DNA from: a virus
Lineage: Duplodnaviria > Caudoviricetes
Virus record (IMG/VR): IMGVR_UViG_3300033069_001193
Span: 1 to 64,000 of that record
Length of the DNA stretch: 64,000 nucleotides
Direction: 5' to 3' (one strand)
In this document: positions 1 to 64,000 of the stretch, in pieces
How positions within the stretch are numbered: position 1 is the stretch's first letter
How the letters are laid out: every line of letters begins with the position of its first letter
Translations under genes and position numbers: made by a program
The notes under the pieces: model-generated
Told to the model about the DNA's origin: nothing
The model's database searches: none
What the model saw: only the letters and a program-made list of their open reading frames with translations

Positions 1-116
1 TTGTCGCATAGTCGTAGTCGACATCAATGTCAGGGGACATTGTCGCATAGTCGTAGTCGACATCAATGTCAGGGGACATTGTCGCATAGTCGTAGTCGAC
101 ATCAATGTCAGGGGAC
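1..116. repeat. 39-bp tandem repeat, 3 copies visible (1-39, 40-78, 79-116), may continue off the left edge
   Basis: Unit ttgtcgcatagtcgtagtcgacatcaatgtcaggggaca repeated head-to-tail with no spacers; 39 bp = 13 codons. Confidence 0.95.
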
Positions 117-151
117 TCCTGAATCGAAAGACGCAGCAACGGCCTTTTCAT
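1..151 (-). CDS. 5' part of a repeat-containing hypothetical protein (runs off left edge)
   Basis: ATG at 151 reads MKRPLLRLSIQE-SPDIDVDYDYATM-SPDIDVDYDYATM-SPDIDVDYDYAT; not in ORF track because it is truncated; N-terminus resembles the shared LLRxxIxE motif. Confidence 0.6.
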   Translation of the reverse strand, partial: MKRPLLRLSIQESPDIDVDYDYATMSPDIDVDYDYATMSPDIDVDYDYAT

Positions 152-1604
152 GCAGATACCTATAAATGTGTACGTCACAGCACCGGTTCAATTGCTAACT
201 TTTTCATATTTGAACGTCGCAAGTACAATCGACAGCATCATTGAGTCATGCGCAACACACGGCGGCTATGTCGCCGGTGGGCTCGCAAGTGAACTGCTTC
301 GCTCACAGATCGATGCGGTGGCGGCTACGAACCTTAATCGCCTGTTGGACGAAAAGAAAATCGATGTCGATATCTTTCTACGTGACCAATGCTCGCTACA
401 CGCATTGATCAACGAGCTTCGACAAAAACATGTCATGCGACGGTTTCATGAAACGATCCGGACGTGCATGTTTGAAATTGACAATGTTCCATGTCAGATC
501 GTAAAAACGAAATGGGGAGAGCCTCAGGCTGTCATTTCAGGATTTGACATCATCAACGCCCACGTTGCAATCGACGGCAAGAAGGTTATTTATCAAGAAA
601 CAGTGCTTGATCTTTTCCGAAGGTCAGAGCTAGACGTGTCTAGGTTTCATAGAGCCACAGTGGATCGACTGCACAGGTACAGCGATCTGAAATCATATAC
701 GATTCCTGCGTCATTGTTGGAACGCATCGACGCACGTGCAAGACACATTGCTCTCGATATTTTTGATTCAATCCCAGTCAAAAATAGCGTTGAGAATCGA
801 TTCAAAATTGACTTGATGCTTCGTGAAACAGCGATGAGAAGCTTCGTCAATGCACATGCATTTAGTCGCAGTAACCACGCTTCGTTCACAAGATCGTGTA
901 CTGGATGGCGCTGGGTATTTGACGGTCAAAGAAGCAATGTGCTTGATGTCCTGCGTTGCGTTCTATCCGATGAAACTGCATTTGTCTCAGGCGGATTTGC
1001 ACACGATGCTGCGCTTTCGTGGTACCACGAAAGCGCAGACTGGTACGCACGATACGAGATGGCGCGGCCTCAAACGTACAGCAATTTCATGTCACGACGT
1101 TCGAATCGTCCTGACATTGACGTTTACTTCATTAGCGAATGGGACCGAGCACGAGGAACGCGTAGACTGCTTAAGTCGCTGTGTAACAGCGAGACAATCG
1201 TAACACGCACCAAAAACTCGACTGAGATTGACACTGGCAACGTGATCGTTCAGATCGTCGACTGCGTCCAGGGCACGCCAGAACGAGTGCTTTCTACGTT
1301 TGATTTCCGAAACTCGATGGTCGCACTTCATGATGGCCAACTTGTCGTCCACAAGAGCGTTCCTGATCTAATGAGGACAAACACACTTGAGGCAGGTACC
1401 CACCACTCGCCGAGCCCATACAGATTGACAAAGTACGTCACTGAAAAAGGTTATCGGCATTTTGGACCCAGGATCGTCAAGCTCATCAATGATTGCGCTC
1501 TTCAGGATGATCATCCAGCATTTGTGTCACTTGCAGACCCAGAACTGATCGACAAAACGTACCGCGACAGCATCAGGCGTCAGCGCGCCGGACGTGCGAG
1601 GTGA
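150..1604 (+). CDS. Nucleotidyltransferase-fold protein with two tandem copies of the domain
   Basis: Two repeats of (V)xGGxA...DxD(V/I)(Y/F)...Q(I)V...FD..N..VA (VAGGLA..IDVDIF..CQIV..FDIINAHVA; VSGGFA..DIDVYF..VQIV..FDFRNSMVA); true start probably downstream of 150. Confidence 0.6.
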   Translation: MQIPINVYVTAPVQLLTFSYLNVASTIDSIIESCATHGGYVAGGLASELLRSQIDAVAATNLNRLLDEKKIDVDIFLRDQCSLHALINELRQKHVMRRFHETIRTCMFEIDNVPCQIVKTKWGEPQAVISGFDIINAHVAIDGKKVIYQETVLDLFRRSELDVSRFHRATVDRLHRYSDLKSYTIPASLLERIDARARHIALDIFDSIPVKNSVENRFKIDLMLRETAMRSFVNAHAFSRSNHASFTRSCTGWRWVFDGQRSNVLDVLRCVLSDETAFVSGGFAHDAALSWYHESADWYARYEMARPQTYSNFMSRRSNRPDIDVYFISEWDRARGTRRLLKSLCNSETIVTRTKNSTEIDTGNVIVQIVDCVQGTPERVLSTFDFRNSMVALHDGQLVVHKSVPDLMRTNTLEAGTHHSPSPYRLTKYVTEKGYRHFGPRIVKLINDCALQDDHPAFVSLADPELIDKTYRDSIRRQRAGRAR

Positions 1605-1984
1605 AGTCCCAGGGTGCACAGCGGGTCGTCGAACGTGATCTCGTCGAGGCGGGCTCCCTTGACGACGAACGGGCCCACGATGGGCACCACACGCTCGCCG
1701 TGGTGCAGCTCGATCCTGCCGAACGACAGCTGCTTGGCCTCCAACACGTCGAGTGCCTCAACCAGGTCGCACCTGAACTCGATCTCGACCTCGGCGCCCA
1801 GCTGGACGCCCCTGAGGACGCCGATCATCGACGATGCCTTGTCGCCGATCCGCCTCTCGACGATGACCGTCACCGTCTTGTTGAGCATCTCGGGGGTCAC
1901 CTGCGACTCGCCCTCCAACTCGGGGACCTGTCCCCGCAAGGCCTCGCTCATCAACACCCGGTCCTTGTCAGCCTTCATCTCCAT
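1580..1984 (-). CDS. Hypothetical protein
   Basis: ORF with GC3-biased codon usage, start refined to MEMKADK, overlaps upstream gene stop. Confidence 0.6.
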   Translation of the reverse strand: MEMKADKDRVLMSEALRGQVPELEGESQVTPEMLNKTVTVIVERRIGDKASSMIGVLRGVQLGAEVEIEFRCDLVEALDVLEAKQLSFGRIELHHGERVVPIVGPFVVKGARLDEITFDDPLCTLGLHLARPAR

Positions 1985-2354
1985 GGTGTTGACTGTACAC
2001 CAGTCCGCGGAACAGGACGTCCGCGTAGCGCGCGTACTCCTTGTCACGCTCGGTGACCTTCTCGAGGTCCTTGGTCGTCAGCTTGATCTCCACCTCGCCC
2101 TCGTCGATCTTGATCTGGGCGTTGTGGTGGACGCTGGCCTCATAGGCCAGCAGCTGCATGACGAAGTCGGCCCGGTCAGTGCTCCGGCGAAAGCGGTACG
2201 TCTTGTAGAGGGCGCCCTCTGCTTCCTGCCACCGGTCGATGGCGATGACGGGGGCATCGGGCTGCTTGGGCCTGACAGGCAGTCGACCGAAGTCCATCGG
2301 CCGGTTCGCCTTCTCGATGAAGCGCTCGTGGAGGCGCTGCAGCTGGCCGCTCAT
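1968..2354 (-). CDS. Pterin-4-alpha-carbinolamine dehydratase family protein
   Basis: W..EGALYKTYRF...F....YEASVHHNAQIKIDEGEVEIKLTTKD..VTERDKEYARYAD pattern typical of PCD/PhhB (HH motif). Confidence 0.8.
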   Translation of the reverse strand: MSGQLQRLHERFIEKANRPMDFGRLPVRPKQPDAPVIAIDRWQEAEGALYKTYRFRRSTDRADFVMQLLAYEASVHHNAQIKIDEGEVEIKLTTKDLEKVTERDKEYARYADVLFRGLVYSQHHGDEG

Positions 2355-3127
2355 CCCAGCACCACCACGCCGCCGACGACGGCGGCCTCCGTGAAGCTCG
2401 ACCCGTGCGTCCAGACCTTGCGGTCCGGGTTGATGACGCAGCTGCCGCCCTTGTAGCTCATGTCCCGCTCCTTGCCGATGCGGTTCGAGACAACCAGGTT
2501 GGCCCGAGTGTCCTCCACCAGCTCGATCCAGGCCGAATCCGGGTAGCTGTAGGCCGCGCCCCAGTTGGTCAGCAGGGCGATGGTGTCGACGTCGCCCTTG
2601 CGGTAGAACTTCTGGCCCGGCTTGTAGAAGGCGTACGACTCGCGGTACTTGTTGCTGACGTCCCTGCAGATCAGCACCCCCAGCCGACCGGCTGGGGTGA
2701 TGATGACTGGTGCCGGCGCCTCAGATGGCTGAGCCCACAAGTTGTCAGTGCCATACAGGTTGTGCTTTTGAGCATGGGCAGCGAGCCCGTGTGGGCCCAC
2801 CACCGCAGCACTGTTGTACAGCTTTCCCTCGAAGAGCTCCGTGTAACCAAAGACAATGTAGCACCCGAAGTTTCGAGTGACTTCGGCCAGTGCCTGTGTC
2901 TGGTAACCGTCACGTTCCTGTGCCACCGTCATTGCTTCACGCGCTGACTCCAGGACGTAGCCACCGATGCACAGCTCAGGCAAGACGACGAGGCGCGCGC
3001 CTTTGGCAGCCGCCTCGAACGCCAGCTCCTGCGCAGTCGCCAGGTTGCCCCTGACATCCAGCAGTTTGGGCTCGAACTGAACGGCAGCGACCACTTGGGT
3101 CTGTGGAACGGCTGTCACCATCTCCAC
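2351..3127 (-). CDS. Carbon-nitrogen hydrolase (nitrilase superfamily)
   Basis: VAAVQF, LVVLPELC (Glu), QKHNLY (Lys), GVLICRD (Cys) catalytic triad; NRIG..GGSCVINP. Confidence 0.9.
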   Translation of the reverse strand: MEMVTAVPQTQVVAAVQFEPKLLDVRGNLATAQELAFEAAAKGARLVVLPELCIGGYVLESAREAMTVAQERDGYQTQALAEVTRNFGCYIVFGYTELFEGKLYNSAAVVGPHGLAAHAQKHNLYGTDNLWAQPSEAPAPVIITPAGRLGVLICRDVSNKYRESYAFYKPGQKFYRKGDVDTIALLTNWGAAYSYPDSAWIELVEDTRANLVVSNRIGKERDMSYKGGSCVINPDRKVWTHGSSFTEAAVVGGVVVLG

Positions 3128-3129
3128 TG

Positions 3130-4860
3130 TCAGCTCCTGTTACCGGGACGCAAGTAGAGGACGGGGCGTTTGCCTTCTTCGACAGGATCCCACTCCTGGG
3201 TGTGATCACCATCGACCTTGCTGACCCTCAGCTTGCCATTGTCGCCAACAGCGACCCTGCCCGATTCGCCAGGCTTGAACTGGGTGTCCGCGCCCGACCG
3301 GTAAACCTTCGCACCCACCCTGGTGACAGCGGGTGGCTTACCAGATCGCTCGCCCGTGGTGGGATCCTTCGCGCCGTACGCCTTGGCGCCTGGGTAGATC
3401 TTGTAGGTGTCCTTCTTGCCTCTTACCACAGGCGCAGCGGCAGAGGTAGGCGCCTGCGCGGCGGGTCTTGGTGCGGGTCCTGATGGCGTTGCTCCTCCAC
3501 CTGCAGCGGCGACAGCCTGCGTGGCCTCTTCCTTCTCGTCGGGGCTCGCGGGACGATCGGCTTCGTCCCAGAAGCCATAATCGCCGCTCTTCATCGCCTT
3601 GCGGATGTACGAATGGAGGAAGTCGCGGAAACCGTCCAGCTCACGGACGATGTCAGGGTGGTCCTTCATCAACTTGATGTCAGCAGCGGTCAGCGGCTCC
3701 TCGGGTTCGCCCGTCTCCGGGTCCACGCTCGGGTTTTTAGCGTCCCGCGCCAGCATGTTGATGTAGTCGTCCATCGCCAGCAAGGTGATGATCTCAAGAT
3801 CATCATCCTCGTGAACGTCGCCCTTCACGTCGTTGTCCGTGAAGCTAGAGATGAAACGAGCCTTCTTCAGGGCCTTGTCAACGGCCTGCTTGGCACCCGA
3901 CACTGCAAAGCCCAACTCTTGGGCGATTTGCTCGAAGGTGGCGCCCTGAACGTCAGCCATGTTGCCGATGGCAGTCGACTTGTAGGCGCGCTTCTGAGCA
4001 GGAGCGTCCGTAGGATCGACCTTCGGGTTCTCATAGGCGTTCAACACCTGGTCGACGGACCAGTTGCCTCCCGTGCCGCTCTTGCTTGGGGAACCGTGCT
4101 GAAGGTCGGCGATGTTCTTCTTCGTCCGACGATCTGACTCACCGCCGCTTACGCCCGGTGCGAACCTCCTGACAGGAGGCAGGTTACCGACGACGGGTCC
4201 CGGCTTCTGGTTCTTGCCCAATCTGACCTTGTTGACAGGCACGTAGTTGCCCTGGTCATCAGTGTGACCTGGGGCTGCACGAGGATCGTTGGGATCAACG
4301 GGCGGAGGACCCTTCTTGCCTCTCGAGGGGGCTGCGGCAGCCGGCTCCCGCGTAATCTCCCCGGTCTCAGGATCGATGTGTTGGTCGCCTGGCGCTTCGT
4401 TGACGCGCCTACGTCGTGGATTGATCTCGGCGATGATGTTGCGGATGACCTTGCGAACGGCCTCCTCGACTTGCTCAGTCCCGCCTTGAGCGGCCTTCGT
4501 CTTCATAATTGCCTCGTCTTCTTCGTCCTTATCGTCCTCGATCGCTGTCTTGACCGCATCGAACAGCTCCGGCACCTCTGTGTCGGGCAAGTTCTTCACC
4601 AACTGGTCAACCGCAATCCCGAACTCAACCTTGTTCTGGGGCTTGAAGTTCGGGTTGATGGGGTCCGTCACCGCAATCGATGGATCAACATTGGGATTGA
4701 CCGTTGTCGGGCCGCCCGAATTGGATGACCAACCCGTAAAGTCCTTGTTCCACATGACCTCACGCAAGAGGTCACGTAGGGCAGACTTCGCGACCACGAC
4801 TTTCGCGAGATTGGTTGACTGCGATGTGTTGGCTTTGGTCACACTGACGACCCCTATCAC
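3130..4860 (-). CDS. Hypothetical protein, probable virion/head-associated; C-terminal domain shared with two other genes
   Basis: 576 aa, acidic/Pro-rich; LRDLLREVM near N-terminus; C-terminal TYKIYPG...RVGAKVYRSGADTQFK...LRV..DHTQEWDP. Confidence 0.7.
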   Translation of the reverse strand: MIGVVSVTKANTSQSTNLAKVVVAKSALRDLLREVMWNKDFTGWSSNSGGPTTVNPNVDPSIAVTDPINPNFKPQNKVEFGIAVDQLVKNLPDTEVPELFDAVKTAIEDDKDEEDEAIMKTKAAQGGTEQVEEAVRKVIRNIIAEINPRRRRVNEAPGDQHIDPETGEITREPAAAAPSRGKKGPPPVDPNDPRAAPGHTDDQGNYVPVNKVRLGKNQKPGPVVGNLPPVRRFAPGVSGGESDRRTKKNIADLQHGSPSKSGTGGNWSVDQVLNAYENPKVDPTDAPAQKRAYKSTAIGNMADVQGATFEQIAQELGFAVSGAKQAVDKALKKARFISSFTDNDVKGDVHEDDDLEIITLLAMDDYINMLARDAKNPSVDPETGEPEEPLTAADIKLMKDHPDIVRELDGFRDFLHSYIRKAMKSGDYGFWDEADRPASPDEKEEATQAVAAAGGGATPSGPAPRPAAQAPTSAAAPVVRGKKDTYKIYPGAKAYGAKDPTTGERSGKPPAVTRVGAKVYRSGADTQFKPGESGRVAVGDNGKLRVSKVDGDHTQEWDPVEEGKRPVLYLRPGNRS

Positions 4861-4914
4861 GACAGGACTGCGAGATAAATAGCACGTACGCGTGCTTTGT
4901 GAGTCAGCCCGTGT

Positions 4915-5181
4915 TCAGTTGGACTTCTTGGCTGACACCTTATCATTCGGTGCGGCGATGTCAGGCAACGAGGTGTCAGCACCTCCTTCTGACATGCGCC
5001 GTATGATGACCTGTTGGACCAGGTGCATGTGTGCGATCATCCTGTGATGTGCTGCCTGGTTTTGGGCCAAAGCTGCCACATTCTTTGTCAACTTCTCGAT
5101 GCTCTGGGCCAGCTGCTTGACGGAGCCGGCGAGTTCCTGCACCGATTTGCTCATCTCGATGGCCTTGTCCAGAAATTTCAT
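4915..5181 (-). CDS. Hypothetical coiled-coil protein
   Basis: Heptad pattern VQELAGSVKQLAQSIEKLTKNVAALA. Confidence 0.6.
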   Translation of the reverse strand: MKFLDKAIEMSKSVQELAGSVKQLAQSIEKLTKNVAALAQNQAAHHRMIAHMHLVQQVIIRRMSEGGADTSLPDIAAPNDKVSAKKSN

Positions 5182-5184
5182 CTC

Positions 5185-5511
5185 TCAACCTCCTTGTGGG
5201 GTACTCTCTGCGTTCTCATTGATCAGATCGTACAACGTGTCAGCGTCCAGGTCTCGCAAGCGTTGCCGTTGGTTGCGGTGCAGCGGCTTGACGTCCACTG
5301 CAGCAAGTTCCTGACGAACGTGGCGATTGACCAACGACTCCATCATGTTGTTGGCGACCTTGCTGCCAGAACCGACCAATCGGGCAAACTCCTCGAAGGC
5401 TTCCTGCATTGACAGCCCGTGATGCGCCAAGCGTGCCTTGAAGTGAGCGTGCGTTTCCTTGTCCATCTTGACGTGGATGCCTTTTGACCGCGCGTCAGTT
5501 CGGACAGGCAC
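5185..5511 (-). CDS. Ribbon-helix-helix-like DNA-binding protein
   Basis: KGIHVKMDKETHAHFKARLAHHGLSMQEAFEEFARLV fits the beta-alpha-alpha RHH pattern. Confidence 0.55.
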   Translation of the reverse strand: MPVRTDARSKGIHVKMDKETHAHFKARLAHHGLSMQEAFEEFARLVGSGSKVANNMMESLVNRHVRQELAAVDVKPLHRNQRQRLRDLDADTLYDLINENAESTPQGG

Positions 5512-5513
5512 AG

Positions 5514-6164
5514 TCAGAACGCGCCTCCGGCACCACCACCACCGCCCGCGCTGGCCTGCGCCGAACCGTTGGCCCGGTCAGCCGCTGGAGCTGCAAACTT
5601 GTCGTTGTTGACGTTGAGCGCACCGGCGCCAGCTTCCATGCCGTGATCGTCGCGCATGGTGTCATTGAAGGCCTTGACGACCTCGTCGCTGTATGTTTTC
5701 TCCAGGAACTGCTGGGCACGCCGCAGCATGGTGCTGCGAACCTCGAGCAGGTTGTCATAGTTGTCAATCAAGCGTGCCACGTCATTGCCGAAGGCCTCCA
5801 CGTCAAACGTCTCGAGGCCAGGCCTGTCATCGTCCTCGCCTGTCATGGCATCAGCGCCCGGCGCGGCATCGTCCGGGCCTTCGGCCTCGTCCTTGTCGCT
5901 CTCACCCGCCTCCGTGATCAGGCGGCCCTTCACCAGGTCGCGCCAGTCGAGGGCCTCCATCTGGTCGACGGAGGCACCGGGCGCGTCGCCCTCTTCCTTC
6001 TTGGCTGACGACTCGTACTCGCCCAGGTAGCGGTCGACCTGAGCGTCGAGGCTGGCGCCGCTGGCTCCTGACTCGTGCGCCATCGAGTCGTCCTCTTCGC
6101 GCAGCAGGCGAGCGATGGCGCCCTCCTGGAACAGGCTGCAAAGTCGCAAATCACGTGGCTTCAT
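5514..6164 (-). CDS. Hypothetical acidic protein, probable head/scaffold-type
   Basis: Very acidic; IARLLREE and LITEAG motifs; start refined to MKPRD after GGAAGGTG. Confidence 0.6.
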   Translation of the reverse strand: MKPRDLRLCSLFQEGAIARLLREEDDSMAHESGASGASLDAQVDRYLGEYESSAKKEEGDAPGASVDQMEALDWRDLVKGRLITEAGESDKDEAEGPDDAAPGADAMTGEDDDRPGLETFDVEAFGNDVARLIDNYDNLLEVRSTMLRRAQQFLEKTYSDEVVKAFNDTMRDDHGMEAGAGALNVNNDKFAAPAADRANGSAQASAGGGGGAGGAF

Positions 6165-6169
6165 GTCTT

Positions 6170-6685
6170 TCACCTTCCGACTCCGATGCGAACGTCGAGC
6201 TGAACGCACGGGACAGGCTTCGGTCCCATGGCGTTAAGGTAGACGCTGGTCTGCGACTCACCCCTGACGTACTTCACGTCGTCTCTGCCTGGATTGACGT
6301 TCTTGTACCCCAGCTCGTCAACCAGCATGGTCTCGAGCTCTTCCATGATCATCTGGAGCGCGGCATGCTCGGCAGGAGAGAAGACGCCGCCGGCGACAGA
6401 CGGAAGATCCGCCTCATGACGCTTCAGTGCATTGAAGGTCTTAGCGTTCAACGCCACGACCAGCACGCGATTGTCGAGGTTCATGTCTTTTCGAATCTTG
6501 TCGTACGTGCGCTCGAGTCTCGACGTGGCATGATCATCAATGACAAGCTCGCCAGGCATCATGCCCAGGATCTCCTCGAAAGCCTCGTCCAGTCCGACGT
6601 CATCATGTTTGGCTTCAGACGCGTCGATGAGACCGTAACGCGCTTCTCGAATGAGCATCCTGAGATTTCCTAGTCTGATCTTCAC
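6170..6685 (-). CDS. Hypothetical protein, paralog of 8485-9030
   Basis: MKIRLGNLRMLIRE N-terminus; DDVGLDEAFEEILGMMP and ELETMLVDELGYK blocks. Confidence 0.7.
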   Translation of the reverse strand: MKIRLGNLRMLIREARYGLIDASEAKHDDVGLDEAFEEILGMMPGELVIDDHATSRLERTYDKIRKDMNLDNRVLVVALNAKTFNALKRHEADLPSVAGGVFSPAEHAALQMIMEELETMLVDELGYKNVNPGRDDVKYVRGESQTSVYLNAMGPKPVPCVQLDVRIGVGR

Positions 6686-7347
6686 GTCAACCTCTCGATT
6701 ACTCCAGCTCCCAAGCGCCTGTATTCCACGTCCGTGATCCTAACTAGGCGCATGTTTTGTTGCTGGAACCAGGCGTCCTGTTCACGGTCCGCTAGCCACT
6801 TCCTGTAGATCTGTACGTCTCGCGGGGTCCTGCCCTCGGCGACCAACTCAATGGGCCTGTCGAGACCGTGCCAGTAGGCGCCGTCGAACTGCACGTAAGT
6901 GTCGATCGACGGGACGTAGAAGTCGATCAGCCATCGCTTGCCTGGAATGGCCACTTGTCTGTCGACATGGCCGAACTTAACAACCAGCAGTTCATGTAGA
7001 GCGTCTTCGGGCGTTGATTTCTTGTACGTCCCATTGCGCTTCATCGTCTGGTGACGCTTAGCGCAAGCCTCGACGGAATTTGCCTTCGCCTTGACGTGTG
7101 TTTGGCTGCAAGGACAGACAACGCCATAGCGCTCTAAATTTGTCTGCGCACGTTCTTCTTCACCACTTCGATTGCTGCATTTGCGACTGCAAAAGTGTTG
7201 CTCGGAATATGAGGTGCTTGATGCACGTTCAAACTCTGTACCGCAGCAATCACAACGAAGCGACGCAACATCACGAGTGAACGGCTTCCCGTTCGGGTAA
7301 CCCTTGCTGCGGCGAATCTCTGTGACAAATTTACGGCCTAGCAGCAT
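6682..7347 (-). CDS. Free-standing Vsr/DUF559-like (PD-(D/E)xK) putative homing endonuclease
   Basis: N-terminal CDCC..FCSRKC zinc motif; IDFYVPSIDTYVQFDGAYWHG...LVRITD; lower GC than neighbours. Confidence 0.8.
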   Translation of the reverse strand: MLLGRKFVTEIRRSKGYPNGKPFTRDVASLRCDCCGTEFERASSTSYSEQHFCSRKCSNRSGEEERAQTNLERYGVVCPCSQTHVKAKANSVEACAKRHQTMKRNGTYKKSTPEDALHELLVVKFGHVDRQVAIPGKRWLIDFYVPSIDTYVQFDGAYWHGLDRPIELVAEGRTPRDVQIYRKWLADREQDAWFQQQNMRLVRITDVEYRRLGAGVIERLT

Positions 7348-7356
7348 CCAAAGATC

Positions 7357-8133
7357 TTACTTCATGACCTCATGGATCGATTCAGCCTTGCGAAATCGTT
7401 CTTCGATCACAGTCCAATTGAGTTCCCTCATCATTGCAATGAGATACGACTTCTTGTCGGTCTGGTAATCGCGAAAGTAGCTGTGTTCGTGCATGTCGAT
7501 GACGACCAACGGGTACAGTCCCATCATCACGTGCTGGGAGTGCTCGCAGACCACCGTGTTGACGTAGCGCTTTAGGAAGATGTTGTAGGCGCAGATCGCC
7601 CACCCTTGGCCGACTGCCATACCACAGGCAAGGAAGTCCTTTTGCCAGTCTTCAAAAGTTGCGAAATCGCGCTCCAGACGTAGGTACGCTTTGGAGTCCA
7701 TGTAGACCTCACTGTGCGGGTCAAAGCAATTTGAGAAGTACAGCTCGTGGAGCCAGACACCGTTGAGGTTGTAGACCTCATCGAGTTTTAGCCCACGGTA
7801 GGCGCTGTGCCGACTGTCAGCCTCACCCCGTTGAGCGGTGTCGAGCTCCGCAGAGACGCGGTTCAAGGTGTCGACATACCCCTTGTACAACGCAGTGTGG
7901 GCGTCCTTGGTCTTCTGTGAGACGAACTCGCTGACCTGGTTGTAAGGCTTGGGCTCGGCCACATAGGACTCGGCCATCGGTTCTCGGGAGAGGGACGACC
8001 CTCGCGTCATGCGAGCATCCGCAGCACGGTGTCGCTTCTCCTCTTTGAGCTCCTGAAATGTCGGGTCCTTGTTGAGGCTGCCTTTGACAATGCCTTCCAC
8101 GTCGACGTCAGCTAGCAGGTTCTTCTTCGCCAT
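7357..8133 (-). CDS. Fe/Mn superoxide dismutase with N-terminal extension
   Basis: AHTALYKGYV, NGVWLHELYF, GQGWA, IDMHEHSYFRDY..YL..LNW..IEERF: all four metal ligands present. Confidence 0.85.
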   Translation of the reverse strand: MAKKNLLADVDVEGIVKGSLNKDPTFQELKEEKRHRAADARMTRGSSLSREPMAESYVAEPKPYNQVSEFVSQKTKDAHTALYKGYVDTLNRVSAELDTAQRGEADSRHSAYRGLKLDEVYNLNGVWLHELYFSNCFDPHSEVYMDSKAYLRLERDFATFEDWQKDFLACGMAVGQGWAICAYNIFLKRYVNTVVCEHSQHVMMGLYPLVVIDMHEHSYFRDYQTDKKSYLIAMMRELNWTVIEERFRKAESIHEVMK

Positions 8134-8178
8134 GGCAGTACATATCTCCCAAGGTCAGGTCGTGTATATGTACCCTTG

Positions 8179-8484
8179 ATGTCGACCTCCCTCTTGAGAC
8201 AATACATCGCTGAAGTGGTCATGTCACAGGAACAAGGCGACATGAACCAGAACATCGTTCGCAAGGACCCGGAAGGCAGCGGGCGCCTCGTCGTCAGGAA
8301 GCTGGTGACCTACGAGAAGCCGGCCTCCCGGTTCGCCCCGGGAGAGGACGTGGACACCGAGTTGCAACCTGACGGATCTGTAAAGGTCGACGACTTGGAG
8401 ACCTGGAAGCCCAACTTTGACAAGGCACGGAGAACGTCAGTCAGGACTCTCCGGCGGAAGCGCCTCCGGACCAGGCGCGCCTGA
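8179..8484 (+). CDS. Hypothetical protein with shared N-terminal motif
   Basis: MSTSLLRQYIAEVV; TATGTAC 5 nt upstream of ATG. Confidence 0.55.
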   Translation: MSTSLLRQYIAEVVMSQEQGDMNQNIVRKDPEGSGRLVVRKLVTYEKPASRFAPGEDVDTELQPDGSVKVDDLETWKPNFDKARRTSVRTLRRKRLRTRRA

Positions 8485-9030
8485 TCACTTGACGACTAGC
8501 CTCCACTGCTCGTCTGAATTGCCGTAGGGAATCAACTCCACGGTGACAACGCCCCGAATGAACACGTTGTAGCCTTGGTACTTGTACCCCAACTCGTCGA
8601 TCAACATCGATGACAGCTCTTGGTGAATGAGCGATGACCGCTCATTACGACCACGATTAGATGGGTCCATTGCGCGGAGCTCGTCAGGATCAATGTCAAC
8701 AATGATCATCAGTTCATCACCGGTGATCTGTTTCACGCCATCCGTATCCTCACCGTTGATAAGAACCGCGGGAGGCATCATGCCGACGATCTCCTCAAAG
8801 GCCTCTTCCAGAGTGACGTCATCCGGATCACGGGAGTCTACGGGTGATTCAGAAACAGCGTAACCGCAGACAGGACACTCTACGAGGCCTGAACCGTCGT
8901 CGTATTGATCACGTGAATCGTAGTCGTGACCGCAGGCGGGACACAGGACATTTTCGTGTTCGTGTTCATCCTCGTCCGTGCTGGCTGCCTCCGCAAGTCT
9001 TCTCCGCAATCGACCCAGCGTCATCAGCAT
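8485..9030 (-). CDS. Zinc-ribbon hypothetical protein, paralog of 6170-6685
   Basis: MLMTLGRLRRRLAE; CPACG..CPVCG; DDVTLEEAFEEIVGMMP, ELSSMLIDELGYK. Confidence 0.7.
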   Translation of the reverse strand: MLMTLGRLRRRLAEAASTDEDEHEHENVLCPACGHDYDSRDQYDDGSGLVECPVCGYAVSESPVDSRDPDDVTLEEAFEEIVGMMPPAVLINGEDTDGVKQITGDELMIIVDIDPDELRAMDPSNRGRNERSSLIHQELSSMLIDELGYKYQGYNVFIRGVVTVELIPYGNSDEQWRLVVK

Positions 9031-9053
9031 GGGATAAATACCTCCCATGCTTA

Positions 9054-9081
9054 AACGATCTGACGCTTTCGTAGGATCGTT
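9054..9081. terminator. Intergenic stem-loop, possible terminator
   Basis: aacgatc...gatcgtt with inner acg/cgt pairing; short U tract. Confidence 0.4.
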
Positions 9082-9095
9082 CAGCTGTGAGATTT

Positions 9096-9383
9096 TTAGT
9101 CGAGTTGATATTCTTCCTCGAAATCCTCGGCGCTGACTAGGAACGTCTCACCTTCCGGAGCCCTCAAAATGACGTCATGCGGGCCGACTGAGTTCACGGT
9201 GTAGCGCAGGCCGCTCTTCTTGTGGCGGACCTTGAGCTCCGGGGCAACGACAGGCTCCTCTGGACCCTTCTTGTCGACCTTGGCGTTCATCACCATGTCG
9301 ATCTGTTCGGACAGGGCACGGACTCCGGCCGCCCACTCTTCTCGCATCATCCTGACGATGTCTTCGTCACGCAGTGCCTTCAT
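9096..9383 (-). CDS. Hypothetical protein with shared N-terminal motif
   Basis: MKALRDEDIVRMMREEW; TAGTTAC 4 nt upstream of ATG. Confidence 0.6.
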   Translation of the reverse strand: MKALRDEDIVRMMREEWAAGVRALSEQIDMVMNAKVDKKGPEEPVVAPELKVRHKKSGLRYTVNSVGPHDVILRAPEGETFLVSAEDFEEEYQLD

Positions 9384-9391
9384 GCGGGTAA

Positions 9392-9841
9392 CTATACCCC
9401 GCGACAAGCATGCGCGATGGCTTCCTGCAGCGTGAACACCTCGACGCCCGCTGAACACAGCAGTTCGAGCCCGGCCGGGTCACGATACGGCACATCGTAA
9501 ACGACTCTAAAGATAGAGGCGTTAACGATCAACTTTGCACACTCTCGACAAGGTGAGTGCGTCACGTACACGTATTTCCGTTTATGAAAATTGAAGTCGC
9601 ATTTGATTAAAGCGTTCACTTCCGCGTGGATCGTTCCTGACTTGCCTCGTTCAAGCGACTCAACAACGTTAGGCCCACCCCTCCACATTCCGTTGTACCC
9701 GATGCTAAGAACGCTAGTGTTGTCTTCTGCTACGATGACAGCCCCAACCTTGAGCGCAGGATCGACAGAGTGTTCAGCCACGCTTTTCGCAAAGTTCATC
9801 CACGTCCTCGGCCAAGGGGGCCGCACGACTTCTTCATTCAT
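9392..9841 (-). CDS. dCMP deaminase
   Basis: KVGAVI, SIGYNG, IHAEVNAL, THSPCRECAKLI zinc-deaminase motifs. Confidence 0.9.
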   Translation of the reverse strand: MNEEVVRPPWPRTWMNFAKSVAEHSVDPALKVGAVIVAEDNTSVLSIGYNGMWRGGPNVVESLERGKSGTIHAEVNALIKCDFNFHKRKYVYVTHSPCRECAKLIVNASIFRVVYDVPYRDPAGLELLCSAGVEVFTLQEAIAHACRGV

Positions 9842-11001
9842 GCTCTCTCCAGAAGTTCACAGAACAATTCCCGTTCTCGCCGTTCCATTTCCACCCCAAG
9901 GGCCCTTCCCGAATATCCCTGGGCCAACAGGAGGTCACCAGACACCGGCGTGGTGCTCAGGTAGCGACTGAAGGCCTTGAACGACCGCCGGTCAGGCAGC
10001 CCACGCTGGATGAAGTAGTTGGCCAGTCGTTCAGTGCCGACGTGCCCCTTCTGAAAGCTGCGGCGCAAGGCGAGAGCAGTGTCCTGACCAAGGTCACGGA
10101 AACGCAGCAGGAAGGTGATGACGTCGACTTCCTCGACCGAGTACTTCAGCTCCTTCAGGCGCTTCCCAACCGCCGGGACCTCGGCGGTCCCGTACCGGTC
10201 GAGCAGCAGGGTGATGGCCATCAGCGGGTCGTTGGTGTCGATCCCACGGGACGAGACCAAGGCATCCAAGTTGATAGACGTGTTGAGCCCACTGAGCACC
10301 TGTCCCAACAGGCGCAGTTGGTCCAACATCCGCATCAACCGAGGCACGCTCTGGGCACAAGCGATGGCCTTGGTGAACTCGTCCTGACGACGCTCAGGAG
10401 AGACGTCGGCCATCATCGGGTCCTGTCTGATGGCACTCGCCGTCTCGTGATCCAGATCGTAGCCCAGTCGAGAGGCAAAGCGCACCGCACGCAACTTTCG
10501 CAGCGGGTCTTCCGCAAAGCGTGCCTTCGGATCACCCACCGTTCGAACGATGCCAGCCTTCAGGTCAGCCAGGCCGCCCACCAGGTCGACGATCTCACCT
10601 CGCTCAATGTCGTAGAAGAGGGCGTTGATGGTCAGGTCACGGCGTTGGACGTCTTCCTTGATGGTGGCGAACCGGACAACCGGGTGCCGACCGGCACTCA
10701 GGTCCTCACGAAAGGTCGCGATCTCCACCTGCTCGATGGACGAAGGCACGACGACTGCGACGATGCCGAAGGCCATGCCCACCTCCAGCAGCTGGTAGCC
10801 TCGAGGGATCAGCATCTCCTTGACCCTTGCCGGCGTGGCATCAGTGGCCACGTCGAAGTCCTTCGGAGGCAGCCCCAGGACGGTGTCCCGCACCGCGCCG
10901 CCGACCAGGTACAGGACGTGACCTCCTTCTCTGAAGATCGATGCGAGCTCGATCAGCTCAGGCGGAACAGCGATGCTGCGCTTGACTCGTACCTCTTCCA
11001 T
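9838..11001 (-). CDS. CCA-adding enzyme / poly(A) polymerase family tRNA nucleotidyltransferase
   Basis: YLVGGAVRD, PKDFDVAT, EIATFR, DVQRRDLTINAL, FAEDPLRKLRAVRF. Confidence 0.92.
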   Translation of the reverse strand: MEEVRVKRSIAVPPELIELASIFREGGHVLYLVGGAVRDTVLGLPPKDFDVATDATPARVKEMLIPRGYQLLEVGMAFGIVAVVVPSSIEQVEIATFREDLSAGRHPVVRFATIKEDVQRRDLTINALFYDIERGEIVDLVGGLADLKAGIVRTVGDPKARFAEDPLRKLRAVRFASRLGYDLDHETASAIRQDPMMADVSPERRQDEFTKAIACAQSVPRLMRMLDQLRLLGQVLSGLNTSINLDALVSSRGIDTNDPLMAITLLLDRYGTAEVPAVGKRLKELKYSVEEVDVITFLLRFRDLGQDTALALRRSFQKGHVGTERLANYFIQRGLPDRRSFKAFSRYLSTTPVSGDLLLAQGYSGRALGVEMERRERELFCELLERA

Positions 11002-11007
11002 GCACCC

Positions 11008-11016
11008 ATCTTACCA
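11008..11016 (-). promoter_or_regulatory. Extended -10 sigma70-type promoter for leaderless CCA-enzyme mRNA
   Basis: TGG-TAAGAT 6 nt upstream of ATG 11001, no Shine-Dalgarno. Confidence 0.5.
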
Positions 11017-11033
11017 CAGGATGCCCCCGAGGT

Positions 11034-11609
11034 TCACTTGACGATGTCTGGGCGACTGTCGATGGCCACGTGATGCCGGAAGCACCGAGGTTCATAGAGC
11101 TCGGCGCCTCCTACTTCGATCTCATCACCCGTCGTCTGCTTCTTGTGGGTGTAGAAGGCATCAGCACCGCATTGGGTGCAGACGGCTGAACACTTTTCGA
11201 TCCGAGTCGCCCAAGGAAGCAGTTTGGCGACCTCATAGAATGGCTTGCCAGCGTACGACATGTCAAGGGTTGACACGACGACTGAAATGCCGCTGCGATA
11301 CAACCAGACGACGACGTCTGCGATGCCGGACAACATGAAGGCCTCGTCAATGAAGACAACGTCAGGCATTTCCTCGAGCTCGGCCAACGCGCTGAGGACG
11401 TCAGCTCCGGCCTTAACAGTCACTGCTGGATGACGCCAACCGCCGTGAGAGACGATGTCTTCGCTGCTGTAGCGGTCATCGATTGTTGGCTTGAAGACAG
11501 CACAACGCTTGTGTTGGAGGGTGAAACGCTCCAGGTCTGATAGAAGTCGTGTGGTTTTGGAGCTGAACATTGGGCCCACATAAACCGTCAGTGTCGGGTT
11601 CGGTGTCAT
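11034..11609 (-). CDS. tdk: Thymidine kinase (type II)
   Basis: GPMFSSKTT, VFIDEAFM, C..C zinc site, EVGGAELYEPRCFRH. Confidence 0.92.
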   Translation of the reverse strand: MTPNPTLTVYVGPMFSSKTTRLLSDLERFTLQHKRCAVFKPTIDDRYSSEDIVSHGGWRHPAVTVKAGADVLSALAELEEMPDVVFIDEAFMLSGIADVVVWLYRSGISVVVSTLDMSYAGKPFYEVAKLLPWATRIEKCSAVCTQCGADAFYTHKKQTTGDEIEVGGAELYEPRCFRHHVAIDSRPDIVK

Positions 11610-12175
11610 TCCTTCTCGGGCTCCAGCTTGATGATGTGAAAAGGCCTTCGAACCTGGCCGCTGTACGCTTCTGCGGCCTCGAGTGCCATGATGATGCGTT
11701 GTTCGGGAGTCAGGCCCGAGACTTTTGCAGTCGAGTGCATTGATCCCATCGCCAGGTCGCTTCCGGAACCGACTGAGGCCCATGCGTCCACGGAGCGGTA
11801 GACCTGAAAGTTCTCTTCGACCGTGTACAGGGCGCCCCTGTAGCCGACCAGAAGCTGCACTTCCTGAGTCTCTAGCGACTCCGACACCTTGATGGCGCCT
11901 TTCTTCTTCTGCAGCGACCGGATTGACCCCATCAGGTGGGTGACCAGGTACTCCATGTCGTCAAGCAACTCGGGGTCGTGGTCAGGCACGTTGAGGACGT
12001 ACTGCAACAGTTGTTGCACGCGGAGGTCGTTACAACAGCCGAATGCCACTCTGCTCTTCAGAAAGAGCTTAGGCTGTCGCAACGACCGCAGCGACCCAAG
12101 GTTAGGATCGGACAAGGCGCTATCACCACCCAAATAGACGGCACCCTCGTGTTCAACACCTACGATACAGGTCAT
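11606..12175 (-). CDS. HslV-like N-terminal-threonine (Ntn) peptidase, copy 1
   Basis: MTCIVG...LGGDS; KLF; VGSGSDLAMGSM; ALEAA. Confidence 0.75.
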   Translation of the reverse strand: MTCIVGVEHEGAVYLGGDSALSDPNLGSLRSLRQPKLFLKSRVAFGCCNDLRVQQLLQYVLNVPDHDPELLDDMEYLVTHLMGSIRSLQKKKGAIKVSESLETQEVQLLVGYRGALYTVEENFQVYRSVDAWASVGSGSDLAMGSMHSTAKVSGLTPEQRIIMALEAAEAYSGQVRRPFHIIKLEPEKE

Positions 12176-12185
12176 GAAACGTCCT

Positions 12186-12752
12186 TCAGCGGGACTTGAG
12201 GACCACCACGTCGAAAGGAGGGGCGACTCCCGCATTGGCCTCGGCAGCGGCCTCGAGGGCAGCGATGACCCGCTTCCGCGGGCTCTCCACGCGCCAGGTC
12301 TCCGCCAGTGATCCTAGGGCATAGGGGGCGCCCGATCCGGTGGCATCGTAGTCCTTGTCGGTAGAGAGCAATTGAAAGTTGCTCTGCAACTTGTAGAGCT
12401 CACCACGATAGGCTAGCAGCATCTCGCCGTCAAAGACGACGCCAGAATCACCGCCGAACGGGCTGCTGTCCTTGCCCGCAGCATCGAGGTCAACCAGCCC
12501 CTTACGGATCGCCGGGACCAAGGTACTGACCAGGAACGACCTGTCAGAACCGCTCTTCTGGAGAGGCAACTCCATGCCATGGGCCAGGGCATCCATCACC
12601 TTGATGGATCCGCAGACACCAAAGCCCACCTCGCCCTTCAGAAAGACCTTGGAGTCCTTGATGATCGTCCGCTCGAGGTGACTGTTTGTCGCCGCACGAT
12701 CACCGCCCAACCAGATCGTCCCACCCTTCTTCACAGCCACAATGCAAGTCAT
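12186..12752 (-). CDS. HslV-like N-terminal-threonine (Ntn) peptidase, copy 2
   Basis: MTCIVA...LGGDR; KVF; ATGSGAPYALGSL; ALEAA; upstream TATACT and GGAGG. Confidence 0.75.
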   Translation of the reverse strand: MTCIVAVKKGGTIWLGGDRAATNSHLERTIIKDSKVFLKGEVGFGVCGSIKVMDALAHGMELPLQKSGSDRSFLVSTLVPAIRKGLVDLDAAGKDSSPFGGDSGVVFDGEMLLAYRGELYKLQSNFQLLSTDKDYDATGSGAPYALGSLAETWRVESPRKRVIAALEAAAEANAGVAPPFDVVVLKSR

Positions 12753-12797
12753 GTCATGCCTCCGTGTTCTGACAGTATAGTGAAGCCCAAATAGAGT

Positions 12798-13484
12798 TCA
12801 ATTGATTCTGCTCTTGCAAGAATCGTCCTTCACGAGATGCCAATGCCGTTCGTACACGTGAAGCGAACCAGCGTGCCAGATCATTTGGCCAACAGGCACG
12901 CCCAAGTCGAAGGCCAACCTCTTATGAACGTGATCCTGCCAAACCTTGTCATTTTTGTAGCCGAAGACGACGTCATTCGATCGCATTCGCACGTCAGCGA
13001 TGAGTTGACCGCTCCGGATGAAGTACTGGACCGAATCCGTACAGATGAAATCACTCATGCCATCGCGGTTGTACTCATTCCAAATGGAGGGACGAGTGTA
13101 GATCATCTCGGCACGACGACTTTCCGGTGATCGTCGCAATTCAGCGAGGACATGATCGTACTGGTTGTGATTTTCGTCGCTCCAGATCAAGAAGCCGTAG
13201 TTGGAATTGACGTGACCGTCTGCGGACGCGCATGCCTTCCAGGTGGTCGGCGCGCCGCCTGGGATATCGTTCACGTTGCATGACATTGACTCGTACCACG
13301 CAATTTCACGTGCGACGTAGTCGTTGTTGACAGTGCCGAAAATTGCAGGTTCGTCAGCGATGAACGTGGCGCCAACAACTTCGAGCATCTTGCAGCCCGT
13401 CTTGTCGACCACACACTCTTGTTCGATCTTGAGGTCGCAAAACCACCTACGCACGTCATCTACGGTGTGCTTGATGTGAATCAT
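12798..13484 (-). CDS. dCMP hydroxymethylase-like enzyme (T4 gp42 type, thymidylate synthase superfamily)
   Basis: NSNYG; YNRDGMSDFICTDSVQYFIR; MRSNDVVFGYKND (Asp at the position that is Asn177 in ThyA); GSLHVYERH. Confidence 0.85.
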   Translation of the reverse strand: MIHIKHTVDDVRRWFCDLKIEQECVVDKTGCKMLEVVGATFIADEPAIFGTVNNDYVAREIAWYESMSCNVNDIPGGAPTTWKACASADGHVNSNYGFLIWSDENHNQYDHVLAELRRSPESRRAEMIYTRPSIWNEYNRDGMSDFICTDSVQYFIRSGQLIADVRMRSNDVVFGYKNDKVWQDHVHKRLAFDLGVPVGQMIWHAGSLHVYERHWHLVKDDSCKSRIN

Positions 13485-13530
13485 TGCAAGACATGGTACA
13501 CCGACCCAAGCCCATCTACAGGCCTACGGT

Positions 13531-14226
13531 TCAACTTGTCCAGATCTTCGTCTCGAAGTAGCTCTGGGCCGCAGATCGAAGGATGTCTTCAACTTCCTTA
13601 CGATTGTGACCTGCTTTCGTCAAAACACGCAAAGCGTCCTCATGACGCTTCTCAAGTGGGCCTGTTTCGACATGCGCCCCTTTGTACGCCTTGTCGAGGT
13701 AGGGCGCATTTTCGTCTGACATCAACTCACAATCGTCGATCTTGGGAGGCGTCTTGGGATTGTTCTTGTCATCGAATTTTCGAGAAATGACATCGTTCCG
13801 CTGCGTGTCATAAACGTTCCACACCTTACGGGCTGCATCTGAGGTCTTGACGCGGTCAGACATGATGCCATGAGGTGACAGCGACATCAGGATGTCGTAC
13901 ATCAACGGCCCATATCCCTTCAACGAGGCAGACGATTGGATCTCGTTGGCCTTGAGGCAATCGCTATCGTGTTGCACGTATCTGACATAGCCGACAATGA
14001 TCCCGTCCTTGATCAGGTCCTGAACGCCGACGTCGAAGCCTTCCTCGCTCTTGGAGGCCTGCAGCAGGAGCTTAGGATCGTACAGCACGAGGGCCTGTCC
14101 TTCGTACGCCTGCGTCTTCAACAGGGCATAACCATTCTTGGTGGCGTCTTGACTGGAAGCTGCCGCTTCCACGATCAAACGAACGTACTCTCGTAGCAGA
14201 GCACCGGGCGTCAGATGATGTTTCAT
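13531..14226 (-). CDS. Hypothetical protein, possible GNAT-like fold; tandem paralog 1
   Basis: LLREYVRLIVEAA; KGYGPLMYDILMS..MSDR..S..A.KVW..YD.QR; DDKNNPKTP. Confidence 0.65.
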   Translation of the reverse strand: MKHHLTPGALLREYVRLIVEAAASSQDATKNGYALLKTQAYEGQALVLYDPKLLLQASKSEEGFDVGVQDLIKDGIIVGYVRYVQHDSDCLKANEIQSSASLKGYGPLMYDILMSLSPHGIMSDRVKTSDAARKVWNVYDTQRNDVISRKFDDKNNPKTPPKIDDCELMSDENAPYLDKAYKGAHVETGPLEKRHEDALRVLTKAGHNRKEVEDILRSAAQSYFETKIWTS

Positions 14227-14236
14227 TGTGTAACAG

Positions 14237-14899
14237 TCAACCTGCTGACTGCTCGTCAAAGAACACGTCTGCAGCCTGTAACAAGGCCTTGACGAACTCT
14301 TGTGGGCTGTCGAGCCCCTTGACGAAGGTCTCGCTGTTTGCCATCAACTGAGATGCGTCCACGTGCGCACCCGTGTAAACCTTATTGACGGAGTCACCAC
14401 CGTACTGCTCGGGATCCCAGACCCTGCCATCGTCCTTCGGATCAGGCGTCTTCGGATTGTCGATGTCATCGATGGGCAACTTCTTGACATCAGACCGCTG
14501 CTTGTCGTAGTGCTTCCAGACGCCTGCAGCCTTGGGCGACAGGCTCGACCGATCAGGCATCAAGGGCGCGTCAGATTTTGACATGGCGATGTCATACATC
14601 ATGGGACCGTAGCCCTTGACGGCTGCTGAGGCGACAACCTCGGCGGCACCCCAGCTGGAGTCGTGATCCCCAGGGACCACCTTGATGTAGCCCTTGATGC
14701 CACCTGTGGCACTTGAGACGTTATAGATGCCGTCCTCTTCCAGAAACTCCTTGTAGAAGTTGGGATCGTACAGCACGAGGGCCTTGCCATGGGCAAGCAG
14801 ACCGAGGTGCTCATGAGCAGCCTGTTGGGTGGTCACAGCAGCCTCCACGACTAGGGAGACGTACTCTCGAAGCAAACGTCGAGCAGAAAAGCGGGACAT
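14237..14899 (-). CDS. Hypothetical protein, possible GNAT-like fold; tandem paralog 2
   Basis: LLREYVSLVVEAA; KGYGPMMYDIAMS..MPDR..S..A.GVW..YD.QR; DDIDNPKTP. Confidence 0.65.
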   Translation of the reverse strand: MSRFSARRLLREYVSLVVEAAVTTQQAAHEHLGLLAHGKALVLYDPNFYKEFLEEDGIYNVSSATGGIKGYIKVVPGDHDSSWGAAEVVASAAVKGYGPMMYDIAMSKSDAPLMPDRSSLSPKAAGVWKHYDKQRSDVKKLPIDDIDNPKTPDPKDDGRVWDPEQYGGDSVNKVYTGAHVDASQLMANSETFVKGLDSPQEFVKALLQAADVFFDEQSAG

Positions 14900-14903
14900 G
14901 TTG

Positions 14904-15095
14904 CTACGTATTGGGCAAGCTAATCACCAACGCCATTACCTTGCAACCACAGCGTGCACACGGCCTGTCACCGTGATCGAAGTGATTGTTGGGGCGATGA
15001 CCGCACTCGCAGATGACGATGTCGATCGCACACGCCTGAGCCATCGTCATCTCAACGACCAAAACGTCACCGCGCTTTTCGAGTGGTTTCTGCAT
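14904..15095 (-). CDS. Small Cys/His-rich hypothetical protein
   Basis: CECGH..NH..PCARCGC. Confidence 0.55.
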   Translation of the reverse strand: MQKPLEKRGDVLVVEMTMAQACAIDIVICECGHRPNNHFDHGDRPCARCGCKVMALVISLPNT

Positions 15096-15109
15096 GCGTC
15101 CTCCTTGGC

Positions 15110-16093
15110 CTACGTATGAAGCTTCATGTCCTTGATCGAGTCCCAGTTACGCTCGTACCACTGAATAGTCCGGTCGAGGCCTTCCCAGAACCTGACCTTG
15201 GGCTCGTAACCCAATTCGTCTCGGATCCTACTAGTGTCGGCCTGAGTGTGCATCACGTCGCCAGGGCGCCATGGGGCGGTCTGGATCTGGGCCTGCGGGT
15301 ACCGCTTCATCAGGGCCGCTGAGATCTCGAAGTTGGCAGTCCTGTCGCCGCAGGCGACATTGTACGGTCGACCGAAAAATCGCATGTTGGAGTCTGCCTT
15401 CGCTGCCAACACGCAGGCCTCAGTGACGTTGTCGACGTAACACATGTCCCGAGTCTGTGTGCCGTCACCGTCACTGCGCATCGGACGACCACGCTTGATG
15501 GCATCGAGCCAGGCCGAAACTGCCGTCGCGTACGGACTGTCGCCTAGTTGGTTGGGACCGAAGACGTTGAAGAAACGCAAGCAGATCGAGTCAAGGCCGT
15601 ACAGGTCACCGTACAAGGCCAGATAGTCCTCGATGATCGACTTCTGCAAGGCATAAGGCGATCGCGGGTTCTTTTCACATGACTCATGCGTGGGAAGGTT
15701 CACTGCACTCGCCCCTCCGTAGACCGAAGAGCTCGACGCGAAGACGATTCGCTTGACGTTGCGGCGCGCCGCGTTCATCATCTCCAACGTCCGAGTGACG
15801 TTGACGTCATGGGTCTGCAACGGGTGCTCGACCGAGTAGGAGACCCGAGGCACTGCGGCCAGGTGAAAGACGATGTCGAACCATTGCGACTCGATTAGTC
15901 GTAGGACATCAGGTGATGCAAAATCACTGTGAATGAACTCACGGTACGTCCGTTTGACAGGCAGGAATCTCCAATGCCCATTGCTCATGTCATCGACGCC
16001 GGTGACCGCCCACCCCTCGTCAATGCACCTTTGCATCAGGTTGGATCCGATGAAGCCGGCTGCACCTGTGATCAAAACTCGCATGTCGACCAT
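15110..16093 (-). CDS. NAD-dependent NDP-sugar epimerase/dehydratase (extended SDR)
   Basis: LITGAAGFIGS, HLAA, ASSSSVYG, SPYALQK (YxxxK), LRFFNVFGP, RDMCYVDN, RPGDVMH. Confidence 0.92.
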   Translation of the reverse strand: MVDMRVLITGAAGFIGSNLMQRCIDEGWAVTGVDDMSNGHWRFLPVKRTYREFIHSDFASPDVLRLIESQWFDIVFHLAAVPRVSYSVEHPLQTHDVNVTRTLEMMNAARRNVKRIVFASSSSVYGGASAVNLPTHESCEKNPRSPYALQKSIIEDYLALYGDLYGLDSICLRFFNVFGPNQLGDSPYATAVSAWLDAIKRGRPMRSDGDGTQTRDMCYVDNVTEACVLAAKADSNMRFFGRPYNVACGDRTANFEISAALMKRYPQAQIQTAPWRPGDVMHTQADTSRIRDELGYEPKVRFWEGLDRTIQWYERNWDSIKDMKLHT

Positions 16094-16117
16094 TGTAGGT
16101 CGTGCGACGGCAGAAGT

Positions 16118-17422
16118 TCAGTGAAGTAGACCCATCTCGAACATTGCGGCTTCCGTCGTCGCCTCATAGGAACATCGACGTTGGACGACCTCACGCAGGT
16201 CCTGTTGGGCATTGTCGAAGTTGCTGGGGTGGACTGGTGCCTTGCCTGCCTGCAGATCAAAGAGACCGAACAGTTTGTCACCGAGGTCAGAGAAGTCTGG
16301 CTTTGCCAGCACCAGATCGGCTGCTCCGGCCTCTCGTGCCAGGCTCGAATATTCGTTGAGGTCGAGCCACAGTGGCATACACCCCAGCTCGATGCATTCC
16401 CGAGCCGCCGTCCCACCGTAGGCGTCCTTGTCGTACAGGCCCACCGCCACGTCGCTGTGGCGCGCCACGAACTTGAACTCGTCGCGGTTGAAGGAGTCCG
16501 GGACCAGCGACACGTAACCGTGTGGGCCGCAGCGCTCTTGCAGCTCGGCGTTGGAGAACTTCTGGTTCGGGTTGCCGCACACCACCACGAAGTCCTGCCG
16601 GCGCTTACGCAGCTCGGGCAGGATGTCGAACATGAACTTCATGCCGTTGGTGTAGTCGCCCGACGACGGACTGATGCGGTTCGGAAAGAAGACGACGTGC
16701 TTGCCGTGGGTCAGCTCCTGCCACTGTTCCACCGAGAATCGAACCTTGTTCATGTCGATAGGCGAGGTGATCTCGGCCTGCGAGTAGCCGTCGTCCCAAG
16801 GCATCGACCGATGGGCCACGTCATCGACCACATCATCACGGAACCACTTGCACATCGAGCTCAGGAACTCCGTCAGAGCACTGCCACACTGCCAGAAATT
16901 GAAGTCAGCCTTGACAGCCGCTTCACACTGGCCCAACCATAGGCTGGCCTCCGTCGGGAACTTAGGGCACTCAGGCACGTCGACGAAGTGAGAGTGGACG
17001 TAAAAGCGTGGCCGGTAGCCTGCCTTCAACAGGAACATGGCTTTGAAGGCCCTCAGGTGCATCGGATCGTTGATAAGTACGGAATGGTACTGAGGCGACC
17101 CTTGCGAGCACACCAACCGGGCCAATCCGTCAAAATCAAAGTCATACCGAGTCACCAACGCATTAGGAATGATCTTATGCTCGAGGTACCGGACGCGGCC
17201 AGTCTCGAACAATTCAGGTTGGAAGTCCTCTGGCTGCGTCTTGAGTTGTTGCCTCAAAGGACCGATCACATCGATGTGAAGATCGGGAGACAGGCGAAGC
17301 ATCTCTCTGATCCGACCCGTGCACATCATCCAACCTGAGTCGCATTCGATGATGAACGTTCCCTTAGAATCATAGTTCGAAAGTTGCGTAGTCACGAGGA
17401 GATGACGTTCCATGTTCATCAA
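16118..17422 (-). CDS. Putative GT-B glycosyltransferase
   Basis: 434 aa two-domain layout; VFFPNRIS, C-terminal DVAVGLY..DAYGGTAARECIELGCMPL resembling the GT-B E-x7-E region; co-transcribed with the epimerase. Confidence 0.65.
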   Translation of the reverse strand: MMNMERHLLVTTQLSNYDSKGTFIIECDSGWMMCTGRIREMLRLSPDLHIDVIGPLRQQLKTQPEDFQPELFETGRVRYLEHKIIPNALVTRYDFDFDGLARLVCSQGSPQYHSVLINDPMHLRAFKAMFLLKAGYRPRFYVHSHFVDVPECPKFPTEASLWLGQCEAAVKADFNFWQCGSALTEFLSSMCKWFRDDVVDDVAHRSMPWDDGYSQAEITSPIDMNKVRFSVEQWQELTHGKHVVFFPNRISPSSGDYTNGMKFMFDILPELRKRRQDFVVVCGNPNQKFSNAELQERCGPHGYVSLVPDSFNRDEFKFVARHSDVAVGLYDKDAYGGTAARECIELGCMPLWLDLNEYSSLAREAGAADLVLAKPDFSDLGDKLFGLFDLQAGKAPVHPSNFDNAQQDLREVVQRRCSYEATTEAAMFEMGLLH

Positions 17423-17467
17423 AACCTACACCACAGTGAGCAAATTTAACAAGCGGCGGCTACACAC

Positions 17468-17932
17468 GTGAAACTAACTGTTCGTATCCTGCGAATGATC
17501 GTTGAGGGTGCGTCAGGTGCTACTACAGCGTATTACACCTCGTCTGAACCCATCTCGTCATTCAAGCCCAATCCGGCATGGTTCTCACCAATGCCAGAAC
17601 TGACAAACGCATACCACACGGTGGTGCAAGACGAGACAGGAAGCGCGTACACCTATGAAGTCAATCTTCAGGGTGTGTTCTTGTCGCGAAGTGAGGTCGC
17701 CAGATTGTGTTCTTTAAATGGTGTCGAGCACAGCGATCTGGAGGCTGAACTTTCTGGGGGTCCAAGCGACGTCATCAAATTGCTATCAGACTATGGTGCT
17801 GGTTTTCTCACGTCAATGTGTGACGGCTTTCACATGAATGACTACGATCCCAGAAATCCGTCCAGAGACGTCGAGTCGATCCTAGTCTTCAATCCCAGCA
17901 GAACAACAATGATCGTTTCGCAGGTATTGTGA
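17468..17932 (+). CDS. Hypothetical protein with shared N-terminal motif
   Basis: MKLTVRILRMIVE; YYTSSEPISSF..PAWFS..YTYEV is weakly reminiscent of ADP-ribosyltransferase-like folds; lower GC. Confidence 0.55.
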   Translation: MKLTVRILRMIVEGASGATTAYYTSSEPISSFKPNPAWFSPMPELTNAYHTVVQDETGSAYTYEVNLQGVFLSRSEVARLCSLNGVEHSDLEAELSGGPSDVIKLLSDYGAGFLTSMCDGFHMNDYDPRNPSRDVESILVFNPSRTTMIVSQVL

Positions 17933-17941
17933 TGAAGTGGC

Positions 17942-18184
17942 TCATGTCAGACGTTGCCAGCGGGCTAGGTTCAAAATCCAGCCAAAGATCAGCACGTTCC
18001 CAGGCATGGGCGCGACGATGAAGTGGTGCGGCAGAGCGGCGGCAATGACAACGGCGTAGCCCCTCTTCAGGCGGGTGCCTTCTGACGAGCCCGGGTACTT
18101 GGTGCTCACGAAGGAACCACGAAAGTGGTCAGACATCAACAGGGTGCCGATCGGCAATGACGTTGCTTCGGTTTCCACGTTCAC
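17942..18184 (-). CDS. Hypothetical protein
   Basis: Fills gap between genes; AAGGTAGG upstream of GTG. Confidence 0.5.
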   Translation of the reverse strand: MNVETEATSLPIGTLLMSDHFRGSFVSTKYPGSSEGTRLKRGYAVVIAAALPHHFIVAPMPGNVLIFGWILNLARWQRLT

Positions 18185-18213
18185 ATCCTACCTTGGTCAA
18201 CCCACGTCTTGCA

Positions 18214-18220
18214 TAGTTAA
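18214..18220 (+). promoter_or_regulatory. TA-N-(T/G)-TA putative late promoter element (example)
   Basis: TAGTTAA 5 nt upstream of ATG 18226; same motif and spacing at >10 other genes. Confidence 0.55.
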
Positions 18221-18225
18221 AGTCC

Positions 18226-18852
18226 ATGAAGATCCGTCTGAGTGAATTGAGGACCGTCATCATTGAGACGTTGGAAGAGACGTACCGGAAGACCGGCGTC
18301 AAGGACACCAGGCTACCGTGGGAAAGAGAGCCGGGCGCGTACGACGAACCCGAAAAGCGCAAAGGTTCGATTGAAAAAGGCATGGCGGCAGTGGCCCAGG
18401 ACACTGAAGACGAGATCGAGGAGATGCGTGCCTCGCCCGAGTTTGCCGACCTCGACACCTACGTGTCGTACAAGCTCGACAATGATGAGACTGCTGTCAA
18501 CTGGATGGAGTTGCAGGCCTTGGCTCGTAACTTCGCAGCGATGAGGACAGGCCACCCGGACGCCATGGCTGGCAAGGCCGACATCAATGCCATGAAGGCC
18601 GAGTTGGACGGTTACGGTTTCACATTCACCCCACGTGAGGTCTCGCGGTCAGTCCGGGGTGCCACCAGCAACTCTCATGGCACTCACCCCTTCGCCAACT
18701 CAGGTGGCGGAGGTAGCGGCTTCTCTTCAGATCGCGGGGGTGGCGGAGGGTTCACCTCATTCGGCGGTGGCCCAGGTGCCATCGGTGGTGGGGTCCCGTG
18801 GGACAAGAGCAGTTCTAGGAACCTACCGATGGGTAGCGCCCGCCGGCGATGA
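18226..18852 (+). CDS. Hypothetical protein with shared N-terminal motif and Gly-rich tail
   Basis: MKIRLSELRTVIIETLEE; TAGTTAA 5 nt upstream. Confidence 0.7.
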   Translation: MKIRLSELRTVIIETLEETYRKTGVKDTRLPWEREPGAYDEPEKRKGSIEKGMAAVAQDTEDEIEEMRASPEFADLDTYVSYKLDNDETAVNWMELQALARNFAAMRTGHPDAMAGKADINAMKAELDGYGFTFTPREVSRSVRGATSNSHGTHPFANSGGGGSGFSSDRGGGGGFTSFGGGPGAIGGGVPWDKSSSRNLPMGSARRR

Positions 18853-18885
18853 ACGACATCATCGACACGCCTACTTACCAGTACA

Positions 18886-19551
18886 ATGCGTATCAAGCTT
18901 TCAACCCTGCAGAAGATCATTGCCGAGGCAACTGAGAACGCCTACTCGGTTCTGGGTCTACAACCTGGTGCGACAAGGAAGGAGATCCTACATGCATGGC
19001 GTCAGTTGGTCTTCGCAGCGCGCGATGCGCGAGGCGGTGGACGCGGAGGGCACCAAGCCGCTGAGATCAACCTCTATCGGCGCGCCGTCACCGCCGCGCT
19101 GGCAAACCTAGACGACCCGTCTGCCCCGCTCGACTTCGAGCCTAAAATGGTCAGGCCCCCGCCGGAGCCCAAAGCACCTCGCGTTCGCGCAGCGGGCAAT
19201 CCGAATGACATGAGCGACATCCCATTCGCCGATCCTGGTGATCGCAAGATGCGCAAGGCCAAGGCCACTGGCAAGGTGTACTACGGCAAGTACGGAAATG
19301 ATGGCGCGAAGCGCTCAGTCGTCCGCGTCCAGAAGAAGCTGTACGGCACCGGCCCTGACGGTGTCTTGAGCTCCGGCGACCCAACGATGTTCGGTGGCGG
19401 CGACGTGGTCGGAATCGACTTGAGTCCTGACTACGACGGCCGACTTCGCGTCTCTGACGGTGGCCACGACCAGATGTGGAACCCAATCGATGAGGTCCGC
19501 AAGATGGTCGACGAGCTGGTCATCGAGTCACTGATGAGAGAGATCGGCTGA
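18886..19551 (+). CDS. Hypothetical protein: shared N-terminal motif, J-domain-like segment, shared C-terminal domain
   Basis: MRIKLSTLQKIIAE; NAYSVLGLQPGATRKEILHAWRQL; RVQKKLYGTGPD...LRV...HDQMWNP. Confidence 0.7.
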   Translation: MRIKLSTLQKIIAEATENAYSVLGLQPGATRKEILHAWRQLVFAARDARGGGRGGHQAAEINLYRRAVTAALANLDDPSAPLDFEPKMVRPPPEPKAPRVRAAGNPNDMSDIPFADPGDRKMRKAKATGKVYYGKYGNDGAKRSVVRVQKKLYGTGPDGVLSSGDPTMFGGGDVVGIDLSPDYDGRLRVSDGGHDQMWNPIDEVRKMVDELVIESLMREIG

Positions 19552-19775
19552 CCTCGACGAAAAGGTCGCCGAACGCTTCAGTTCCTTCTTCATGTCGATC
19601 TTCTCAAGCAGCTCTTCGAATAGAGCTGCTTGGCTTCGTCATCAACAATCTCTGCTTCAGGGACATGCGCTGGAAGTGGTGACATGATTCCTTTCCACCT
19701 GGCCTTCTACCAAGACCAGGCGAACTGTGACTGCCACGATTAGGGCAACCATGAAGACAGCAGTGTGCCAAGGCC

Positions 19776-20321
19776 TCAACGCGGCCGCATGTTGTTCCTG
19801 AGCCATTGTTCGCACTCCGCCCCATGTGAGATCGATTCCGCGATGTCGGCGTCTGCCCTGTGCACCTCAGCCTTACGAAACTTGGGCATGCCCATCGACT
19901 GACAGAACAACTTCAGGCCCGACACGTCGTAGTGCCGATATGACAGCCGCGCGTGGACCTTGGGCAGATGCACCTCGACGAACGAGTGGTCGAAGTGGAT
20001 GGTCGAGCCCGCCAGGATGGGTTTGTCATCCCGTTCCTTCTCGAGAGGGACGTAGGTCAGCAGTTGCTGCTCAACGTGTTCAATCAATGGCGCCGAAGCC
20101 CGAGAGCAATCTTCCAGCAGGCCGTTCTTGGTGTGCATCTCCAGGACGACAGGGCCGAGTTCACCCCACCGGGTCCGCGGGAAGTAGACGACCGACTGGT
20201 ACGCTGGCGCTGCATCAAACGGGGCGTTCAGGTCAGCTACCCACAGGGCGACTTCCAGGACATGTTGTTTGGTCGGACTGAGGCCTGTCGTCTCCAGATC
20301 GAGCCACATCAACTTGGGCAT
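19776..20321 (-). CDS. orn: Oligoribonuclease-like DEDDh exonuclease
   Basis: LMWLDLETTGL, EMHTKNGL, LAGSTIHFD, LSYRHYDVS, HRADADIAES. Confidence 0.88.
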   Translation of the reverse strand: MPKLMWLDLETTGLSPTKQHVLEVALWVADLNAPFDAAPAYQSVVYFPRTRWGELGPVVLEMHTKNGLLEDCSRASAPLIEHVEQQLLTYVPLEKERDDKPILAGSTIHFDHSFVEVHLPKVHARLSYRHYDVSGLKLFCQSMGMPKFRKAEVHRADADIAESISHGAECEQWLRNNMRPR

Positions 20322-20590
20322 CAGAGTCTCTCCGGTACTACCTGGTCGATTGCGGGATTGCATTGGACCTTCGCAAGGGCCTGATGAATGTATGCGACTG
20401 CCGCGTTCGGGTTCTCATCCCTGACGATCAGGGAGTGGACATTGCCCAGGTCGTGCATGTGCACATCACGGGCGTGGCTAGTGTGTTTGTAGCCACCGAT
20501 CACGCCGCAGGTGAGCCCGACGGCGTAAGCAGTATACAACGCCAGGATTTCCAACAAAATGAAGGCCACGATCATCATGGTCGCCATCAC
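20321..20590 (-). CDS. Small membrane protein
   Basis: N-terminal hydrophobic helix MMIVAFILLEILALYTAYAVGL. Confidence 0.55.
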   Translation of the reverse strand: MMATMMIVAFILLEILALYTAYAVGLTCGVIGGYKHTSHARDVHMHDLGNVHSLIVRDENPNAAVAYIHQALAKVQCNPAIDQVVPERL

Positions 20591-21258
20591 GCCACCTTCT
20601 CATAGACTCGGGTGTTCTTGCGGTAGAAGCTAGCGAATGCCAGCTTGGGTCGACCCGCCTTCCCGGGAACGGTCAAGGTCGCGAACTTGTCGGACAGGGG
20701 TTGGTTGACCCTGTAACCACGTGCCGCCATCTTGGCAATGACGACATCGACGGGTTGGCAGTTGACGTGGTGCCGCCCCCACTGGTGTTTCCACAGCGGG
20801 CCACCCGGGACCTGCTCACCCTTTCGGTTGACCTTGAACTGCGTCGGGTCGTAGATGCCGCGGCCGCTAGCCACCCCGAAGACGACCAGGCGCGGGTCAG
20901 GGGACAGCATGCAATCAAGGAAGTTGGCCTCGTGCACGTGTTCCAGGTGTTCCATCACCTCGAGCGACATCACCACGTCGCGCTGGCCGACATTCAGGGA
21001 TTTCGGTGCCGTCTTGGTAAAGTCGACCTGTTGATAGTTGGCCGACGTAATCCTGAGGTGAGCCGGATTCGGGTCGAAGTCACAGCCCCAGACCGGGATG
21101 ATGCCCTGCAATGACTCCATCCAGTCGCCCTGGCCACAGCCGAAGTCGGCAATGCTCTGAGCCTTCAGATCGTTCAGGACGAAGTCGTGCCAGGCGGGTA
21201 GACCGCGGGCAAAGTACTGTCGGCCGTCGTCAAAGAATCCATCGTCATAGGTGGGCAT
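20587..21258 (-). CDS. Class I SAM-dependent methyltransferase
   Basis: IADFGCGQG, GCDF, DVVMSLEVMEHL, HHVNCQ. Confidence 0.8.
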   Translation of the reverse strand: MPTYDDGFFDDGRQYFARGLPAWHDFVLNDLKAQSIADFGCGQGDWMESLQGIIPVWGCDFDPNPAHLRITSANYQQVDFTKTAPKSLNVGQRDVVMSLEVMEHLEHVHEANFLDCMLSPDPRLVVFGVASGRGIYDPTQFKVNRKGEQVPGGPLWKHQWGRHHVNCQPVDVVIAKMAARGYRVNQPLSDKFATLTVPGKAGRPKLAFASFYRKNTRVYEKVA

Positions 21259-21803
21259 CAGGAGTTTCCTTGCAGGTAGGTGGTGATGTCGTGGACCTCG
21301 CGGCCCAGATCCTCGTCATCGACATTGAGGACGAGGTGCTTACACCTCGACCAATCGAAGAAGTCCAGGTACGCATCCTCGATCTGTTGGAGCGTCTCGC
21401 CCCTGATCGTCGGGTCGAGGTCGTCCACGACATGGGTGTAGTCCATGCGCCGGCACAGGATGATGCGAGCGTCGATGCTTGCCCACATCTCGTCCATGTG
21501 GGCAAGCATCATCATGTCGGTCTCTCGACCCAATACCTTCGAGTATGCGTACTCGCACGGAAAGCCACGGTCGAAGATGAGCCCATAGCCGGTCTGCTTC
21601 AGGACGTCGAAGACCCGAGGATCAGCGTAGCGTAGTTGGTTGAGAAAGGCCTCTCGTTTGGAGACTCGGGACGACAAGAAGGAATCATGCTCGCTGGAGG
21701 CTTTGAAGTAAGGCACCCCGAGTGCCTTAGCCGTCGCCTTGGAGATTTCCGTCTTCCCACACATGTCGGGCCCGACGAAGAAGAGGATGGTCTGCTTGGT
21801 CAT
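21258..21803 (-). CDS. Deoxynucleoside monophosphate kinase (thymidylate-kinase-like)
   Basis: FFVGPDMCGKT P-loop; LIFDRGFPCEYAY; upstream TATGAT. Confidence 0.75.
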   Translation of the reverse strand: MTKQTILFFVGPDMCGKTEISKATAKALGVPYFKASSEHDSFLSSRVSKREAFLNQLRYADPRVFDVLKQTGYGLIFDRGFPCEYAYSKVLGRETDMMMLAHMDEMWASIDARIILCRRMDYTHVVDDLDPTIRGETLQQIEDAYLDFFDWSRCKHLVLNVDDEDLGREVHDITTYLQGNS

Positions 21804-21820
21804 TGGCTGGGTCAACCCTA

Positions 21821-22114
21821 TCATACCCCGAGGCCAGTGGTCATTGCATGGACCCGTTCCAAGATCCGCGTGGCCTTCCACGTCGGCTCCGAGTCCTGAG
21901 CGCCGTAGTCAGCGTACTTGCGAGCGATAGGATCGAAGTGATCCCGTAGGGCGTCAGGAACCGTCGTGCCCTCTCCGACGGCGCGGAGGGCCTTCTTCAA
22001 CGCTCCCGTCAGGGCACGGGCAGCGCCCTCGCACTTCATGCTAGCCGTGTACAGCTCCCAGTCATCTCCCGTCTCGGGCAACTTCCCAACGTCAACAGTC
22101 ACCTTGACCTTCAC
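21821..22114 (-). CDS. Hypothetical protein
   Basis: GTG start overlapping upstream stop. Confidence 0.5.
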   Translation of the reverse strand: MKVKVTVDVGKLPETGDDWELYTASMKCEGAARALTGALKKALRAVGEGTTVPDALRDHFDPIARKYADYGAQDSEPTWKATRILERVHAMTTGLGV

Positions 22115-22311
22115 AGCTTCAGCTCCTTTGCGGCCTCGTTGAGCGCTGCATTGAGATCTGTAGCACCACAATTGCAGGGCGCCATGGTCTCCGAATCGTA
22201 CTCGGTGACGCAGTGATCCGAATGGCGACGGCGGGCACCCTCCAACTTGATCTTGGCTCTCACCATCTTCTCGATCAACTGCTCATACGTGTACTTGGGA
22301 ATCGTCGACAT
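22111..22311 (-). CDS. Hypothetical protein
   Basis: GGAGAG upstream of MSTIPKY; HSDHC..CNC. Confidence 0.55.
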   Translation of the reverse strand: MSTIPKYTYEQLIEKMVRAKIKLEGARRRHSDHCVTEYDSETMAPCNCGATDLNAALNEAAKELKL

Positions 22312-22342
22312 CGTCTCTCCTTCGTGTGACCTATTTAAGGCC

Positions 22343-22633
22343 GTGAGCGACACTCAATTGCTTCGTGAGTACGTCAGGTTGGTGCTAGAGATGCCACACC
22401 TCGAGCTCGACCCCGCGGGTGACACCGTCGTCGATTTCCGGATTGAGCGAATGCCCATCCCGGAGGAGGCGAGGCGCGCCCTAATGTTGGCCTTCCAACG
22501 AGGCGGCTTTGTGGGCGAGTGGCAAGGGCAAGACGTCGTCTTCTCACCAGACGGGGCGCGCCCAGCCGGGCCGGGCGATTCTGGGCTTCTGCGGCTACCA
22601 GACGACTGGCAAGCGACTGCTGTCTTCGCCTGA
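22343..22633 (+). CDS. Hypothetical protein with shared N-terminal motif
   Basis: MSDTQLLREYVRLVLE; TATTTAA 4 nt upstream of GTG. Confidence 0.65.
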   Translation: MSDTQLLREYVRLVLEMPHLELDPAGDTVVDFRIERMPIPEEARRALMLAFQRGGFVGEWQGQDVVFSPDGARPAGPGDSGLLRLPDDWQATAVFA

Positions 22634-22637
22634 CACA

Positions 22638-23159
22638 TCAGGCCGCCTCCGCGTCCTCGAAGGCCACATAGGTTCCGTGCGACCCGAGGCCCTTCCGAAC
22701 GTGTCCCAAGGACTCGCAGAAGACCAGATACTGTGCCGTCTTCTCCCGGATGGCCGTGACCTCACCGGTGATCGCTTCCTTGTCCCACAGCTGCCGCTTG
22801 AAGGCCACTCGTTGGCCCACGGAATATTGGGGGACCACCCCATGCTGTTGTACCCATGCCTCAACGACCTTTTCATGGATACGGTGCCGCAGGTTGACGA
22901 TCTCATCCAACACGCCGACCAGCGAACTGTCTGAATCCCACATGTGGCGATTGTCGAGCTCCTTGGCCACCTCGTAGCCGTCGTCGTGAAAGCGACAGGC
23001 GCTCGTCAGCTGTTCCAGAATGTCATGTTGCTCCTCGACGGTCGGATCCACACCTCCTCCCGACTTGAGCCACCGCAGTACTTTGGGCAGCAGGACTCGG
23101 GCAATTTCCAGGTCGATCTTTTCATCGTAGTGTGACGGGCGCTTTGCCTCTTCATTCAT
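22638..23159 (-). CDS. Hypothetical protein
   Basis: 173-aa ORF translationally coupled to dnaE-C stop. Confidence 0.6.
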   Translation of the reverse strand: MNEEAKRPSHYDEKIDLEIARVLLPKVLRWLKSGGGVDPTVEEQHDILEQLTSACRFHDDGYEVAKELDNRHMWDSDSSLVGVLDEIVNLRHRIHEKVVEAWVQQHGVVPQYSVGQRVAFKRQLWDKEAITGEVTAIREKTAQYLVFCESLGHVRKGLGSHGTYVAFEDAEAA

Positions 23160-24559
23160 GCGATCACCTTCACCTTGAATTTGGCCGTCGACAGACCGTA
23201 TTCGTCACGACGAACTTCCGCCACGCACAGCTTGAACGGTTCGGGCAGCTCCTTGCAACCCCACAGCGTCAAACGCAGGGGCTTGCCGATGGGACCGGTG
23301 ACATAGGCCTGAACGTATTCCTTACCGTTCTTCGTCTTCTTCTTGACGCCAGCAGAAGGGGCAGCGCCCTTCTTACCAGCGGCCAGGACGGTAACGAACC
23401 AGACGATGTCAGTCTGGCCCGTCTCTAGGTCCTCGATCGCTCTGACGTCTTTCTCGTCCAACCTCTCGAAGATGAAGGGATCGAACATCATAGTGACATC
23501 GGCGGTGCCGAAGAGTTCAGCCTGGAACTCAACGAGTTGACGCTGGGTCCACTCGGCACCATAAGGCTCGGCCAGTCCTCGGGCCAGAGCATAGAAGTTC
23601 TTGAGGCCCTCGTGTGGATCTTTCCTGGTGGAGCGCTTGATGAGCGCATTGTGGTCCCTGACACGAACCTTGGTCTCCTCAGATCCCTTGCGGACAGGTA
23701 CCGTCTCCTCGTAGCTGCCCAACAGGGTCTCGTACATGTGTCGGTACGACTTAAAGACCTTGTCGGGGCCGATGCAGTTCAGGCTGTCGAAGGCACGCAC
23801 CTTGATGAGGGCCTCCAGGGCCTTGCGGTTGAACTTCGACGGGCGCCAGGTGCCGTCCTCATTGTAGAGGAGCTCCTCAATCGTCTTCGGTGGGCGAGCA
23901 GAGCGCCGCATCTCTTCGAGTTCTTCGATCGCTGAATCACCGACGCCCTTGATCGACGTGATGCTAGGCATCAGCTTCTTGCCAGGAAGGACGCGCCAGC
24001 TGACAGTCGCATAGCTCACGTCGACGGGCACGATCTGATAGCCCAATGCACGTGCCTCGCCGAAGGCCTTAGCTCGTTGATCAGGACTGTGCGACATCGA
24101 CTCCAGATATGCCGACAGCCACTGTTCTTCGTAGTACGTCAGTAGCCAGGCGCACCAGTAGGAGTCGATGGCGTAAGCTACCGCGTGCGACTTGTTGAAG
24201 CCGTAACCAGCGAAGAAAAGGATCTTGTCGTACAGGTTGTTGGCGACGCTCTCTGCGTAACCGTTAGCGATGCAGCCTTTGACGAACCCGTCTCGGGTTT
24301 CCTGGGCGGCCTTCTTGGCCGCCTCGCCGCCCGAGATGCTGCGCTTCATGATGGCCCGACGCACCTCGTCGCACTTCTCCTTCGGGAAGCCGGCGACCTT
24401 CTCGGCCAGTTCCATCACCTGCTCCTGAAAAATTATACAGTTGTGCACGAGAAGGCCATTTGCGAAGAAGTTATGGTTCTTCTTGACCTGGATGTCGTAC
24501 ACGGGCTGCACCGGAGCGCGCTTGATTGCGCGAATCTTGACAGGAACTACGTCAGGCAT
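23156..24559 (-). CDS. dnaE: DNA polymerase III alpha, C-terminal half, preceded by a 40-aa split-intein C-fragment
   Basis: MPDVVPVKIRAIKR..PVYDIQVKKNHNFFANGLLVHN|CIIFQEQVM; GYGFNKSHAVAY; IKGVGD; GAGGTGG upstream of ATG 24559. Confidence 0.92.
   Translation of the reverse strand: MPDVVPVKIRAIKRAPVQPVYDIQVKKNHNFFANGLLVHNCIIFQEQVMELAEKVAGFPKEKCDEVRRAIMKRSISGGEAAKKAAQETRDGFVKGCIANGYAESVANNLYDKILFFAGYGFNKSHAVAYAIDSYWCAWLLTYYEEQWLSAYLESMSHSPDQRAKAFGEARALGYQIVPVDVSYATVSWRVLPGKKLMPSITSIKGVGDSAIEELEEMRRSARPPKTIEELLYNEDGTWRPSKFNRKALEALIKVRAFDSLNCIGPDKVFKSYRHMYETLLGSYEETVPVRKGSEETKVRVRDHNALIKRSTRKDPHEGLKNFYALARGLAEPYGAEWTQRQLVEFQAELFGTADVTMMFDPFIFERLDEKDVRAIEDLETGQTDIVWFVTVLAAGKKGAAPSAGVKKKTKNGKEYVQAYVTGPIGKPLRLTLWGCKELPEPFKLCVAEVRRDEYGLSTAKFKVKVIA
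24440..24559 (-). mobile_element. Split intein C-fragment (IntC, 40 aa)
   Basis: Block F VYDIQV, block G NFFANGLLVHN followed by Cys+1. Confidence 0.92.
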
Positions 24560-25031
24560 CGTCCACCTCGACAATATCGAACTCATCGAAGCAACACACT
24601 TCTTGATCGAGCATGCCGTCTTTCAAGCCCTCAAAAAGACCCGAGCCCGTGTTACGATTGTAGAACATCGCATCATTGTCACGATAGTCATCGATGAGCT
24701 TCACTTCGGTCCCCTCATCGAACCACTCTCCGGGACGAGAGACGTATTTGACCCGTTTAGCTGGTTGTAGAGCCGTAGATGAAAAGAAGCCTTCCACACC
24801 ATCACGCATCATCTTGACGTGAACAATTCTCTCGTTAAGATGGTCTGTTTGCAGACGTTCACCCTCGTCAACTACCCTGATCACGTTGGAACATGCAGTT
24901 GTCTTCTCTACCCACAGTGGGTCAAGAGGTGACGGATGATGTGGACACGCATGCCAGTCGTGTTGACGTTCACGCTCGAGCAGGCAAAACACACCCGTCA
25001 GGTGCGTGTAGCAAACAACGTAATCCTTCAT
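24552..25031 (-). CDS. Hypothetical protein between the dnaE halves
   Basis: 159-aa ORF; stop overlaps dnaE-C start. Confidence 0.6.
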   Translation of the reverse strand: MKDYVVCYTHLTGVFCLLERERQHDWHACPHHPSPLDPLWVEKTTACSNVIRVVDEGERLQTDHLNERIVHVKMMRDGVEGFFSSTALQPAKRVKYVSRPGEWFDEGTEVKLIDDYRDNDAMFYNRNTGSGLFEGLKDGMLDQEVCCFDEFDIVEVDDA

Positions 25032-25447
25032 TATTCACACTCCTGTTCACGGTAGGCGAAACACGCAGCACAGATATCGCGGCCAGGCGTTGACGTCCAA
25101 AATTTCTCGTGACAATCAACGCACGTTTGTGTTGGACTGCTGAGACCAGTGTGTGACGACATAGAGCGAGACAATACATCAGCATCCAACACGACCCGAC
25201 ACGGGTTGATCTTCGTGGCCAACGACGACGCGCATAGTTGGCAAACTGGTCCGTGAACAGACAACACACGTTGTCCATGATACTCGACTTCCATGTCATT
25301 GCCTACTTCCTCATAAGCCCTGAACGTGTCGAACCAATCGGCGTACGTGAGGTCATCACGCTTTCCCACTTCAACATGTGACTTCATTGTGTTGATGAAG
25401 TTTTGAAATGACGTAAGCAATTCCTTCTCAAAGTCCTCGATCTTCAT
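25031..25447 (-). CDS. Hypothetical protein with C-terminal CxxC pairs, between the dnaE halves
   Basis: CQLC, CVDC, CAAC; AGGAC upstream. Confidence 0.6.
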   Translation of the reverse strand: MKIEDFEKELLTSFQNFINTMKSHVEVGKRDDLTYADWFDTFRAYEEVGNDMEVEYHGQRVLSVHGPVCQLCASSLATKINPCRVVLDADVLSRSMSSHTGLSSPTQTCVDCHEKFWTSTPGRDICAACFAYREQECE

Positions 25448-25449
25448 GC

Positions 25450-26190
25450 CTAAATTGTCCTCAATTTGTGTGGATAGTTCACGGCCTCAGATTCCCAAAC
25501 ACGCCTCACCATGTAACCACGTGCCTCTGCAGCACGAGTGAATGATTCGTCGAGTCGATACTGTCGCTTCATCTTGGACGTCAATTCGTGTTTAGCACGG
25601 TTGCCGTGCCAATAGTCACCGTCAAATTCGACGAGCAAATTCTCAATCGGAACGTAGAAATCAAACTCATGATTGATGCCATCGATGCGATGCTTGTGAA
25701 CGACGTTATCACCATGCACCTCAATCATCTTTGTTTTGAACGCCAATTCCGCTTTCGAATTTCGCTTACGAGGAGGTTGATTACGTAGACCAGCGCTGAT
25801 CTTCAGCGAGTGCTCTTCAAAGAAGCCAGGCTCATGTGACTTCATGTGCCACGTCAATCCACGCTGACGCTTGCAAACTTTGCCACAGATCGTACACGCA
25901 ATAGATTTCTGTTCTTCAGTCGCTGAACAGTACGATCGATGCGATCGCAGCGATGTGTTTGACGTGAAAACCTTGCCACACGCATCGCACAGAAATTCCC
26001 CTTCTTTCCTGACGTTCTCACGGAGTTTGGTAACGTTGAGCTTAGCGATGTGCTCGTCTGTGAACTTTCGACCTTTGTACGTTTGTCGACGCCATTCTGA
26101 CAAACACTTGACGCTACATGCAACCGAACGTTCATTTCTTGTCGAATACGTCTTTCTGCACGTCTGACATTTCCTCTCTAGTTTGCTCAT
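25450..26190 (-). CDS. Zinc-finger + Vsr/DUF559-like putative homing endonuclease inside fractured dnaE
   Basis: CQTC..CSVKC; CDACGKVF..LRSHRSYC; CTICGKVC..LTWHMKSH; FDFYVP..LVEFDGDYWHG..RRVWESE; lower GC. Confidence 0.85.
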   Translation of the reverse strand: MSKLERKCQTCRKTYSTRNERSVACSVKCLSEWRRQTYKGRKFTDEHIAKLNVTKLRENVRKEGEFLCDACGKVFTSNTSLRSHRSYCSATEEQKSIACTICGKVCKRQRGLTWHMKSHEPGFFEEHSLKISAGLRNQPPRKRNSKAELAFKTKMIEVHGDNVVHKHRIDGINHEFDFYVPIENLLVEFDGDYWHGNRAKHELTSKMKRQYRLDESFTRAAEARGYMVRRVWESEAVNYPHKLRTI

Positions 26191-26512
26191 CTTCCAGCGC
26201 TGCTCCTGAAAGATAAGTATAGTCCTTGATCGAGAGGATTTCGTCATCAAGCGTAAGCTGCCCGGCCTTGATCCATCCACGTTGCGTCATGACGAGATGG
26301 TCTGCCGTGAGTTTGATGACTCCTACATCAGTGTCAAGCTCAATCACTTCTTTCACACCATTGCAAACCGCCGCAACGATTTCATCCTGCTCGAGCTCGC
26401 CAGTCTCCTCGTTGTACGAAGGAAGCGTGACACCGACCATTTGTTGATCAACGATTTCCTTGATCGTGAATTCACCGTAGTCAGTCATCACTTTCGCATC
26501 CCCCGTCAAACA
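26132..26512 (-). mobile_element. Split intein N-fragment (IntN, 126 aa)
   Basis: Block A CLTGDAKV, block B IKLTADHLVMTQRGWIKAGQL, ends at a stop codon with no block F/G. Confidence 0.92.
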
Positions 26513-29032
26513 GGAGAACGTCTTCTTCAGGATTTCATTGATGCGCTTGTCGCCCCATTCGATCTCCTTGCCTTCGTTCTTCGCCTCGAGGTACAGCTTG
26601 TCGACCTTGGCGGCAAGAGGACCTGGACGGTAGATCGACGTCAGGGTCGCGATGTCGATGACGCTCTTGGGTTGAGCCCTCACGAAGAGACGCTGTGCGC
26701 CGGTTCCGGTGCACTGGAAGATACCAGCCCAGCGGCCCCGAGCGTAGACCTCATAGGGCTTGGGATCATCGAAGTTGATGACGTTAGGCGCCAGGTGCGT
26801 TTCGTACCAGGCCTTGATCTGGTCGAAGGTGGGCGTCGGATTGCCTTCCTTCATCAGGATGAGCTCGATGGTTCGCTCGATGAGCCGCATCGTCTCCAGG
26901 CCCAGGAGATCGTACTTGATGAACTCGCCCACCTTCTCCAGGTGCTTGTAGTTCACGCCCTCGACCCAGGGTGACTGCGGTTCACGAACGTCGCCCTTCC
27001 CCTTTGACGTGACCAGGGGCATCTTGCTGGGCAGGTCGTCGGCGATCAACACGCCACCGGCGTGGCGACCCAGCGACCTGTTCTGCTTGAAGAGCACCTT
27101 GATGGACTCGGCGACGACCGGATTCCGGTCGATGAAGTCGCGAAACGACGGGCTGACGGGTTGCGTGCACTCGTCGGTGCAACCCGAGCAAATGGGACGA
27201 GCGTTGGGCTCGTGGCGCTTGGCGCAGACAAAGGCCATCGCGTCGTCGTAGGTGAGGACGAACAGGTTCTTGTCGTCGCCTTCCTTAGTCGTGGCCTTGC
27301 GTACCTCGTCCTCGACGGTGCGAGTGGCCGCGTTGGTCTCCTCGAAAGAAACACCGTAGAACTTCCCGATGTCTTTCACGAGGGTTTTCAATTTGAACGT
27401 ATTGTAGTTCGAGATGGGGACAACGTTCTCCCAACCGAAGAAGTCACGCAGCTGGGCCAGAACCTTGTCACGATCGGCCAGATCGGTGTCGATGTCTGGC
27501 GCGCCCTTCCTATAGACGCTGAGGAAGCGGGCAAAAGGCAGATCCCAGAACAACGGGTCGAGGTCGGTGATGTAGAGGACGTAAGCGACCAGCGAACCGC
27601 CGCCCGAACCGCGCGCAGGGCCCACCAGGCACACTTTTCGCGCGAGCTCCATGATTTTCTGGTAGCTGATGAAGTACACCGCGTTCTTCATCGCCTTGAT
27701 GACGCCCAGTTCCTCCTTCAGGCGGGCAACGTACTCTGGCTTGTCCTGAAGCCCGCGCTTAGTCAAGCCGACCTTGCACAGGTCAACCAGGTGGTTAAAG
27801 GGTGTGGTCCCCTCGGGCACCAGAAGCTTGGTCGGAAACTTGGGTGACCGGTCAGGAGGAACCTCCCCAATGACCTGGTGTGCGATGTCGTGGGTCCGCT
27901 CGATGGCCTCGCACACTAGCTCGTCATCGTAGAACGACGTCCCCACCTTTGACTTCAGGTACTCATCCCACACCTGAGCGGCATTCTTCGGGTACAGCTC
28001 ACACTTCAGGTCGTCCTTCGACTTAGGCAGCGACTCCGGATCGTAGGCCGCGTAGTTCATGAAGCCGAGCTTCTTGTAGAGCTCGCGGTCCTTCCAGCGA
28101 TCGGGATGGTAGTAGTGAGCATCACAGGTGACGACTAGCTGCTTGGTCGTCCCAGCCCGACGGGCGAACTCGATGATGGCTCGGTTGACCAAGTTCTGGG
28201 CGGGCAGCCGATTGAACTGCAACTCCAGGTAGTAGTTGCCCACACCGACCGCACTGGTCATCTGGTCGTAGACGTTGCCGATGCCCGCAATGCACTTCTC
28301 GAGCAGCAGCGGGTCGTCGAGCAACTTCTCCGAGAAGTCATCGAACTTGATCTTCTGGAGCTCTTGGAAGACGGCATAGGCGGGCATCCCGCCGATGCAG
28401 GCGGAGGAGACGACGATGTTGCCTTCTTTACCTGCCTCACGCAGCACCTTCCAGTCGATGCGGGGGAAACCGTAGAAGCCCTTGAGGTACGCCTTGGAGC
28501 AGGCAGCGAAGATGCTGAGCAGGCCTTTTTGGTTCTTGGGCAGGACGACCAGATGGTGCCGACGCTTGATGGGATTGAAGTGTTTGGTCGACTTGGTCTC
28601 GTCCTCATTTTCGATGGTGAGGGCGTTGGTCATCTCGATGTCTTCGGTCTCGTCATTGCCGTCGACGATGGCAATGACCTTCGTTGCGAGCTTCTCCTGC
28701 TCCTTGGCCAGCTTCTCAGCCGCCTTCTTGTCAGCCTTCGCCTGCTCGGCCGCCTCGACGTGGCGTTGCCACTCTTCGAGGTCAGGGTGGTAGTAGGCCT
28801 CCACCCCCGGGATGTACTTGAAGTGCTTGTCCTTGTTGGCCTTCGCCCAGTCCTCGACCCACAACTGCGCGTGGGCATAACTCGACATGTTCCCATGCTC
28901 AGTGATGGCATGGGCGTCGAGTCCATTTTCCATGCAAAACTTAAAGTGATCATCAGGATACCCGAGTCCATCAAAACTCGAGAACATCGTGTGATTGTGA
29001 AGGCCAACAAACCGGTTCGGAGCTCGACTCAT
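26132..29032 (-). CDS. dnaE: DNA polymerase III alpha, N-terminal half (PHP + Pol), ending in a split-intein N-fragment
   Basis: LHNHTMFSSFDG, PGVEAY, GPARGSGGGSLVAY, PDIDTD, GRHAGGV, KYDLLGL, RPGPL, then FS|CLTGD. Confidence 0.95.
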   Translation of the reverse strand: MSRAPNRFVGLHNHTMFSSFDGLGYPDDHFKFCMENGLDAHAITEHGNMSSYAHAQLWVEDWAKANKDKHFKYIPGVEAYYHPDLEEWQRHVEAAEQAKADKKAAEKLAKEQEKLATKVIAIVDGNDETEDIEMTNALTIENEDETKSTKHFNPIKRRHHLVVLPKNQKGLLSIFAACSKAYLKGFYGFPRIDWKVLREAGKEGNIVVSSACIGGMPAYAVFQELQKIKFDDFSEKLLDDPLLLEKCIAGIGNVYDQMTSAVGVGNYYLELQFNRLPAQNLVNRAIIEFARRAGTTKQLVVTCDAHYYHPDRWKDRELYKKLGFMNYAAYDPESLPKSKDDLKCELYPKNAAQVWDEYLKSKVGTSFYDDELVCEAIERTHDIAHQVIGEVPPDRSPKFPTKLLVPEGTTPFNHLVDLCKVGLTKRGLQDKPEYVARLKEELGVIKAMKNAVYFISYQKIMELARKVCLVGPARGSGGGSLVAYVLYITDLDPLFWDLPFARFLSVYRKGAPDIDTDLADRDKVLAQLRDFFGWENVVPISNYNTFKLKTLVKDIGKFYGVSFEETNAATRTVEDEVRKATTKEGDDKNLFVLTYDDAMAFVCAKRHEPNARPICSGCTDECTQPVSPSFRDFIDRNPVVAESIKVLFKQNRSLGRHAGGVLIADDLPSKMPLVTSKGKGDVREPQSPWVEGVNYKHLEKVGEFIKYDLLGLETMRLIERTIELILMKEGNPTPTFDQIKAWYETHLAPNVINFDDPKPYEVYARGRWAGIFQCTGTGAQRLFVRAQPKSVIDIATLTSIYRPGPLAAKVDKLYLEAKNEGKEIEWGDKRINEILKKTFSCLTGDAKVMTDYGEFTIKEIVDQQMVGVTLPSYNEETGELEQDEIVAAVCNGVKEVIELDTDVGVIKLTADHLVMTQRGWIKAGQLTLDDEILSIKDYTYLSGAALEDEQTREEMSDVQKDVFDKK

Positions 29033-29643
29033 TCTTGTTTCAAGATACCATAGTTTTTGGTCTTACTACACTGCAGGTACTTTTGAGCGTTCACCACAAA
29101 TTTAGAATCCTCCACGACAGCAAGCTTCAGATTGCACGGTCTACAAAGCAGTCCACGGATCTGACCAGACGCATGATCATGATCAACTGCAATGTTGTCT
29201 TCTGTCAGAAGATTTTCGCACAGGGGACAACGATCCGATTGCTCACTTGAAATCGTGTCATATTCCTTCTTACCAATTCCGTAACGCTGGATGCGTCTAC
29301 AAAACACCGGCGACGGCGCGCACGAGTGACAGTAGATCTGATTCCCAGATTGCGGGGTGTATTCATCGCCACATTGTTTACACGACTTGACAGGATGCGT
29401 CCGATTCCTGATCGCTGAAAGGTGCTTCTCAGACTGCGCATTTCGCGATCGCTTAAGCTCAAAGCGATGGATTGCGTAGTGGACTTGGCCAAGAGTCAAG
29501 TCTAGACCGCGAGCAAGAAGCAATTCACGGATTTCAGCAGCAGATCGACATTCATTGAGGTACCAGACCGTGATATTGGTACGAAATGCGTCAAGCTGTT
29601 CTTGTTGCTTCGCCCTGGCAGTGTTACGGTTTTTGGCGCCCAC
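29029..29643 (-). CDS. Endonuclease VII-family (His-Me finger) putative homing endonuclease
   Basis: CPLCE..IAVDHDHASGQIRGLLCRPCN; upstream TACAAT 8 nt from GTG; lower GC. Confidence 0.85.
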   Translation of the reverse strand: MGAKNRNTARAKQQEQLDAFRTNITVWYLNECRSAAEIRELLLARGLDLTLGQVHYAIHRFELKRSRNAQSEKHLSAIRNRTHPVKSCKQCGDEYTPQSGNQIYCHSCAPSPVFCRRIQRYGIGKKEYDTISSEQSDRCPLCENLLTEDNIAVDHDHASGQIRGLLCRPCNLKLAVVEDSKFVVNAQKYLQCSKTKNYGILKQE

Positions 29644-29898
29644 AAGGTGACATTGTACTACCCGAAGTGGGAAAACTGCACCATCAGTCCATTCCCGTAG
29701 ATCTCTTGACGGCGTTCAAGAGGTCATAGTGCTCGCTGACAAATCAACCCTTCGTCATTACAATAACGACGTCACCTAAGGACAACAATGACGTGGTCCG
29801 ACGTGGGCCTATTCAAGTTGAGCGGCTACAACTCGTGTAGGAGAGCTAACGTCTCATCGCTTGACTTGTCGAACGGTTTACGCAGCAGCGTTCGTGGA

Positions 29899-30216
29899 TC
29901 ACAAGTCATCGACGTCAGTCGGTGACGCTCCCTCATTCTTTTGTCCATCTTTCTTCTCTGCTTCAGCCACGCCCGGGAGGACAAGCGCCAATGACGTTAC
30001 GAAGGCTGTGAACAGCCCAGCACCAGTCGTGACGCTAGTAAAGTACTGTGCAACAAGAGGCAAGTCAAGGACAAGTACGGGAAGAGAGATCGAGAGCCAC
30101 CTTGGCATCTTGGCCCAGAACGGCCTGAATGCGACAATAAGCTTCGTAGCAGCGAGCGCGCTCGCTGAGACGTATGATGCGATGTCAACGGGGGTTAGAT
30201 TCTCAGGAGCGTTCAT
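29899..30216 (-). CDS. Small membrane protein (holin-like topology possible)
   Basis: 2-3 hydrophobic segments plus charged C-tail; TATTTAG 4 nt upstream. Confidence 0.55.
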   Translation of the reverse strand: MNAPENLTPVDIASYVSASALAATKLIVAFRPFWAKMPRWLSISLPVLVLDLPLVAQYFTSVTTGAGLFTAFVTSLALVLPGVAEAEKKDGQKNEGASPTDVDDL

Positions 30217-30281
30217 GCTCCTAAATATCTAACCAACCTTGCCTTCACACTGCACGCTTCTCACAATCTCTTTGACATTTT

Positions 30282-31247
30282 TCACTTGACGATCTCTCTA
30301 AAATACTTGATCGAATGACTTAGACCTTCGGCGAGCATCACTCGAGGCTCCCACTTCAAGATCTCTTTAGCCTTCGTGATATCAGGACGACGTTGAAGTG
30401 GATCGTCAACTGGCAACGGCAGTACCTCTAGCTCAACTTCCTTGTCTACCACCTTGCAGACCTCATCTGCGAGCTCCTTGACGGTAAATTCGACAGGATT
30501 TCCCAGGTTGATGGGTCCCCCGGGGTTCGCTGACAGTTCACCCATCGCCACGATCCCACGAATCAAGTCATCAACGTAGCAAAATGACCGGGTCTGTGCG
30601 CCAGTACCGTAAATTGTCAGCTTTTCACCGCGGAGTACCTGACAGATGAAATTGCTGACGACTCTGCCGTCTCGGGGGTCCATGTGCGGTCCGTAGGTGT
30701 TGAAGATCCGGACCGTTCGAACGTCTGCCCACCGATGTGACCAAAAGTCGAAACACAGGGCCTCTGCTGCCCGCTTGCCTTCGTCGTAGCAGGCACGAGG
30801 ACCATACGAATTGACGTAGCCGCGGTAACTCTCTTCTTGCGGTGACTGGTCGGGGTCACCATAGACCTCAGACGTTGAGGCGTGGACGACAACGGCACGC
30901 GCCGCGGCGGCCAGCTCCAGGACATTCTTGGTGCCCGCCACGCACGTCATCAGGGTGTGAACAGGCATCGCCTGGTACTTGGGAGGGGAAGCAGGACAGG
31001 CGAAGTTGTAGATCAGATCGAACTTGACCCTCTTGATGCTTTGTCTCCACCCACCTTCGAATGTGCTGATGTCTCCTGTCAGGAAGGTGAAATGATCGTA
31101 CGAGAGCAGCTCTCGATAGTGATCGCTACCCCTACTCGACGAGCAAAAGTCATCTACACCCCAGACCCGGTCACCTGCGCGCAGGTGATGCAGCGCCAGG
31201 TGTGAACCTAGGAAGCCAGCAACACCGGTCACCAAGACGTTCTTCAT
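30282..31247 (-). CDS. UDP-glucuronate decarboxylase (UDP-xylose synthase)-like SDR
   Basis: LVTGVAGFLGSHL, YNFACPASPPKYQ, ASTSEVYGDP, GYVNSYGPRACYDEGKRAAE, RIFNTYGP, QTRSFCYVDDL, DDPLQRRPDI. Confidence 0.88.
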   Translation of the reverse strand: MKNVLVTGVAGFLGSHLALHHLRAGDRVWGVDDFCSSSRGSDHYRELLSYDHFTFLTGDISTFEGGWRQSIKRVKFDLIYNFACPASPPKYQAMPVHTLMTCVAGTKNVLELAAAARAVVVHASTSEVYGDPDQSPQEESYRGYVNSYGPRACYDEGKRAAEALCFDFWSHRWADVRTVRIFNTYGPHMDPRDGRVVSNFICQVLRGEKLTIYGTGAQTRSFCYVDDLIRGIVAMGELSANPGGPINLGNPVEFTVKELADEVCKVVDKEVELEVLPLPVDDPLQRRPDITKAKEILKWEPRVMLAEGLSHSIKYFREIVK

Positions 31248-31300
31248 TGCCTAGAATGTACCTCGCGACCGGTCAGCTGTTCAGGCGCCTACTTACAGGC

Positions 31301-31498
31301 ATGGCACATCGACTTGACGAAGGCACAGTTCAACAGCTCGAAAAGGCGCTCAATGAGCGGTTCGGTGATCCGCTGTCGACAGTGATCCAGGAGGTGCAGG
31401 TCGCAGAACCTGCGACCTGCAACAAGTGTGGTTTCATGGCCGAGGACGACGAAATGACGTGTCAAAACTGCGGTTCCATGCCATCATCATTGTACTGA
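31301..31498 (+). CDS. Small zinc-ribbon protein
   Basis: CNKCG..CQNCG; TACTTAC 4 nt upstream of ATG. Confidence 0.6.
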   Translation: MAHRLDEGTVQQLEKALNERFGDPLSTVIQEVQVAEPATCNKCGFMAEDDEMTCQNCGSMPSSLY

Positions 31499-32041
31499 TC
31501 AGCCATCGCTCGGATCCCACGTCTGCTCGTGGCCTGAATCATCCATCTTTTTGACACGCATCCTGTTGCCGTCTGGCGTCATGGTCGCGTATTCACCGCC
31601 CTTGAACCGGGTATCAGGTCCAGACTTGTAGAGCTGCTTCTTGACGCGAGCCACAGCAGGAGCGCCGTAGCGGCCACCGCCCGGGTAGACCTTGTACGTC
31701 TCCTTGGCCTTTGAAGGCGCGCGCGGGGCCCTAGGTTCACCAGGCACGCCAGCAGCTGGTGCCATAGCAGGATCCTGACGCAACCTGACTACACCGGCAC
31801 GACGCAGTTTCTTGGCCATGTCAGGTTCAATGTACTTCTCGTCGGCCAGAATCGCATTTCGATCTTCTCGACCGATGCCAGCACTGAGCAGGGCGACTCG
31901 GATCCGTTCAATGTTGCCGACCCATGACGTCACCTCACCTGTGAAGTCATCGACCGAATGCACCACGGTTTCGCGAGCGTCCAAGGTCTCCGCTTCCTCG
32001 CGGAGAAGTCCACGCAATTGTCCAACAGTGATCTTGATCAC
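31499..32041 (-). CDS. Hypothetical protein with shared N-terminal motif and shared C-terminal domain
   Basis: MIKITVGQLRGLLREEAE; TYKVYPG..RVKKQLYKSGPDTRFK..MRV..GHEQTWDP. Confidence 0.7.
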   Translation of the reverse strand: MIKITVGQLRGLLREEAETLDARETVVHSVDDFTGEVTSWVGNIERIRVALLSAGIGREDRNAILADEKYIEPDMAKKLRRAGVVRLRQDPAMAPAAGVPGEPRAPRAPSKAKETYKVYPGGGRYGAPAVARVKKQLYKSGPDTRFKGGEYATMTPDGNRMRVKKMDDSGHEQTWDPSDG

Positions 32042-32619
32042 ATTCCCAGCGCATTCTGAGCGCATTTGCGCCCCAACAGGTAAACGTGCTTCTCGTGTCT
32101 GTCTGCAATTGATTGCAGCAAGTTCTCGATACCAGACGTGGTGGTGCCGTTCTGATCCATGCTTTGCAACGCCATGTCAACGTACTGCAAGAGATTGCGT
32201 TCCGCACTCAGCGACGCCTTTGCGAGCTCACTGGTGTGTGGAACGGTCTGCGGTGAGTCCATATCCTGGGCGAGTCTCACCATTTGATGCAGCTGCGTCA
32301 CCAAGGTGACGTTCTGCTCGCTGCCCAGGCCCACCGCCTTCTCAGCCACCTCGTCGGCGTCTTCTAGTGTCCGCTCGTACAGCTTGTAGAACAGTTCATG
32401 GTCGCCGTAGAACTGGTCTCCCTTGGCGACCCAATGGTGCGTCTGGTGCAACATGGCCAGGTAACGCAAGGAAGCCAATAGCTGTGACAGCTCAGCATAA
32501 GGCACGCCTGCGTGGCTGGCCAACGAGTTGTCGTAGGCAAGCTCAGGAGGCGGTCCCGCAGAGGGTGCACCGCCCTCCTCAGATGCTGCGACCTGGATCC
32601 ATTCAGCCAGCGTCCTCAT
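32038..32619 (-). CDS. Dps/ferritin-like protein
   Basis: LHQTHHWVAKGDQFYGDHELF..LYE..ADEVAEK..IADRHEKHVYLL. Confidence 0.75.
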   Translation of the reverse strand: MRTLAEWIQVAASEEGGAPSAGPPPELAYDNSLASHAGVPYAELSQLLASLRYLAMLHQTHHWVAKGDQFYGDHELFYKLYERTLEDADEVAEKAVGLGSEQNVTLVTQLHQMVRLAQDMDSPQTVPHTSELAKASLSAERNLLQYVDMALQSMDQNGTTTSGIENLLQSIADRHEKHVYLLGRKCAQNALGM

Positions 32620-32631
32620 CGTTGAGATCCT

Positions 32632-33792
32632 TCACTTCAGGATGCAGGTGAAGCCGACCTTGCCTTGGTCAGACGGATGTACCGTCCACTCCAAACGCAT
32701 CGGTTCGCCCGCCTGTGCCTGCCGACGATTCCAGTTTTCACAGAAGACGTCAAGGGCCCGTTCATCGACGGGCCGGAAGCTACCGTGGTGAGGCAACCAG
32801 CCGACGCAGGGGACCAGCGTCTGCTTGGCATTGCCTTCGCCAAGGCGGTACTTCCTGATGCCCAGCGGCATGATGCTCTCCTTGATCTGGAAGACCCGAG
32901 CGGCCCTCTCGAGGTATTGATCGCGGGTCAGCTGACTCTCAACGAGGGTCCAGACTTCGTCGACCTGCTCCTTAAACTCGGGCATCATGCCCTCCTCAAT
33001 GAGCTCATGCTCGGCCTGACCTTTAAGCCAGGTGAGAGTCTCATTGAGGGCGTCACGCTTCAGTGCCATATCTTCCTTCTCCTTGATGAGCCGCTGAACG
33101 TTTTTCAGCAGCTTCATCTCATCGACCTCGACACCAGACGTCTCCCTGAGACTGACACAGTAGCGATGTACTGCAATCTCTTCCCAGGAATGCTCGATGT
33201 TCTTCCCGTACTCGTACATCAGGTTTTGTGCCTGTGCCTGGTACCAGGCCTCCGTCAGTTCAGGACCTTGACCCGTCCGGACTGTGTCGCCGAGACGTTC
33301 CTTGTCCTTCGTCGGATCGTGACCGATAGGCTGCTGGGCTGGCTTCTTGATGCCCGCCTCGTGCAGTTTCTTCTGCCGGAAGATGGCACGCAGGCCATCA
33401 TCCTTGGGGAAGCGTTTGATCATCTCACGAATTGCATTGAGAGACAGTCGACCCGCGGCCGCGGCGCGAACCTCAGGGCTCCTGTCATTGGCAGCCCTGG
33501 ACAGGAAACGTTCCGGGACGATACGAGCAGCAAACTTGCGGATCTCTGGATCACGGTGATCCAGCCACTTAGGCGTCAATCGAGACTCCCACTCTAAGGC
33601 GTCGATTCGGCCCGTCCGGGTCAGCACGTCGAGGCGGTCGTTGGCAGCGGCAACCACTTCGTGAAGCCGTCCTTCCGTCACCACGACCGGTCCCAGGACT
33701 CGACCGATCTCGGCCTTGAGCTCTTGCCCGTGCCGTTCCTCGTCGAGCGTCCTGTCTAGCAGCTTTTGAAGGGAATTGAGCTTCAGGTGCAT
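32632..33792 (-). CDS. Hypothetical protein with HEAT-like segment and shared N-terminal motif
   Basis: MHLKLNSLQKLLDRTLDEE; DHRDPEIRKFAAR..DRSPEVRAAAA; several LxE motifs. Confidence 0.65.
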   Translation of the reverse strand: MHLKLNSLQKLLDRTLDEERHGQELKAEIGRVLGPVVVTEGRLHEVVAAANDRLDVLTRTGRIDALEWESRLTPKWLDHRDPEIRKFAARIVPERFLSRAANDRSPEVRAAAAGRLSLNAIREMIKRFPKDDGLRAIFRQKKLHEAGIKKPAQQPIGHDPTKDKERLGDTVRTGQGPELTEAWYQAQAQNLMYEYGKNIEHSWEEIAVHRYCVSLRETSGVEVDEMKLLKNVQRLIKEKEDMALKRDALNETLTWLKGQAEHELIEEGMMPEFKEQVDEVWTLVESQLTRDQYLERAARVFQIKESIMPLGIRKYRLGEGNAKQTLVPCVGWLPHHGSFRPVDERALDVFCENWNRRQAQAGEPMRLEWTVHPSDQGKVGFTCILK

Positions 33793-33852
33793 ACGCGAGG
33801 GCTCCTGAAGCTGTAACTATGGCGCCCGCTCGCCGTTTGGACATCAGGCAAC

Positions 33853-33871
33853 CACAGACATTCTGTCTGTG
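33853..33871. terminator. Intergenic hairpin
   Basis: cacagac-attct-gtctgtg perfect 7-bp stem. Confidence 0.45.
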
Positions 33872-33882
33872 TTGAGATTGCG

Positions 33883-34050
33883 CTAGGCGCTGTTATCGTA
33901 GATCACAGGTTCTGATCGGTTGGGAACTGTCAGCGTCCTCTTCAATTGTTGTCGGCGCCATTTACGCATCAGCTTCTTCGCCGTGCGACGCTGCCTCGTT
34001 GTCCACAATGACTCCCACTGCCTGGCATGACGCCCGTAGCTGAAGGCCAT
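33883..34050 (-). CDS. Small basic hypothetical protein
   Basis: MAFSYGRH..RRTAKKLMRKWRRQQLKR; coupled to HNH stop. Confidence 0.5.
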   Translation of the reverse strand: MAFSYGRHARQWESLWTTRQRRTAKKLMRKWRRQQLKRTLTVPNRSEPVIYDNSA

Positions 34051-34583
34051 CAGTCTTCTTTCGGAATGTACGACTCCCATGAATCGTGCCAGTGACTGGA
34101 CTTCATGGCATCCCAGAAGTGGGTGGCCGAAGGCGCCGATGGCTTGCGTGCCAGCGGCATGCCCGCCTCGTCAGGCGTCTTGTTTGCCTTGCGTTTGTTG
34201 CAGGCATGACATGCCGCGACGCAGTTATGCCACGTTGTCTTGCCGCCTCGGGAAGAGGGCATCACATGCTCGAGCTCGACTGTGGCAGCCGTCAGCTTGG
34301 TACCGCAGTACTGGCACCGCCAGTTGTCACGGTTGAACAACACGCGCTTTCGGAAACGCGGTGGCTTCCACTTCTTGTTGATCCGATTGATCAGGCGCAT
34401 GGTCGCCGGCACCTCGATAGCCGTCGAGGGCGACCGGAAGAACTCGCCATTCCAAACCGCCGGCTTGCCATCGAGCCCGTACACGACCTCAGCCGTCCCC
34501 TTGTAGAAGTGGATGACGGCCTCCACGTCACTGATGAAGCGCAGAGGCGTGTAGTCAGCATTGAGCAAAAGGGCACGGTGCAC
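34050..34583 (-). CDS. HNH endonuclease
   Basis: LLLNADYTPL, VLFNRDNWRCQYCG, ELEHVMPSSRGG..WHNCVAACHACNKRK. Confidence 0.9.
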   Translation of the reverse strand: MHRALLLNADYTPLRFISDVEAVIHFYKGTAEVVYGLDGKPAVWNGEFFRSPSTAIEVPATMRLINRINKKWKPPRFRKRVLFNRDNWRCQYCGTKLTAATVELEHVMPSSRGGKTTWHNCVAACHACNKRKANKTPDEAGMPLARKPSAPSATHFWDAMKSSHWHDSWESYIPKED

Positions 34584-34647
34584 GAGCGGTTCCTCCTATC
34601 CGACTGTATACCTAGGCGGCACAATGTGCACGGTTGGGATGCAATGA

Positions 34648-34737
34648 CCTTAGCCCGCTTGGGGCCCTCACCCGAAGGCTACTAGAATAATCGGGAGACC
34701 GACGACGGGGTAACCTAAGGCTCACATGGGCCTTTTT
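34648..34737 (+). ncRNA. Candidate structured non-coding RNA followed by a terminator-like hairpin
   Basis: ccttag/ctaagg closing helix around three small hairpins; aggctc-acat-gggcct + TTTT. Confidence 0.3.
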
Positions 34738-34742
34738 CGTGT

Positions 34743-35690
34743 CTACAGGGGCATGCGCTTCCGAATCTCCTGCATTGCCAAGTCGTAGTGGCCCGGAGCC
34801 GGATGAAAGATCGCCGACAGTTCCAGCAACCGCTCGGCGGTCAGGGTCGACATGATAGGTTTGAGGAGCTTCTGGATCTTGGTCGGGTACAAGGCAACAT
34901 GCTTCAACATGGTGTTCTTGCTGACAGCCTGATCCATGTCCTCCCTCGAGAGCTCGGCCTGGTGTTCCTGGAACCACTGCAACGTCTCGATGGCTGCCTC
35001 GGCCAAGTGATCAGCAGTCGCAGGGGTCACGTGTTTGTAACCTTTGTGCCGCAACCACTTGAAGAAGCGGTTGACGGTCCACGGGGTCTTCCAGGTCGAC
35101 ACATGGATGACTTGTCCCCTCTCGAGGGCCTCCCAGTGCTCCGGGATGATAAGCTCGTCCTCAGTGAAGGCCACCATCCCGTTGTAGATGTCGAAGCGAG
35201 ACAGTTGTTCCTCGATTGGCATCACAAAGCGAGTGATCACCTGGATCCGAACGTCTCTCGGGACCACATGCTCGACTGCAGTTCCCGTCGCCGTCTCGGC
35301 TGCCCACACCGCGTTGCTCTCCATCATCTTGAGACGTCGCGGGTCGCTCAGAAAGCCATGAGCGGATGCATCATCCGGAAACCAGACGTCGATGTCACCG
35401 CAGCGAGGATTGACCCGCCACAGCGGCATGTTGAGAGGCATGAGCCGGGGATCTTTCGGAAGATCTAGGTGGCTTCGTACCCGGTGATGCAGGTTGCCGA
35501 TGATCTTGCTTTCCTGCAGGACGAACCACCGAGCCATCAACGTCCCAAAGCCTCCAGCGATGTAGCCTCCATGGTCGAAAGCCACACGTAGCAGGTGACA
35601 CGTCGTCCCAGTCAGGATGCGTTCACGGAACATCCTGACCAGGAGACGAAAAGGCAGAGGTCGCCTCTCGAAGTTGATCGAATCGGTCAC
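34743..35690 (-). CDS. Nucleotidyltransferase-fold protein, homolog of 150-1604
   Basis: YIAGGFG, GDIDVWF, IQVI, FDIYNGMVA. Confidence 0.65.
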   Translation of the reverse strand: MTDSINFERRPLPFRLLVRMFRERILTGTTCHLLRVAFDHGGYIAGGFGTLMARWFVLQESKIIGNLHHRVRSHLDLPKDPRLMPLNMPLWRVNPRCGDIDVWFPDDASAHGFLSDPRRLKMMESNAVWAAETATGTAVEHVVPRDVRIQVITRFVMPIEEQLSRFDIYNGMVAFTEDELIIPEHWEALERGQVIHVSTWKTPWTVNRFFKWLRHKGYKHVTPATADHLAEAAIETLQWFQEHQAELSREDMDQAVSKNTMLKHVALYPTKIQKLLKPIMSTLTAERLLELSAIFHPAPGHYDLAMQEIRKRMPL

Positions 35691-35870
35691 GTGATCACCC
35701 TTCAACGATCGTCCGGACCACGGTCGACTGATTGCGTGACTGTTGCATGTATGATGCCAACAGCATGTTGATCTCGAGGAGCTCTGCACGCAGAGGCTCC
35801 ACTGCCGCAAGTTGCTTCTCAAGCTCGTTCTTGCGAATCTCGAGAACAGTGCGGTGCTTGCACGATTCCG

Positions 35871-36212
35871 TCACGGAGACACCAGTTGCTGGAGGCGATC
35901 ACGCAGGAGGGCGACCTGTTCGATCGCCTGTTCGGCACCCTGGCCAGCCTCGAAGTACCGGCGGGCCATTTGTGCCTTTTTCGCCGGAGACCACTTCTTG
36001 GCACTTCGGCGCTGCATCAGGTCAGCGAGGCGCTGCTTACGACCTTCGGCGAAGGTGCCGTGACGGGCGTATCCCGCCATCATTGCCTCGAGCCGTTCGG
36101 GCGTGTCCTGCTGGGGAGCCACGGGTTGATTGCCGATGAGGGGACGCTTGTTTTCTTCCACGATCAGACCTCTCTTGGTCCCCATCACGGGGACCATGTG
36201 AATCCGCATCAC
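35871..36212 (-). CDS. Hypothetical protein
   Basis: 113-aa ORF in operon orientation. Confidence 0.5.
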   Translation of the reverse strand: MMRIHMVPVMGTKRGLIVEENKRPLIGNQPVAPQQDTPERLEAMMAGYARHGTFAEGRKQRLADLMQRRSAKKWSPAKKAQMARRYFEAGQGAEQAIEQVALLRDRLQQLVSP

Positions 36213-36217
36213 GGACT

Positions 36218-37012
36218 TTAACCTACTTCAAAGGCCTGCCTTTTTACAATAATGCGTTGCACCATGGTTTCAAAGGCTTGCTCGTCTCGTTCAAAGACAA
36301 GGAATCGTCGGCCTAGCTTGCTAGCTGCAAGTGCTGTGGTTCCTGAACCCGCAAACGGGTCAATGACCCACTCTCCCGGCCTCGTGTGTGCTTCGATCGG
36401 AACCTCGGCAGTGCGTTGGGCCTTTTGGGCATCGTGTACTTTGCCTCGCATCACTTCTGTGATGTCTGTCCAGACGTTGGCCCGACGATAGAACTCGCTC
36501 TTGGCCGGGTACCGCTCATCGTACCCTGTATAGCCGCGTTTCTCTTCCAGCAACGGCACGTTAAAGCACCGAGGCTTCTTGATGTTGGGACCGTTGATCA
36601 GGTAAGCGCATTCTTCTCGGGTGAACAGGTAGTTGTGTTGCACTCCATAGGCGCGGCGTTTTTTCCAGGTGATCAAGTTGGCAAGGCGCAGGTTCGTCTG
36701 CGACTCTACGTCGATCAAGTACCTGAGGAACGGTCGGAAGCCCGGCGTGCCGATGCCACCCCACACGTAGAAGGCTGCGTTGGGTAACAAGGCACGCGAC
36801 CACAGGTCGGTCCATAGCACCATCCAGTGAGCAAAGTCAGCCGCTGTGCCTTCCCACCTGTCCCATCCCACAGGCAACACGTTGCCGTAAGGAGGATCTG
36901 CGTGGATCAGCGGCACCTGTCCACCGCACAGTTCCAAGGCGAGCTCGACGGCTTCTTGTGTGGTCGAGTCTCCGCAGGCGGCATAGCCGCCTGCGAGGTC
37001 AACGACCTTCAC
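36218..37012 (-). CDS. DNA N6-adenine/N4-cytosine methyltransferase (beta arrangement)
   Basis: HADPPYG before VIDPFAGSGTT. Confidence 0.88.
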   Translation of the reverse strand: MKVVDLAGGYAACGDSTTQEAVELALELCGGQVPLIHADPPYGNVLPVGWDRWEGTAADFAHWMVLWTDLWSRALLPNAAFYVWGGIGTPGFRPFLRYLIDVESQTNLRLANLITWKKRRAYGVQHNYLFTREECAYLINGPNIKKPRCFNVPLLEEKRGYTGYDERYPAKSEFYRRANVWTDITEVMRGKVHDAQKAQRTAEVPIEAHTRPGEWVIDPFAGSGTTALAASKLGRRFLVFERDEQAFETMVQRIIVKRQAFEVG

Positions 37013-37821
37013 GCTACCTCTACCAGCCCCTGCAGCTCAGGCCTGTCGTACTCGGCTCCACCGACCAGGACCCTCAAGTTGTTGGTGATCTTGCCTTCGA
37101 ACTTGCCGTGGGTGTGACCGCACAGCACGGTGAAGGTGTGGTTCGGGAAGGCCTGTGAGGCCGCCAGCAGCATATCACCCATCATCTTTGACGTGAACCA
37201 AGGCTGCGCGTGCTCATCACCCACTTTTCCTTCGTGGACGTGCGTCTCACGAAACGGTGGATAGTGCGTCAGGACAATGATGTTTTTGTGATAGCGCGTT
37301 GCCCTCTTGATGCCTTCATGAACGTGTAGCACGCCTTCATGTGCCAGCTTGCGAGCCTGAGTGACGATAGTCGCCTTGTTGCTGTTGACTTGACGGAAGT
37401 CGTGAATCGCCTTCCAGTCGACCATCTGGTAATTGCTGCCTTGCCAGTCGCCGATGTGAGCATCGTACCAGCCATCGTGACCCACAACAGCAGTGGTGGG
37501 CGTCAGGCCGTAGTACGGCATCGTCGGCATGTAGCGTAGGAAGGAGCTCATCCGAGACAGCTCCTTCATCCGCTTGCGGACTTCGTCGATCTGCCCCCCG
37601 AAGTAGTCATGGTTACCCAGGACGAAGTAGACGGGTCGCTGAGCGACACGTTCGATCGCCGACAGATGGTAGACCAGTTTCGGTGCGACAGACAGGTCAC
37701 CTGTCAACAGGATGCCTGTCGGATTGTTCTTGATGAGTGATTCTGCGAAGGTGACCAGGCGCTGGTCGTCATCCCGCAGAAAGTCGAGATGGATATCGGT
37801 GGCCCATGCGTAGTGCGGCAT
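37009..37821 (-). CDS. Calcineurin-like metallophosphoesterase
   Basis: TDIHL, TGDL, LGNHDY, THYPP, CGHTH. Confidence 0.88.
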   Translation of the reverse strand: MPHYAWATDIHLDFLRDDDQRLVTFAESLIKNNPTGILLTGDLSVAPKLVYHLSAIERVAQRPVYFVLGNHDYFGGQIDEVRKRMKELSRMSSFLRYMPTMPYYGLTPTTAVVGHDGWYDAHIGDWQGSNYQMVDWKAIHDFRQVNSNKATIVTQARKLAHEGVLHVHEGIKRATRYHKNIIVLTHYPPFRETHVHEGKVGDEHAQPWFTSKMMGDMLLAASQAFPNHTFTVLCGHTHGKFEGKITNNLRVLVGGAEYDRPELQGLVEVA

Positions 37822-37862
37822 AAGCCGATCGTACCGCACGCGCGGTACCGTGTACAGAACTA

Positions 37863-38240
37863 TCACCGTGGCGGGGAACTCTGCACAGGCCAGCACTTCG
37901 AGCAGGGCCCAACATCCAGGTGTTCCCGGTTGCAGAAGCGATCGTTAATGACCTCAAGGCAACGGGCCTTGGCCTCTTCCGGCGTCTTGAACTGGTGCCC
38001 CGCAGCGAAGACCTCGCCTGTCACCGGATGGTAGGCCGTCCAGCTCCACTTGCCACGGACGTCGGCGCCGCCGTCGACACGCAACCAGACATCGGCCGCA
38101 CGATCCCTTGCGCCCGTCACCGACAGACTCACGTTGGAAGCGTCGAAGAAATACCCGAGCTCCCACCACAGGTCGAAGCCGCCCTCCCTGTCGTCGACCC
38201 AGTCGCCGAGGAAGGCGTTGTATGACAGCTTGATGTTCAC
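37863..38240 (-). CDS. Hypothetical protein
   Basis: Coupled ORF; C-terminal C..H..PCSKC. Confidence 0.55.
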   Translation of the reverse strand: MNIKLSYNAFLGDWVDDREGGFDLWWELGYFFDASNVSLSVTGARDRAADVWLRVDGGADVRGKWSWTAYHPVTGEVFAAGHQFKTPEEAKARCLEVINDRFCNREHLDVGPCSKCWPVQSSPPR

Positions 38241-38680
38241 TTCATCTCCTTGAAACGTAGGGGCAGCTCATACGAGCTGGTGTCCATGCAGAAAGGAACC
38301 AGCCAACGCAAGTTCCTCAACGTGTTCTGATCAGAAAGGCGATCGACATACCAGTACTCCACCTGCTCGTGGGTCAACTGAACGCCAACAGCGCTTTCCA
38401 GGAATGAATCGTCGAAACGGCCCCGGAAGAAGGTGACCTCCCACTGTGGACTGTCGAGGACAGCAAACAACTGCCAGTCACCTGGCGACGTCTGCAGTCC
38501 GGTCTCCTCGTGGAATTCCCTCACCATGGCATCGATGGGTTGTTCACCAAGCTCCAACTTGCCACCCACGCCGTTGAGCTTGCCGGCCTGCGAGGCGGGC
38601 TTCTGCTTGCGAATCAGCAACAAGCCTGTCATGTCGTGTGAAAAAGCAAAGCCCACCACACCTCGCGTCCTGTCATTCAC
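38237..38680 (-). CDS. Nudix hydrolase
   Basis: GVGGKLELGEQPIDAMVREFHEETG Nudix box. Confidence 0.9.
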   Translation of the reverse strand: MNDRTRGVVGFAFSHDMTGLLLIRKQKPASQAGKLNGVGGKLELGEQPIDAMVREFHEETGLQTSPGDWQLFAVLDSPQWEVTFFRGRFDDSFLESAVGVQLTHEQVEYWYVDRLSDQNTLRNLRWLVPFCMDTSSYELPLRFKEMK

Positions 38681-38719
38681 TTGGCAACCTCGTTGCGGGC
38701 CGACAAGCGGTTCGGAAGC

Positions 38720-39043
38720 TCACAGTGACACTCCTACGTCCACTCGGATCTGGACTTGGGCCTCGGCCATCTTCGCAGCGAAGATGAAGAAGTTCTTCTT
38801 GGACTGTGTCGCCTCGCCCACCCACTGCTCGAGGACGTCCTTCGAAGGAAAGGCGTAATAGCGGACGATGGGCCTCTGGTAGCTGCCCCCACCTTCGGTG
38901 TGACTCCACCCACTGTCAATGTTGACGGTGTCAAAGACACAGGCTGCGTAGTGCGAGGCCTTGGGGGCCTGGGCCGCTTCGCAGACTTCGTACTCCCGCC
39001 AGTTGTAGTCGCTGTAGTCACGAATACCGAGCATCGAATTCAT
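38720..39043 (-). CDS. Hypothetical protein
   Basis: GGAGG upstream of ATG. Confidence 0.55.
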   Translation of the reverse strand: MNSMLGIRDYSDYNWREYEVCEAAQAPKASHYAACVFDTVNIDSGWSHTEGGGSYQRPIVRYYAFPSKDVLEQWVGEATQSKKNFFIFAAKMAEAQVQIRVDVGVSL

Positions 39044-39101
39044 CTGAACCTCCTGGGCCTCTGAAGCCAGTCTAGTCCGGCTCGGGCCAAGATTGCATTG
39101 C

Positions 39102-39326
39102 TCAACACGGATTGCTGCGGTAGTGTTGGACCAACATCAGAACCTCATCTACTTGCAAGTCGTCGCAGTCCTTGTACGACTTACCCATGTGATGTTGGAT
39201 GCGCTCCCACAGGTGAGCGTACGGATTACGCTTGCTGAGACCCGGATGGAGCGGGAGCTTCCCATCGAGGTGGGCTCCCGCCTCCTTGACCGCCTCCTGG
39301 ACTCGTTTGCGGTTGTCAGGCGACAC
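39102..39326 (-). CDS. Hypothetical protein
   Basis: GTG overlapping the PNK stop; RNPYAHLWERI..GKSYKD. Confidence 0.55.
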   Translation of the reverse strand: MSPDNRKRVQEAVKEAGAHLDGKLPLHPGLSKRNPYAHLWERIQHHMGKSYKDCDDLQVDEVLMLVQHYRSNPC

Positions 39327-40348
39327 TAGAACGCGCCTGGTGCGACCTGAAAACACGTCAGGCCCATCGTCCGCCACTGGTCGACCACCTGGTCCCGATC
39401 GTCCAACACGAAGAGGACATTGTACTTGCCAGCGACGTGAGCAACATACAGTTCCTCCTTGATGATGTTGTCCTTACGGGTGTCGTTTTGAGTCAGGTCG
39501 AGCTCACCGCGCATGTGCAGCTCGTACGGAATGGGCGCCGGCAGCGCCACGAGCCGATCTTCGTGTCGACCCAGGCAATGTTCGCAGTTGCAGACGCAGT
39601 ACTTCTCGATGAAGCGCACCGTCTCCGGACGATACTTGACGTCCCGGCCTGACATGAAGATGACCTTCACCCCCTGCTTGTGCATCGCCATGACCGCCTG
39701 GATGACAGGCCAGTTCGGCTTGTCCTTGACGTCGCAGTCGGTCGCATCATAGGGCGATCGCCCGTCGATGAGTGCCAGCGTCCCGTCCAGGTCACACATG
39801 ATGGCCTTGGGCAGCCTGCTGTCAGGATCAAAGCCGGCGCAGGTGCCTTCGGCACCGGTCGGAGCCCAGCGCGGTGGGTAGTAGTTGGTCTTGTCGTTCA
39901 GCTTGCGGCCCTTCTCCAAACCGGCCCCTCGCGCCATGTCACGGATCACCTTCTCACCGACGTGGGCGAAGCCGGTGCGAGCAGCGTCACGCTTGACGCA
40001 GGTTTCCACATCGATGTTGATGCCCTTCTCGATGACGGTGACGTCGCCGATGCTGGCTGCCAGTTGGTGCAGCTTCTTGACCGTCATCGACACCAAGTGA
40101 GTGTCGTCCAGGATGACGTCGTAGCCTGCCTTGAACGCCTCGCGGACTGCCTGTTCCTTGAGGACCCTCATCAGGTCCTCACGGTTGTCATCGCGCACGT
40201 GTGGATTGTTGCCCGGGCCCACCGCCATTCCTCGCAAGTCGTCTCTGTTGATCCGCACGAACCTCTTCGGCTCCTTGCGGATCAACTCTGCAGCGACGGT
40301 GCTCTTACCTGAGCCTGGAAGCCCGCGAAGGATAAAGAGAGTTCGCAT
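39326..40348 (-). CDS. Polynucleotide 5'-kinase/3'-phosphatase (T4 PseT-like)
   Basis: GLPGSGKST, RINRDDLR, CDLDGTLA, MSGR, LDDRDQVVDQWR..GL.CFQV. Confidence 0.92.
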   Translation of the reverse strand: MRTLFILRGLPGSGKSTVAAELIRKEPKRFVRINRDDLRGMAVGPGNNPHVRDDNREDLMRVLKEQAVREAFKAGYDVILDDTHLVSMTVKKLHQLAASIGDVTVIEKGINIDVETCVKRDAARTGFAHVGEKVIRDMARGAGLEKGRKLNDKTNYYPPRWAPTGAEGTCAGFDPDSRLPKAIMCDLDGTLALIDGRSPYDATDCDVKDKPNWPVIQAVMAMHKQGVKVIFMSGRDVKYRPETVRFIEKYCVCNCEHCLGRHEDRLVALPAPIPYELHMRGELDLTQNDTRKDNIIKEELYVAHVAGKYNVLFVLDDRDQVVDQWRTMGLTCFQVAPGAF

Positions 40349-40413
40349 CGAGTTTTAACCTTGTCCTTTCTGTCAACTTGACAATGCCTGAGGCCTCGAG
40401 TTCAGCCAAGACA

Positions 40414-40600
40414 CTACGACAACGTCCGTGAGTTCGTACGACCACCCACGTGATTTGTAAAAATCTTGTGCAGCTTGGGCTTGGCCTTCACAGCAGCTGT
40501 ACCTTGAAGGGTCGCAGGTTTGCACTCGACCATTCTCGTGTCATCTACGATGAAATCTGGGTAGTACGTCCTTTGTTGACCCCAACCGCTGATCAACGTA
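40414..40600 (-). pseudogene. Fragment of a TnsA-like endonuclease
   Basis: QRTYYPDFIVDDTRMVECKP..KAK resembles KRTYLPDFQIGSTVYEIKP of 45513-46322; no N-terminus or plausible start. Confidence 0.6.
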
Positions 40601-41075
40601 CGATCTCGTGCTCGCGGTAGGTGGCCTTGCGTGCTGCGTCCTCGCGCTCCTTCTTGGCCTTTGCCTCGGCGACGCGAGCGGCCTGGTCGACGACCCGCAC
40701 CTCGGTGACCATGAACTCGATCAGCTCGGGCACCGAAGGTTGCTGAGGGGCGTTCAGGCGAGGTCCAACAGGAACCGAGCTCAGCTTGGTGACCATCGCC
40801 TGAGCCGGGCCCTTGCGTGTCCACACCTTGCCGTCTTCCACCTTGTCTCGCCAGCCCGTACTTCCCGCTCGAGAATACGTGTGGTAGTACTTGCCGTTGC
40901 AGCGAACCGCATAGAAGGTCGCCAGCGGCGCGGCCGGTTCAGGAGGGACCACAGGTGCCGGTTTGTACCGCGAGCTGTGCTTGCAGTCGCTCTCGTAGCA
41001 GTCACAGTCGCCTCCGTGAGCGTCCTGTCGCCCGCAACTGTGCCCGCAGCCTGCATTGTTCCAACAGAATGCCAT
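40593..41075 (-). CDS. Hypothetical protein with Cys-rich N-terminus
   Basis: GAGAGG upstream; CWNNAGCGHSC..CDC..C. Confidence 0.55.
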   Translation of the reverse strand: MAFCWNNAGCGHSCGRQDAHGGDCDCYESDCKHSSRYKPAPVVPPEPAAPLATFYAVRCNGKYYHTYSRAGSTGWRDKVEDGKVWTRKGPAQAMVTKLSSVPVGPRLNAPQQPSVPELIEFMVTEVRVVDQAARVAEAKAKKEREDAARKATYREHEIVR

Positions 41076-41212
41076 CGTACCTCTCGAGGACCGTACACGG
41101 CCTCAAGACCGCTTTTCAACCCCTCAAGAGCCTTTTTGTGGCCCACCCAGGCCACACGGACAATTCGTGGGCCAGGGGCCGGTGACTACTACGGCCATCA
41201 CGTGCCTTTTTC

Positions 41213-42169
41213 TCACCCGTAGAGGCTGAGGTACCGTTCAGTCATCCCGACGACCAGCCTGTCGAGGGCGACGCGATCGGGTTCCTTACGCAAGGTCGAC
41301 GTCTTGTAGAGATCGTCGCACCGGGCCTCAAGAATCTTGATCCGCTCGATCAGGGCATCGTACGCAAGGTCGCCATGGCGCACGTTGAGCAGGAAGTCGC
41401 GGTCGCCTCGCTCCCGGCGATCAACATACACGCGGTGATCCTCCAAGATCTCGAGTGCCATCGTCCCCAGGCGCATCAGGTGCATCCCATGTTTGGTGTC
41501 GTAGCCGAACTTGGCCTCCAGTTCCGCACGGGCCGGGTTCCGCGTCTTCTTCCAGTGAAGGTACTGATCGTAGCACTGCTTGGCCGACTGATACTGCTTC
41601 TCCCGAGTGAAGATGGTCAACATGTCCTTCGACACCTCGACCTCAAGGCCCTCTGCCACCGCCGCATCGAAGGCACCCAGCTCAGAGGCGGTCACCTTGG
41701 TCGTCTCGCTGAGACCGAACTCCTTGCGGGCCGGCGGGGCCAGGGGTGGAGCCAGCAGCCACGAGCGATGCGTCTTGATGCGTTTCAACTGGGCATGGGC
41801 GTAGCCCATGAAGGTGAACTTCGCCTTCTTCGACAGGAAGTCGTTGGCATGGGCTCGCAGTTCCTCACCAAACTCATCGATGTGCAGGATGGAACTCTCC
41901 CCGACGTGCAGGATCTCGATGATGTTCGGGTTGCAGTCGGCTGCCAACTTGGCGAACTTGCCGAGGGCATAGACGACACTGTCGACGCCGTCAGACTTGG
42001 AACCCATGTGTTCCTGCTGCTCGAAGTTGCGAAAAAATCCAAGGTGGTACTCCTTGGGAGCGATACAGACACCCTTGAAGTCCTCGTCAGACGTCGGGAC
42101 ATTGAGCCCGTAGGCGTGGCTCCCGTGACGGACGTATAGGATAGTTCGCTGTTGTACGTCAAATTCCAT
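41213..42169 (-). CDS. Phage nucleotidyltransferase (Pol beta superfamily)
   Basis: HGSHAYGLNVPTSDEDFKG, NPNIIEIL, GYAHAQL, GYDTKHGMHLMRL. Confidence 0.85.
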   Translation of the reverse strand: MEFDVQQRTILYVRHGSHAYGLNVPTSDEDFKGVCIAPKEYHLGFFRNFEQQEHMGSKSDGVDSVVYALGKFAKLAADCNPNIIEILHVGESSILHIDEFGEELRAHANDFLSKKAKFTFMGYAHAQLKRIKTHRSWLLAPPLAPPARKEFGLSETTKVTASELGAFDAAVAEGLEVEVSKDMLTIFTREKQYQSAKQCYDQYLHWKKTRNPARAELEAKFGYDTKHGMHLMRLGTMALEILEDHRVYVDRRERGDRDFLLNVRHGDLAYDALIERIKILEARCDDLYKTSTLRKEPDRVALDRLVVGMTERYLSLYG

Positions 42170-42211
42170 GGTTTCGGCCTCCGAGGCAAGAGAAAGGATC
42201 GCGAGCGGGTG

Positions 42212-42646
42212 TTAACGGGTCACATAGTCGATGGGCACCCGCCGGGGTGCAAACGCGCTCGGCTTCAGGCGCTCGACACGAACGCGAAGCTGTCCATTCG
42301 CCATCGTTGCAGACGCGGTCGACAGATCGAAGTCTGCCGACAGAGTGTAACGCTGGGTGAAGCTCACGCTGTCTCGCACGCCCTTGACGATGACCTGCTT
42401 GTAGGTCACGGTCAGGACGACGTCCTGAGGGGCGATTCCAGGCAAGTCGACGTCGAGGATGAGCGACTCACCGTCCAGCGTCGTCCTGTACGGATGACGT
42501 TCGCTAGAGGTGACGGGTTTGGGCGGCAGCACGTCGACGTTCACCTCGGTCGAGGTGAACGTGCTGGGCAGTTCGTGGTTCTGTCCAAAGAGGGTCTTCA
42601 GCAGCCCACCCAATGAACCGTCGCTTGACTTCTTGCGCTCATTCAT
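42212..42646 (-). CDS. Small heat-shock protein (HSP20)
   Basis: LDVDLPGIAPQDV, FTQRYTL, ATMANGQLRV; TATAGT 7 nt upstream of ATG. Confidence 0.8.
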   Translation of the reverse strand: MNERKKSSDGSLGGLLKTLFGQNHELPSTFTSTEVNVDVLPPKPVTSSERHPYRTTLDGESLILDVDLPGIAPQDVVLTVTYKQVIVKGVRDSVSFTQRYTLSADFDLSTASATMANGQLRVRVERLKPSAFAPRRVPIDYVTR

Positions 42647-42696
42647 GACCGCCACTATAGGCCGGTCATGGGCCGGTTTGCACCAGCCCTGTCACT

Positions 42697-43068
42697 TCAC
42701 TTCGCCAGGACTTCGATCTTTCGACCACGGGCCTTCTTGGTCTTCGGGAAGTCAAGGCTCAACACACCGTGTTCCATTCGTGCAGTGATGGCATCAATGT
42801 CGTAGGCCTCACTGATCTGCCACGACAATGCAGCGCCCGTTTGGCCACGGGTGTACTTGACCTTAACGACGCTGCCTTCGACGGTGACGTCAAGATCGGC
42901 AGGCTTGACCCCGGGTAGGTCGACCTCTAGCGTCCCGCCATCTTCACGAAGAATCTCACGACGGGCCTGAGTCCTCCGGGCCGAGGCGTCATAAGTCCGG
43001 CCTGAGCCAAAGAACAAACCGAAGATGTCATCATGAGTCACCAGTGAACCAGCACGCTTTACAGACAT
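42697..43068 (-). CDS. Small heat-shock protein (HSP20)
   Basis: LEVDLPGVKPADLDV, ARMEHGVLSLDFPK..GRKIEV. Confidence 0.85.
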   Translation of the reverse strand: MSVKRAGSLVTHDDIFGLFFGSGRTYDASARRTQARREILREDGGTLEVDLPGVKPADLDVTVEGSVVKVKYTRGQTGAALSWQISEAYDIDAITARMEHGVLSLDFPKTKKARGRKIEVLAK

Positions 43069-43152
43069 TGCAGTCTCGCTCCTTTGCCGAGGCACTTTCC
43101 GTACTGCCTCAAGCAGTGAGAATGATAATCACTGACCAGGGACTTGGGAAGG

Positions 43153-43404
43153 CTATGGACGCACTTTTTGTCCATCGTCGTACAGGAGGCGTTGGAACCT
43201 GTCACCCACGTGTTCGATGTCTTCAATCCTGTCAGGAAACGCGCTGGTGCCATAGTGCACCAGGCGACGACCCACCACGTTCGAAGCGAGGGCGGTCAAT
43301 TGGGCGATCTGCAGAGGCGTGAACTTCTCATCGCTGTCTCTGTCAAGCGAACAGACCTTGACCTCACGGCCGTCGACCTTCAACCAGACAGACAACTCAC
43401 TCAT
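43153..43404 (-). CDS. Hypothetical protein
   Basis: Coupled ORF. Confidence 0.5.
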   Translation of the reverse strand: MSELSVWLKVDGREVKVCSLDRDSDEKFTPLQIAQLTALASNVVGRRLVHYGTSAFPDRIEDIEHVGDRFQRLLYDDGQKVRP

Positions 43405-43787
43405 CAGTAGCCACCGTTGATGCGTTGCGTGTTGATGAGACCCTTGCGCATGTAAGCCTGAAATAGCTCATCAGGAGTTATACCGCTAGCGATCGCCAGC
43501 TCGACGTAGAGGTGCAGGGCATCGACCAGTTCCTCCAAGTATGCCTCACGGTCCACATCAGGCAGCTCGGTCGCTCGGTGCGATTTTGCGTTCTTGAGGT
43601 GCTGTCCGGCCTCGAACAGTTCCTCCATCATGTGATTTCGAATGTCCTTGAGGAACTGTTGGCCTCTCTTGGAGGCCAAATCAGTCGGAAAGTCCGGAAA
43701 ACCACGCTTCTCCTGCAACAGACGCATGAAGCTAGCCTGTTGGTCGAACATTTGTACCAGTCTGTCTCCACGATCATTGTGCTCCAT
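43404..43787 (-). CDS. MazG-like / all-alpha dUTPase-dCTPase family pyrophosphatase
   Basis: EELFEA..YLEELVDALHLY..Y.RK..IN.QR. Confidence 0.75.
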   Translation of the reverse strand: MEHNDRGDRLVQMFDQQASFMRLLQEKRGFPDFPTDLASKRGQQFLKDIRNHMMEELFEAGQHLKNAKSHRATELPDVDREAYLEELVDALHLYVELAIASGITPDELFQAYMRKGLINTQRINGGY

Positions 43788-43794
43788 ACGTTCC

Positions 43795-44061
43795 TCAGTT
43801 CGAACCGCCAGGGATGATGAACTTGGGGCCAACGGATGCAGCTGCCTGCATTTCGCGGGCCTGCTTCAGCATCTTCTCGTGCATGTCCTTGACCTGCCGC
43901 TCGTAGTCGGGCGACAGTACCAAGTGATTGGGATCTGTCTCATCCGGAACGACCCTGACCTGACGTAGCAGGTCGCTACATTCAACGCCTGTCAACATTG
44001 CCTCTTGGACGATCTGTACGACGCGGTGCCAGACGCTGTCTCGAAACTTCATCTCTGCCAT
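43795..44061 (-). CDS. Hypothetical protein
   Basis: TAGGAT 6 nt upstream of ATG. Confidence 0.6.
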   Translation of the reverse strand: MAEMKFRDSVWHRVVQIVQEAMLTGVECSDLLRQVRVVPDETDPNHLVLSPDYERQVKDMHEKMLKQAREMQAAASVGPKFIIPGGSN

Positions 44062-44108
44062 GAACGCATCCTACAACGCCTGACGCCCGTGTACCCGATT
44101 GTCGGCTC

Positions 44109-44909
44109 TCAGTAGTTCCGGATGAGGACCTCAGACACTGTCTTTCGGGAGACACCACGGGAGGCGATGGACCGACGCACCTGCACGGTGTCGATCCTGA
44201 ATCCTGCGTATAGTTTGTGAACCTCTGGACAGTCAGAATTTGACTGTAGGAACTTCCCGCCGGCGGCGTCTATTTGCAGGCACCTGTCCCGCAACCTGAC
44301 GTGTTCAGCCGGTCCGAACCTGCCTGCGTAGGTTGTAAAACCTGAAGTAGGGCTGATCGGCACGTAAGGGGAGTCAAGGTAAACAAAGTCGCCCCTCCGG
44401 ACGTCTACCAGCAGCTCATCGAAGTCGCAGCATCTGATGTTGACCCGCGAGATCCCATCAGTGAAAGCTGCAATCTTCTTCGGATCGACTTTCAGGTTTT
44501 TAGGCCGCCCATACGGGACGTTGTGATGGCCCGCAGAATTGACGCGGTACAAACCCTGGAAACCCGCCTTGTTGAGGTACAGAAAGCGAGCAGCCCGCCA
44601 CACCAGATTGACGTCAGAAAAGTCGGGTTCACGGTCACGAGCCCGCAGTCGCAGGTAGAACTCCTTGTCATTGGGCCAGGAGTCGTACACCTTCAGTACA
44701 GCACTCTGGTCAACCCGTAGCTGGCAGTAGAAGTTGATGAGCTCGGGATTCTTATCGGAGACGAACGACTCGTGCTCAGGCAAGGCTAACAAGGCCGCTG
44801 CACTTCCCAGAAACGGTTCGAAGTACCGCTCATACGAGACAGGTGCAGCGGCCTGAATCTGTTCAGCCAGTTGGCGCTTGCTGCCGGCCCAACGGAGGAT
44901 CGGTTTCAC
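44109..44909 (-). CDS. dam: Dam-like DNA adenine methyltransferase (D12 class)
   Basis: LRWAGSK, YFEPFLGS, FLYLNKAGFQGLYRVN..G..NVPYG, FVYLDSPY (DPPY variant), FLQSNS. Confidence 0.85.
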   Translation of the reverse strand: MKPILRWAGSKRQLAEQIQAAAPVSYERYFEPFLGSAAALLALPEHESFVSDKNPELINFYCQLRVDQSAVLKVYDSWPNDKEFYLRLRARDREPDFSDVNLVWRAARFLYLNKAGFQGLYRVNSAGHHNVPYGRPKNLKVDPKKIAAFTDGISRVNIRCCDFDELLVDVRRGDFVYLDSPYVPISPTSGFTTYAGRFGPAEHVRLRDRCLQIDAAGGKFLQSNSDCPEVHKLYAGFRIDTVQVRRSIASRGVSRKTVSEVLIRNY

Positions 44910-45556
44910 GAGTGAAGGCCAGCGTCACAGCGTTCGTCGATCCTCGCGCCACAGGTGTGGCACGGGATGACGATGCGATCCATCACCTCACGATGAACCT
45001 CTTCCATGGGTCGAGCGTTGTCAACCAACGCATGGTCGTTCGGATGCATCAGAGCCCAATCACGGTACATGGCACGGACCCGAGCCTGCAACTCGCCGTC
45101 CTTCTCGTAGGAGTCGTCTTCGGTGGTCGTCCGGCGGTACGAACGCTCTGTGAAGACGATCGTCAGATCGGCAGGTTTGATCCACCGGTAGAACCACAGG
45201 ACCAACCTCGGGTTGACGCCGGTGGCAATGCCATAAATGACGGATGACAGGCCCCACCGGTCGAAGACGACCACGTCGTTGCGCGCCGAGATCGCCGGTA
45301 GATAGAACAGCTGGAATGACAGCTTGTTGAGGGTCTGGACCAGTTGAAAGCTGATCGGCAGGCGCTTGGCCCAACCCGTCCGCAGCATCCAGTAGATCAG
45401 GTGGTGGGTCCATCGAGTGACTGAGGTAGGCGCCTCAATTCGCTCGACCCGAGCGCCGGCCTGTCGCAGGGCCTCAACTGCCATCTTGGACTGCGTCTCC
45501 TTACCCGTCTGATCACCGCCTTCGAACACAATGATTTTGCAGCGTTTCTTCGACAT
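44906..45556 (-). CDS. tmk: Thymidylate kinase
   Basis: VFEGGDQTGKETQ, VVFDRWGLSSVIYG, KPADL. Confidence 0.85.
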   Translation of the reverse strand: MSKKRCKIIVFEGGDQTGKETQSKMAVEALRQAGARVERIEAPTSVTRWTHHLIYWMLRTGWAKRLPISFQLVQTLNKLSFQLFYLPAISARNDVVVFDRWGLSSVIYGIATGVNPRLVLWFYRWIKPADLTIVFTERSYRRTTTEDDSYEKDGELQARVRAMYRDWALMHPNDHALVDNARPMEEVHREVMDRIVIPCHTCGARIDERCDAGLHS

Positions 45557-46322
45557 ACTCTTTTGACCCTTCGTTCCAGTTGACGTCTTCCAGTGCAGCG
45601 ATCTCATCAATCGCCAGTAGCTTGATGTGACTTTCGGTCACGATCTCAAATTGCAACCCACATTCACTGCAGAACGCTTTGCACGCCTCGAACTTGGCGA
45701 GGTTGGTCGGGTGCGACACCAACGCGGCAGGTTTGATCTCGTACACCGTGGAACCAATTTGGAAGTCAGGCAGATACGTGCGCTTTCGTCCACCTAGGAC
45801 ATACTTCACCGATTGTGGCACGTTCACCTGCTCACCACGTGCCATGACCTCGACCAACCACGACAGCTCGTACGAGCTCTTGAATCTGATGCCTCTGTAC
45901 GTCCCTTGGATGTGAGATCTGCCACCTCGCTCATACACTCGACCGTACGCCGGATTGTTTTCACCGGTGAGGATCTGAGAATGACGAGCGCGAAGTTGTG
46001 CCGATCTTTCAAGGCCGTAAAGCTGATCCCACGTCTTGCCTCGTCGAACCTCATGCATACGCCTCAATCCGTGCACGTGGTCATGGCGCCCGTGCATCGG
46101 ATTGTTCTCGCCCGTGGTCGCAACCGACGTTGCCTGTCGGTGAAGCTCCTTCCGCCTCAGCGCTTCTTCCTCACCGTATCGTTCAACCCACCACTCCCAT
46201 GTCGTCTTGTCGTTGACGTAGGTGCGGCGAATTCCGTTGGCGTGTTGCCATGCGTTCGAACAGGAGCGGTTGCAGAATCGCTTCTTGGCCTTGTGCTCAC
46301 CGCACCACTCGCAGACGTTCAT
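45513..46322 (-). CDS. Putative homing endonuclease (NUMOD3-like repeats + TnsA-like PD-(D/E)xK domain)
   Basis: CEWCG..FCNRSC; GENNPMHG/GENNPAYG; FKSSYE..RTYLPDF..EIKP. Confidence 0.8.
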   Translation of the reverse strand: MNVCEWCGEHKAKKRFCNRSCSNAWQHANGIRRTYVNDKTTWEWWVERYGEEEALRRKELHRQATSVATTGENNPMHGRHDHVHGLRRMHEVRRGKTWDQLYGLERSAQLRARHSQILTGENNPAYGRVYERGGRSHIQGTYRGIRFKSSYELSWLVEVMARGEQVNVPQSVKYVLGGRKRTYLPDFQIGSTVYEIKPAALVSHPTNLAKFEACKAFCSECGLQFEIVTESHIKLLAIDEIAALEDVNWNEGSKEYVEETLQNHCVRRR

Positions 46323-46340
46323 GACATGGATAGCTATGCG

Positions 46341-46616
46341 CTACTTCGAAGGATCCGACAAGACCGACTGCTCTTTCTGCACTTTCGCGTAGTGCACCGC
46401 GGTGACCACTTCACATGCGAAGTCACGAAACACGCTCCTGACGAGCTCATTCCTCTTACGGACGCTCGCACCGGGTTCACCCACCTTGATTGCATCGAGG
46501 TCTGAGGCACCGAACCTGAGCAGGAGGTCCATGCGGAGATAGCCCGGTTCCTTCCGGTTCGGACGCTCCACCACGTACCGATCGATGATCTTCTCGATGT
46601 CAGTCTCGTTTTCCAT
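46341..46616 (-). CDS. Hypothetical protein
   Basis: GGAGGG upstream of ATG. Confidence 0.55.
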   Translation of the reverse strand: MENETDIEKIIDRYVVERPNRKEPGYLRMDLLLRFGASDLDAIKVGEPGASVRKRNELVRSVFRDFACEVVTAVHYAKVQKEQSVLSDPSK

Positions 46617-46640
46617 AGCACCCTCCAGTCTCTAATCCTA

Positions 46641-47576
46641 TCACTCGTCGACAGGCAGCTCAAGGTCACGCATGGTGCCCAGGGCAGCCTTGAAGTTGTC
46701 CTCATGAGGAATCAACTTGCGCGCTTGAACCCACCCACGAAAATTTCCACTGAACGTCTGTTTGATGTCTGCCAAGTACGGGACCATGACATTGTGCAGC
46801 GTCATCCGGCTGAGCGTCTTGTCTGCCTCCAGCTGCGTCATCGGTGTCGCTGCATGTTCGAATGGGCTCATGTGGCCGCTCTTCAACAGGCGTTCAGACA
46901 GCTCGATGTCAGCCTTGGGATCCCGCTTGCCGTCGTGGGTCAAGTAAGAGACCCGAGCACACCGGCCGATGCAAACCTTAATCACATCGAGCATCGTCAG
47001 GCCTTCGGCCAGCAGCTGTTCGACATCGTCGACCAACGGCAGGTGCCAGTCACCGTACTGCAGTTGGACAGGCCATGACTGATCACGAGCGTCCAGGGCC
47101 ATCTCGGCAGCACGCTTGATCTCAGGTTGGGCGTCCTTGCTGATACGTAGGCCATCCCAATTGTCGTACTCGGTCGCCGTGACGACGACGGTGTGCCACA
47201 ACCAAGGCTCGAGCAACCGATTGGTGATTTGCTTGTGGATGCCCAACCGCAGCATCTCTTCAGCTGAAGCCATCATGTGGCCTCGTGCCGTCAACCACTC
47301 GTCCGCTGCCAGATGTTGCACGTCAAGAGTCAGCTCTTCCTCGGCCTGCATCCCTTTCTGATTCTTGCCCCAGTAGATGGGGATGAACGGATCATCCTTG
47401 GCCCGCTGCATCATCTTCTCGACCGGGATGGCCCGGCTGGAGGCGCTGTTGCGGGAGAACACCCTGTGGGTGTTAAATTCTGCGAGGACAATCCTCGGGA
47501 ACGTCAGCTCCAGGGTCGTCAACCGGACGCCCTCAGGGCTCAAGCTGTCTCGCAGGACCTTTGCACTGTATGCCAT
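46641..47576 (-). CDS. thyX: FAD-dependent thymidylate synthase
   Basis: EFNTHRVFSRNSASSRAIP, NRLLEPW, AQPEI, GRCARVSY, HMSPFEH. Confidence 0.88.
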   Translation of the reverse strand: MAYSAKVLRDSLSPEGVRLTTLELTFPRIVLAEFNTHRVFSRNSASSRAIPVEKMMQRAKDDPFIPIYWGKNQKGMQAEEELTLDVQHLAADEWLTARGHMMASAEEMLRLGIHKQITNRLLEPWLWHTVVVTATEYDNWDGLRISKDAQPEIKRAAEMALDARDQSWPVQLQYGDWHLPLVDDVEQLLAEGLTMLDVIKVCIGRCARVSYLTHDGKRDPKADIELSERLLKSGHMSPFEHAATPMTQLEADKTLSRMTLHNVMVPYLADIKQTFSGNFRGWVQARKLIPHEDNFKAALGTMRDLELPVDE

Positions 47577-47578
47577 CT

Positions 47579-48427
47579 TCATGCTCCGTAGACGCGAACG
47601 CACTCGCGCATGGTGTTGTCGTGGATCTCCAGAACCTTCGGAATGGAACCATCGGGTTCGACCTGGTAGCCGCCTGCTAGGTCCCAGGCTACTGGGACGC
47701 CTCGCGTCCTCATCCCATCGAAGACCATTGCGTCGCGGCGGCGCAACTCTTCAGTCGTCAGCCAACCGCCATACGGGTCATCGATGTGGGGATCGGCGCC
47801 CGCCTGGTACAGGACCACGTCGCAATCAGCCAACCAGCCCAATACCTTGGGAAGCTCCTCGAAGAAGGCCGACACCTGACTAGCATCCTGATAACGCTGT
47901 CCGCCAGTGAAGTGTTTGATCCAAGCGTTCGAACGAACGTGTTGAATGATGCCGTCAGTCCCGTTGCCGTAGTGCATATCAAGGTCAAGGATGCCTACCC
48001 GCTCGATGCCTTCCTTCTTCAGGACATGGGCCGTGACCATCAGACCGTTGAAGGTGCAGAAACCCTCTGCCCAGGCGAAGCCGGCATGGTGAAAGCCAGA
48101 CACCGGTGCAACTGCGACTCCACGGGTCGCCAGGGCGTGGCGTGCGGCGGCCAACATCGCTCCTGAGGTGTAAGGCAGTGTAGCAGCGACCTCGGCAGAT
48201 CGGTTGTCGAAACCATTATCGATTCGACAACCCAGGATCCCTTCAACGAAGGCAGGATCGTGGGCCAATGCCAGCTGTTCAACGGTGACAGGCTCCGGCT
48301 CGATGATCTCGATCGGAAACTGTCGCCGCCAGGACTCGACGACCTTGGCGGGTTTCGCAGCTGAGGGCGAAGCACTGCGTGAGTCGGCGACCATCCTAGG
48401 CGTGAAAAAGACAGGAATCTGGGCCAT
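47579..48427 (-). CDS. Histone deacetylase-family (Zn-dependent amidohydrolase) protein
   Basis: GFHHAG..GFCTFNG, ILDLDMHYGNGT, YQAGADP, GGY. Confidence 0.9.
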   Translation of the reverse strand: MAQIPVFFTPRMVADSRSASPSAAKPAKVVESWRRQFPIEIIEPEPVTVEQLALAHDPAFVEGILGCRIDNGFDNRSAEVAATLPYTSGAMLAAARHALATRGVAVAPVSGFHHAGFAWAEGFCTFNGLMVTAHVLKKEGIERVGILDLDMHYGNGTDGIIQHVRSNAWIKHFTGGQRYQDASQVSAFFEELPKVLGWLADCDVVLYQAGADPHIDDPYGGWLTTEELRRRDAMVFDGMRTRGVPVAWDLAGGYQVEPDGSIPKVLEIHDNTMRECVRVYGA

Positions 48428-48530
48428 AGCTCCTCAATACTGTGGCCCCGAGTTTTCTGGGTGCTGCTGGTGGGCAGCCAACCATCCTCTGGGCCTAGTG
48501 AAGGACCCTATACCGTGCTAAGGGGTGTGT

Positions 48531-48797
48531 TCAGACCCTACGAGTAAATGAGAACAGCGAACTGTCCAGGACGTCGTAGACCTTCTCTTCAAGCTCATCG
48601 CAGGCGTCGTTCATGGCCTGCATGGCTTCATTGCGATCTGCTAGATTATCGCTCTTGTTGATCAGCACGTAGCCGGTGATCCGGTCTCTGATCCGATTGA
48701 CAAATTCGGCAGTGTCCTGCCGGAGCTGCCATTCAGGAACTCCGTGCAGGAACTCTTCCTTGATCAGTGATCGCAGGTCACCCAACCGCACCTTCAT
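48531..48797 (-). CDS. Hypothetical protein with shared N-terminal motif
   Basis: MKVRLGDLRSLIKEE; TACTTAG 4 nt upstream. Confidence 0.7.
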   Translation of the reverse strand: MKVRLGDLRSLIKEEFLHGVPEWQLRQDTAEFVNRIRDRITGYVLINKSDNLADRNEAMQAMNDACDELEEKVYDVLDSSLFSFTRRV

Positions 48798-48808
48798 GTG
48801 GCTAAGTA

Positions 48809-51319
48809 TCAGCCACACTTACTCCAGGTGCAGGTCGAACCGTCGGGCAGTGTACCGCCGTGGCAGGAGATGCAGCCGTTCTGGTAGACCAAAGTGGCGC
48901 CGTCACACTCCGGACACTTCTTCTCGGTGCTTGACTTGGCGCCATCCGGGATATAGCCCTTCAAAACCCTCGCGATGACAGTTGAGAAGCTCCACAGGTC
49001 AGAGTGCTTGTCCTTCTTCAACTGTTCGACGACGTACTGCATCGGCACACCGTGCCGAAGCGACATTGAAATGACACGAGTCAGGGCCCCGTGCTCCGGG
49101 TTGTCAAATTGTGCGACAACGTCATTGAGGAGGATCTCATCGTCGTCACCCAACGGGATCCGCAGGTTGTAGGTGGCGATGCCATCCTTCTTGCCGTTCT
49201 TGATCAGCTGCGCCTTCTTGGTCTTTTTGGGGACCTCAACGTGCTCACTGAGGCCTGCGAACAGTTCGTATGGCCGACCGTTCAACATGCCGACCAGGAC
49301 CAGGTACTGGTCACCCTTGATGCTGACGCGGTGGACGTCGCACTCGACGACCTTGGGACGCTTGGGGGCGTGTGACTCAATGATGACCAATGGCTGATCG
49401 TCCTCACGAGTTGCGCCCTCGTTGACGATGACAGCATCGCGGCTGCCGATGCGGTAGATGGTGACGCCCTTGCATCCCGTCTCCCAGGCCCTCCAACACA
49501 GGTCTGACACCGTCGAATTGTCGACGTCATTGGGAAGGTTGGTGGTGTTGCTGATGCTGTGACAGATCCACTTCTGGGCAGCAGCCTGGATGGCGACCTT
49601 ACGCAACGGGTCGATCTCCTCCACCGTCGACCCGTGATAGGGCGACTTGGTAACGTCGTCCTCACCCGTAGCCTCCATCCACTGCTTGACGCCGTGATGG
49701 AACAGGTCGTAGTACTGCCACTGGTCGCCCATCATGTCGACCTCGTCCACACGAGCATTCTTGTCAGCCGTCGTGATCTTCTTCTTGCGCCGGCTCTTAA
49801 TGAAGACCACCGGCTCGCAGCCAGAGGTCGACTGCGTCATCAGTGAACCGCTGCCGACTGGTGCTGTTGTGGTGTTGGCAATGTTGCGGCGACCGTACTG
49901 CTCGTAATCAGCTTGCAGCTGCGGGTCATCCGCCAACACTCGCACGATGAACGGATGGTCCCTCTCCACCTCATGGGAAAAGATCGGGAATGGACCACGG
50001 TCACGGGCCATGTCGACAGAGGCCCGGTACGAGGTCACAGTCAGATCACGATAGATGAGGTCCGTCAGCTTGACAGATTCATCGCTGCCGTACCTGAAAC
50101 CCATCGAGGCGATGGTGTCGCCCAAGGCAGTAATGCCCAGACCAGTGCGTCGACCATTGACGGCCGCCTTCCGGATCTTTTCCCACAGCTCGAGCTCAGG
50201 ACGCTTGACATCGTCGGGTTCTGGGTCGGCCTTCACCTTCTCGATGATGCGACTGATTGCCTCCAGCTCCAGGTCGACCAGGTCATCCATCAGCTTCTGA
50301 GCCACATAGCACGCCTTGCGGTATGCCTCGCGAGCGAAGCTTGCACTCTTCAAGAAGGGATCGACGACAAACTTCCACGGGTTGGCGAAGAGCAACCGGC
50401 AGCTGTCATAGGGCGATAGCGTGATCTCCCCACATGGGTTGGTGCTGACCGAACCGTAGCCGAACCTGGCGTAAGCGTCAGCTGGACCCCAGGTGATCAC
50501 CGTGTCCCAGAACAACATACCAGGTTCACTGCAGTCTCGCATCGCGGCCACGATGTTGTTCCACACCTCACGAGCGTCTACCCATTGCTCGACCAGGTAG
50601 CTGTCCAGGCCAGGCTCGACCGGAAAACGCTGATGGTACTTCTCACCCTTCTGCACCGCGTGCATGAACTCATCTGACATCCGGATGGAGACATTGGCCC
50701 CCGTCACCTTCTTGCGGTCACGCTTGATGTTGGCGAATGTCAACACTTCAGGATGGTGAACGCTGAGCGTCAACATCAGAGCCCCGCGCCGGCCACCTTG
50801 GCCCACCTCACGACAGGTGTTACTGTAACGTTCCATAAAAACACCAATGCCGTCTGTCGACCTCGCGGCGTTGGCAGCGGGCAATCCTTTCGGACGAATA
50901 GTCGACAGGTCGAAACCTACACCTCCACGACGCTTCATGATCTGGGCCTCCTCCTGGTCCGTCTTCATGATGCCACCGTACGAGTCGTAGGGGGCCTGGA
51001 CAACGAAACAATTGGACAGCGACTGTACCTGATACTGATTACCGATCGCTGACATTGGACCGCCTTGGGGGACAATCTCCCAACGCGACAGGTAACCGTA
51101 GATCTCATCTTCTGACAGAGGATTTGGGTAGCGAGCCTCAATGCGAGCGAACTCATGGGCGAGGCGCCGGTGCATGGCCTCAGGCGTGGACTCGTAGATG
51201 TTCCCTGCCAGGTCCTGCAAGGCGTACTTGCCAGCGAACACGTCGGCAGCCAACTCATCACCGTTGAAGTATGAGAGCGAAGCGCGGTGCGCTTCATCGT
51301 AGGTGTACGATCGCATCAA
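48809..51319 (-). CDS. nrdJ: Class II (B12-dependent) ribonucleotide reductase
   Basis: SLSNCFV, GGVGFDLS, TNPCGEI, GLGITALG, TAPVGS, KGVTIYR, C-terminal CPEC..GCISC. Confidence 0.92.
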   Translation of the reverse strand: MMRSYTYDEAHRASLSYFNGDELAADVFAGKYALQDLAGNIYESTPEAMHRRLAHEFARIEARYPNPLSEDEIYGYLSRWEIVPQGGPMSAIGNQYQVQSLSNCFVVQAPYDSYGGIMKTDQEEAQIMKRRGGVGFDLSTIRPKGLPAANAARSTDGIGVFMERYSNTCREVGQGGRRGALMLTLSVHHPEVLTFANIKRDRKKVTGANVSIRMSDEFMHAVQKGEKYHQRFPVEPGLDSYLVEQWVDAREVWNNIVAAMRDCSEPGMLFWDTVITWGPADAYARFGYGSVSTNPCGEITLSPYDSCRLLFANPWKFVVDPFLKSASFAREAYRKACYVAQKLMDDLVDLELEAISRIIEKVKADPEPDDVKRPELELWEKIRKAAVNGRRTGLGITALGDTIASMGFRYGSDESVKLTDLIYRDLTVTSYRASVDMARDRGPFPIFSHEVERDHPFIVRVLADDPQLQADYEQYGRRNIANTTTAPVGSGSLMTQSTSGCEPVVFIKSRRKKKITTADKNARVDEVDMMGDQWQYYDLFHHGVKQWMEATGEDDVTKSPYHGSTVEEIDPLRKVAIQAAAQKWICHSISNTTNLPNDVDNSTVSDLCWRAWETGCKGVTIYRIGSRDAVIVNEGATREDDQPLVIIESHAPKRPKVVECDVHRVSIKGDQYLVLVGMLNGRPYELFAGLSEHVEVPKKTKKAQLIKNGKKDGIATYNLRIPLGDDDEILLNDVVAQFDNPEHGALTRVISMSLRHGVPMQYVVEQLKKDKHSDLWSFSTVIARVLKGYIPDGAKSSTEKKCPECDGATLVYQNGCISCHGGTLPDGSTCTWSKCG

Positions 51320-51393
51320 TCAGCCTTTCTTTGCCCGCCGGGCTCCAAATCCATCTAGCGATGCATCTCGGGGAAACACGGGGCGGTTCATAA

Positions 51394-52830
51394 CTATACC
51401 AGCCCGGTCACGGATTCAGTGCTCTCCTCTTCGGGGCGCTTGTAGAGTTGATCATCCCTGAGTTCCTTCAACTTACGACGCAAGGCTGCCTTGGTAGCGT
51501 CCTCGTCTTCCTTGACCGCTTCCTGCATGTCGCCAGCGGCGCCGGCGATGGTGAACTTGCTACGGGCGGTGTCGATGCGGGCCGGGTACACCAGACCGTC
51601 ACGACCGGCCCGGTTCTTGGCCACATAGAGGCGGCCGAAGCCTGATGACTTCTCGTGCGACTTCCTCGAGATGCTGAGAACAACATCAGCCACCATCGCC
51701 TTGCCGTAGGCCTCACTCATGTTGCCGAGGTCGACGACCTCGGCATTGGAACCTTCCTTGTTGGACTGGGAGGCAGTCCAGATCGGAAGCTTCTTCTCCA
51801 TCGCGAAAGCACGTAGTTCCTCGTAGATCAACTTCAACTCGTGCCGCAAGGAGTCGTACTGCCGGGTCGATCGCATGATGTCAGCGTAGTCAATGACAAT
51901 CAGGCCCGGACGAAAGCCCCTGATGTCTAGCCGCTCGATGTGGGCACGAAGGGTGTAGATGGTCGCCGAATTGGTCGGGAACTCCTTGATGATGAGACGC
52001 CCCAACTTCATCGACTTGTAGGCGTCCATCACCTTGTCCTTGTTATCGATGACTTGGTTGCTGTCCATGTCGCACAGATTGGAATCGTACCGCAGCCCCA
52101 CTGCTGCTTCCGTCAGCTCCATCGTGTAGTGAAGGACGTCGACGCCATTGCGCAAGGCATTCGCCCCCAAGAACGTCAAAAAGTGGCTCTTGCCCACGCC
52201 GGTAGGGGCAACGATGACGCCGATCTCACCCGAGCCCAGACCACCATTGAGGATGTCCTTACGATCGAGCTCGTCGAGGCCCGTCGCGATGGCATTGCGC
52301 TGGAGACGGGTGAAACGTGACTCGTAGTCAACAAAGAAGTCATGACCCATCGCCGGAGTGGTGCCCACCGTCACTGCCTTCTTGATGCCATCAACGATCA
52401 GTTCGTATTTCTCGGCCTGCATGTCATCGACGGCCTGGGTCAAGGCAGCCTTCAAGGCCTGCTTACGACAGAAGTCGAGCGATTTCTCCTTGACGTAGGC
52501 CAGGTCACCCGAGTCCGGACTCATCTTCATGCGAGACAGGTACTCGACAATCTGTTCTCGAAGGATGGCATCAGTGCCCACCTTCAGGTCCTCGCGGATG
52601 ATCGTAGCCAACAGTTGCAGCGATGGAAAGACCTTGTACTTCTTAGCATGACCAAAATAGCGTTCAGCCAGGAATGACAAGTACTTGGGCTCGAGGTAAT
52701 TGACGTCGAAGACCTCCAGCATCTGTTCGGCCCAGGTCCTATCAGACAACAAGGCCTGAACGATCTTCTCTTGGAAACTCTTGCCGTACTGCCCAAAGGT
52801 CACAGATGATCGTGTGTTCGTTTCGCTCAT
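51394..52830 (-). CDS. Replicative DNA helicase (DnaB/T4 gp41-like)
   Basis: APTGVGKS, IVIDYADIM, IWTASQSN, KNRAG. Confidence 0.9.
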   Translation of the reverse strand: MSETNTRSSVTFGQYGKSFQEKIVQALLSDRTWAEQMLEVFDVNYLEPKYLSFLAERYFGHAKKYKVFPSLQLLATIIREDLKVGTDAILREQIVEYLSRMKMSPDSGDLAYVKEKSLDFCRKQALKAALTQAVDDMQAEKYELIVDGIKKAVTVGTTPAMGHDFFVDYESRFTRLQRNAIATGLDELDRKDILNGGLGSGEIGVIVAPTGVGKSHFLTFLGANALRNGVDVLHYTMELTEAAVGLRYDSNLCDMDSNQVIDNKDKVMDAYKSMKLGRLIIKEFPTNSATIYTLRAHIERLDIRGFRPGLIVIDYADIMRSTRQYDSLRHELKLIYEELRAFAMEKKLPIWTASQSNKEGSNAEVVDLGNMSEAYGKAMVADVVLSISRKSHEKSSGFGRLYVAKNRAGRDGLVYPARIDTARSKFTIAGAAGDMQEAVKEDEDATKAALRRKLKELRDDQLYKRPEEESTESVTGLV

Positions 52831-52899
52831 GGATACCTATCTTAGGTCCAACAAGGGCCTATGTTCTACTACCGGCAAGCGGCAGCGCACTGTATTACT

Positions 52900-53883
52900 T
52901 CAGTCGCTGGTCTTCACCTGTAGGCCGGTGATGCAGCGGAACGTAGAGAAAAAGTCTTCAGTATCAAAGTCGCCGATCCCCTCCCTGACAAGGACGCGAA
53001 TCATGCCGACTCGATCCATTCGTGGGACGAAGTCCTTGATCCTCTGGTCGATAACCAGCCGTTGATGTGCCGAAATCATGCTGCCGTCGAGGTAAACCAA
53101 ACGCCAGTTACGCCTGACAGCGACCTCGTGTTCTAGGATGCGCTTGTATAGCCGCGATTCGTCAACGTGAGCGTGAGCGTAGCTGATGACGTCCTGCAAG
53201 ATGACGTCCTGCTCGGTTCCCAAGAACGGAAACACGCGGGCGACAGTCCGGAAGCCAACGCCCTTGACACCAGGCACGTTGTCGCCTGGATCACCGCACA
53301 ACGCCTTGGCAAGGGCAAAGTGCTTCGCTTGGACACGGAACTCTTCCATCACTGTTTCCTTAGTGACGAAGGTCTTCTTCTGAAGACTGTAGAGGCGGGC
53401 CTTGTCGTCCAGCAACTGGTACAGGTCCTTGTCAGACGAAACGATGACCTTGTCCACGCTACGCATTGGACCACAACACAAGTGGGCAACTAGATCATCT
53501 CCCTCACAATCGGGGGCGTACAGCTGGCAAACGGGTGTACACCGCGTCATCTGGATCAGCGTCTCGATCTGGTGCTTGCGGTTCTCCTCTGAATCTGGGA
53601 GATCATCACCATAAAATCGATTCAATCGATCAGGCGCACGGCCCAACTTATACTCAGGCAGCAACTTCCGGCGGCGAGACGAGCCACCACCTTCCCAACA
53701 CACGTAGATTGCCGACGGCTGAACCTCGTAGGTGATCCTACGTAGCGTCTTCAGAAAGCCGATGCAACCACCCATCTGATAGCCATGTGCTGACATGGTC
53801 GGGTAGGCGCAGTAGCTCCTGACAAAAAGATTGAGCGCATCCACAATAACTACAGGCCTTTGTACTTTTTCTTCCGTTGTCAT
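52900..53883 (-). CDS. 5'-3' exonuclease / flap endonuclease (T4 RNase H-like)
   Basis: IVDALNLF, EGDDLVA, SSDKDLYQL, LCGDPGDNVPGVKGVG. Confidence 0.92.
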   Translation of the reverse strand: MTTEEKVQRPVVIVDALNLFVRSYCAYPTMSAHGYQMGGCIGFLKTLRRITYEVQPSAIYVCWEGGGSSRRRKLLPEYKLGRAPDRLNRFYGDDLPDSEENRKHQIETLIQMTRCTPVCQLYAPDCEGDDLVAHLCCGPMRSVDKVIVSSDKDLYQLLDDKARLYSLQKKTFVTKETVMEEFRVQAKHFALAKALCGDPGDNVPGVKGVGFRTVARVFPFLGTEQDVILQDVISYAHAHVDESRLYKRILEHEVAVRRNWRLVYLDGSMISAHQRLVIDQRIKDFVPRMDRVGMIRVLVREGIGDFDTEDFFSTFRCITGLQVKTSD

Positions 53884-53908
53884 AGCACGTACCTTATACT
53901 ATCTACTC

Positions 53909-54901
53909 ATGCCTGCCAAGATCAACCTCTCCGAAGAAACAGTTGATGAGATGTGCTCGCTGTTCCGAAGTGGGACTAGCATCCCAGAACTGATGCAGAA
54001 ATACGATCTGTCACGTAACAAAATCACCAAGACCCTTCGTGATGGCCTCGGCGACAAGTATAAAGAATGCGCCTTGCGAGTACTTGCCAGTACAGGCGCC
54101 AAAGGCGCGTCCAAACGCAGGGGCAAACCCAATCCACGCACGCCCGAGTGGAATGCCAAGATCGCTGCTAGCAATAAAGGTAAGCACCACACCGAAGAGA
54201 CGAAGCAAAAGATCAGTGAAGCAAGCCGGACACGTTTCGAGCGTGGCACTTGGTCCAAAGAAGGACACGCCGAGGCCATGCAGAAGGCCGCACAGACCAA
54301 ACGAGACAACGGTTACTTCAAGCTTCACTCACAGCGTCACTCTGAATGGATGAAGTTGTATGCTCCGATGCGTGGAAGGCATATGTCAGAAGAATCACGA
54401 CAAAAAATGCGTGATGCTAAACGAACTTTTTTTGACTGTGGTGGTGTGCCGTCTCAATTTGGCATCAAACGTACTCAAGAACAAAAACAGAAAATTGCTA
54501 CACACACCAAGCGCATGTGGGCCGAAGGTAAGTTCTCCTATGGAGATGGTTCAGTGATGCGCAGCAAGCTCGAAAAGCGAATCTTCGAGCAGATCCTTGC
54601 TGTTTTTCATGACGCTCAACACTCGCGGTGGCTGACGGTTGACGACACGACTTACGTCTTCGACGCTTACGTGCCATCACTGAAAACATTCGTCGAAGTA
54701 AATGGCGACTACTGGCACCTCAGCCCGCGCCTGTACGAAGCCTCGTACTTCGATGCCCACCGCGGCATCACCGCACAAGAAGTATGGGACCGCGATGAAA
54801 ACAAGCGAGCAGCGGCACGTTCATTGGGTTACAGAGTGGTGACAGTATGGGAAAGCGAGGCGTTGCAGTTCGATCCTGCGATCATCGTCCCAGGATCTTG
54901 A
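53909..54901 (+). CDS. NUMOD3-repeat Vsr/DUF559-like putative homing endonuclease
   Basis: KHHTEETKQKIS, RHMSEESRQKM; FDAYVP..VEVNGDYWH..VVTVWESE; lower GC. Confidence 0.82.
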   Translation: MPAKINLSEETVDEMCSLFRSGTSIPELMQKYDLSRNKITKTLRDGLGDKYKECALRVLASTGAKGASKRRGKPNPRTPEWNAKIAASNKGKHHTEETKQKISEASRTRFERGTWSKEGHAEAMQKAAQTKRDNGYFKLHSQRHSEWMKLYAPMRGRHMSEESRQKMRDAKRTFFDCGGVPSQFGIKRTQEQKQKIATHTKRMWAEGKFSYGDGSVMRSKLEKRIFEQILAVFHDAQHSRWLTVDDTTYVFDAYVPSLKTFVEVNGDYWHLSPRLYEASYFDAHRGITAQEVWDRDENKRAAARSLGYRVVTVWESEALQFDPAIIVPGS

Positions 54902-54946
54902 CAAGACACTGCAACGCCTCGCGACGCCCACCATCTGTTTTGACGA

Positions 54947-55321
54947 CTACTGACGATGTGAAGTGAACGGATTGATGTTTCCAGCGTTATAGTCGTCCAA
55001 AAGACGCTGATGCTCTCGTGCCTGTTGTTCCTCGTCTGCCTTGCGCTTGCTTGCATCGATTTGCGCGCGCAGGTGACGAACCCAACCGCCAAGCGCTCGA
55101 GCAGTCTCTTCCCAATCGCCTGGTTGCCAACTTCCTCCCGAAAGCTCATTGATAAATTGACGTTCCACTTCTACAGGCAACGAGTCTTGTACGTGATCGG
55201 GCGTCCAAACGTGGACAACAAAGCTGTCTCCGCGAGCAATGATGCGGTACTGACGGTCCTGAGACAGCCACAGCACTCGAAGATCGGGATTGTTGGTGGG
55301 AGAAACGAGGAGTTCAGACAT
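54947..55321 (-). CDS. Hypothetical protein
   Basis: 124-aa ORF between two plus-strand genes. Confidence 0.45.
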   Translation of the reverse strand: MSELLVSPTNNPDLRVLWLSQDRQYRIIARGDSFVVHVWTPDHVQDSLPVEVERQFINELSGGSWQPGDWEETARALGGWVRHLRAQIDASKRKADEEQQAREHQRLLDDYNAGNINPFTSHRQ

Positions 55322-55363
55322 ACTGCAAATGCTACTCCATCGAACAGAAGCAGTACACGTGCC

Positions 55364-55370
55364 TACTTAC
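55364..55370 (+). promoter_or_regulatory. TA-N-(T/G)-TA putative late promoter element (example)
   Basis: TACTTAC 5 nt upstream of ATG 55376. Confidence 0.55.
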
Positions 55371-55375
55371 CACCC

Positions 55376-56260
55376 ATGAGTGAGCGATTGTTGAGGGAAT
55401 ACATGTCACTCGTCATCGAAAAGATCAGGTCGAGGAAGACTCCTGGAGGCGAGACCTTCGACCTCAAGCGATTCAAATCGCTTGATGACATCAATGACAT
55501 GCACGACTACGCGGGCAAGTACCTTGACAAGCTGGGAACGGGGTCTTCCCGTGCTGCCTACCTGATGAGCGGGCGCTATGCCCTGAAGATCGCTCTCAAC
55601 AACAAGGGCATCGGACAGAACGAGGCCGAGCTTGACGTCTACACCAACCCAGCCACCAAGCGCATCATCGCCAAGATCTATGCAGCAGACGAGCGAGACA
55701 AGTGGCTCGTCGCCGACCTGGTAAAACCGGTCACCAGCGAGAAAGAGTTCGAAGAACTGGCGGGCGTCAGTTGGAAGGACTTCGGTAAGCAGGTCTACGA
55801 AGGCCTCAAGTTGCATGACGTCGACAATGCATCAGACTTTGCCAAGGCCGTCGTGGCTACGGCCCACAGCAATCGTCTGTTGTTGGGCGACCTGGTCGAC
55901 CAACTGAACAGCCCATTCAAGAGCGTCATCGACCACTGGGGCAAGACGCCTGACGGACGGATCGTATTGCTCGACTACGGGTTCACCGAAGACGTCGACA
56001 GGCAACACTACGCCCCAGAACGCGAGTTGCGACGTGCCGCCGCCGCACGTCCACAGGCTGTCGTTGCCCCCAGGCGTGGTGACAGCGTCGACAGCTTTGC
56101 TAAGACGAAGCGAAAGTCGGCTGGCGAAGAGGAAAAGCCAGCAGACAAGAGTGCGAGGACTGCGGCGCGAGTGCCCAAGGCGATTGCTGCGCGCGCCGCA
56201 GAAAAGTCACGGGTCCCAAGCGATGAAGAGTTGACCCGGACGCGAAAGGTGGGAGGCTAG
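55376..56260 (+). CDS. Protein kinase-like protein with shared N-terminal motif
   Basis: MSERLLREYMSLVIE; LGTGSSRAAY, ALKIA..QNEAE, GDL..HWG, LLDYG; TACTTAC 5 nt upstream. Confidence 0.7.
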   Translation: MSERLLREYMSLVIEKIRSRKTPGGETFDLKRFKSLDDINDMHDYAGKYLDKLGTGSSRAAYLMSGRYALKIALNNKGIGQNEAELDVYTNPATKRIIAKIYAADERDKWLVADLVKPVTSEKEFEELAGVSWKDFGKQVYEGLKLHDVDNASDFAKAVVATAHSNRLLLGDLVDQLNSPFKSVIDHWGKTPDGRIVLLDYGFTEDVDRQHYAPERELRRAAAARPQAVVAPRRGDSVDSFAKTKRKSAGEEEKPADKSARTAARVPKAIAARAAEKSRVPSDEELTRTRKVGG

Positions 56261-56556
56261 GCCGTCTCGTTGGGCGACGGCGTAGGTCGGGCCTCCCCGT
56301 TCTTCTGGGCTGCCCGTTCCTCAGCCTCCAGCGCAACCCACACCGCGAGTTCATCGACGAGGGTCTCTGCAGGAAGTTCCAGGTCGACCTCACTGAGGTT
56401 GAATGACATCCAGGTTTCGCCCTGCATCAGGGTCAGGATCAGGAAGCCGTCCTTGACAGTCAGGCTGTGGTGTTGGCACGACCTGGGCGACGGAAAGCGT
56501 TCCGTACACAGGTCGAGAAATTGCTTGGCGCCTCGTAGCATGAGGCAACCATACAC
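56257..56556 (-). CDS. Hypothetical protein
   Basis: 99-aa ORF convergent with kinase gene. Confidence 0.4.
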   Translation of the reverse strand: MYGCLMLRGAKQFLDLCTERFPSPRSCQHHSLTVKDGFLILTLMQGETWMSFNLSEVDLELPAETLVDELAVWVALEAEERAAQKNGEARPTPSPNETA

Positions 56557-56576
56557 CGTGTGATGTCGTTGTATTG

Positions 56577-57041
56577 TTAGCGGATTCCTGTTGAACCGTA
56601 CCCGCCTGAACCGCGTGCGGTGCCCGTCAGTTCGTTGACGAGTTGAAACTGGGCTCGGGTGACCGGAGCAAAGACCAGTTGAGCGATCCGCATGCCTTTG
56701 GTGACATGGAAGCTCGAGCCTGACTCACCTTCACTCATCACAAGGTTGGTGTTGAAGAGGAGGACCTTGAGTTCACCCCGGTAGTCCTCGTCGATCGTCC
56801 CGGGGGAATTGAGGACAGTGATGCCCTCTTTGAATGCCAGGCCCGAACGGGGACGGACCTGACACTCGTAACCGGGAGGCAACTGTACGTACAGTCCGGT
56901 CGACACCAGCCTTCGACCGCCCACCGGAATCCAGACGTCTTCGTCTGCGTGAACATCACAACCCGCCGCGCCGGCCGTCGCATAGACCGGATCTGGAACG
57001 TCAGGACGTGCTTTCTTCAGGGAGACGATGATGCTGCTCAT
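56577..57041 (-). CDS. dut: Trimeric dUTPase
   Basis: AAGCD, QVRPRSG, NSPGTIDEDYRGE, RIAQLV, RGSGGYGSTG. Confidence 0.95.
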   Translation of the reverse strand: MSSIIVSLKKARPDVPDPVYATAGAAGCDVHADEDVWIPVGGRRLVSTGLYVQLPPGYECQVRPRSGLAFKEGITVLNSPGTIDEDYRGELKVLLFNTNLVMSEGESGSSFHVTKGMRIAQLVFAPVTRAQFQLVNELTGTARGSGGYGSTGIR

Positions 57042-58267
57042 GTGGCCTCCGATGCGGCATCATCGTCCGTCGTGGGCGACTCACCTTCAGTGTGTGAGAC
57101 AGCGTCCCCCGAGACAGTGGTGTAGGCAGCCTCGATGATCTTGTCGACGAAGGGCTTGTACTGCGGGTCGTTCATGATCTTGCCGAAGTCGCTCTTGTAG
57201 AACTTCTTCTCAATGATGCTCTCTCCCGTGTCCTTGTCGGTCACTTCCAGCAGACGCCAGGCAGAAGTCCCGGAGATGTTAAGTTTCAGAATCTTGCCAT
57301 CGCCGTACGGGATGAAGACGTCATTGGTAGCGCAGTACGACCTGACCTCATCGAAGATGTACTCGTGTTCAACGATACCCTTGCCGAAGATGATGTCGAA
57401 CTCGTGCTTTCGGAAGGGCGGTGCCACCTTGTTCTTCTTGATCGTCATGATGACGTGGATGCCGATGATGTTCCCCTTGGCGTCCTTGACCTGAGTGCCC
57501 GACGTCAGACGTAGGCGGATCGTGGCGTGGTACGGGATGGCCTTGCCACCTGGGCTGACATCAGGGTCACCGTAGGTGACGCCGATCGCCGTCTTCAACT
57601 GGTTGAGGCACAGCAGCGTGACGTTGTTCTGACCGATGACACCTGTGATCTTTCTCATTCCCTTGCTGATGGTGCGAGCCTGCAGGCCGATGGTGTCCTT
57701 GTCGTACTCGCCTTCGAGTTCCGCCTTGGGACTCGTCGCGGCGACGGAATCCCAAATGGCCAAGACGGGCACGTCCTTGGTCCCGAGGAGCGTCTTGGCC
57801 TTCGTGACGACCTCCTCGATGATCTTGAAGACATTCTCGGTGCAGTGTTCATCGATGTAGACGAAGCCTTTGCGGATGTTGATGCCCATCTTGCTCAACT
57901 TGTCGATGGGCGTCGCGTTCTCAGTGTCGATGTAGACGACAATGCCACCCATCGCCTGAACGATGGCCGCGGCGTGGTAGGCCAGGTGCGACTTGCCGAT
58001 CGAGGGAGGACCTGCGATCTCGATGATCCTGCCTTCCGGATAGCCTCCCCCGGCCGCGTTTCGAATCGCGTAGTTGAGCTGGATGGAACCCGTGTCCAGC
58101 CATCTCTTGACAGCGGTCGGCGCCTCGGTCTCGGCCAGGTTGTAGGCGACCCGTACCCCGAACTCCTTGTTGATGTCCTTGATGAGGGACGAGGTCAACT
58201 CGTCGATCTCGTCCGGAGCACCGGTCTTCTGTTTGACAGGCGCATCTGCTTGCTGCTTCCTAGCCAT
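57038..58267 (-). CDS. recA: RecA/UvsX recombinase
   Basis: GRIIEIAGPPSIGKS, YIDTENA, WDSVAA, LNQL, PGGKAIPY, KNKVAPPF. Confidence 0.93.
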   Translation of the reverse strand: MARKQQADAPVKQKTGAPDEIDELTSSLIKDINKEFGVRVAYNLAETEAPTAVKRWLDTGSIQLNYAIRNAAGGGYPEGRIIEIAGPPSIGKSHLAYHAAAIVQAMGGIVVYIDTENATPIDKLSKMGINIRKGFVYIDEHCTENVFKIIEEVVTKAKTLLGTKDVPVLAIWDSVAATSPKAELEGEYDKDTIGLQARTISKGMRKITGVIGQNNVTLLCLNQLKTAIGVTYGDPDVSPGGKAIPYHATIRLRLTSGTQVKDAKGNIIGIHVIMTIKKNKVAPPFRKHEFDIIFGKGIVEHEYIFDEVRSYCATNDVFIPYGDGKILKLNISGTSAWRLLEVTDKDTGESIIEKKFYKSDFGKIMNDPQYKPFVDKIIEAAYTTVSGDAVSHTEGESPTTDDDAASEAT

Positions 58268-58364
58268 TCTTGTCCTCTCGCGTTCTGCGGTAGTGCAGTT
58301 ATCTCAATCCACGTGCTGACAGTGTTCAACTTTTGAAGTCACAGAACGCAGACAGCACATAGCA

Positions 58365-58394
58365 ACGCGGCACGGAATTTACCCCGTGCCGCGT
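58365..58394. terminator. 11-bp GC-rich hairpin downstream of the SSB gene
   Basis: acgcggcacgg-aatttacc-ccgtgccgcgt. Confidence 0.65.
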
Positions 58395-58420
58395 CATTGC
58401 GTCAGGTGAGCGTGTTCAGC

Positions 58421-59350
58421 TCACTCGTCGCCTTCTTCCATCAGCTCGTTGAAGGCATCATCGAGAGACTTTTTCTGAACAGGTGCCGCGTCCAGGTCGG
58501 CATCAGCAACGGGCTTCTTTGCTCGCTGCTTCCGGGCAGGTTCCTCTGTCTTCTCGACGGGCTTCTCGACAGCCTTGCCTTTGATGTCCTCAGCCAGGGC
58601 ATCAAGTGCGTCCTTCTTGCCTGACTCACCGCCGCGGCCCGAGCCTTCATCCTTGTTGCCGCTTTCATCGGCACCACCAGCGAGCCAGACGTTGAGGATC
58701 TGCTCGATCTCCTTCTCCGACTTGACGCTGTGAGCCAGCATGTCGTCAACGTTGGGCAGGTTGTCGAGCCACTTCTGCATGATCTTCGGATCATCGTGCA
58801 ATTTGGTCTGCTTCCGCGCCACGTCGAAGGTCCAGTCCATGACGGTCTTGCCCAGGAATTTCTTGGGCGACGGGGCGATGATGATCTCCAGGTCAAAGCC
58901 GTCGAGCGGGTCGGTGAAGTCACCGATCGATGCCTTCATGAAGAGTGACAGCAGCCGCTGCTCCTGGAAGGTGTTGAGAGACAGGACCTGTACGTCCTTG
59001 TCTTCCTCTCCGCGGACAACCACTGCAGCATAAGCTGCAAGCTTCGACTTCAACTTCTTGGCCAGCTCGCGGTCTTCTTGGTTCTTCGTCGAATAGAGCT
59101 TACGGATCAGGTCATAGACCGGGTCGGGCTTGCCGAACTGTGACGGGCACAGGAACCTCGGATTGTCGCCGAGGTAGTAAAACTTCCTTTCAATGAAAGG
59201 CATTCCGTCGACCACCTGCGACGGCTTCCACGGGATGATTCGAACCAAGTGCTCGCCCGGGCCGGGCTTCCAGAGCTGAACGTTGGACGTCCTCCGCTGC
59301 CCAGTCATCTCAGCCACACGCTTCCTGATCGCATCCAAGTTGATTGCCAT
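58421..59350 (-). CDS. Single-stranded DNA-binding protein (T4 gp32-like)
   Basis: MAINLDAIRKR, LWKP..VRIIP..PF, LCP..GKPDPV, IGDFTDP.DG.D, acidic C-tail LDDAFNELM. Confidence 0.82.
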   Translation of the reverse strand: MAINLDAIRKRVAEMTGQRRTSNVQLWKPGPGEHLVRIIPWKPSQVVDGMPFIERKFYYLGDNPRFLCPSQFGKPDPVYDLIRKLYSTKNQEDRELAKKLKSKLAAYAAVVVRGEEDKDVQVLSLNTFQEQRLLSLFMKASIGDFTDPLDGFDLEIIIAPSPKKFLGKTVMDWTFDVARKQTKLHDDPKIMQKWLDNLPNVDDMLAHSVKSEKEIEQILNVWLAGGADESGNKDEGSGRGGESGKKDALDALAEDIKGKAVEKPVEKTEEPARKQRAKKPVADADLDAAPVQKKSLDDAFNELMEEGDE

Positions 59351-59449
59351 GTTCCTCTGTCCTCTGTCCTCTGGAAACGGGATCACTCTCACCGCAGCAT
59401 TGCGGCTTGGCCAATCCTATCTCCTCGCCTTCTGTTGTTCAATCGAAGT

Positions 59450-59485
59450 GAAGAAAAGGCCCGGCTGCGTTCTGCCTGCCGGGCC
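59450..59485 (-). terminator. Rho-independent terminator
   Basis: ggcccggc/gccgggcc stem followed on minus strand by TTTTCTT. Confidence 0.7.
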
Positions 59486-59492
59486 CTCATCA

Positions 59493-59714
59493 CTACCTCT
59501 GTTGCGACTTCCGCTGCCCACCCAAGGGTCCCGTGTGTCCCATCACTGCCCCTCCGCCAACGCCACAGAACTCGTTGAAACCTTCTTCTGAAGGTTCGTC
59601 TGACTCGTTGCCCGCTTCTTCGCCGCCGTCCACTGGTAGGAGCTGGTTCGGAACCCGCGCCTGTGATTCTCGCACCGCTAGCCTAATGTAGGTAGCGAGC
59701 AATTCCTTGCTCAT
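59493..59714 (-). CDS. Small acidic protein with shared N-terminal motif
   Basis: MSKELLATYIRLAVRE; TACTTAC 4 nt upstream; own terminator. Confidence 0.65.
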   Translation of the reverse strand: MSKELLATYIRLAVRESQARVPNQLLPVDGGEEAGNESDEPSEEGFNEFCGVGGGAVMGHTGPLGGQRKSQQR

Positions 59715-59718
59715 GCCA

Positions 59719-59725
59719 GTAAGTA
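59719..59725 (-). promoter_or_regulatory. TA-N-(T/G)-TA putative late promoter element (example)
   Basis: TACTTAC 4 nt upstream of ATG 59714. Confidence 0.55.
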
Positions 59726-59765
59726 TGCCGCCGCGAGGCTTGGATGCGATCCACTTAGTTCGTGG

Positions 59766-60383
59766 TCATTCCTTTTCGGCCGGCCAGACGTTGGAGCCCT
59801 TCTCATCCATCGTCGATACGTAATCAGCCGTCATCACGCCGTAGACGAGAGGCGACACCTTTAGGCAATATGCCCTGTTGGGTTCCCAGACGAAGCCGTC
59901 ATTGCAGCGGATCGCCAGCCACTCCTCCGCCGTCAGCTTGACACCGTAGTGTTGCATGATGAAAACGCTGCGATCAGGTGTCGTCAGGTACTGCAGGTCG
60001 TTGTTGTAAGCGTAGACCTCACCCTTGGAGCGCTTCCAGCTGTCGCTCTGCTCGACATAGAAGTCAAGGCCGCGATCCTTGCCCGGCAGGCCCACCTTGC
60101 CCACATCGTGAAACAGAGCCGATAGGATCATGCTCTGCTTGGACAGGTTCCAACCGAAGGCCGAGTTAAGTGAGACCAAGCGGTTGAGGACCCGCAGGCT
60201 GTGGTCGACCAGGCCACCTGGAAAGGCACCGTGGTATTCAAGACGGGCGGAGGCCGGGCACGTCGCCAAGCGCTCGTCCATTTCCTCGAGCAGTCCCTTG
60301 ACTGCTGTCGTCCGATCACCCAGCTTTCCGCATAGGCTCTCGAATTTGTTCCAGTTCCTTTCGATCTCTTCGGGCGTCAGCAT
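59766..60383 (-). CDS. HD-domain phosphohydrolase
   Basis: YHGAFPGGLVDHSLRV, ALFHDVGK, AIRCNDG, TADY. Confidence 0.85.
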   Translation of the reverse strand: MLTPEEIERNWNKFESLCGKLGDRTTAVKGLLEEMDERLATCPASARLEYHGAFPGGLVDHSLRVLNRLVSLNSAFGWNLSKQSMILSALFHDVGKVGLPGKDRGLDFYVEQSDSWKRSKGEVYAYNNDLQYLTTPDRSVFIMQHYGVKLTAEEWLAIRCNDGFVWEPNRAYCLKVSPLVYGVMTADYVSTMDEKGSNVWPAEKE

Positions 60384-60444
60384 GTCTCTTCTGCCTCCGG
60401 GCTATTGTCGCTTGACAGAAGCTACCTTGTAACGGTGCGACTGT

Positions 60445-61650
60445 TCAACTGCTCACCTTCTCAAGGCGCAGAATGAACTTTTGTACGTATCCTGGCACTT
60501 TCACATGGGTGATGGCTGCGACTGCTGGCATATCGTCCTCGTGAACGTCCAAGATGATCGCATCGTGCAGCAGGAAAACAGGCCGAACACGAGGTGCCTC
60601 AGTCGCAAGTCGGTCGACCACCTGCCTGAAACCGAGCATCGTCACGTCAACGCCCGTAGACTGACCGTAGTAGGCGATGAAGATGTGATCCAACGGCTCG
60701 TCGACTTCGACTGGGCGACCGTAACGGTTGCTGATCTTTCCCGTCGCCACGAACTGGGCCTTAATGCGGGCCAACAACTCCTTGGTGTTGAAGTACGCCT
60801 GTACCGTGCTGATGAATGCATCAAGTTCGGGACCTGAGATTCCGAGCCGCTGACCCAAGGCCCACTTGCTGCTACCGTACAACAGGCTGAGAACAGCAGT
60901 CTTCACCGCATTCCTGTCGTGACCAATCTCGCCTGCGATTGTCCCGTAGAGGTCAACTTCTTCACAACGCCTTCCGTGTTCATAGAGCAGGATGCGTGCC
61001 TCCAAGGCCGCAAAGTCGAGAGCGACAATGCTGCCACGTTCACCAAAGGCAGATCGCATCAGGCTGCGATGCTTCTTCTTCAGCGTTAGGATCTGCGGGC
61101 CCGACCTGACCGTCAATCGACCCGTCAAGGTTCGAAATCGGTCGTAGTCGACCTCACGGGCCAGGCCGTCATCGTCAGGTTGAAATGACCGCGTCGCGGC
61201 AACGTTACCCTCTCCCACGTCCACTAGCCGCTGCCAGGTCCCTGCATCAACCCTGCACCTGTTCAGTGACCGGAAGATGCCGTTTCCGGGCACCCAGACC
61301 GTCCTGTAATAATCGAGCGGGGCTGTGGCCATGGCCACAGCCACCTCACTTGTCAGTCTTTTCGTGAAGGCAAGGTGGGCCCAACGCGGCATCACTCGTT
61401 GCCACGGCACGGAATGGTCACCCATCAATAGTGACATCTCCTTGACGAAGGACGCCGGCGGCAACAGATGCGGCACGTTACCTCCCAAGCGCAAGGCAGT
61501 ATCTAGGCACCAGTCGCTGTCATCCTTTGTCTGGCCCGACAGGTGCCAAGTGTCCTTGGGCAGCCGGGAGGCCCACCCAAAGGAATTGTCGTCAGCGACC
61601 AGGTGTTCCTTGGTGCCGATCAACCGGCGATCGATGCAGAAGCGGGGCAC
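60445..61650 (-). CDS. Family A DNA polymerase, polymerase domain only
   Basis: TGRL, motif A LDFAALEARIL, motif B VKTAVLSLLYG, QSTGVD, motif C LHDAI; no recognisable exonuclease domains. Confidence 0.85.
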   Translation of the reverse strand: MPRFCIDRRLIGTKEHLVADDNSFGWASRLPKDTWHLSGQTKDDSDWCLDTALRLGGNVPHLLPPASFVKEMSLLMGDHSVPWQRVMPRWAHLAFTKRLTSEVAVAMATAPLDYYRTVWVPGNGIFRSLNRCRVDAGTWQRLVDVGEGNVAATRSFQPDDDGLAREVDYDRFRTLTGRLTVRSGPQILTLKKKHRSLMRSAFGERGSIVALDFAALEARILLYEHGRRCEEVDLYGTIAGEIGHDRNAVKTAVLSLLYGSSKWALGQRLGISGPELDAFISTVQAYFNTKELLARIKAQFVATGKISNRYGRPVEVDEPLDHIFIAYYGQSTGVDVTMLGFRQVVDRLATEAPRVRPVFLLHDAIILDVHEDDMPAVAAITHVKVPGYVQKFILRLEKVSS

Positions 61651-61687
61651 CCCTTCATCATACTGCCTGCCGGCCCACCTCTACATC

Positions 61688-64000
61688 TCAAGTGGTCGCA
61701 GCCATGTTAGTCGATAGTTGGGCCAGTTGGTCAACCACGTTGGGCGCGCCCTCGAAGACGCCGTAGCCGTCTGAGTAGGCGAATGTCCACTGTGTCTCAA
61801 ACTTACCTGGACTGAAGTTGTGGCTCAGGTGGGTCAGGATGTAGAGGTTATCGAGGGTGGTCCCGGTCTGAAAATCGATGAAGTACTGCTGAGCCATCGT
61901 CGCCAACGGACAACCCTTCGTTGTCATGGTCAGTTGGGCCGGGATGACGCGCAGCGGGATGCCCAGGTCGCCTGAACCGTTGGGGTGCGCCGTGTTGCGC
62001 TTGGCCTGTGAATTGAGCAAGTTACGAGTCCCGACCAGCGGGTTGGCCTTAGACGTCACGTTGACAGAAGTGATCGTCGAGCCGTTGGCACCAAACCGAA
62101 TGGTGGGCACTGTCTTGGAGATGACATCCTTGATCTGTTGGTTAGTCCCAAATGAGCCCAGCTCAGTCACAGAAATGACGCCAGAATTTTTATCGGCCTT
62201 GAACTTGGCCTTGGTTGCTGCACTGATCGCTTGCAGGGTAGCACCCGCAGGCTGGTGGTAGGTCGCCGCGTAGGAGTCGACGTTCTGATTGAGGTGGATG
62301 AAGCCATCATTGTCTTCGGAACGCAGCAACTGAGCCGCCGTCCGGTAAGGAGACGTCTGCTTGTCGTAGACATGGAACCGCATGATCTTGCGAGTCGCCT
62401 TACCTTGTGACGTCCGGATGGGTTGAGAGGCCGCATCGACGGCCGAATAGCTCATCATCTGCAGGATGTCATTGTCGCCGTCATCGGACACCTTCTCGTG
62501 CGACATTTCGACGTACATCTCGATCTGCGGCTGCCGGAAAGGCCCATATTTTTTGATGTAATCGGCATGGCGACTCTCGAATTGGCCCTCAGAGTCCTTT
62601 CCCTTCTTCAACTGTGGCTCGTCGCCTTTCTTCCAGGGTTGGTACAGGTCGCTAAAACCGTAGCCGATGGCTCGTGGGTCAGTGAACTGGACATCGACGA
62701 TGAGTGCCATGAAGTCTTCTAGCTTGACGCGGTCGCTGCCACGTTCCTTGACCATGTCAGTGAACTGCGACATGAAGTCGTCGATCTTGATCGGAAACTC
62801 GGCGATGGCATGGTTGGAAACAGGTCCGGCCTGTTCGTTGATGTTATAGAAGAAGACCTGAACTTCATCGAACGCCGAGTGCAACGACGACACCGCACGC
62901 AGAGCGAAGACGCTGAACATCTTGCCGAAAGAAACCACCTTGCGCTGTTTAGAGCCTTTGTTGACTGAGTCGCACAAGGCCGTCAACTCTTCTCCCAAGC
63001 CCTTGCCTGAGGCGGGTAGGAATGGGTCCGGACCTGTCCGGACCTCATCGAACATCTCGCCCACCGTCTTGGTCACCACCTTTTCGTATCGCTCCTTGTG
63101 GACGAACTTGGTCTTGTTGCCGTCGGCCTTGTAAAGACCTTGTAAGGCGGTGACCAGGCCCGTCAGGGCGTCCTTGTCGATGTCCTTCTTGGACGACAGG
63201 CCTTTCTTCAACGCTGCGATGTTCTTTTGGATGTCGTCAGGCTTCAGGTTCGGGAACTCGCCCACCTCGGCCGCGTCCAAGATCTGGTAGGCCCGAATCT
63301 CCTTGTTGAGACCGGTCGGGGAGTCCAGCTTCAGTTGTCGGCGATAACGAGAAATCTGCTCGATGAGCGACTTGATCTCCCCCGTGACGAAGCCCATGTC
63401 ACCGTACTGGTCAGTGATCTTCAGGTCCCTGACCTCACTGACGCCCTTGGTGAACAGTTCCAGGTTGATAGTCACCGTGCCGTTCTGGTCAAAGCTGAAG
63501 CTCGAGTTCTTGATGAAGTACGGCTCGCGCATCAACAGATTGTTGTTGACGTAGTCGAAGTACAGATTCTGCCCAGTCCGAACGGGCGCGCGCCAGCCGT
63601 ACGTCAGCCACAGGGTGACGCCTTGGTAGATGTTGACGCGGATCAAATCTGAGATCTCTGCCAAACGCGAACGGTCGTGCAACTTCAACGTCATGTTAGC
63701 CTGCTTGTAGCAGAAGAAGCCGGCGCCCGAAGGCTTTGACGTGATGGTGACGTGGTCCAGCGACATGAACGGACGGAACGGGTCCAGCACGTCGGTGTAT
63801 CGAACGCCATTGGTGCCGACGTCCAGGTTGGGCTGCGGGTTGACCAGCGTCTGCGGGGAGGTGAACAGCTCCATGCCGGCGTGATCGAGCTCGGTCGGGT
63901 TGGCTGTGGCCAGGTCGACGAACTCATTGCCTTCTACCATTGCCGTCGTTGATGCACCCATCGACGAACGCTTGGCACCGCCCAGCAAAAACCGCAGTAG
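61688..64000 (-). CDS. Large structural protein, probable baseplate hub/tail protein (5' end off right edge)
   Basis: Frame open to window edge; LTYGW..SFSFDQNGTV.INLEL N-part and GCPL..QQYFIDFQTGTTLDNLY....H.FSPGKFET C-part resembling hub proteins. Confidence 0.55.
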   Translation of the reverse strand, partial: LLRFLLGGAKRSSMGASTTAMVEGNEFVDLATANPTELDHAGMELFTSPQTLVNPQPNLDVGTNGVRYTDVLDPFRPFMSLDHVTITSKPSGAGFFCYKQANMTLKLHDRSRLAEISDLIRVNIYQGVTLWLTYGWRAPVRTGQNLYFDYVNNNLLMREPYFIKNSSFSFDQNGTVTINLELFTKGVSEVRDLKITDQYGDMGFVTGEIKSLIEQISRYRRQLKLDSPTGLNKEIRAYQILDAAEVGEFPNLKPDDIQKNIAALKKGLSSKKDIDKDALTGLVTALQGLYKADGNKTKFVHKERYEKVVTKTVGEMFDEVRTGPDPFLPASGKGLGEELTALCDSVNKGSKQRKVVSFGKMFSVFALRAVSSLHSAFDEVQVFFYNINEQAGPVSNHAIAEFPIKIDDFMSQFTDMVKERGSDRVKLEDFMALIVDVQFTDPRAIGYGFSDLYQPWKKGDEPQLKKGKDSEGQFESRHADYIKKYGPFRQPQIEMYVEMSHEKVSDDGDNDILQMMSYSAVDAASQPIRTSQGKATRKIMRFHVYDKQTSPYRTAAQLLRSEDNDGFIHLNQNVDSYAATYHQPAGATLQAISAATKAKFKADKNSGVISVTELGSFGTNQQIKDVISKTVPTIRFGANGSTITSVNVTSKANPLVGTRNLLNSQAKRNTAHPNGSGDLGIPLRVIPAQLTMTTKGCPLATMAQQYFIDFQTGTTLDNLYILTHLSHNFSPGKFETQWTFAYSDGYGVFEGAPNVVDQLAQLSTNMAATT

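Follow-up and report, generated by a model that had tools for sequence, protein, structure and literature searches.

A fractured dnaE gene with a naturally split intein at a non-cyanobacterial site in an uncultured giant phage

Gene organization of the dnaE locus

The sequence analyzed here (the window; 64,000 nt) covers positions 1-64,000 of the IMG/VR record IMGVR_UViG_3300033069_001193, a metagenome-assembled fragment of 85.8 kb from an uncultured giant phage of Caudoviricetes, for which the estimated completeness is 25%. The replicative DNA polymerase DnaE is encoded here by two separate genes, each of which carries one half of a split intein. The following features have been assigned at the locus, in gene order.

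26513..29032, minus strand: dnaE N-extein, 840 aa, comprising the PHP domain, the Pol III alpha core and the beginning of the finger domain (Pfam)
26135..26512, minus strand: IntN, 126 aa, with Cys1 and block B (TADH); stop codon at 26132-26134 (phmmer against PDB)
26186..26217, minus strand: predicted RNA hairpin with a 12-bp stem at the endonuclease start (strand folding)
25450..26190, minus strand: putative free-standing homing endonuclease, 246 aa, with a Cys4 ribbon, two C2H2 zinc fingers and a C-terminal Vsr-like (EDxHD-type) nuclease
25031..25447, minus strand: ORF o138, 138 aa, with a Cys-rich C-terminal half and a GAGGA ribosome-binding site
24552..25031, minus strand: ORF o159, 159 aa, all-beta
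24440..24559, minus strand: IntC, 40 aa, with blocks F and G, ending in His-Asn (Pfam Intein_splicing)
23156..24439, minus strand: dnaE C-extein, 427 aa plus stop, with the remainder of the finger domain, an intact GFNKSH motif, HhH and the C-terminal domain

The five genes (dnaE-N/IntN, endonuclease, o138, o159 and IntC/dnaE-C, all on the minus strand) are tightly packed with several start/stop overlaps. The first 59 nt of the endonuclease gene overlap the end of the IntN ORF, o138 begins 2 nt past the endonuclease stop, the o159 start overlaps the o138 stop (TAATG), and the o159 stop overlaps the IntC start (ATGCCTGA). By a consensus scan, no terminator was found on the coding strand within the five-gene block, and no convincing promoter was found there; one weak match (9/12) lies inside o138 and the total is within chance. 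The five genes are probably expressed from a single transcript.

The ORF of DnaE-N and IntN (26132..29032) encodes 966 aa, and its extein part ends with ...ILKKTFS. For IntC and DnaE-C, the longest ORF is 23156..24586 and the likely start is the ATG at 24559, which gives 467 aa, has GAGGTG in front and overlaps the upstream stop as noted above; independent gene calls in other datasets also begin at MPDVVP, the same start. The IntN stop and the IntC ATG are separated by 1573 nt. These two ORFs (840 + 126 and 40 + 427 aa, 1.57 kb apart) agree with an earlier note on this DNA in both coordinates and sequences. In Pfam, the N-extein matches PHP (3e-23), DNA_pol3_alpha (1e-44) and DNA_pol3_finger (3e-19), and the C-extein, which opens with the +1 Cys (TGT at 24439-24437) of CIIFQEQVM, matches HHH_6 (2.6e-9). 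On the DNA_pol3_finger profile of 166 positions, the N-half ends at 116 and the C-half resumes at 113.

The closest relatives, L003 and L004, have a contiguous dnaE with identities of 80% to the N-extein and 71% to the C-extein. This contiguous gene reads ...ILKKTFS CIIFQEQVMELAEKV, which is exactly the predicted ligation product, and the expected spliced DnaE of 840 + 427 = 1267 aa compares with about 1263 codons in the uninterrupted L003 homologue. The proposal in the earlier note that splicing would restore an uninterrupted DnaE is supported by the intein-less alleles. No near-identical DNA was found in cultured phages, and the best DnaE of a cultured phage is just 26-28% identical. The split dnaE of Rossellomorea phage phiT1 was considered as a counterpart and rejected, since its break is elsewhere and has no intein-sized insert.

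Split intein and its insertion site

IntN begins with CLTGD right after TFS. About 99 aa of it form the N-lobe of the intein fold, and the other 27 aa are an acidic tail, an unusual feature that is a read-through into the 5' end of the endonuclease element; the IntN alleles of L002 and L011 end after 98 aa. IntC ends with ...VYDIQVKKNHNFFANGLLVHN, i.e., NGLLVHN, and is followed by the +1 Cys. The acidic IntN and basic IntC described previously are evident from the calculated charges, -17 (pI 4.1) and +4 (pI 10.2), respectively. In phmmer searches against PDB, IntN matches the Spl DnaX mini-intein 7cfv (1.4e-11) and the NrdJ-1 split intein 8ubs (3e-8), and IntC matches 7cfv (6e-7) as well as positions 117-155 of Pfam Intein_splicing. 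These E-values, together with the continuity on the finger profile, show that the association of the dnaE halves with an intein is not by chance. On 7cfv (137 aa), IntN covers residues 3-112 and IntC residues 106-137, jointly 3-137. Because of this coverage, and because the ORFs are separate with intervening stops, the two halves lie on separate polypeptides and jointly make up a complete splicing domain. Judged from its sequence, the intein is a naturally split intein of class 1 (HINT fold), in accordance with the earlier note. IntC is the sole PF14890 match in the 85.8-kb record, and no further inteins were found there.

Cys1, T-x-D-H, His-Asn and the +1 Cys are present in all four full alleles (window, L002, L010 and L011), and Cys1 also in all representatives with an intein at the same site. 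Block B is TEDH or TSDH in other alleles and is aligned with TGNH of 7cfv. The catalytic positions have been retained though IntN identity falls to about 63% between alleles. The dN/dS of IntN between alleles is 0.04-0.38 and IntC is almost invariant, indicating purifying selection on both halves. From the conserved catalytic residues and this selection, we infer that IntN and IntC carry out protein trans-splicing. If the halves no longer spliced, they could be mere high-affinity dimerization domains that keep the two pieces of DnaE in a non-covalent complex; phage Aeh1 has such a case in its fractured NrdA, which is intein-less. Intein-less fractured genes have been described (Dassa et al., 2009, PMC2677866; PMC3045599), and a non-intein fracture occurs within the same gene family, since the third junction of the G001 dnaE, which is in six pieces, has no intein motifs. 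However, plain association would not need the nucleophiles to be kept, and the persistence of all four motifs in such divergent alleles, along with the purifying selection, makes the loss of splicing improbable.

The splice site lies in the finger domain between T-F-S and C-I-I-F-Q-E-Q. In the translation, YGFNKSH follows 79 residues after the splice site and is uninterrupted, so the site is not the cyanobacterial one, as had been noted. The finger domain of Pol III alpha is a published hot spot of inteins (PMC4760082), and split inteins at this exact site are already numerous in public metagenomes. C-halves that open with an IntC of 38-45 aa at the site make up at least 23 protein clusters (90% identity), and DnaE N-halves that end there in IntN account for at least 10 representatives (50% identity). 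Names of these clusters are generic (hypothetical protein or DNA polymerase III alpha subunit), and the cluster look-up gave no taxa. A literature search for the intein's own motifs found no paper.

The arrangement also recurs in independent assemblies from different samples. The five-gene arrangement is found in two other samples (L010 and L035) with 83-94% protein identity, and variants of it are found in L002 and L011. Since the window is a metagenomic contig of limited estimated completeness, an assembly artefact, or a dead (pseudogenized) dnaE broken by a junk insertion, might be considered. This is very improbable, because the arrangement is repeated in these assemblies, dozens of protein clusters of independent origin (JGI, ENA, Logan and NCBI) have the same junctions, and both halves have open frames and conserved domains. 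The halves might also be rejoined in the RNA by an intron (group I or group II) that contains the endonuclease, but this can practically be dismissed. A search of 23000-29800 gave no match to any Rfam intron family, even with the cutoff relaxed to E <= 1. The junctions are those of a protein-level intein, whose N- and C-terminal blocks are each in the reading frame of the adjoining extein, and removal of an intron would leave intein residues in the product. Assembly error and an RNA-level intron had been named in the earlier note as outcomes that would speak against a split intein, and neither is supported.

Endonuclease, accompanying genes and probable signature of homing

The endonuclease matches zf-C2H2 in Pfam (1e-9) and homing/HNH endonuclease families in PHROG; for the nuclease domain, Pfam gives only a weak match (REase_MTES_1575, E = 0.025). 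Its homologues form 33 clusters, several of which have been named very-short-patch-repair endonuclease by JGI. In alignment A1 of the endonuclease, H, D, E, D, W, H and D are invariant; all of 26 homologues have D178, E189, D191, H196 and D215 (A1 numbering), with the motifs HEFDF and EFDGDYWHGN. The AF2 model (pLDDT 91) was compared with known structures by Foldseek, and Vsr (1cw0 and 1vsr) and the I-Bth0305I catalytic domain (3r3p) were found with a probability of 1.00 each and TM scores (target) of 0.47-0.55. The modeled fold is that of a Vsr-type nuclease. Its conserved residues may correspond to D51, H69 and D97 of Vsr; the search with the endonuclease-family profile against PDB sequences gave no residue-level Vsr alignment, as it was swamped by zinc-finger matches. 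No papers joining C2H2, homing endonuclease and Vsr were found by literature search.

The 3' arm of the hairpin holds the endonuclease AUG (26190-26188) and the GGAAG just before it. In a 101-nt context the predicted folding energy is -32.3 kcal/mol (z = -2.66), and 3 of 200 shuffled sequences were as stable. The hairpin is also found in L010 and L002, with weaker z-scores (-1.5 and -1.2) and with a compensating change of U-G to C-G in L002, where it accompanies the endonuclease and not IntN. The endonuclease gene lacks a good Shine-Dalgarno sequence and has its start codon within the hairpin stem, so that its expression may be poor.

Three genes, not one, lie between the dnaE halves, a feature absent from the earlier note. 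A copy of o138 is present at the same position in L010 and L035 (87% identical), and a broken copy in L011; no match was found in Pfam or PHROG, and ESM Atlas was uninformative. The o159 copy in L010 and L035 is 91% identical, and a C-terminal domain of about 65 aa is conserved among seven homologous clusters. No match of o159 was found in Pfam or PHROG, ESM Atlas gave nothing for it either, and its AF2 model (pLDDT 78) has no significant fold match in PDB. Loci related to o138 and o159 are confined to the same cassette, except for one small ORF in L084 that is homologous to the C-terminal domain of o159. The presence of both ORFs in the cassette is not explained by the fractured-gene model. 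In L002, the endonuclease directly adjoins IntC, and a 2-kb insert is present.

Codon usage beside the splice site differs between the two types of alleles. The intein-bearing alleles continue after the splice site as TGT ATA ATT TTT CAG GAG CAG GTG ATG GAA, and the empty alleles encode the same peptide as TGC ATC ATC TTC CAG GAA CAG GTC ATG GAG. Nucleotide identity between the window and L002 is 97% over the first 60 nt of the C-extein and then 62-68%. The shared synonymous codons fit homing with co-conversion; they could instead be what protects the target site from the endonuclease. From the recoded codons and the short tract of high identity, cleavage of intein-less dnaE alleles by the endonuclease is predicted. 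In L011, the endonuclease has decayed and the intein halves are intact; a stage of endonuclease loss was predicted by the Dassa model (PMC2677866). Together with the recoded codons and the mosaic alleles, this suggests that a single phage clade displays the homing cycle at successive stages.

Proposed mechanism, significance and comparison with known systems

The fractured dnaE with its split intein is a real and well-conserved example of an arrangement first described in 2009. The locus very probably belongs to the fractured genes as defined by Dassa et al. (2009), with splicing and cleavage both predicted from sequence. Both dnaE halves are at the same locus and on the same strand, with the free-standing homing endonuclease gene between the split-intein halves, and the endonuclease gene has at its 5' end a hairpin that could sequester the translation start. 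The IntC start is overlapped for 8 nt (ATGCCTGA) by the upstream coding region, which is o159 and not the endonuclease; such overlaps are 6-69 bp in 15 published loci (PMC2677866).

In the mechanism we propose, an intein would have invaded the finger domain of the phage dnaE between T-F-S and C-I-I-F-Q-E-Q, and would later have been split by a free-standing homing endonuclease gene at the usual point of endonuclease insertion. As expected from the intein family, the acidic IntN and the basic IntC would associate and fold as one HINT domain. Trans-splicing would then follow the class-1 order, i.e., an N-S acyl shift at Cys1, trans-thioesterification to the +1 Cys, cyclization of the terminal Asn and an S-N shift, and would yield the 1267-aa DnaE with the junction ...KKTFS-CIIFQEQ... 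and the free intein halves. During co-infection, the zinc-finger/Vsr-like endonuclease would cut intein-less dnaE alleles, and repair would copy the entire cassette with a short flanking stretch of extein. Such cutting and repair would account for the mosaic alleles as well as for the shared recoded codons.

Three further readings are put forward tentatively, with a probability that we judge to be slightly short of even. The pair of IntN and IntC possibly belongs to an uncharacterized family of DnaE split inteins that is widespread at the T-Y-G|C-I-I-F-Q-E-Q site, and, if this is true, the pair could supply a new orthogonal tool for trans-splicing. The combination of C2H2 zinc fingers with an EDxHD/Vsr-like nuclease may be a natural architecture not described before, amounting to a zinc-finger nuclease of natural origin, and may interest nuclease engineers. 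The fracture may also be a landing pad that gathers further genes (o138 and o159 here, the 2-kb insert in L002), and may multiply in a relative until dnaE is in six pieces. The split-intein pair is complete, is flanked by its native exteins and comes with several natural alleles and the corresponding empty-site alleles, which makes it a ready set for studies on the rate of trans-splicing, extein dependence (-1 Ser/Gly/Asn, +1 Cys-Ile-Ile) and orthogonality. The locus is also a candidate for the study of homing. The current view of how fractured genes work is unaltered by it.

From GOS metagenomes, fractured DnaE has been reported at three loci (DnaE-1, DnaE-2 and DnaE-3), which have split inteins at three non-cyanobacterial sites and free-standing endonucleases, that of DnaE-2 being Vsr-like (PMC2677866). 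The earlier note, which named phage fractured genes with Vsr-like endonucleases as known, understated the degree of prior knowledge. In common with those loci, Pol III alpha is split here by a split intein at a non-cyanobacterial site with an endonuclease between the halves, a hairpin is at the endonuclease 5' end, and the ORF before IntC overlaps its start. The present locus is set apart by having three genes between the halves instead of one. The endonuclease here adjoins IntN, whereas it adjoins IntC in the loci of Dassa et al., and it has C2H2 zinc fingers, which are not mentioned for those loci (PMC2677866). Five published fractured loci were assembled with both termini complete, and the DnaE loci are not among the five (PMC2677866); the halves in the present giant phage are complete.

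The Ssp and Npu DnaE inteins (Pol III alpha insertion point a) are likewise naturally split class-1 inteins in the finger domain, with an acidic N-half, a basic C-half and a +1 Cys. Their site, in contrast, is in G|FNKSH, and their halves are at distant loci without an endonuclease (PMC2677866), whereas the halves here are 1.57 kb apart with an endonuclease between them. Sequence similarity to the cyanobacterial DnaE split inteins is marginal (PDB matches with E = 0.1-2). The characterized metagenomic phage split inteins gp41-1, NrdJ-1 and IMPDH-1 have the same genomic arrangement and the same fold, but are in other host proteins and at other sites. NrdJ-1 is the second-best solved match of IntN, IntC matches gp41-1 and NrdJ-1 weakly, and because of the low identity the present pair is distinct from these three. 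The closest solved structure by sequence for both halves, the Spl DnaX mini-intein, has a C-terminal block nearly identical to that of IntC, but is a contiguous, cis-splicing intein of a cyanobacterial clamp-loader subunit, neither split nor in DnaE.

The endonuclease resembles I-Bth0305I and the EDxHD family (PMC3239194) in its C-terminal nuclease of predicted Vsr fold with conserved acidic and His residues and in the DNA-binding region N-terminal to the nuclease, and this family is tied to fractured genes. I-Bth0305I is intron-encoded and has NUMOD/HTH DNA-binding motifs, whereas the present endonuclease is free-standing and has a Cys4 ribbon and two C2H2 zinc fingers.

Layout of the interrupted dnaE gene and its split intein

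The window comes from an IMG/VR virus record of 85.8-kb with a CheckV completeness of 25%, while contigs of its closest relatives are 127-369 kb long, so that the window most likely represents part of an uncultured giant phage genome. No similar DNA was found in cultured phages, and the best match among their DnaE proteins is just 26-28% identical. Between 29032 and 23156, the minus strand carries the following five genes in close succession.

26132..29032, minus strand: N-terminal part of dnaE with the N-terminal intein half (dnaE-N + IntN), 966 aa
25450..26190, minus strand: endonuclease, 246 aa
25031..25447, minus strand: o138, 138 aa
24552..25031, minus strand: o159, 159 aa
ATG 24559 (most likely start) to 23156, minus strand: C-terminal intein half with the C-terminal part of dnaE (IntC + dnaE-C), 467 aa

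The endonuclease gene starts 59 nt inside the IntN ORF and stops 2 nt before o138, the stop of o138 and the start of o159 have TAATG in common, and the stop of o159 overlaps ATG 24559 as ATGCCTGA. The earlier note had assigned IntC to a separate ORF with its own ribosome-binding site, and we found GAGGTG before ATG 24559, a start also chosen by gene callers in many other datasets. In consensus scans, no terminator was found on the coding strand of the five-gene block, and one weak promoter-like match (9/12) was located inside o138, the total match count being within chance. An intron rejoining the halves at the RNA level, which the earlier note had named as a refuting outcome, is disfavored by the lack of any Rfam intron match in the dnaE region. 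Directly upstream of dnaE and overlapping its start by 4 nt, a 204-aa gene (29029-29643, minus strand) carries a Recombination endonuclease VII domain (Pfam 3e-17); a homologue occupies the same place in the related locus L002, and the gene may represent a further mobile, free-standing nuclease beside the polymerase gene.

The interrupted gene is dnaE, cut cleanly in the finger domain. Its N-half has the Pfam domains PHP, DNA_pol3_alpha and DNA_pol3_finger, the last stopping at profile position 116 of 166, and the C-half picks up the finger profile at position 113, followed by HHH_6. PHROG 405 (DNA polymerase) is divided similarly, the N-half matching profile positions 41-716 and the C-half 714-989. 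We collected 80 related viral loci and mapped each part of the window cassette onto them. In the two nearest relatives (L003 and L004; identity 80% for the N-extein and 71% for the C-extein), dnaE is a single uninterrupted gene, in which the N- and C-extein matches abut to the base. The L003 junction reads ...ILKKTFS CIIFQEQVMELAEKV, the exact predicted trans-splicing product of the window's two ORFs, in agreement with the earlier claim that splicing would restore an uninterrupted DnaE. The majority of other relatives are likewise uninterrupted at this position, many having the +1 Cys, and these empty-site alleles prove the predicted junction.

At the cut, the residues that are not part of DnaE make up the two halves of a single intein. 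IntN (126 aa) matches the Spl DnaX mini-intein (7cfv, 1.4e-11) and the NrdJ-1 split intein (8ubs, 3e-8), as well as DnaB and RecA inteins; IntC matches the C-terminus of 7cfv (6e-7), more weakly those of NrdJ-1, gp41-1, Npu DnaE and other inteins, and positions 117-155 of Pfam Intein_splicing. The halves jointly span residues 3-137 of the 137 of 7cfv, and the splicing domain therefore has no missing part. The catalytic set is present (Cys1, block B TADH, terminal His-Asn and +1 Cys), and the acidic IntN and basic IntC described earlier have net charges of -17 and +4. The intein fold takes up only about 99 residues of IntN; in L002 and L011 IntN stops after 98 aa, and in the window and L010 its frame stays open for another 27 codons, reaching into the 5' part of the endonuclease element. 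All defining class-1 split intein features tested were found in the pair, splicing itself being predicted, and the intein is very probably functional in trans-splicing.

Endonuclease and other genes between the halves

The endonuclease carries a Cys4 ribbon, two C2H2 zinc fingers (Pfam 1e-9; PDB match ZFP91 1.7e-9) and a C-terminal domain in which HEFDF, EFDGDYWHGN and, further on, an Asp and an Arg are invariant in an alignment of 26 homologues (A1), several of which are named very-short-patch-repair endonuclease by JGI. Its AlphaFold model (pLDDT 91) matched E. coli Vsr (1cw0, 1vsr) and the catalytic domain of I-Bth0305I (3r3p) in Foldseek with a probability of 1.00 each. I-Bth0305I is a homing endonuclease and the prototype of the EDxHD family, which was defined from Vsr-like endonucleases of fractured genes (PMC3239194). 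As modelled, the window endonuclease has a Vsr-like fold of this family, with putative catalytic residues and cleavage. The DNA-binding module described for the family is NUMOD/HTH, whereas the window endonuclease has C2H2 fingers instead; these are not mentioned in the text of Dassa et al. (2009), and no paper combining C2H2, homing endonuclease and Vsr was found in the indexed literature. The endonuclease AUG lies within a 12-bp hairpin (z = -2.66), similar to hairpins described at endonuclease 5' ends in fractured genes; it is kept in L010 and L002, and in L002 moves with the endonuclease, not with IntN.

Eukaryote-like C2H2 zinc fingers joined to a Vsr-like nuclease domain were found in at least 33 homologue clusters (P0001-P0033) of about 245-340 aa, the longer members having additional N-terminal Cys-rich modules. 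No description of this architecture was found in the searchable literature.

For o138 and o159, searches of Pfam and PHROG and structure comparison gave no family and no informative fold match, and no homologues were found outside the cassette except for the C-terminal domain of o159. This conserved small beta domain of about 65 aa (24552-24750, minus strand; motifs WFDEGTEVKLIDDYR, GLFEG and EVCxFDEF) is also present in a few small ORFs of 92-134 aa (P0328-P0330) and is matched by L084:4001-4177. L002 is without both ORFs and has about 2 kb between IntN and the endonuclease hairpin (L002:5243-7230). This stretch includes a glycine-rich ORF of 303 aa that Pfam did not match, and roughly 1 kb of it lacks long ORFs. 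Thus the content between the halves varies, and the cargo gained by the cassette, as well as the side of the endonuclease on which it lies, differs from phage to phage; o138 and o159 are treated as passengers.

Related split alleles and indications of mobility

Among the related loci mapped, a split intein is present at the same dnaE site in four other phages.

L002, 340 kb contig: identity to the window 63% (IntN), 78% (IntC) and 67% (endonuclease)
L010 = L035, one phage in two samples: identity 85% (IntN), 83% (endonuclease), 87% (o138), 91% (o159) and 94% (IntC)
L011, 309 kb contig: split intein present, endonuclease decayed
L015, contig edge: IntC only

The catalytic residues are kept in every full allele, with a dN/dS of 0.04-0.38 for IntN and a nearly invariant IntC. 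Searching 1.84 billion representative proteins by HMMER with IntN as the query yielded 763 matches, including at least ten representatives that are DnaE N-halves with a terminal IntN at the window's exact site (T-Y-G then C, or similar) and about 12 further with the insertion two residues downstream. Contiguous inteins one residue downstream were found in DnaE proteins longer than 2,100 aa; a cellular origin of these is suggested by one cluster member on a 1.3-Mb contig. The search with the IntC end gave at least 23 C-half clusters (90% identity) from JGI, ENA, Logan and NCBI, each starting with an IntC of 38-45 aa followed by C(I/V)IFQEQ. Assembly error, against which the earlier note had asked for a check, is therefore excluded for practical purposes by the alleles in other phages and the multi-source clusters.

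For CIIFQEQVME, intein-bearing alleles use TGT ATA ATT TTT CAG GAG CAG GTG ATG GAA (with minor variants) and empty alleles TGC ATC ATC TTC CAG GAA CAG GTC ATG GAG. The C-exteins of the window and L002 are 97% identical over the first 60 nt and 62-68% just past. L011 is a mosaic, window-like (83-92%) from o138 through IntC to the extein and nearer to L002 in IntN. Of its endonuclease only the last 69 codons are left, and an unrelated 109-aa ORF interrupts its o138 (L011:5291-6067), although IntN, IntC and all splicing residues are intact, consistent with a stage of decay in the homing cycle. Such patterns would be expected if the cassette homes with short co-conversion tracts, recombines internally and later loses its endonuclease to decay. 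Alternatively or in addition, the codons that intein-bearing alleles have in common could be changes shielding the occupied site from re-cleavage.

dnaE insertions in relatives and comparison with known systems

In G001, the record of L010 (L010:1-9100; L035:1-9234, the same phage from a sister sample; L089-L093), dnaE is spread over six consecutive ORFs of 569, 181, 299, 247, 279 and 386 aa. Split-intein halves can be recognised at four of the junctions, and at each of these an endonuclease-like ORF of its own lies between them; one junction (near residue 730) has no intein motifs, for which we note a likeness to the intein-less fractured NrdA of phage Aeh1. Insertions at other positions were found in L006, L007, L008, L011 and L027 (window N-extein residues about 213, 475, 730-748 and 774; C-extein residues about 75-95). 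That near 213 in L007 and L027 has recognisable intein N- and C-parts, and in L007 the Vsr-like endonuclease domain is also weakly matched. In the phage clade of the window, dnaE is a hot spot for mobile elements. DnaE of Rossellomorea phage phiT1 (PV767480.1, L094:2492-5774) is annotated as two genes, gp20 and gp18, separated by a 49-aa ORF, a gap too small for an intein or endonuclease; this split is of another kind and at another position.

Fractured genes were defined by Dassa et al. (2009; PMC2677866), who described split inteins with free-standing endonucleases in three DnaE loci, at three non-cyanobacterial sites, DnaE-2 having a Vsr-like endonuclease. According to Novikova et al. (2016; PMC4760082), the finger domain of Pol III alpha is an intein hot spot, with points a-d and g within 75 residues and point a being the cyanobacterial split site. 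The window's site is 79 residues upstream of GFNKSH, non-cyanobacterial as the earlier note had stated, and thus at or just past the edge of this region. The window locus has the fractured-gene arrangement of Dassa et al. (2009), and the defining features of the cyanobacterial DnaE split intein were not found in its intein. The locus described in the earlier note is confirmed and the note's interpretation supported. The system is a further example of this already known type, raised above the routine by the completeness of the locus, the natural allele series, the zinc-finger/Vsr-like endonuclease and a relative with a six-piece dnaE.
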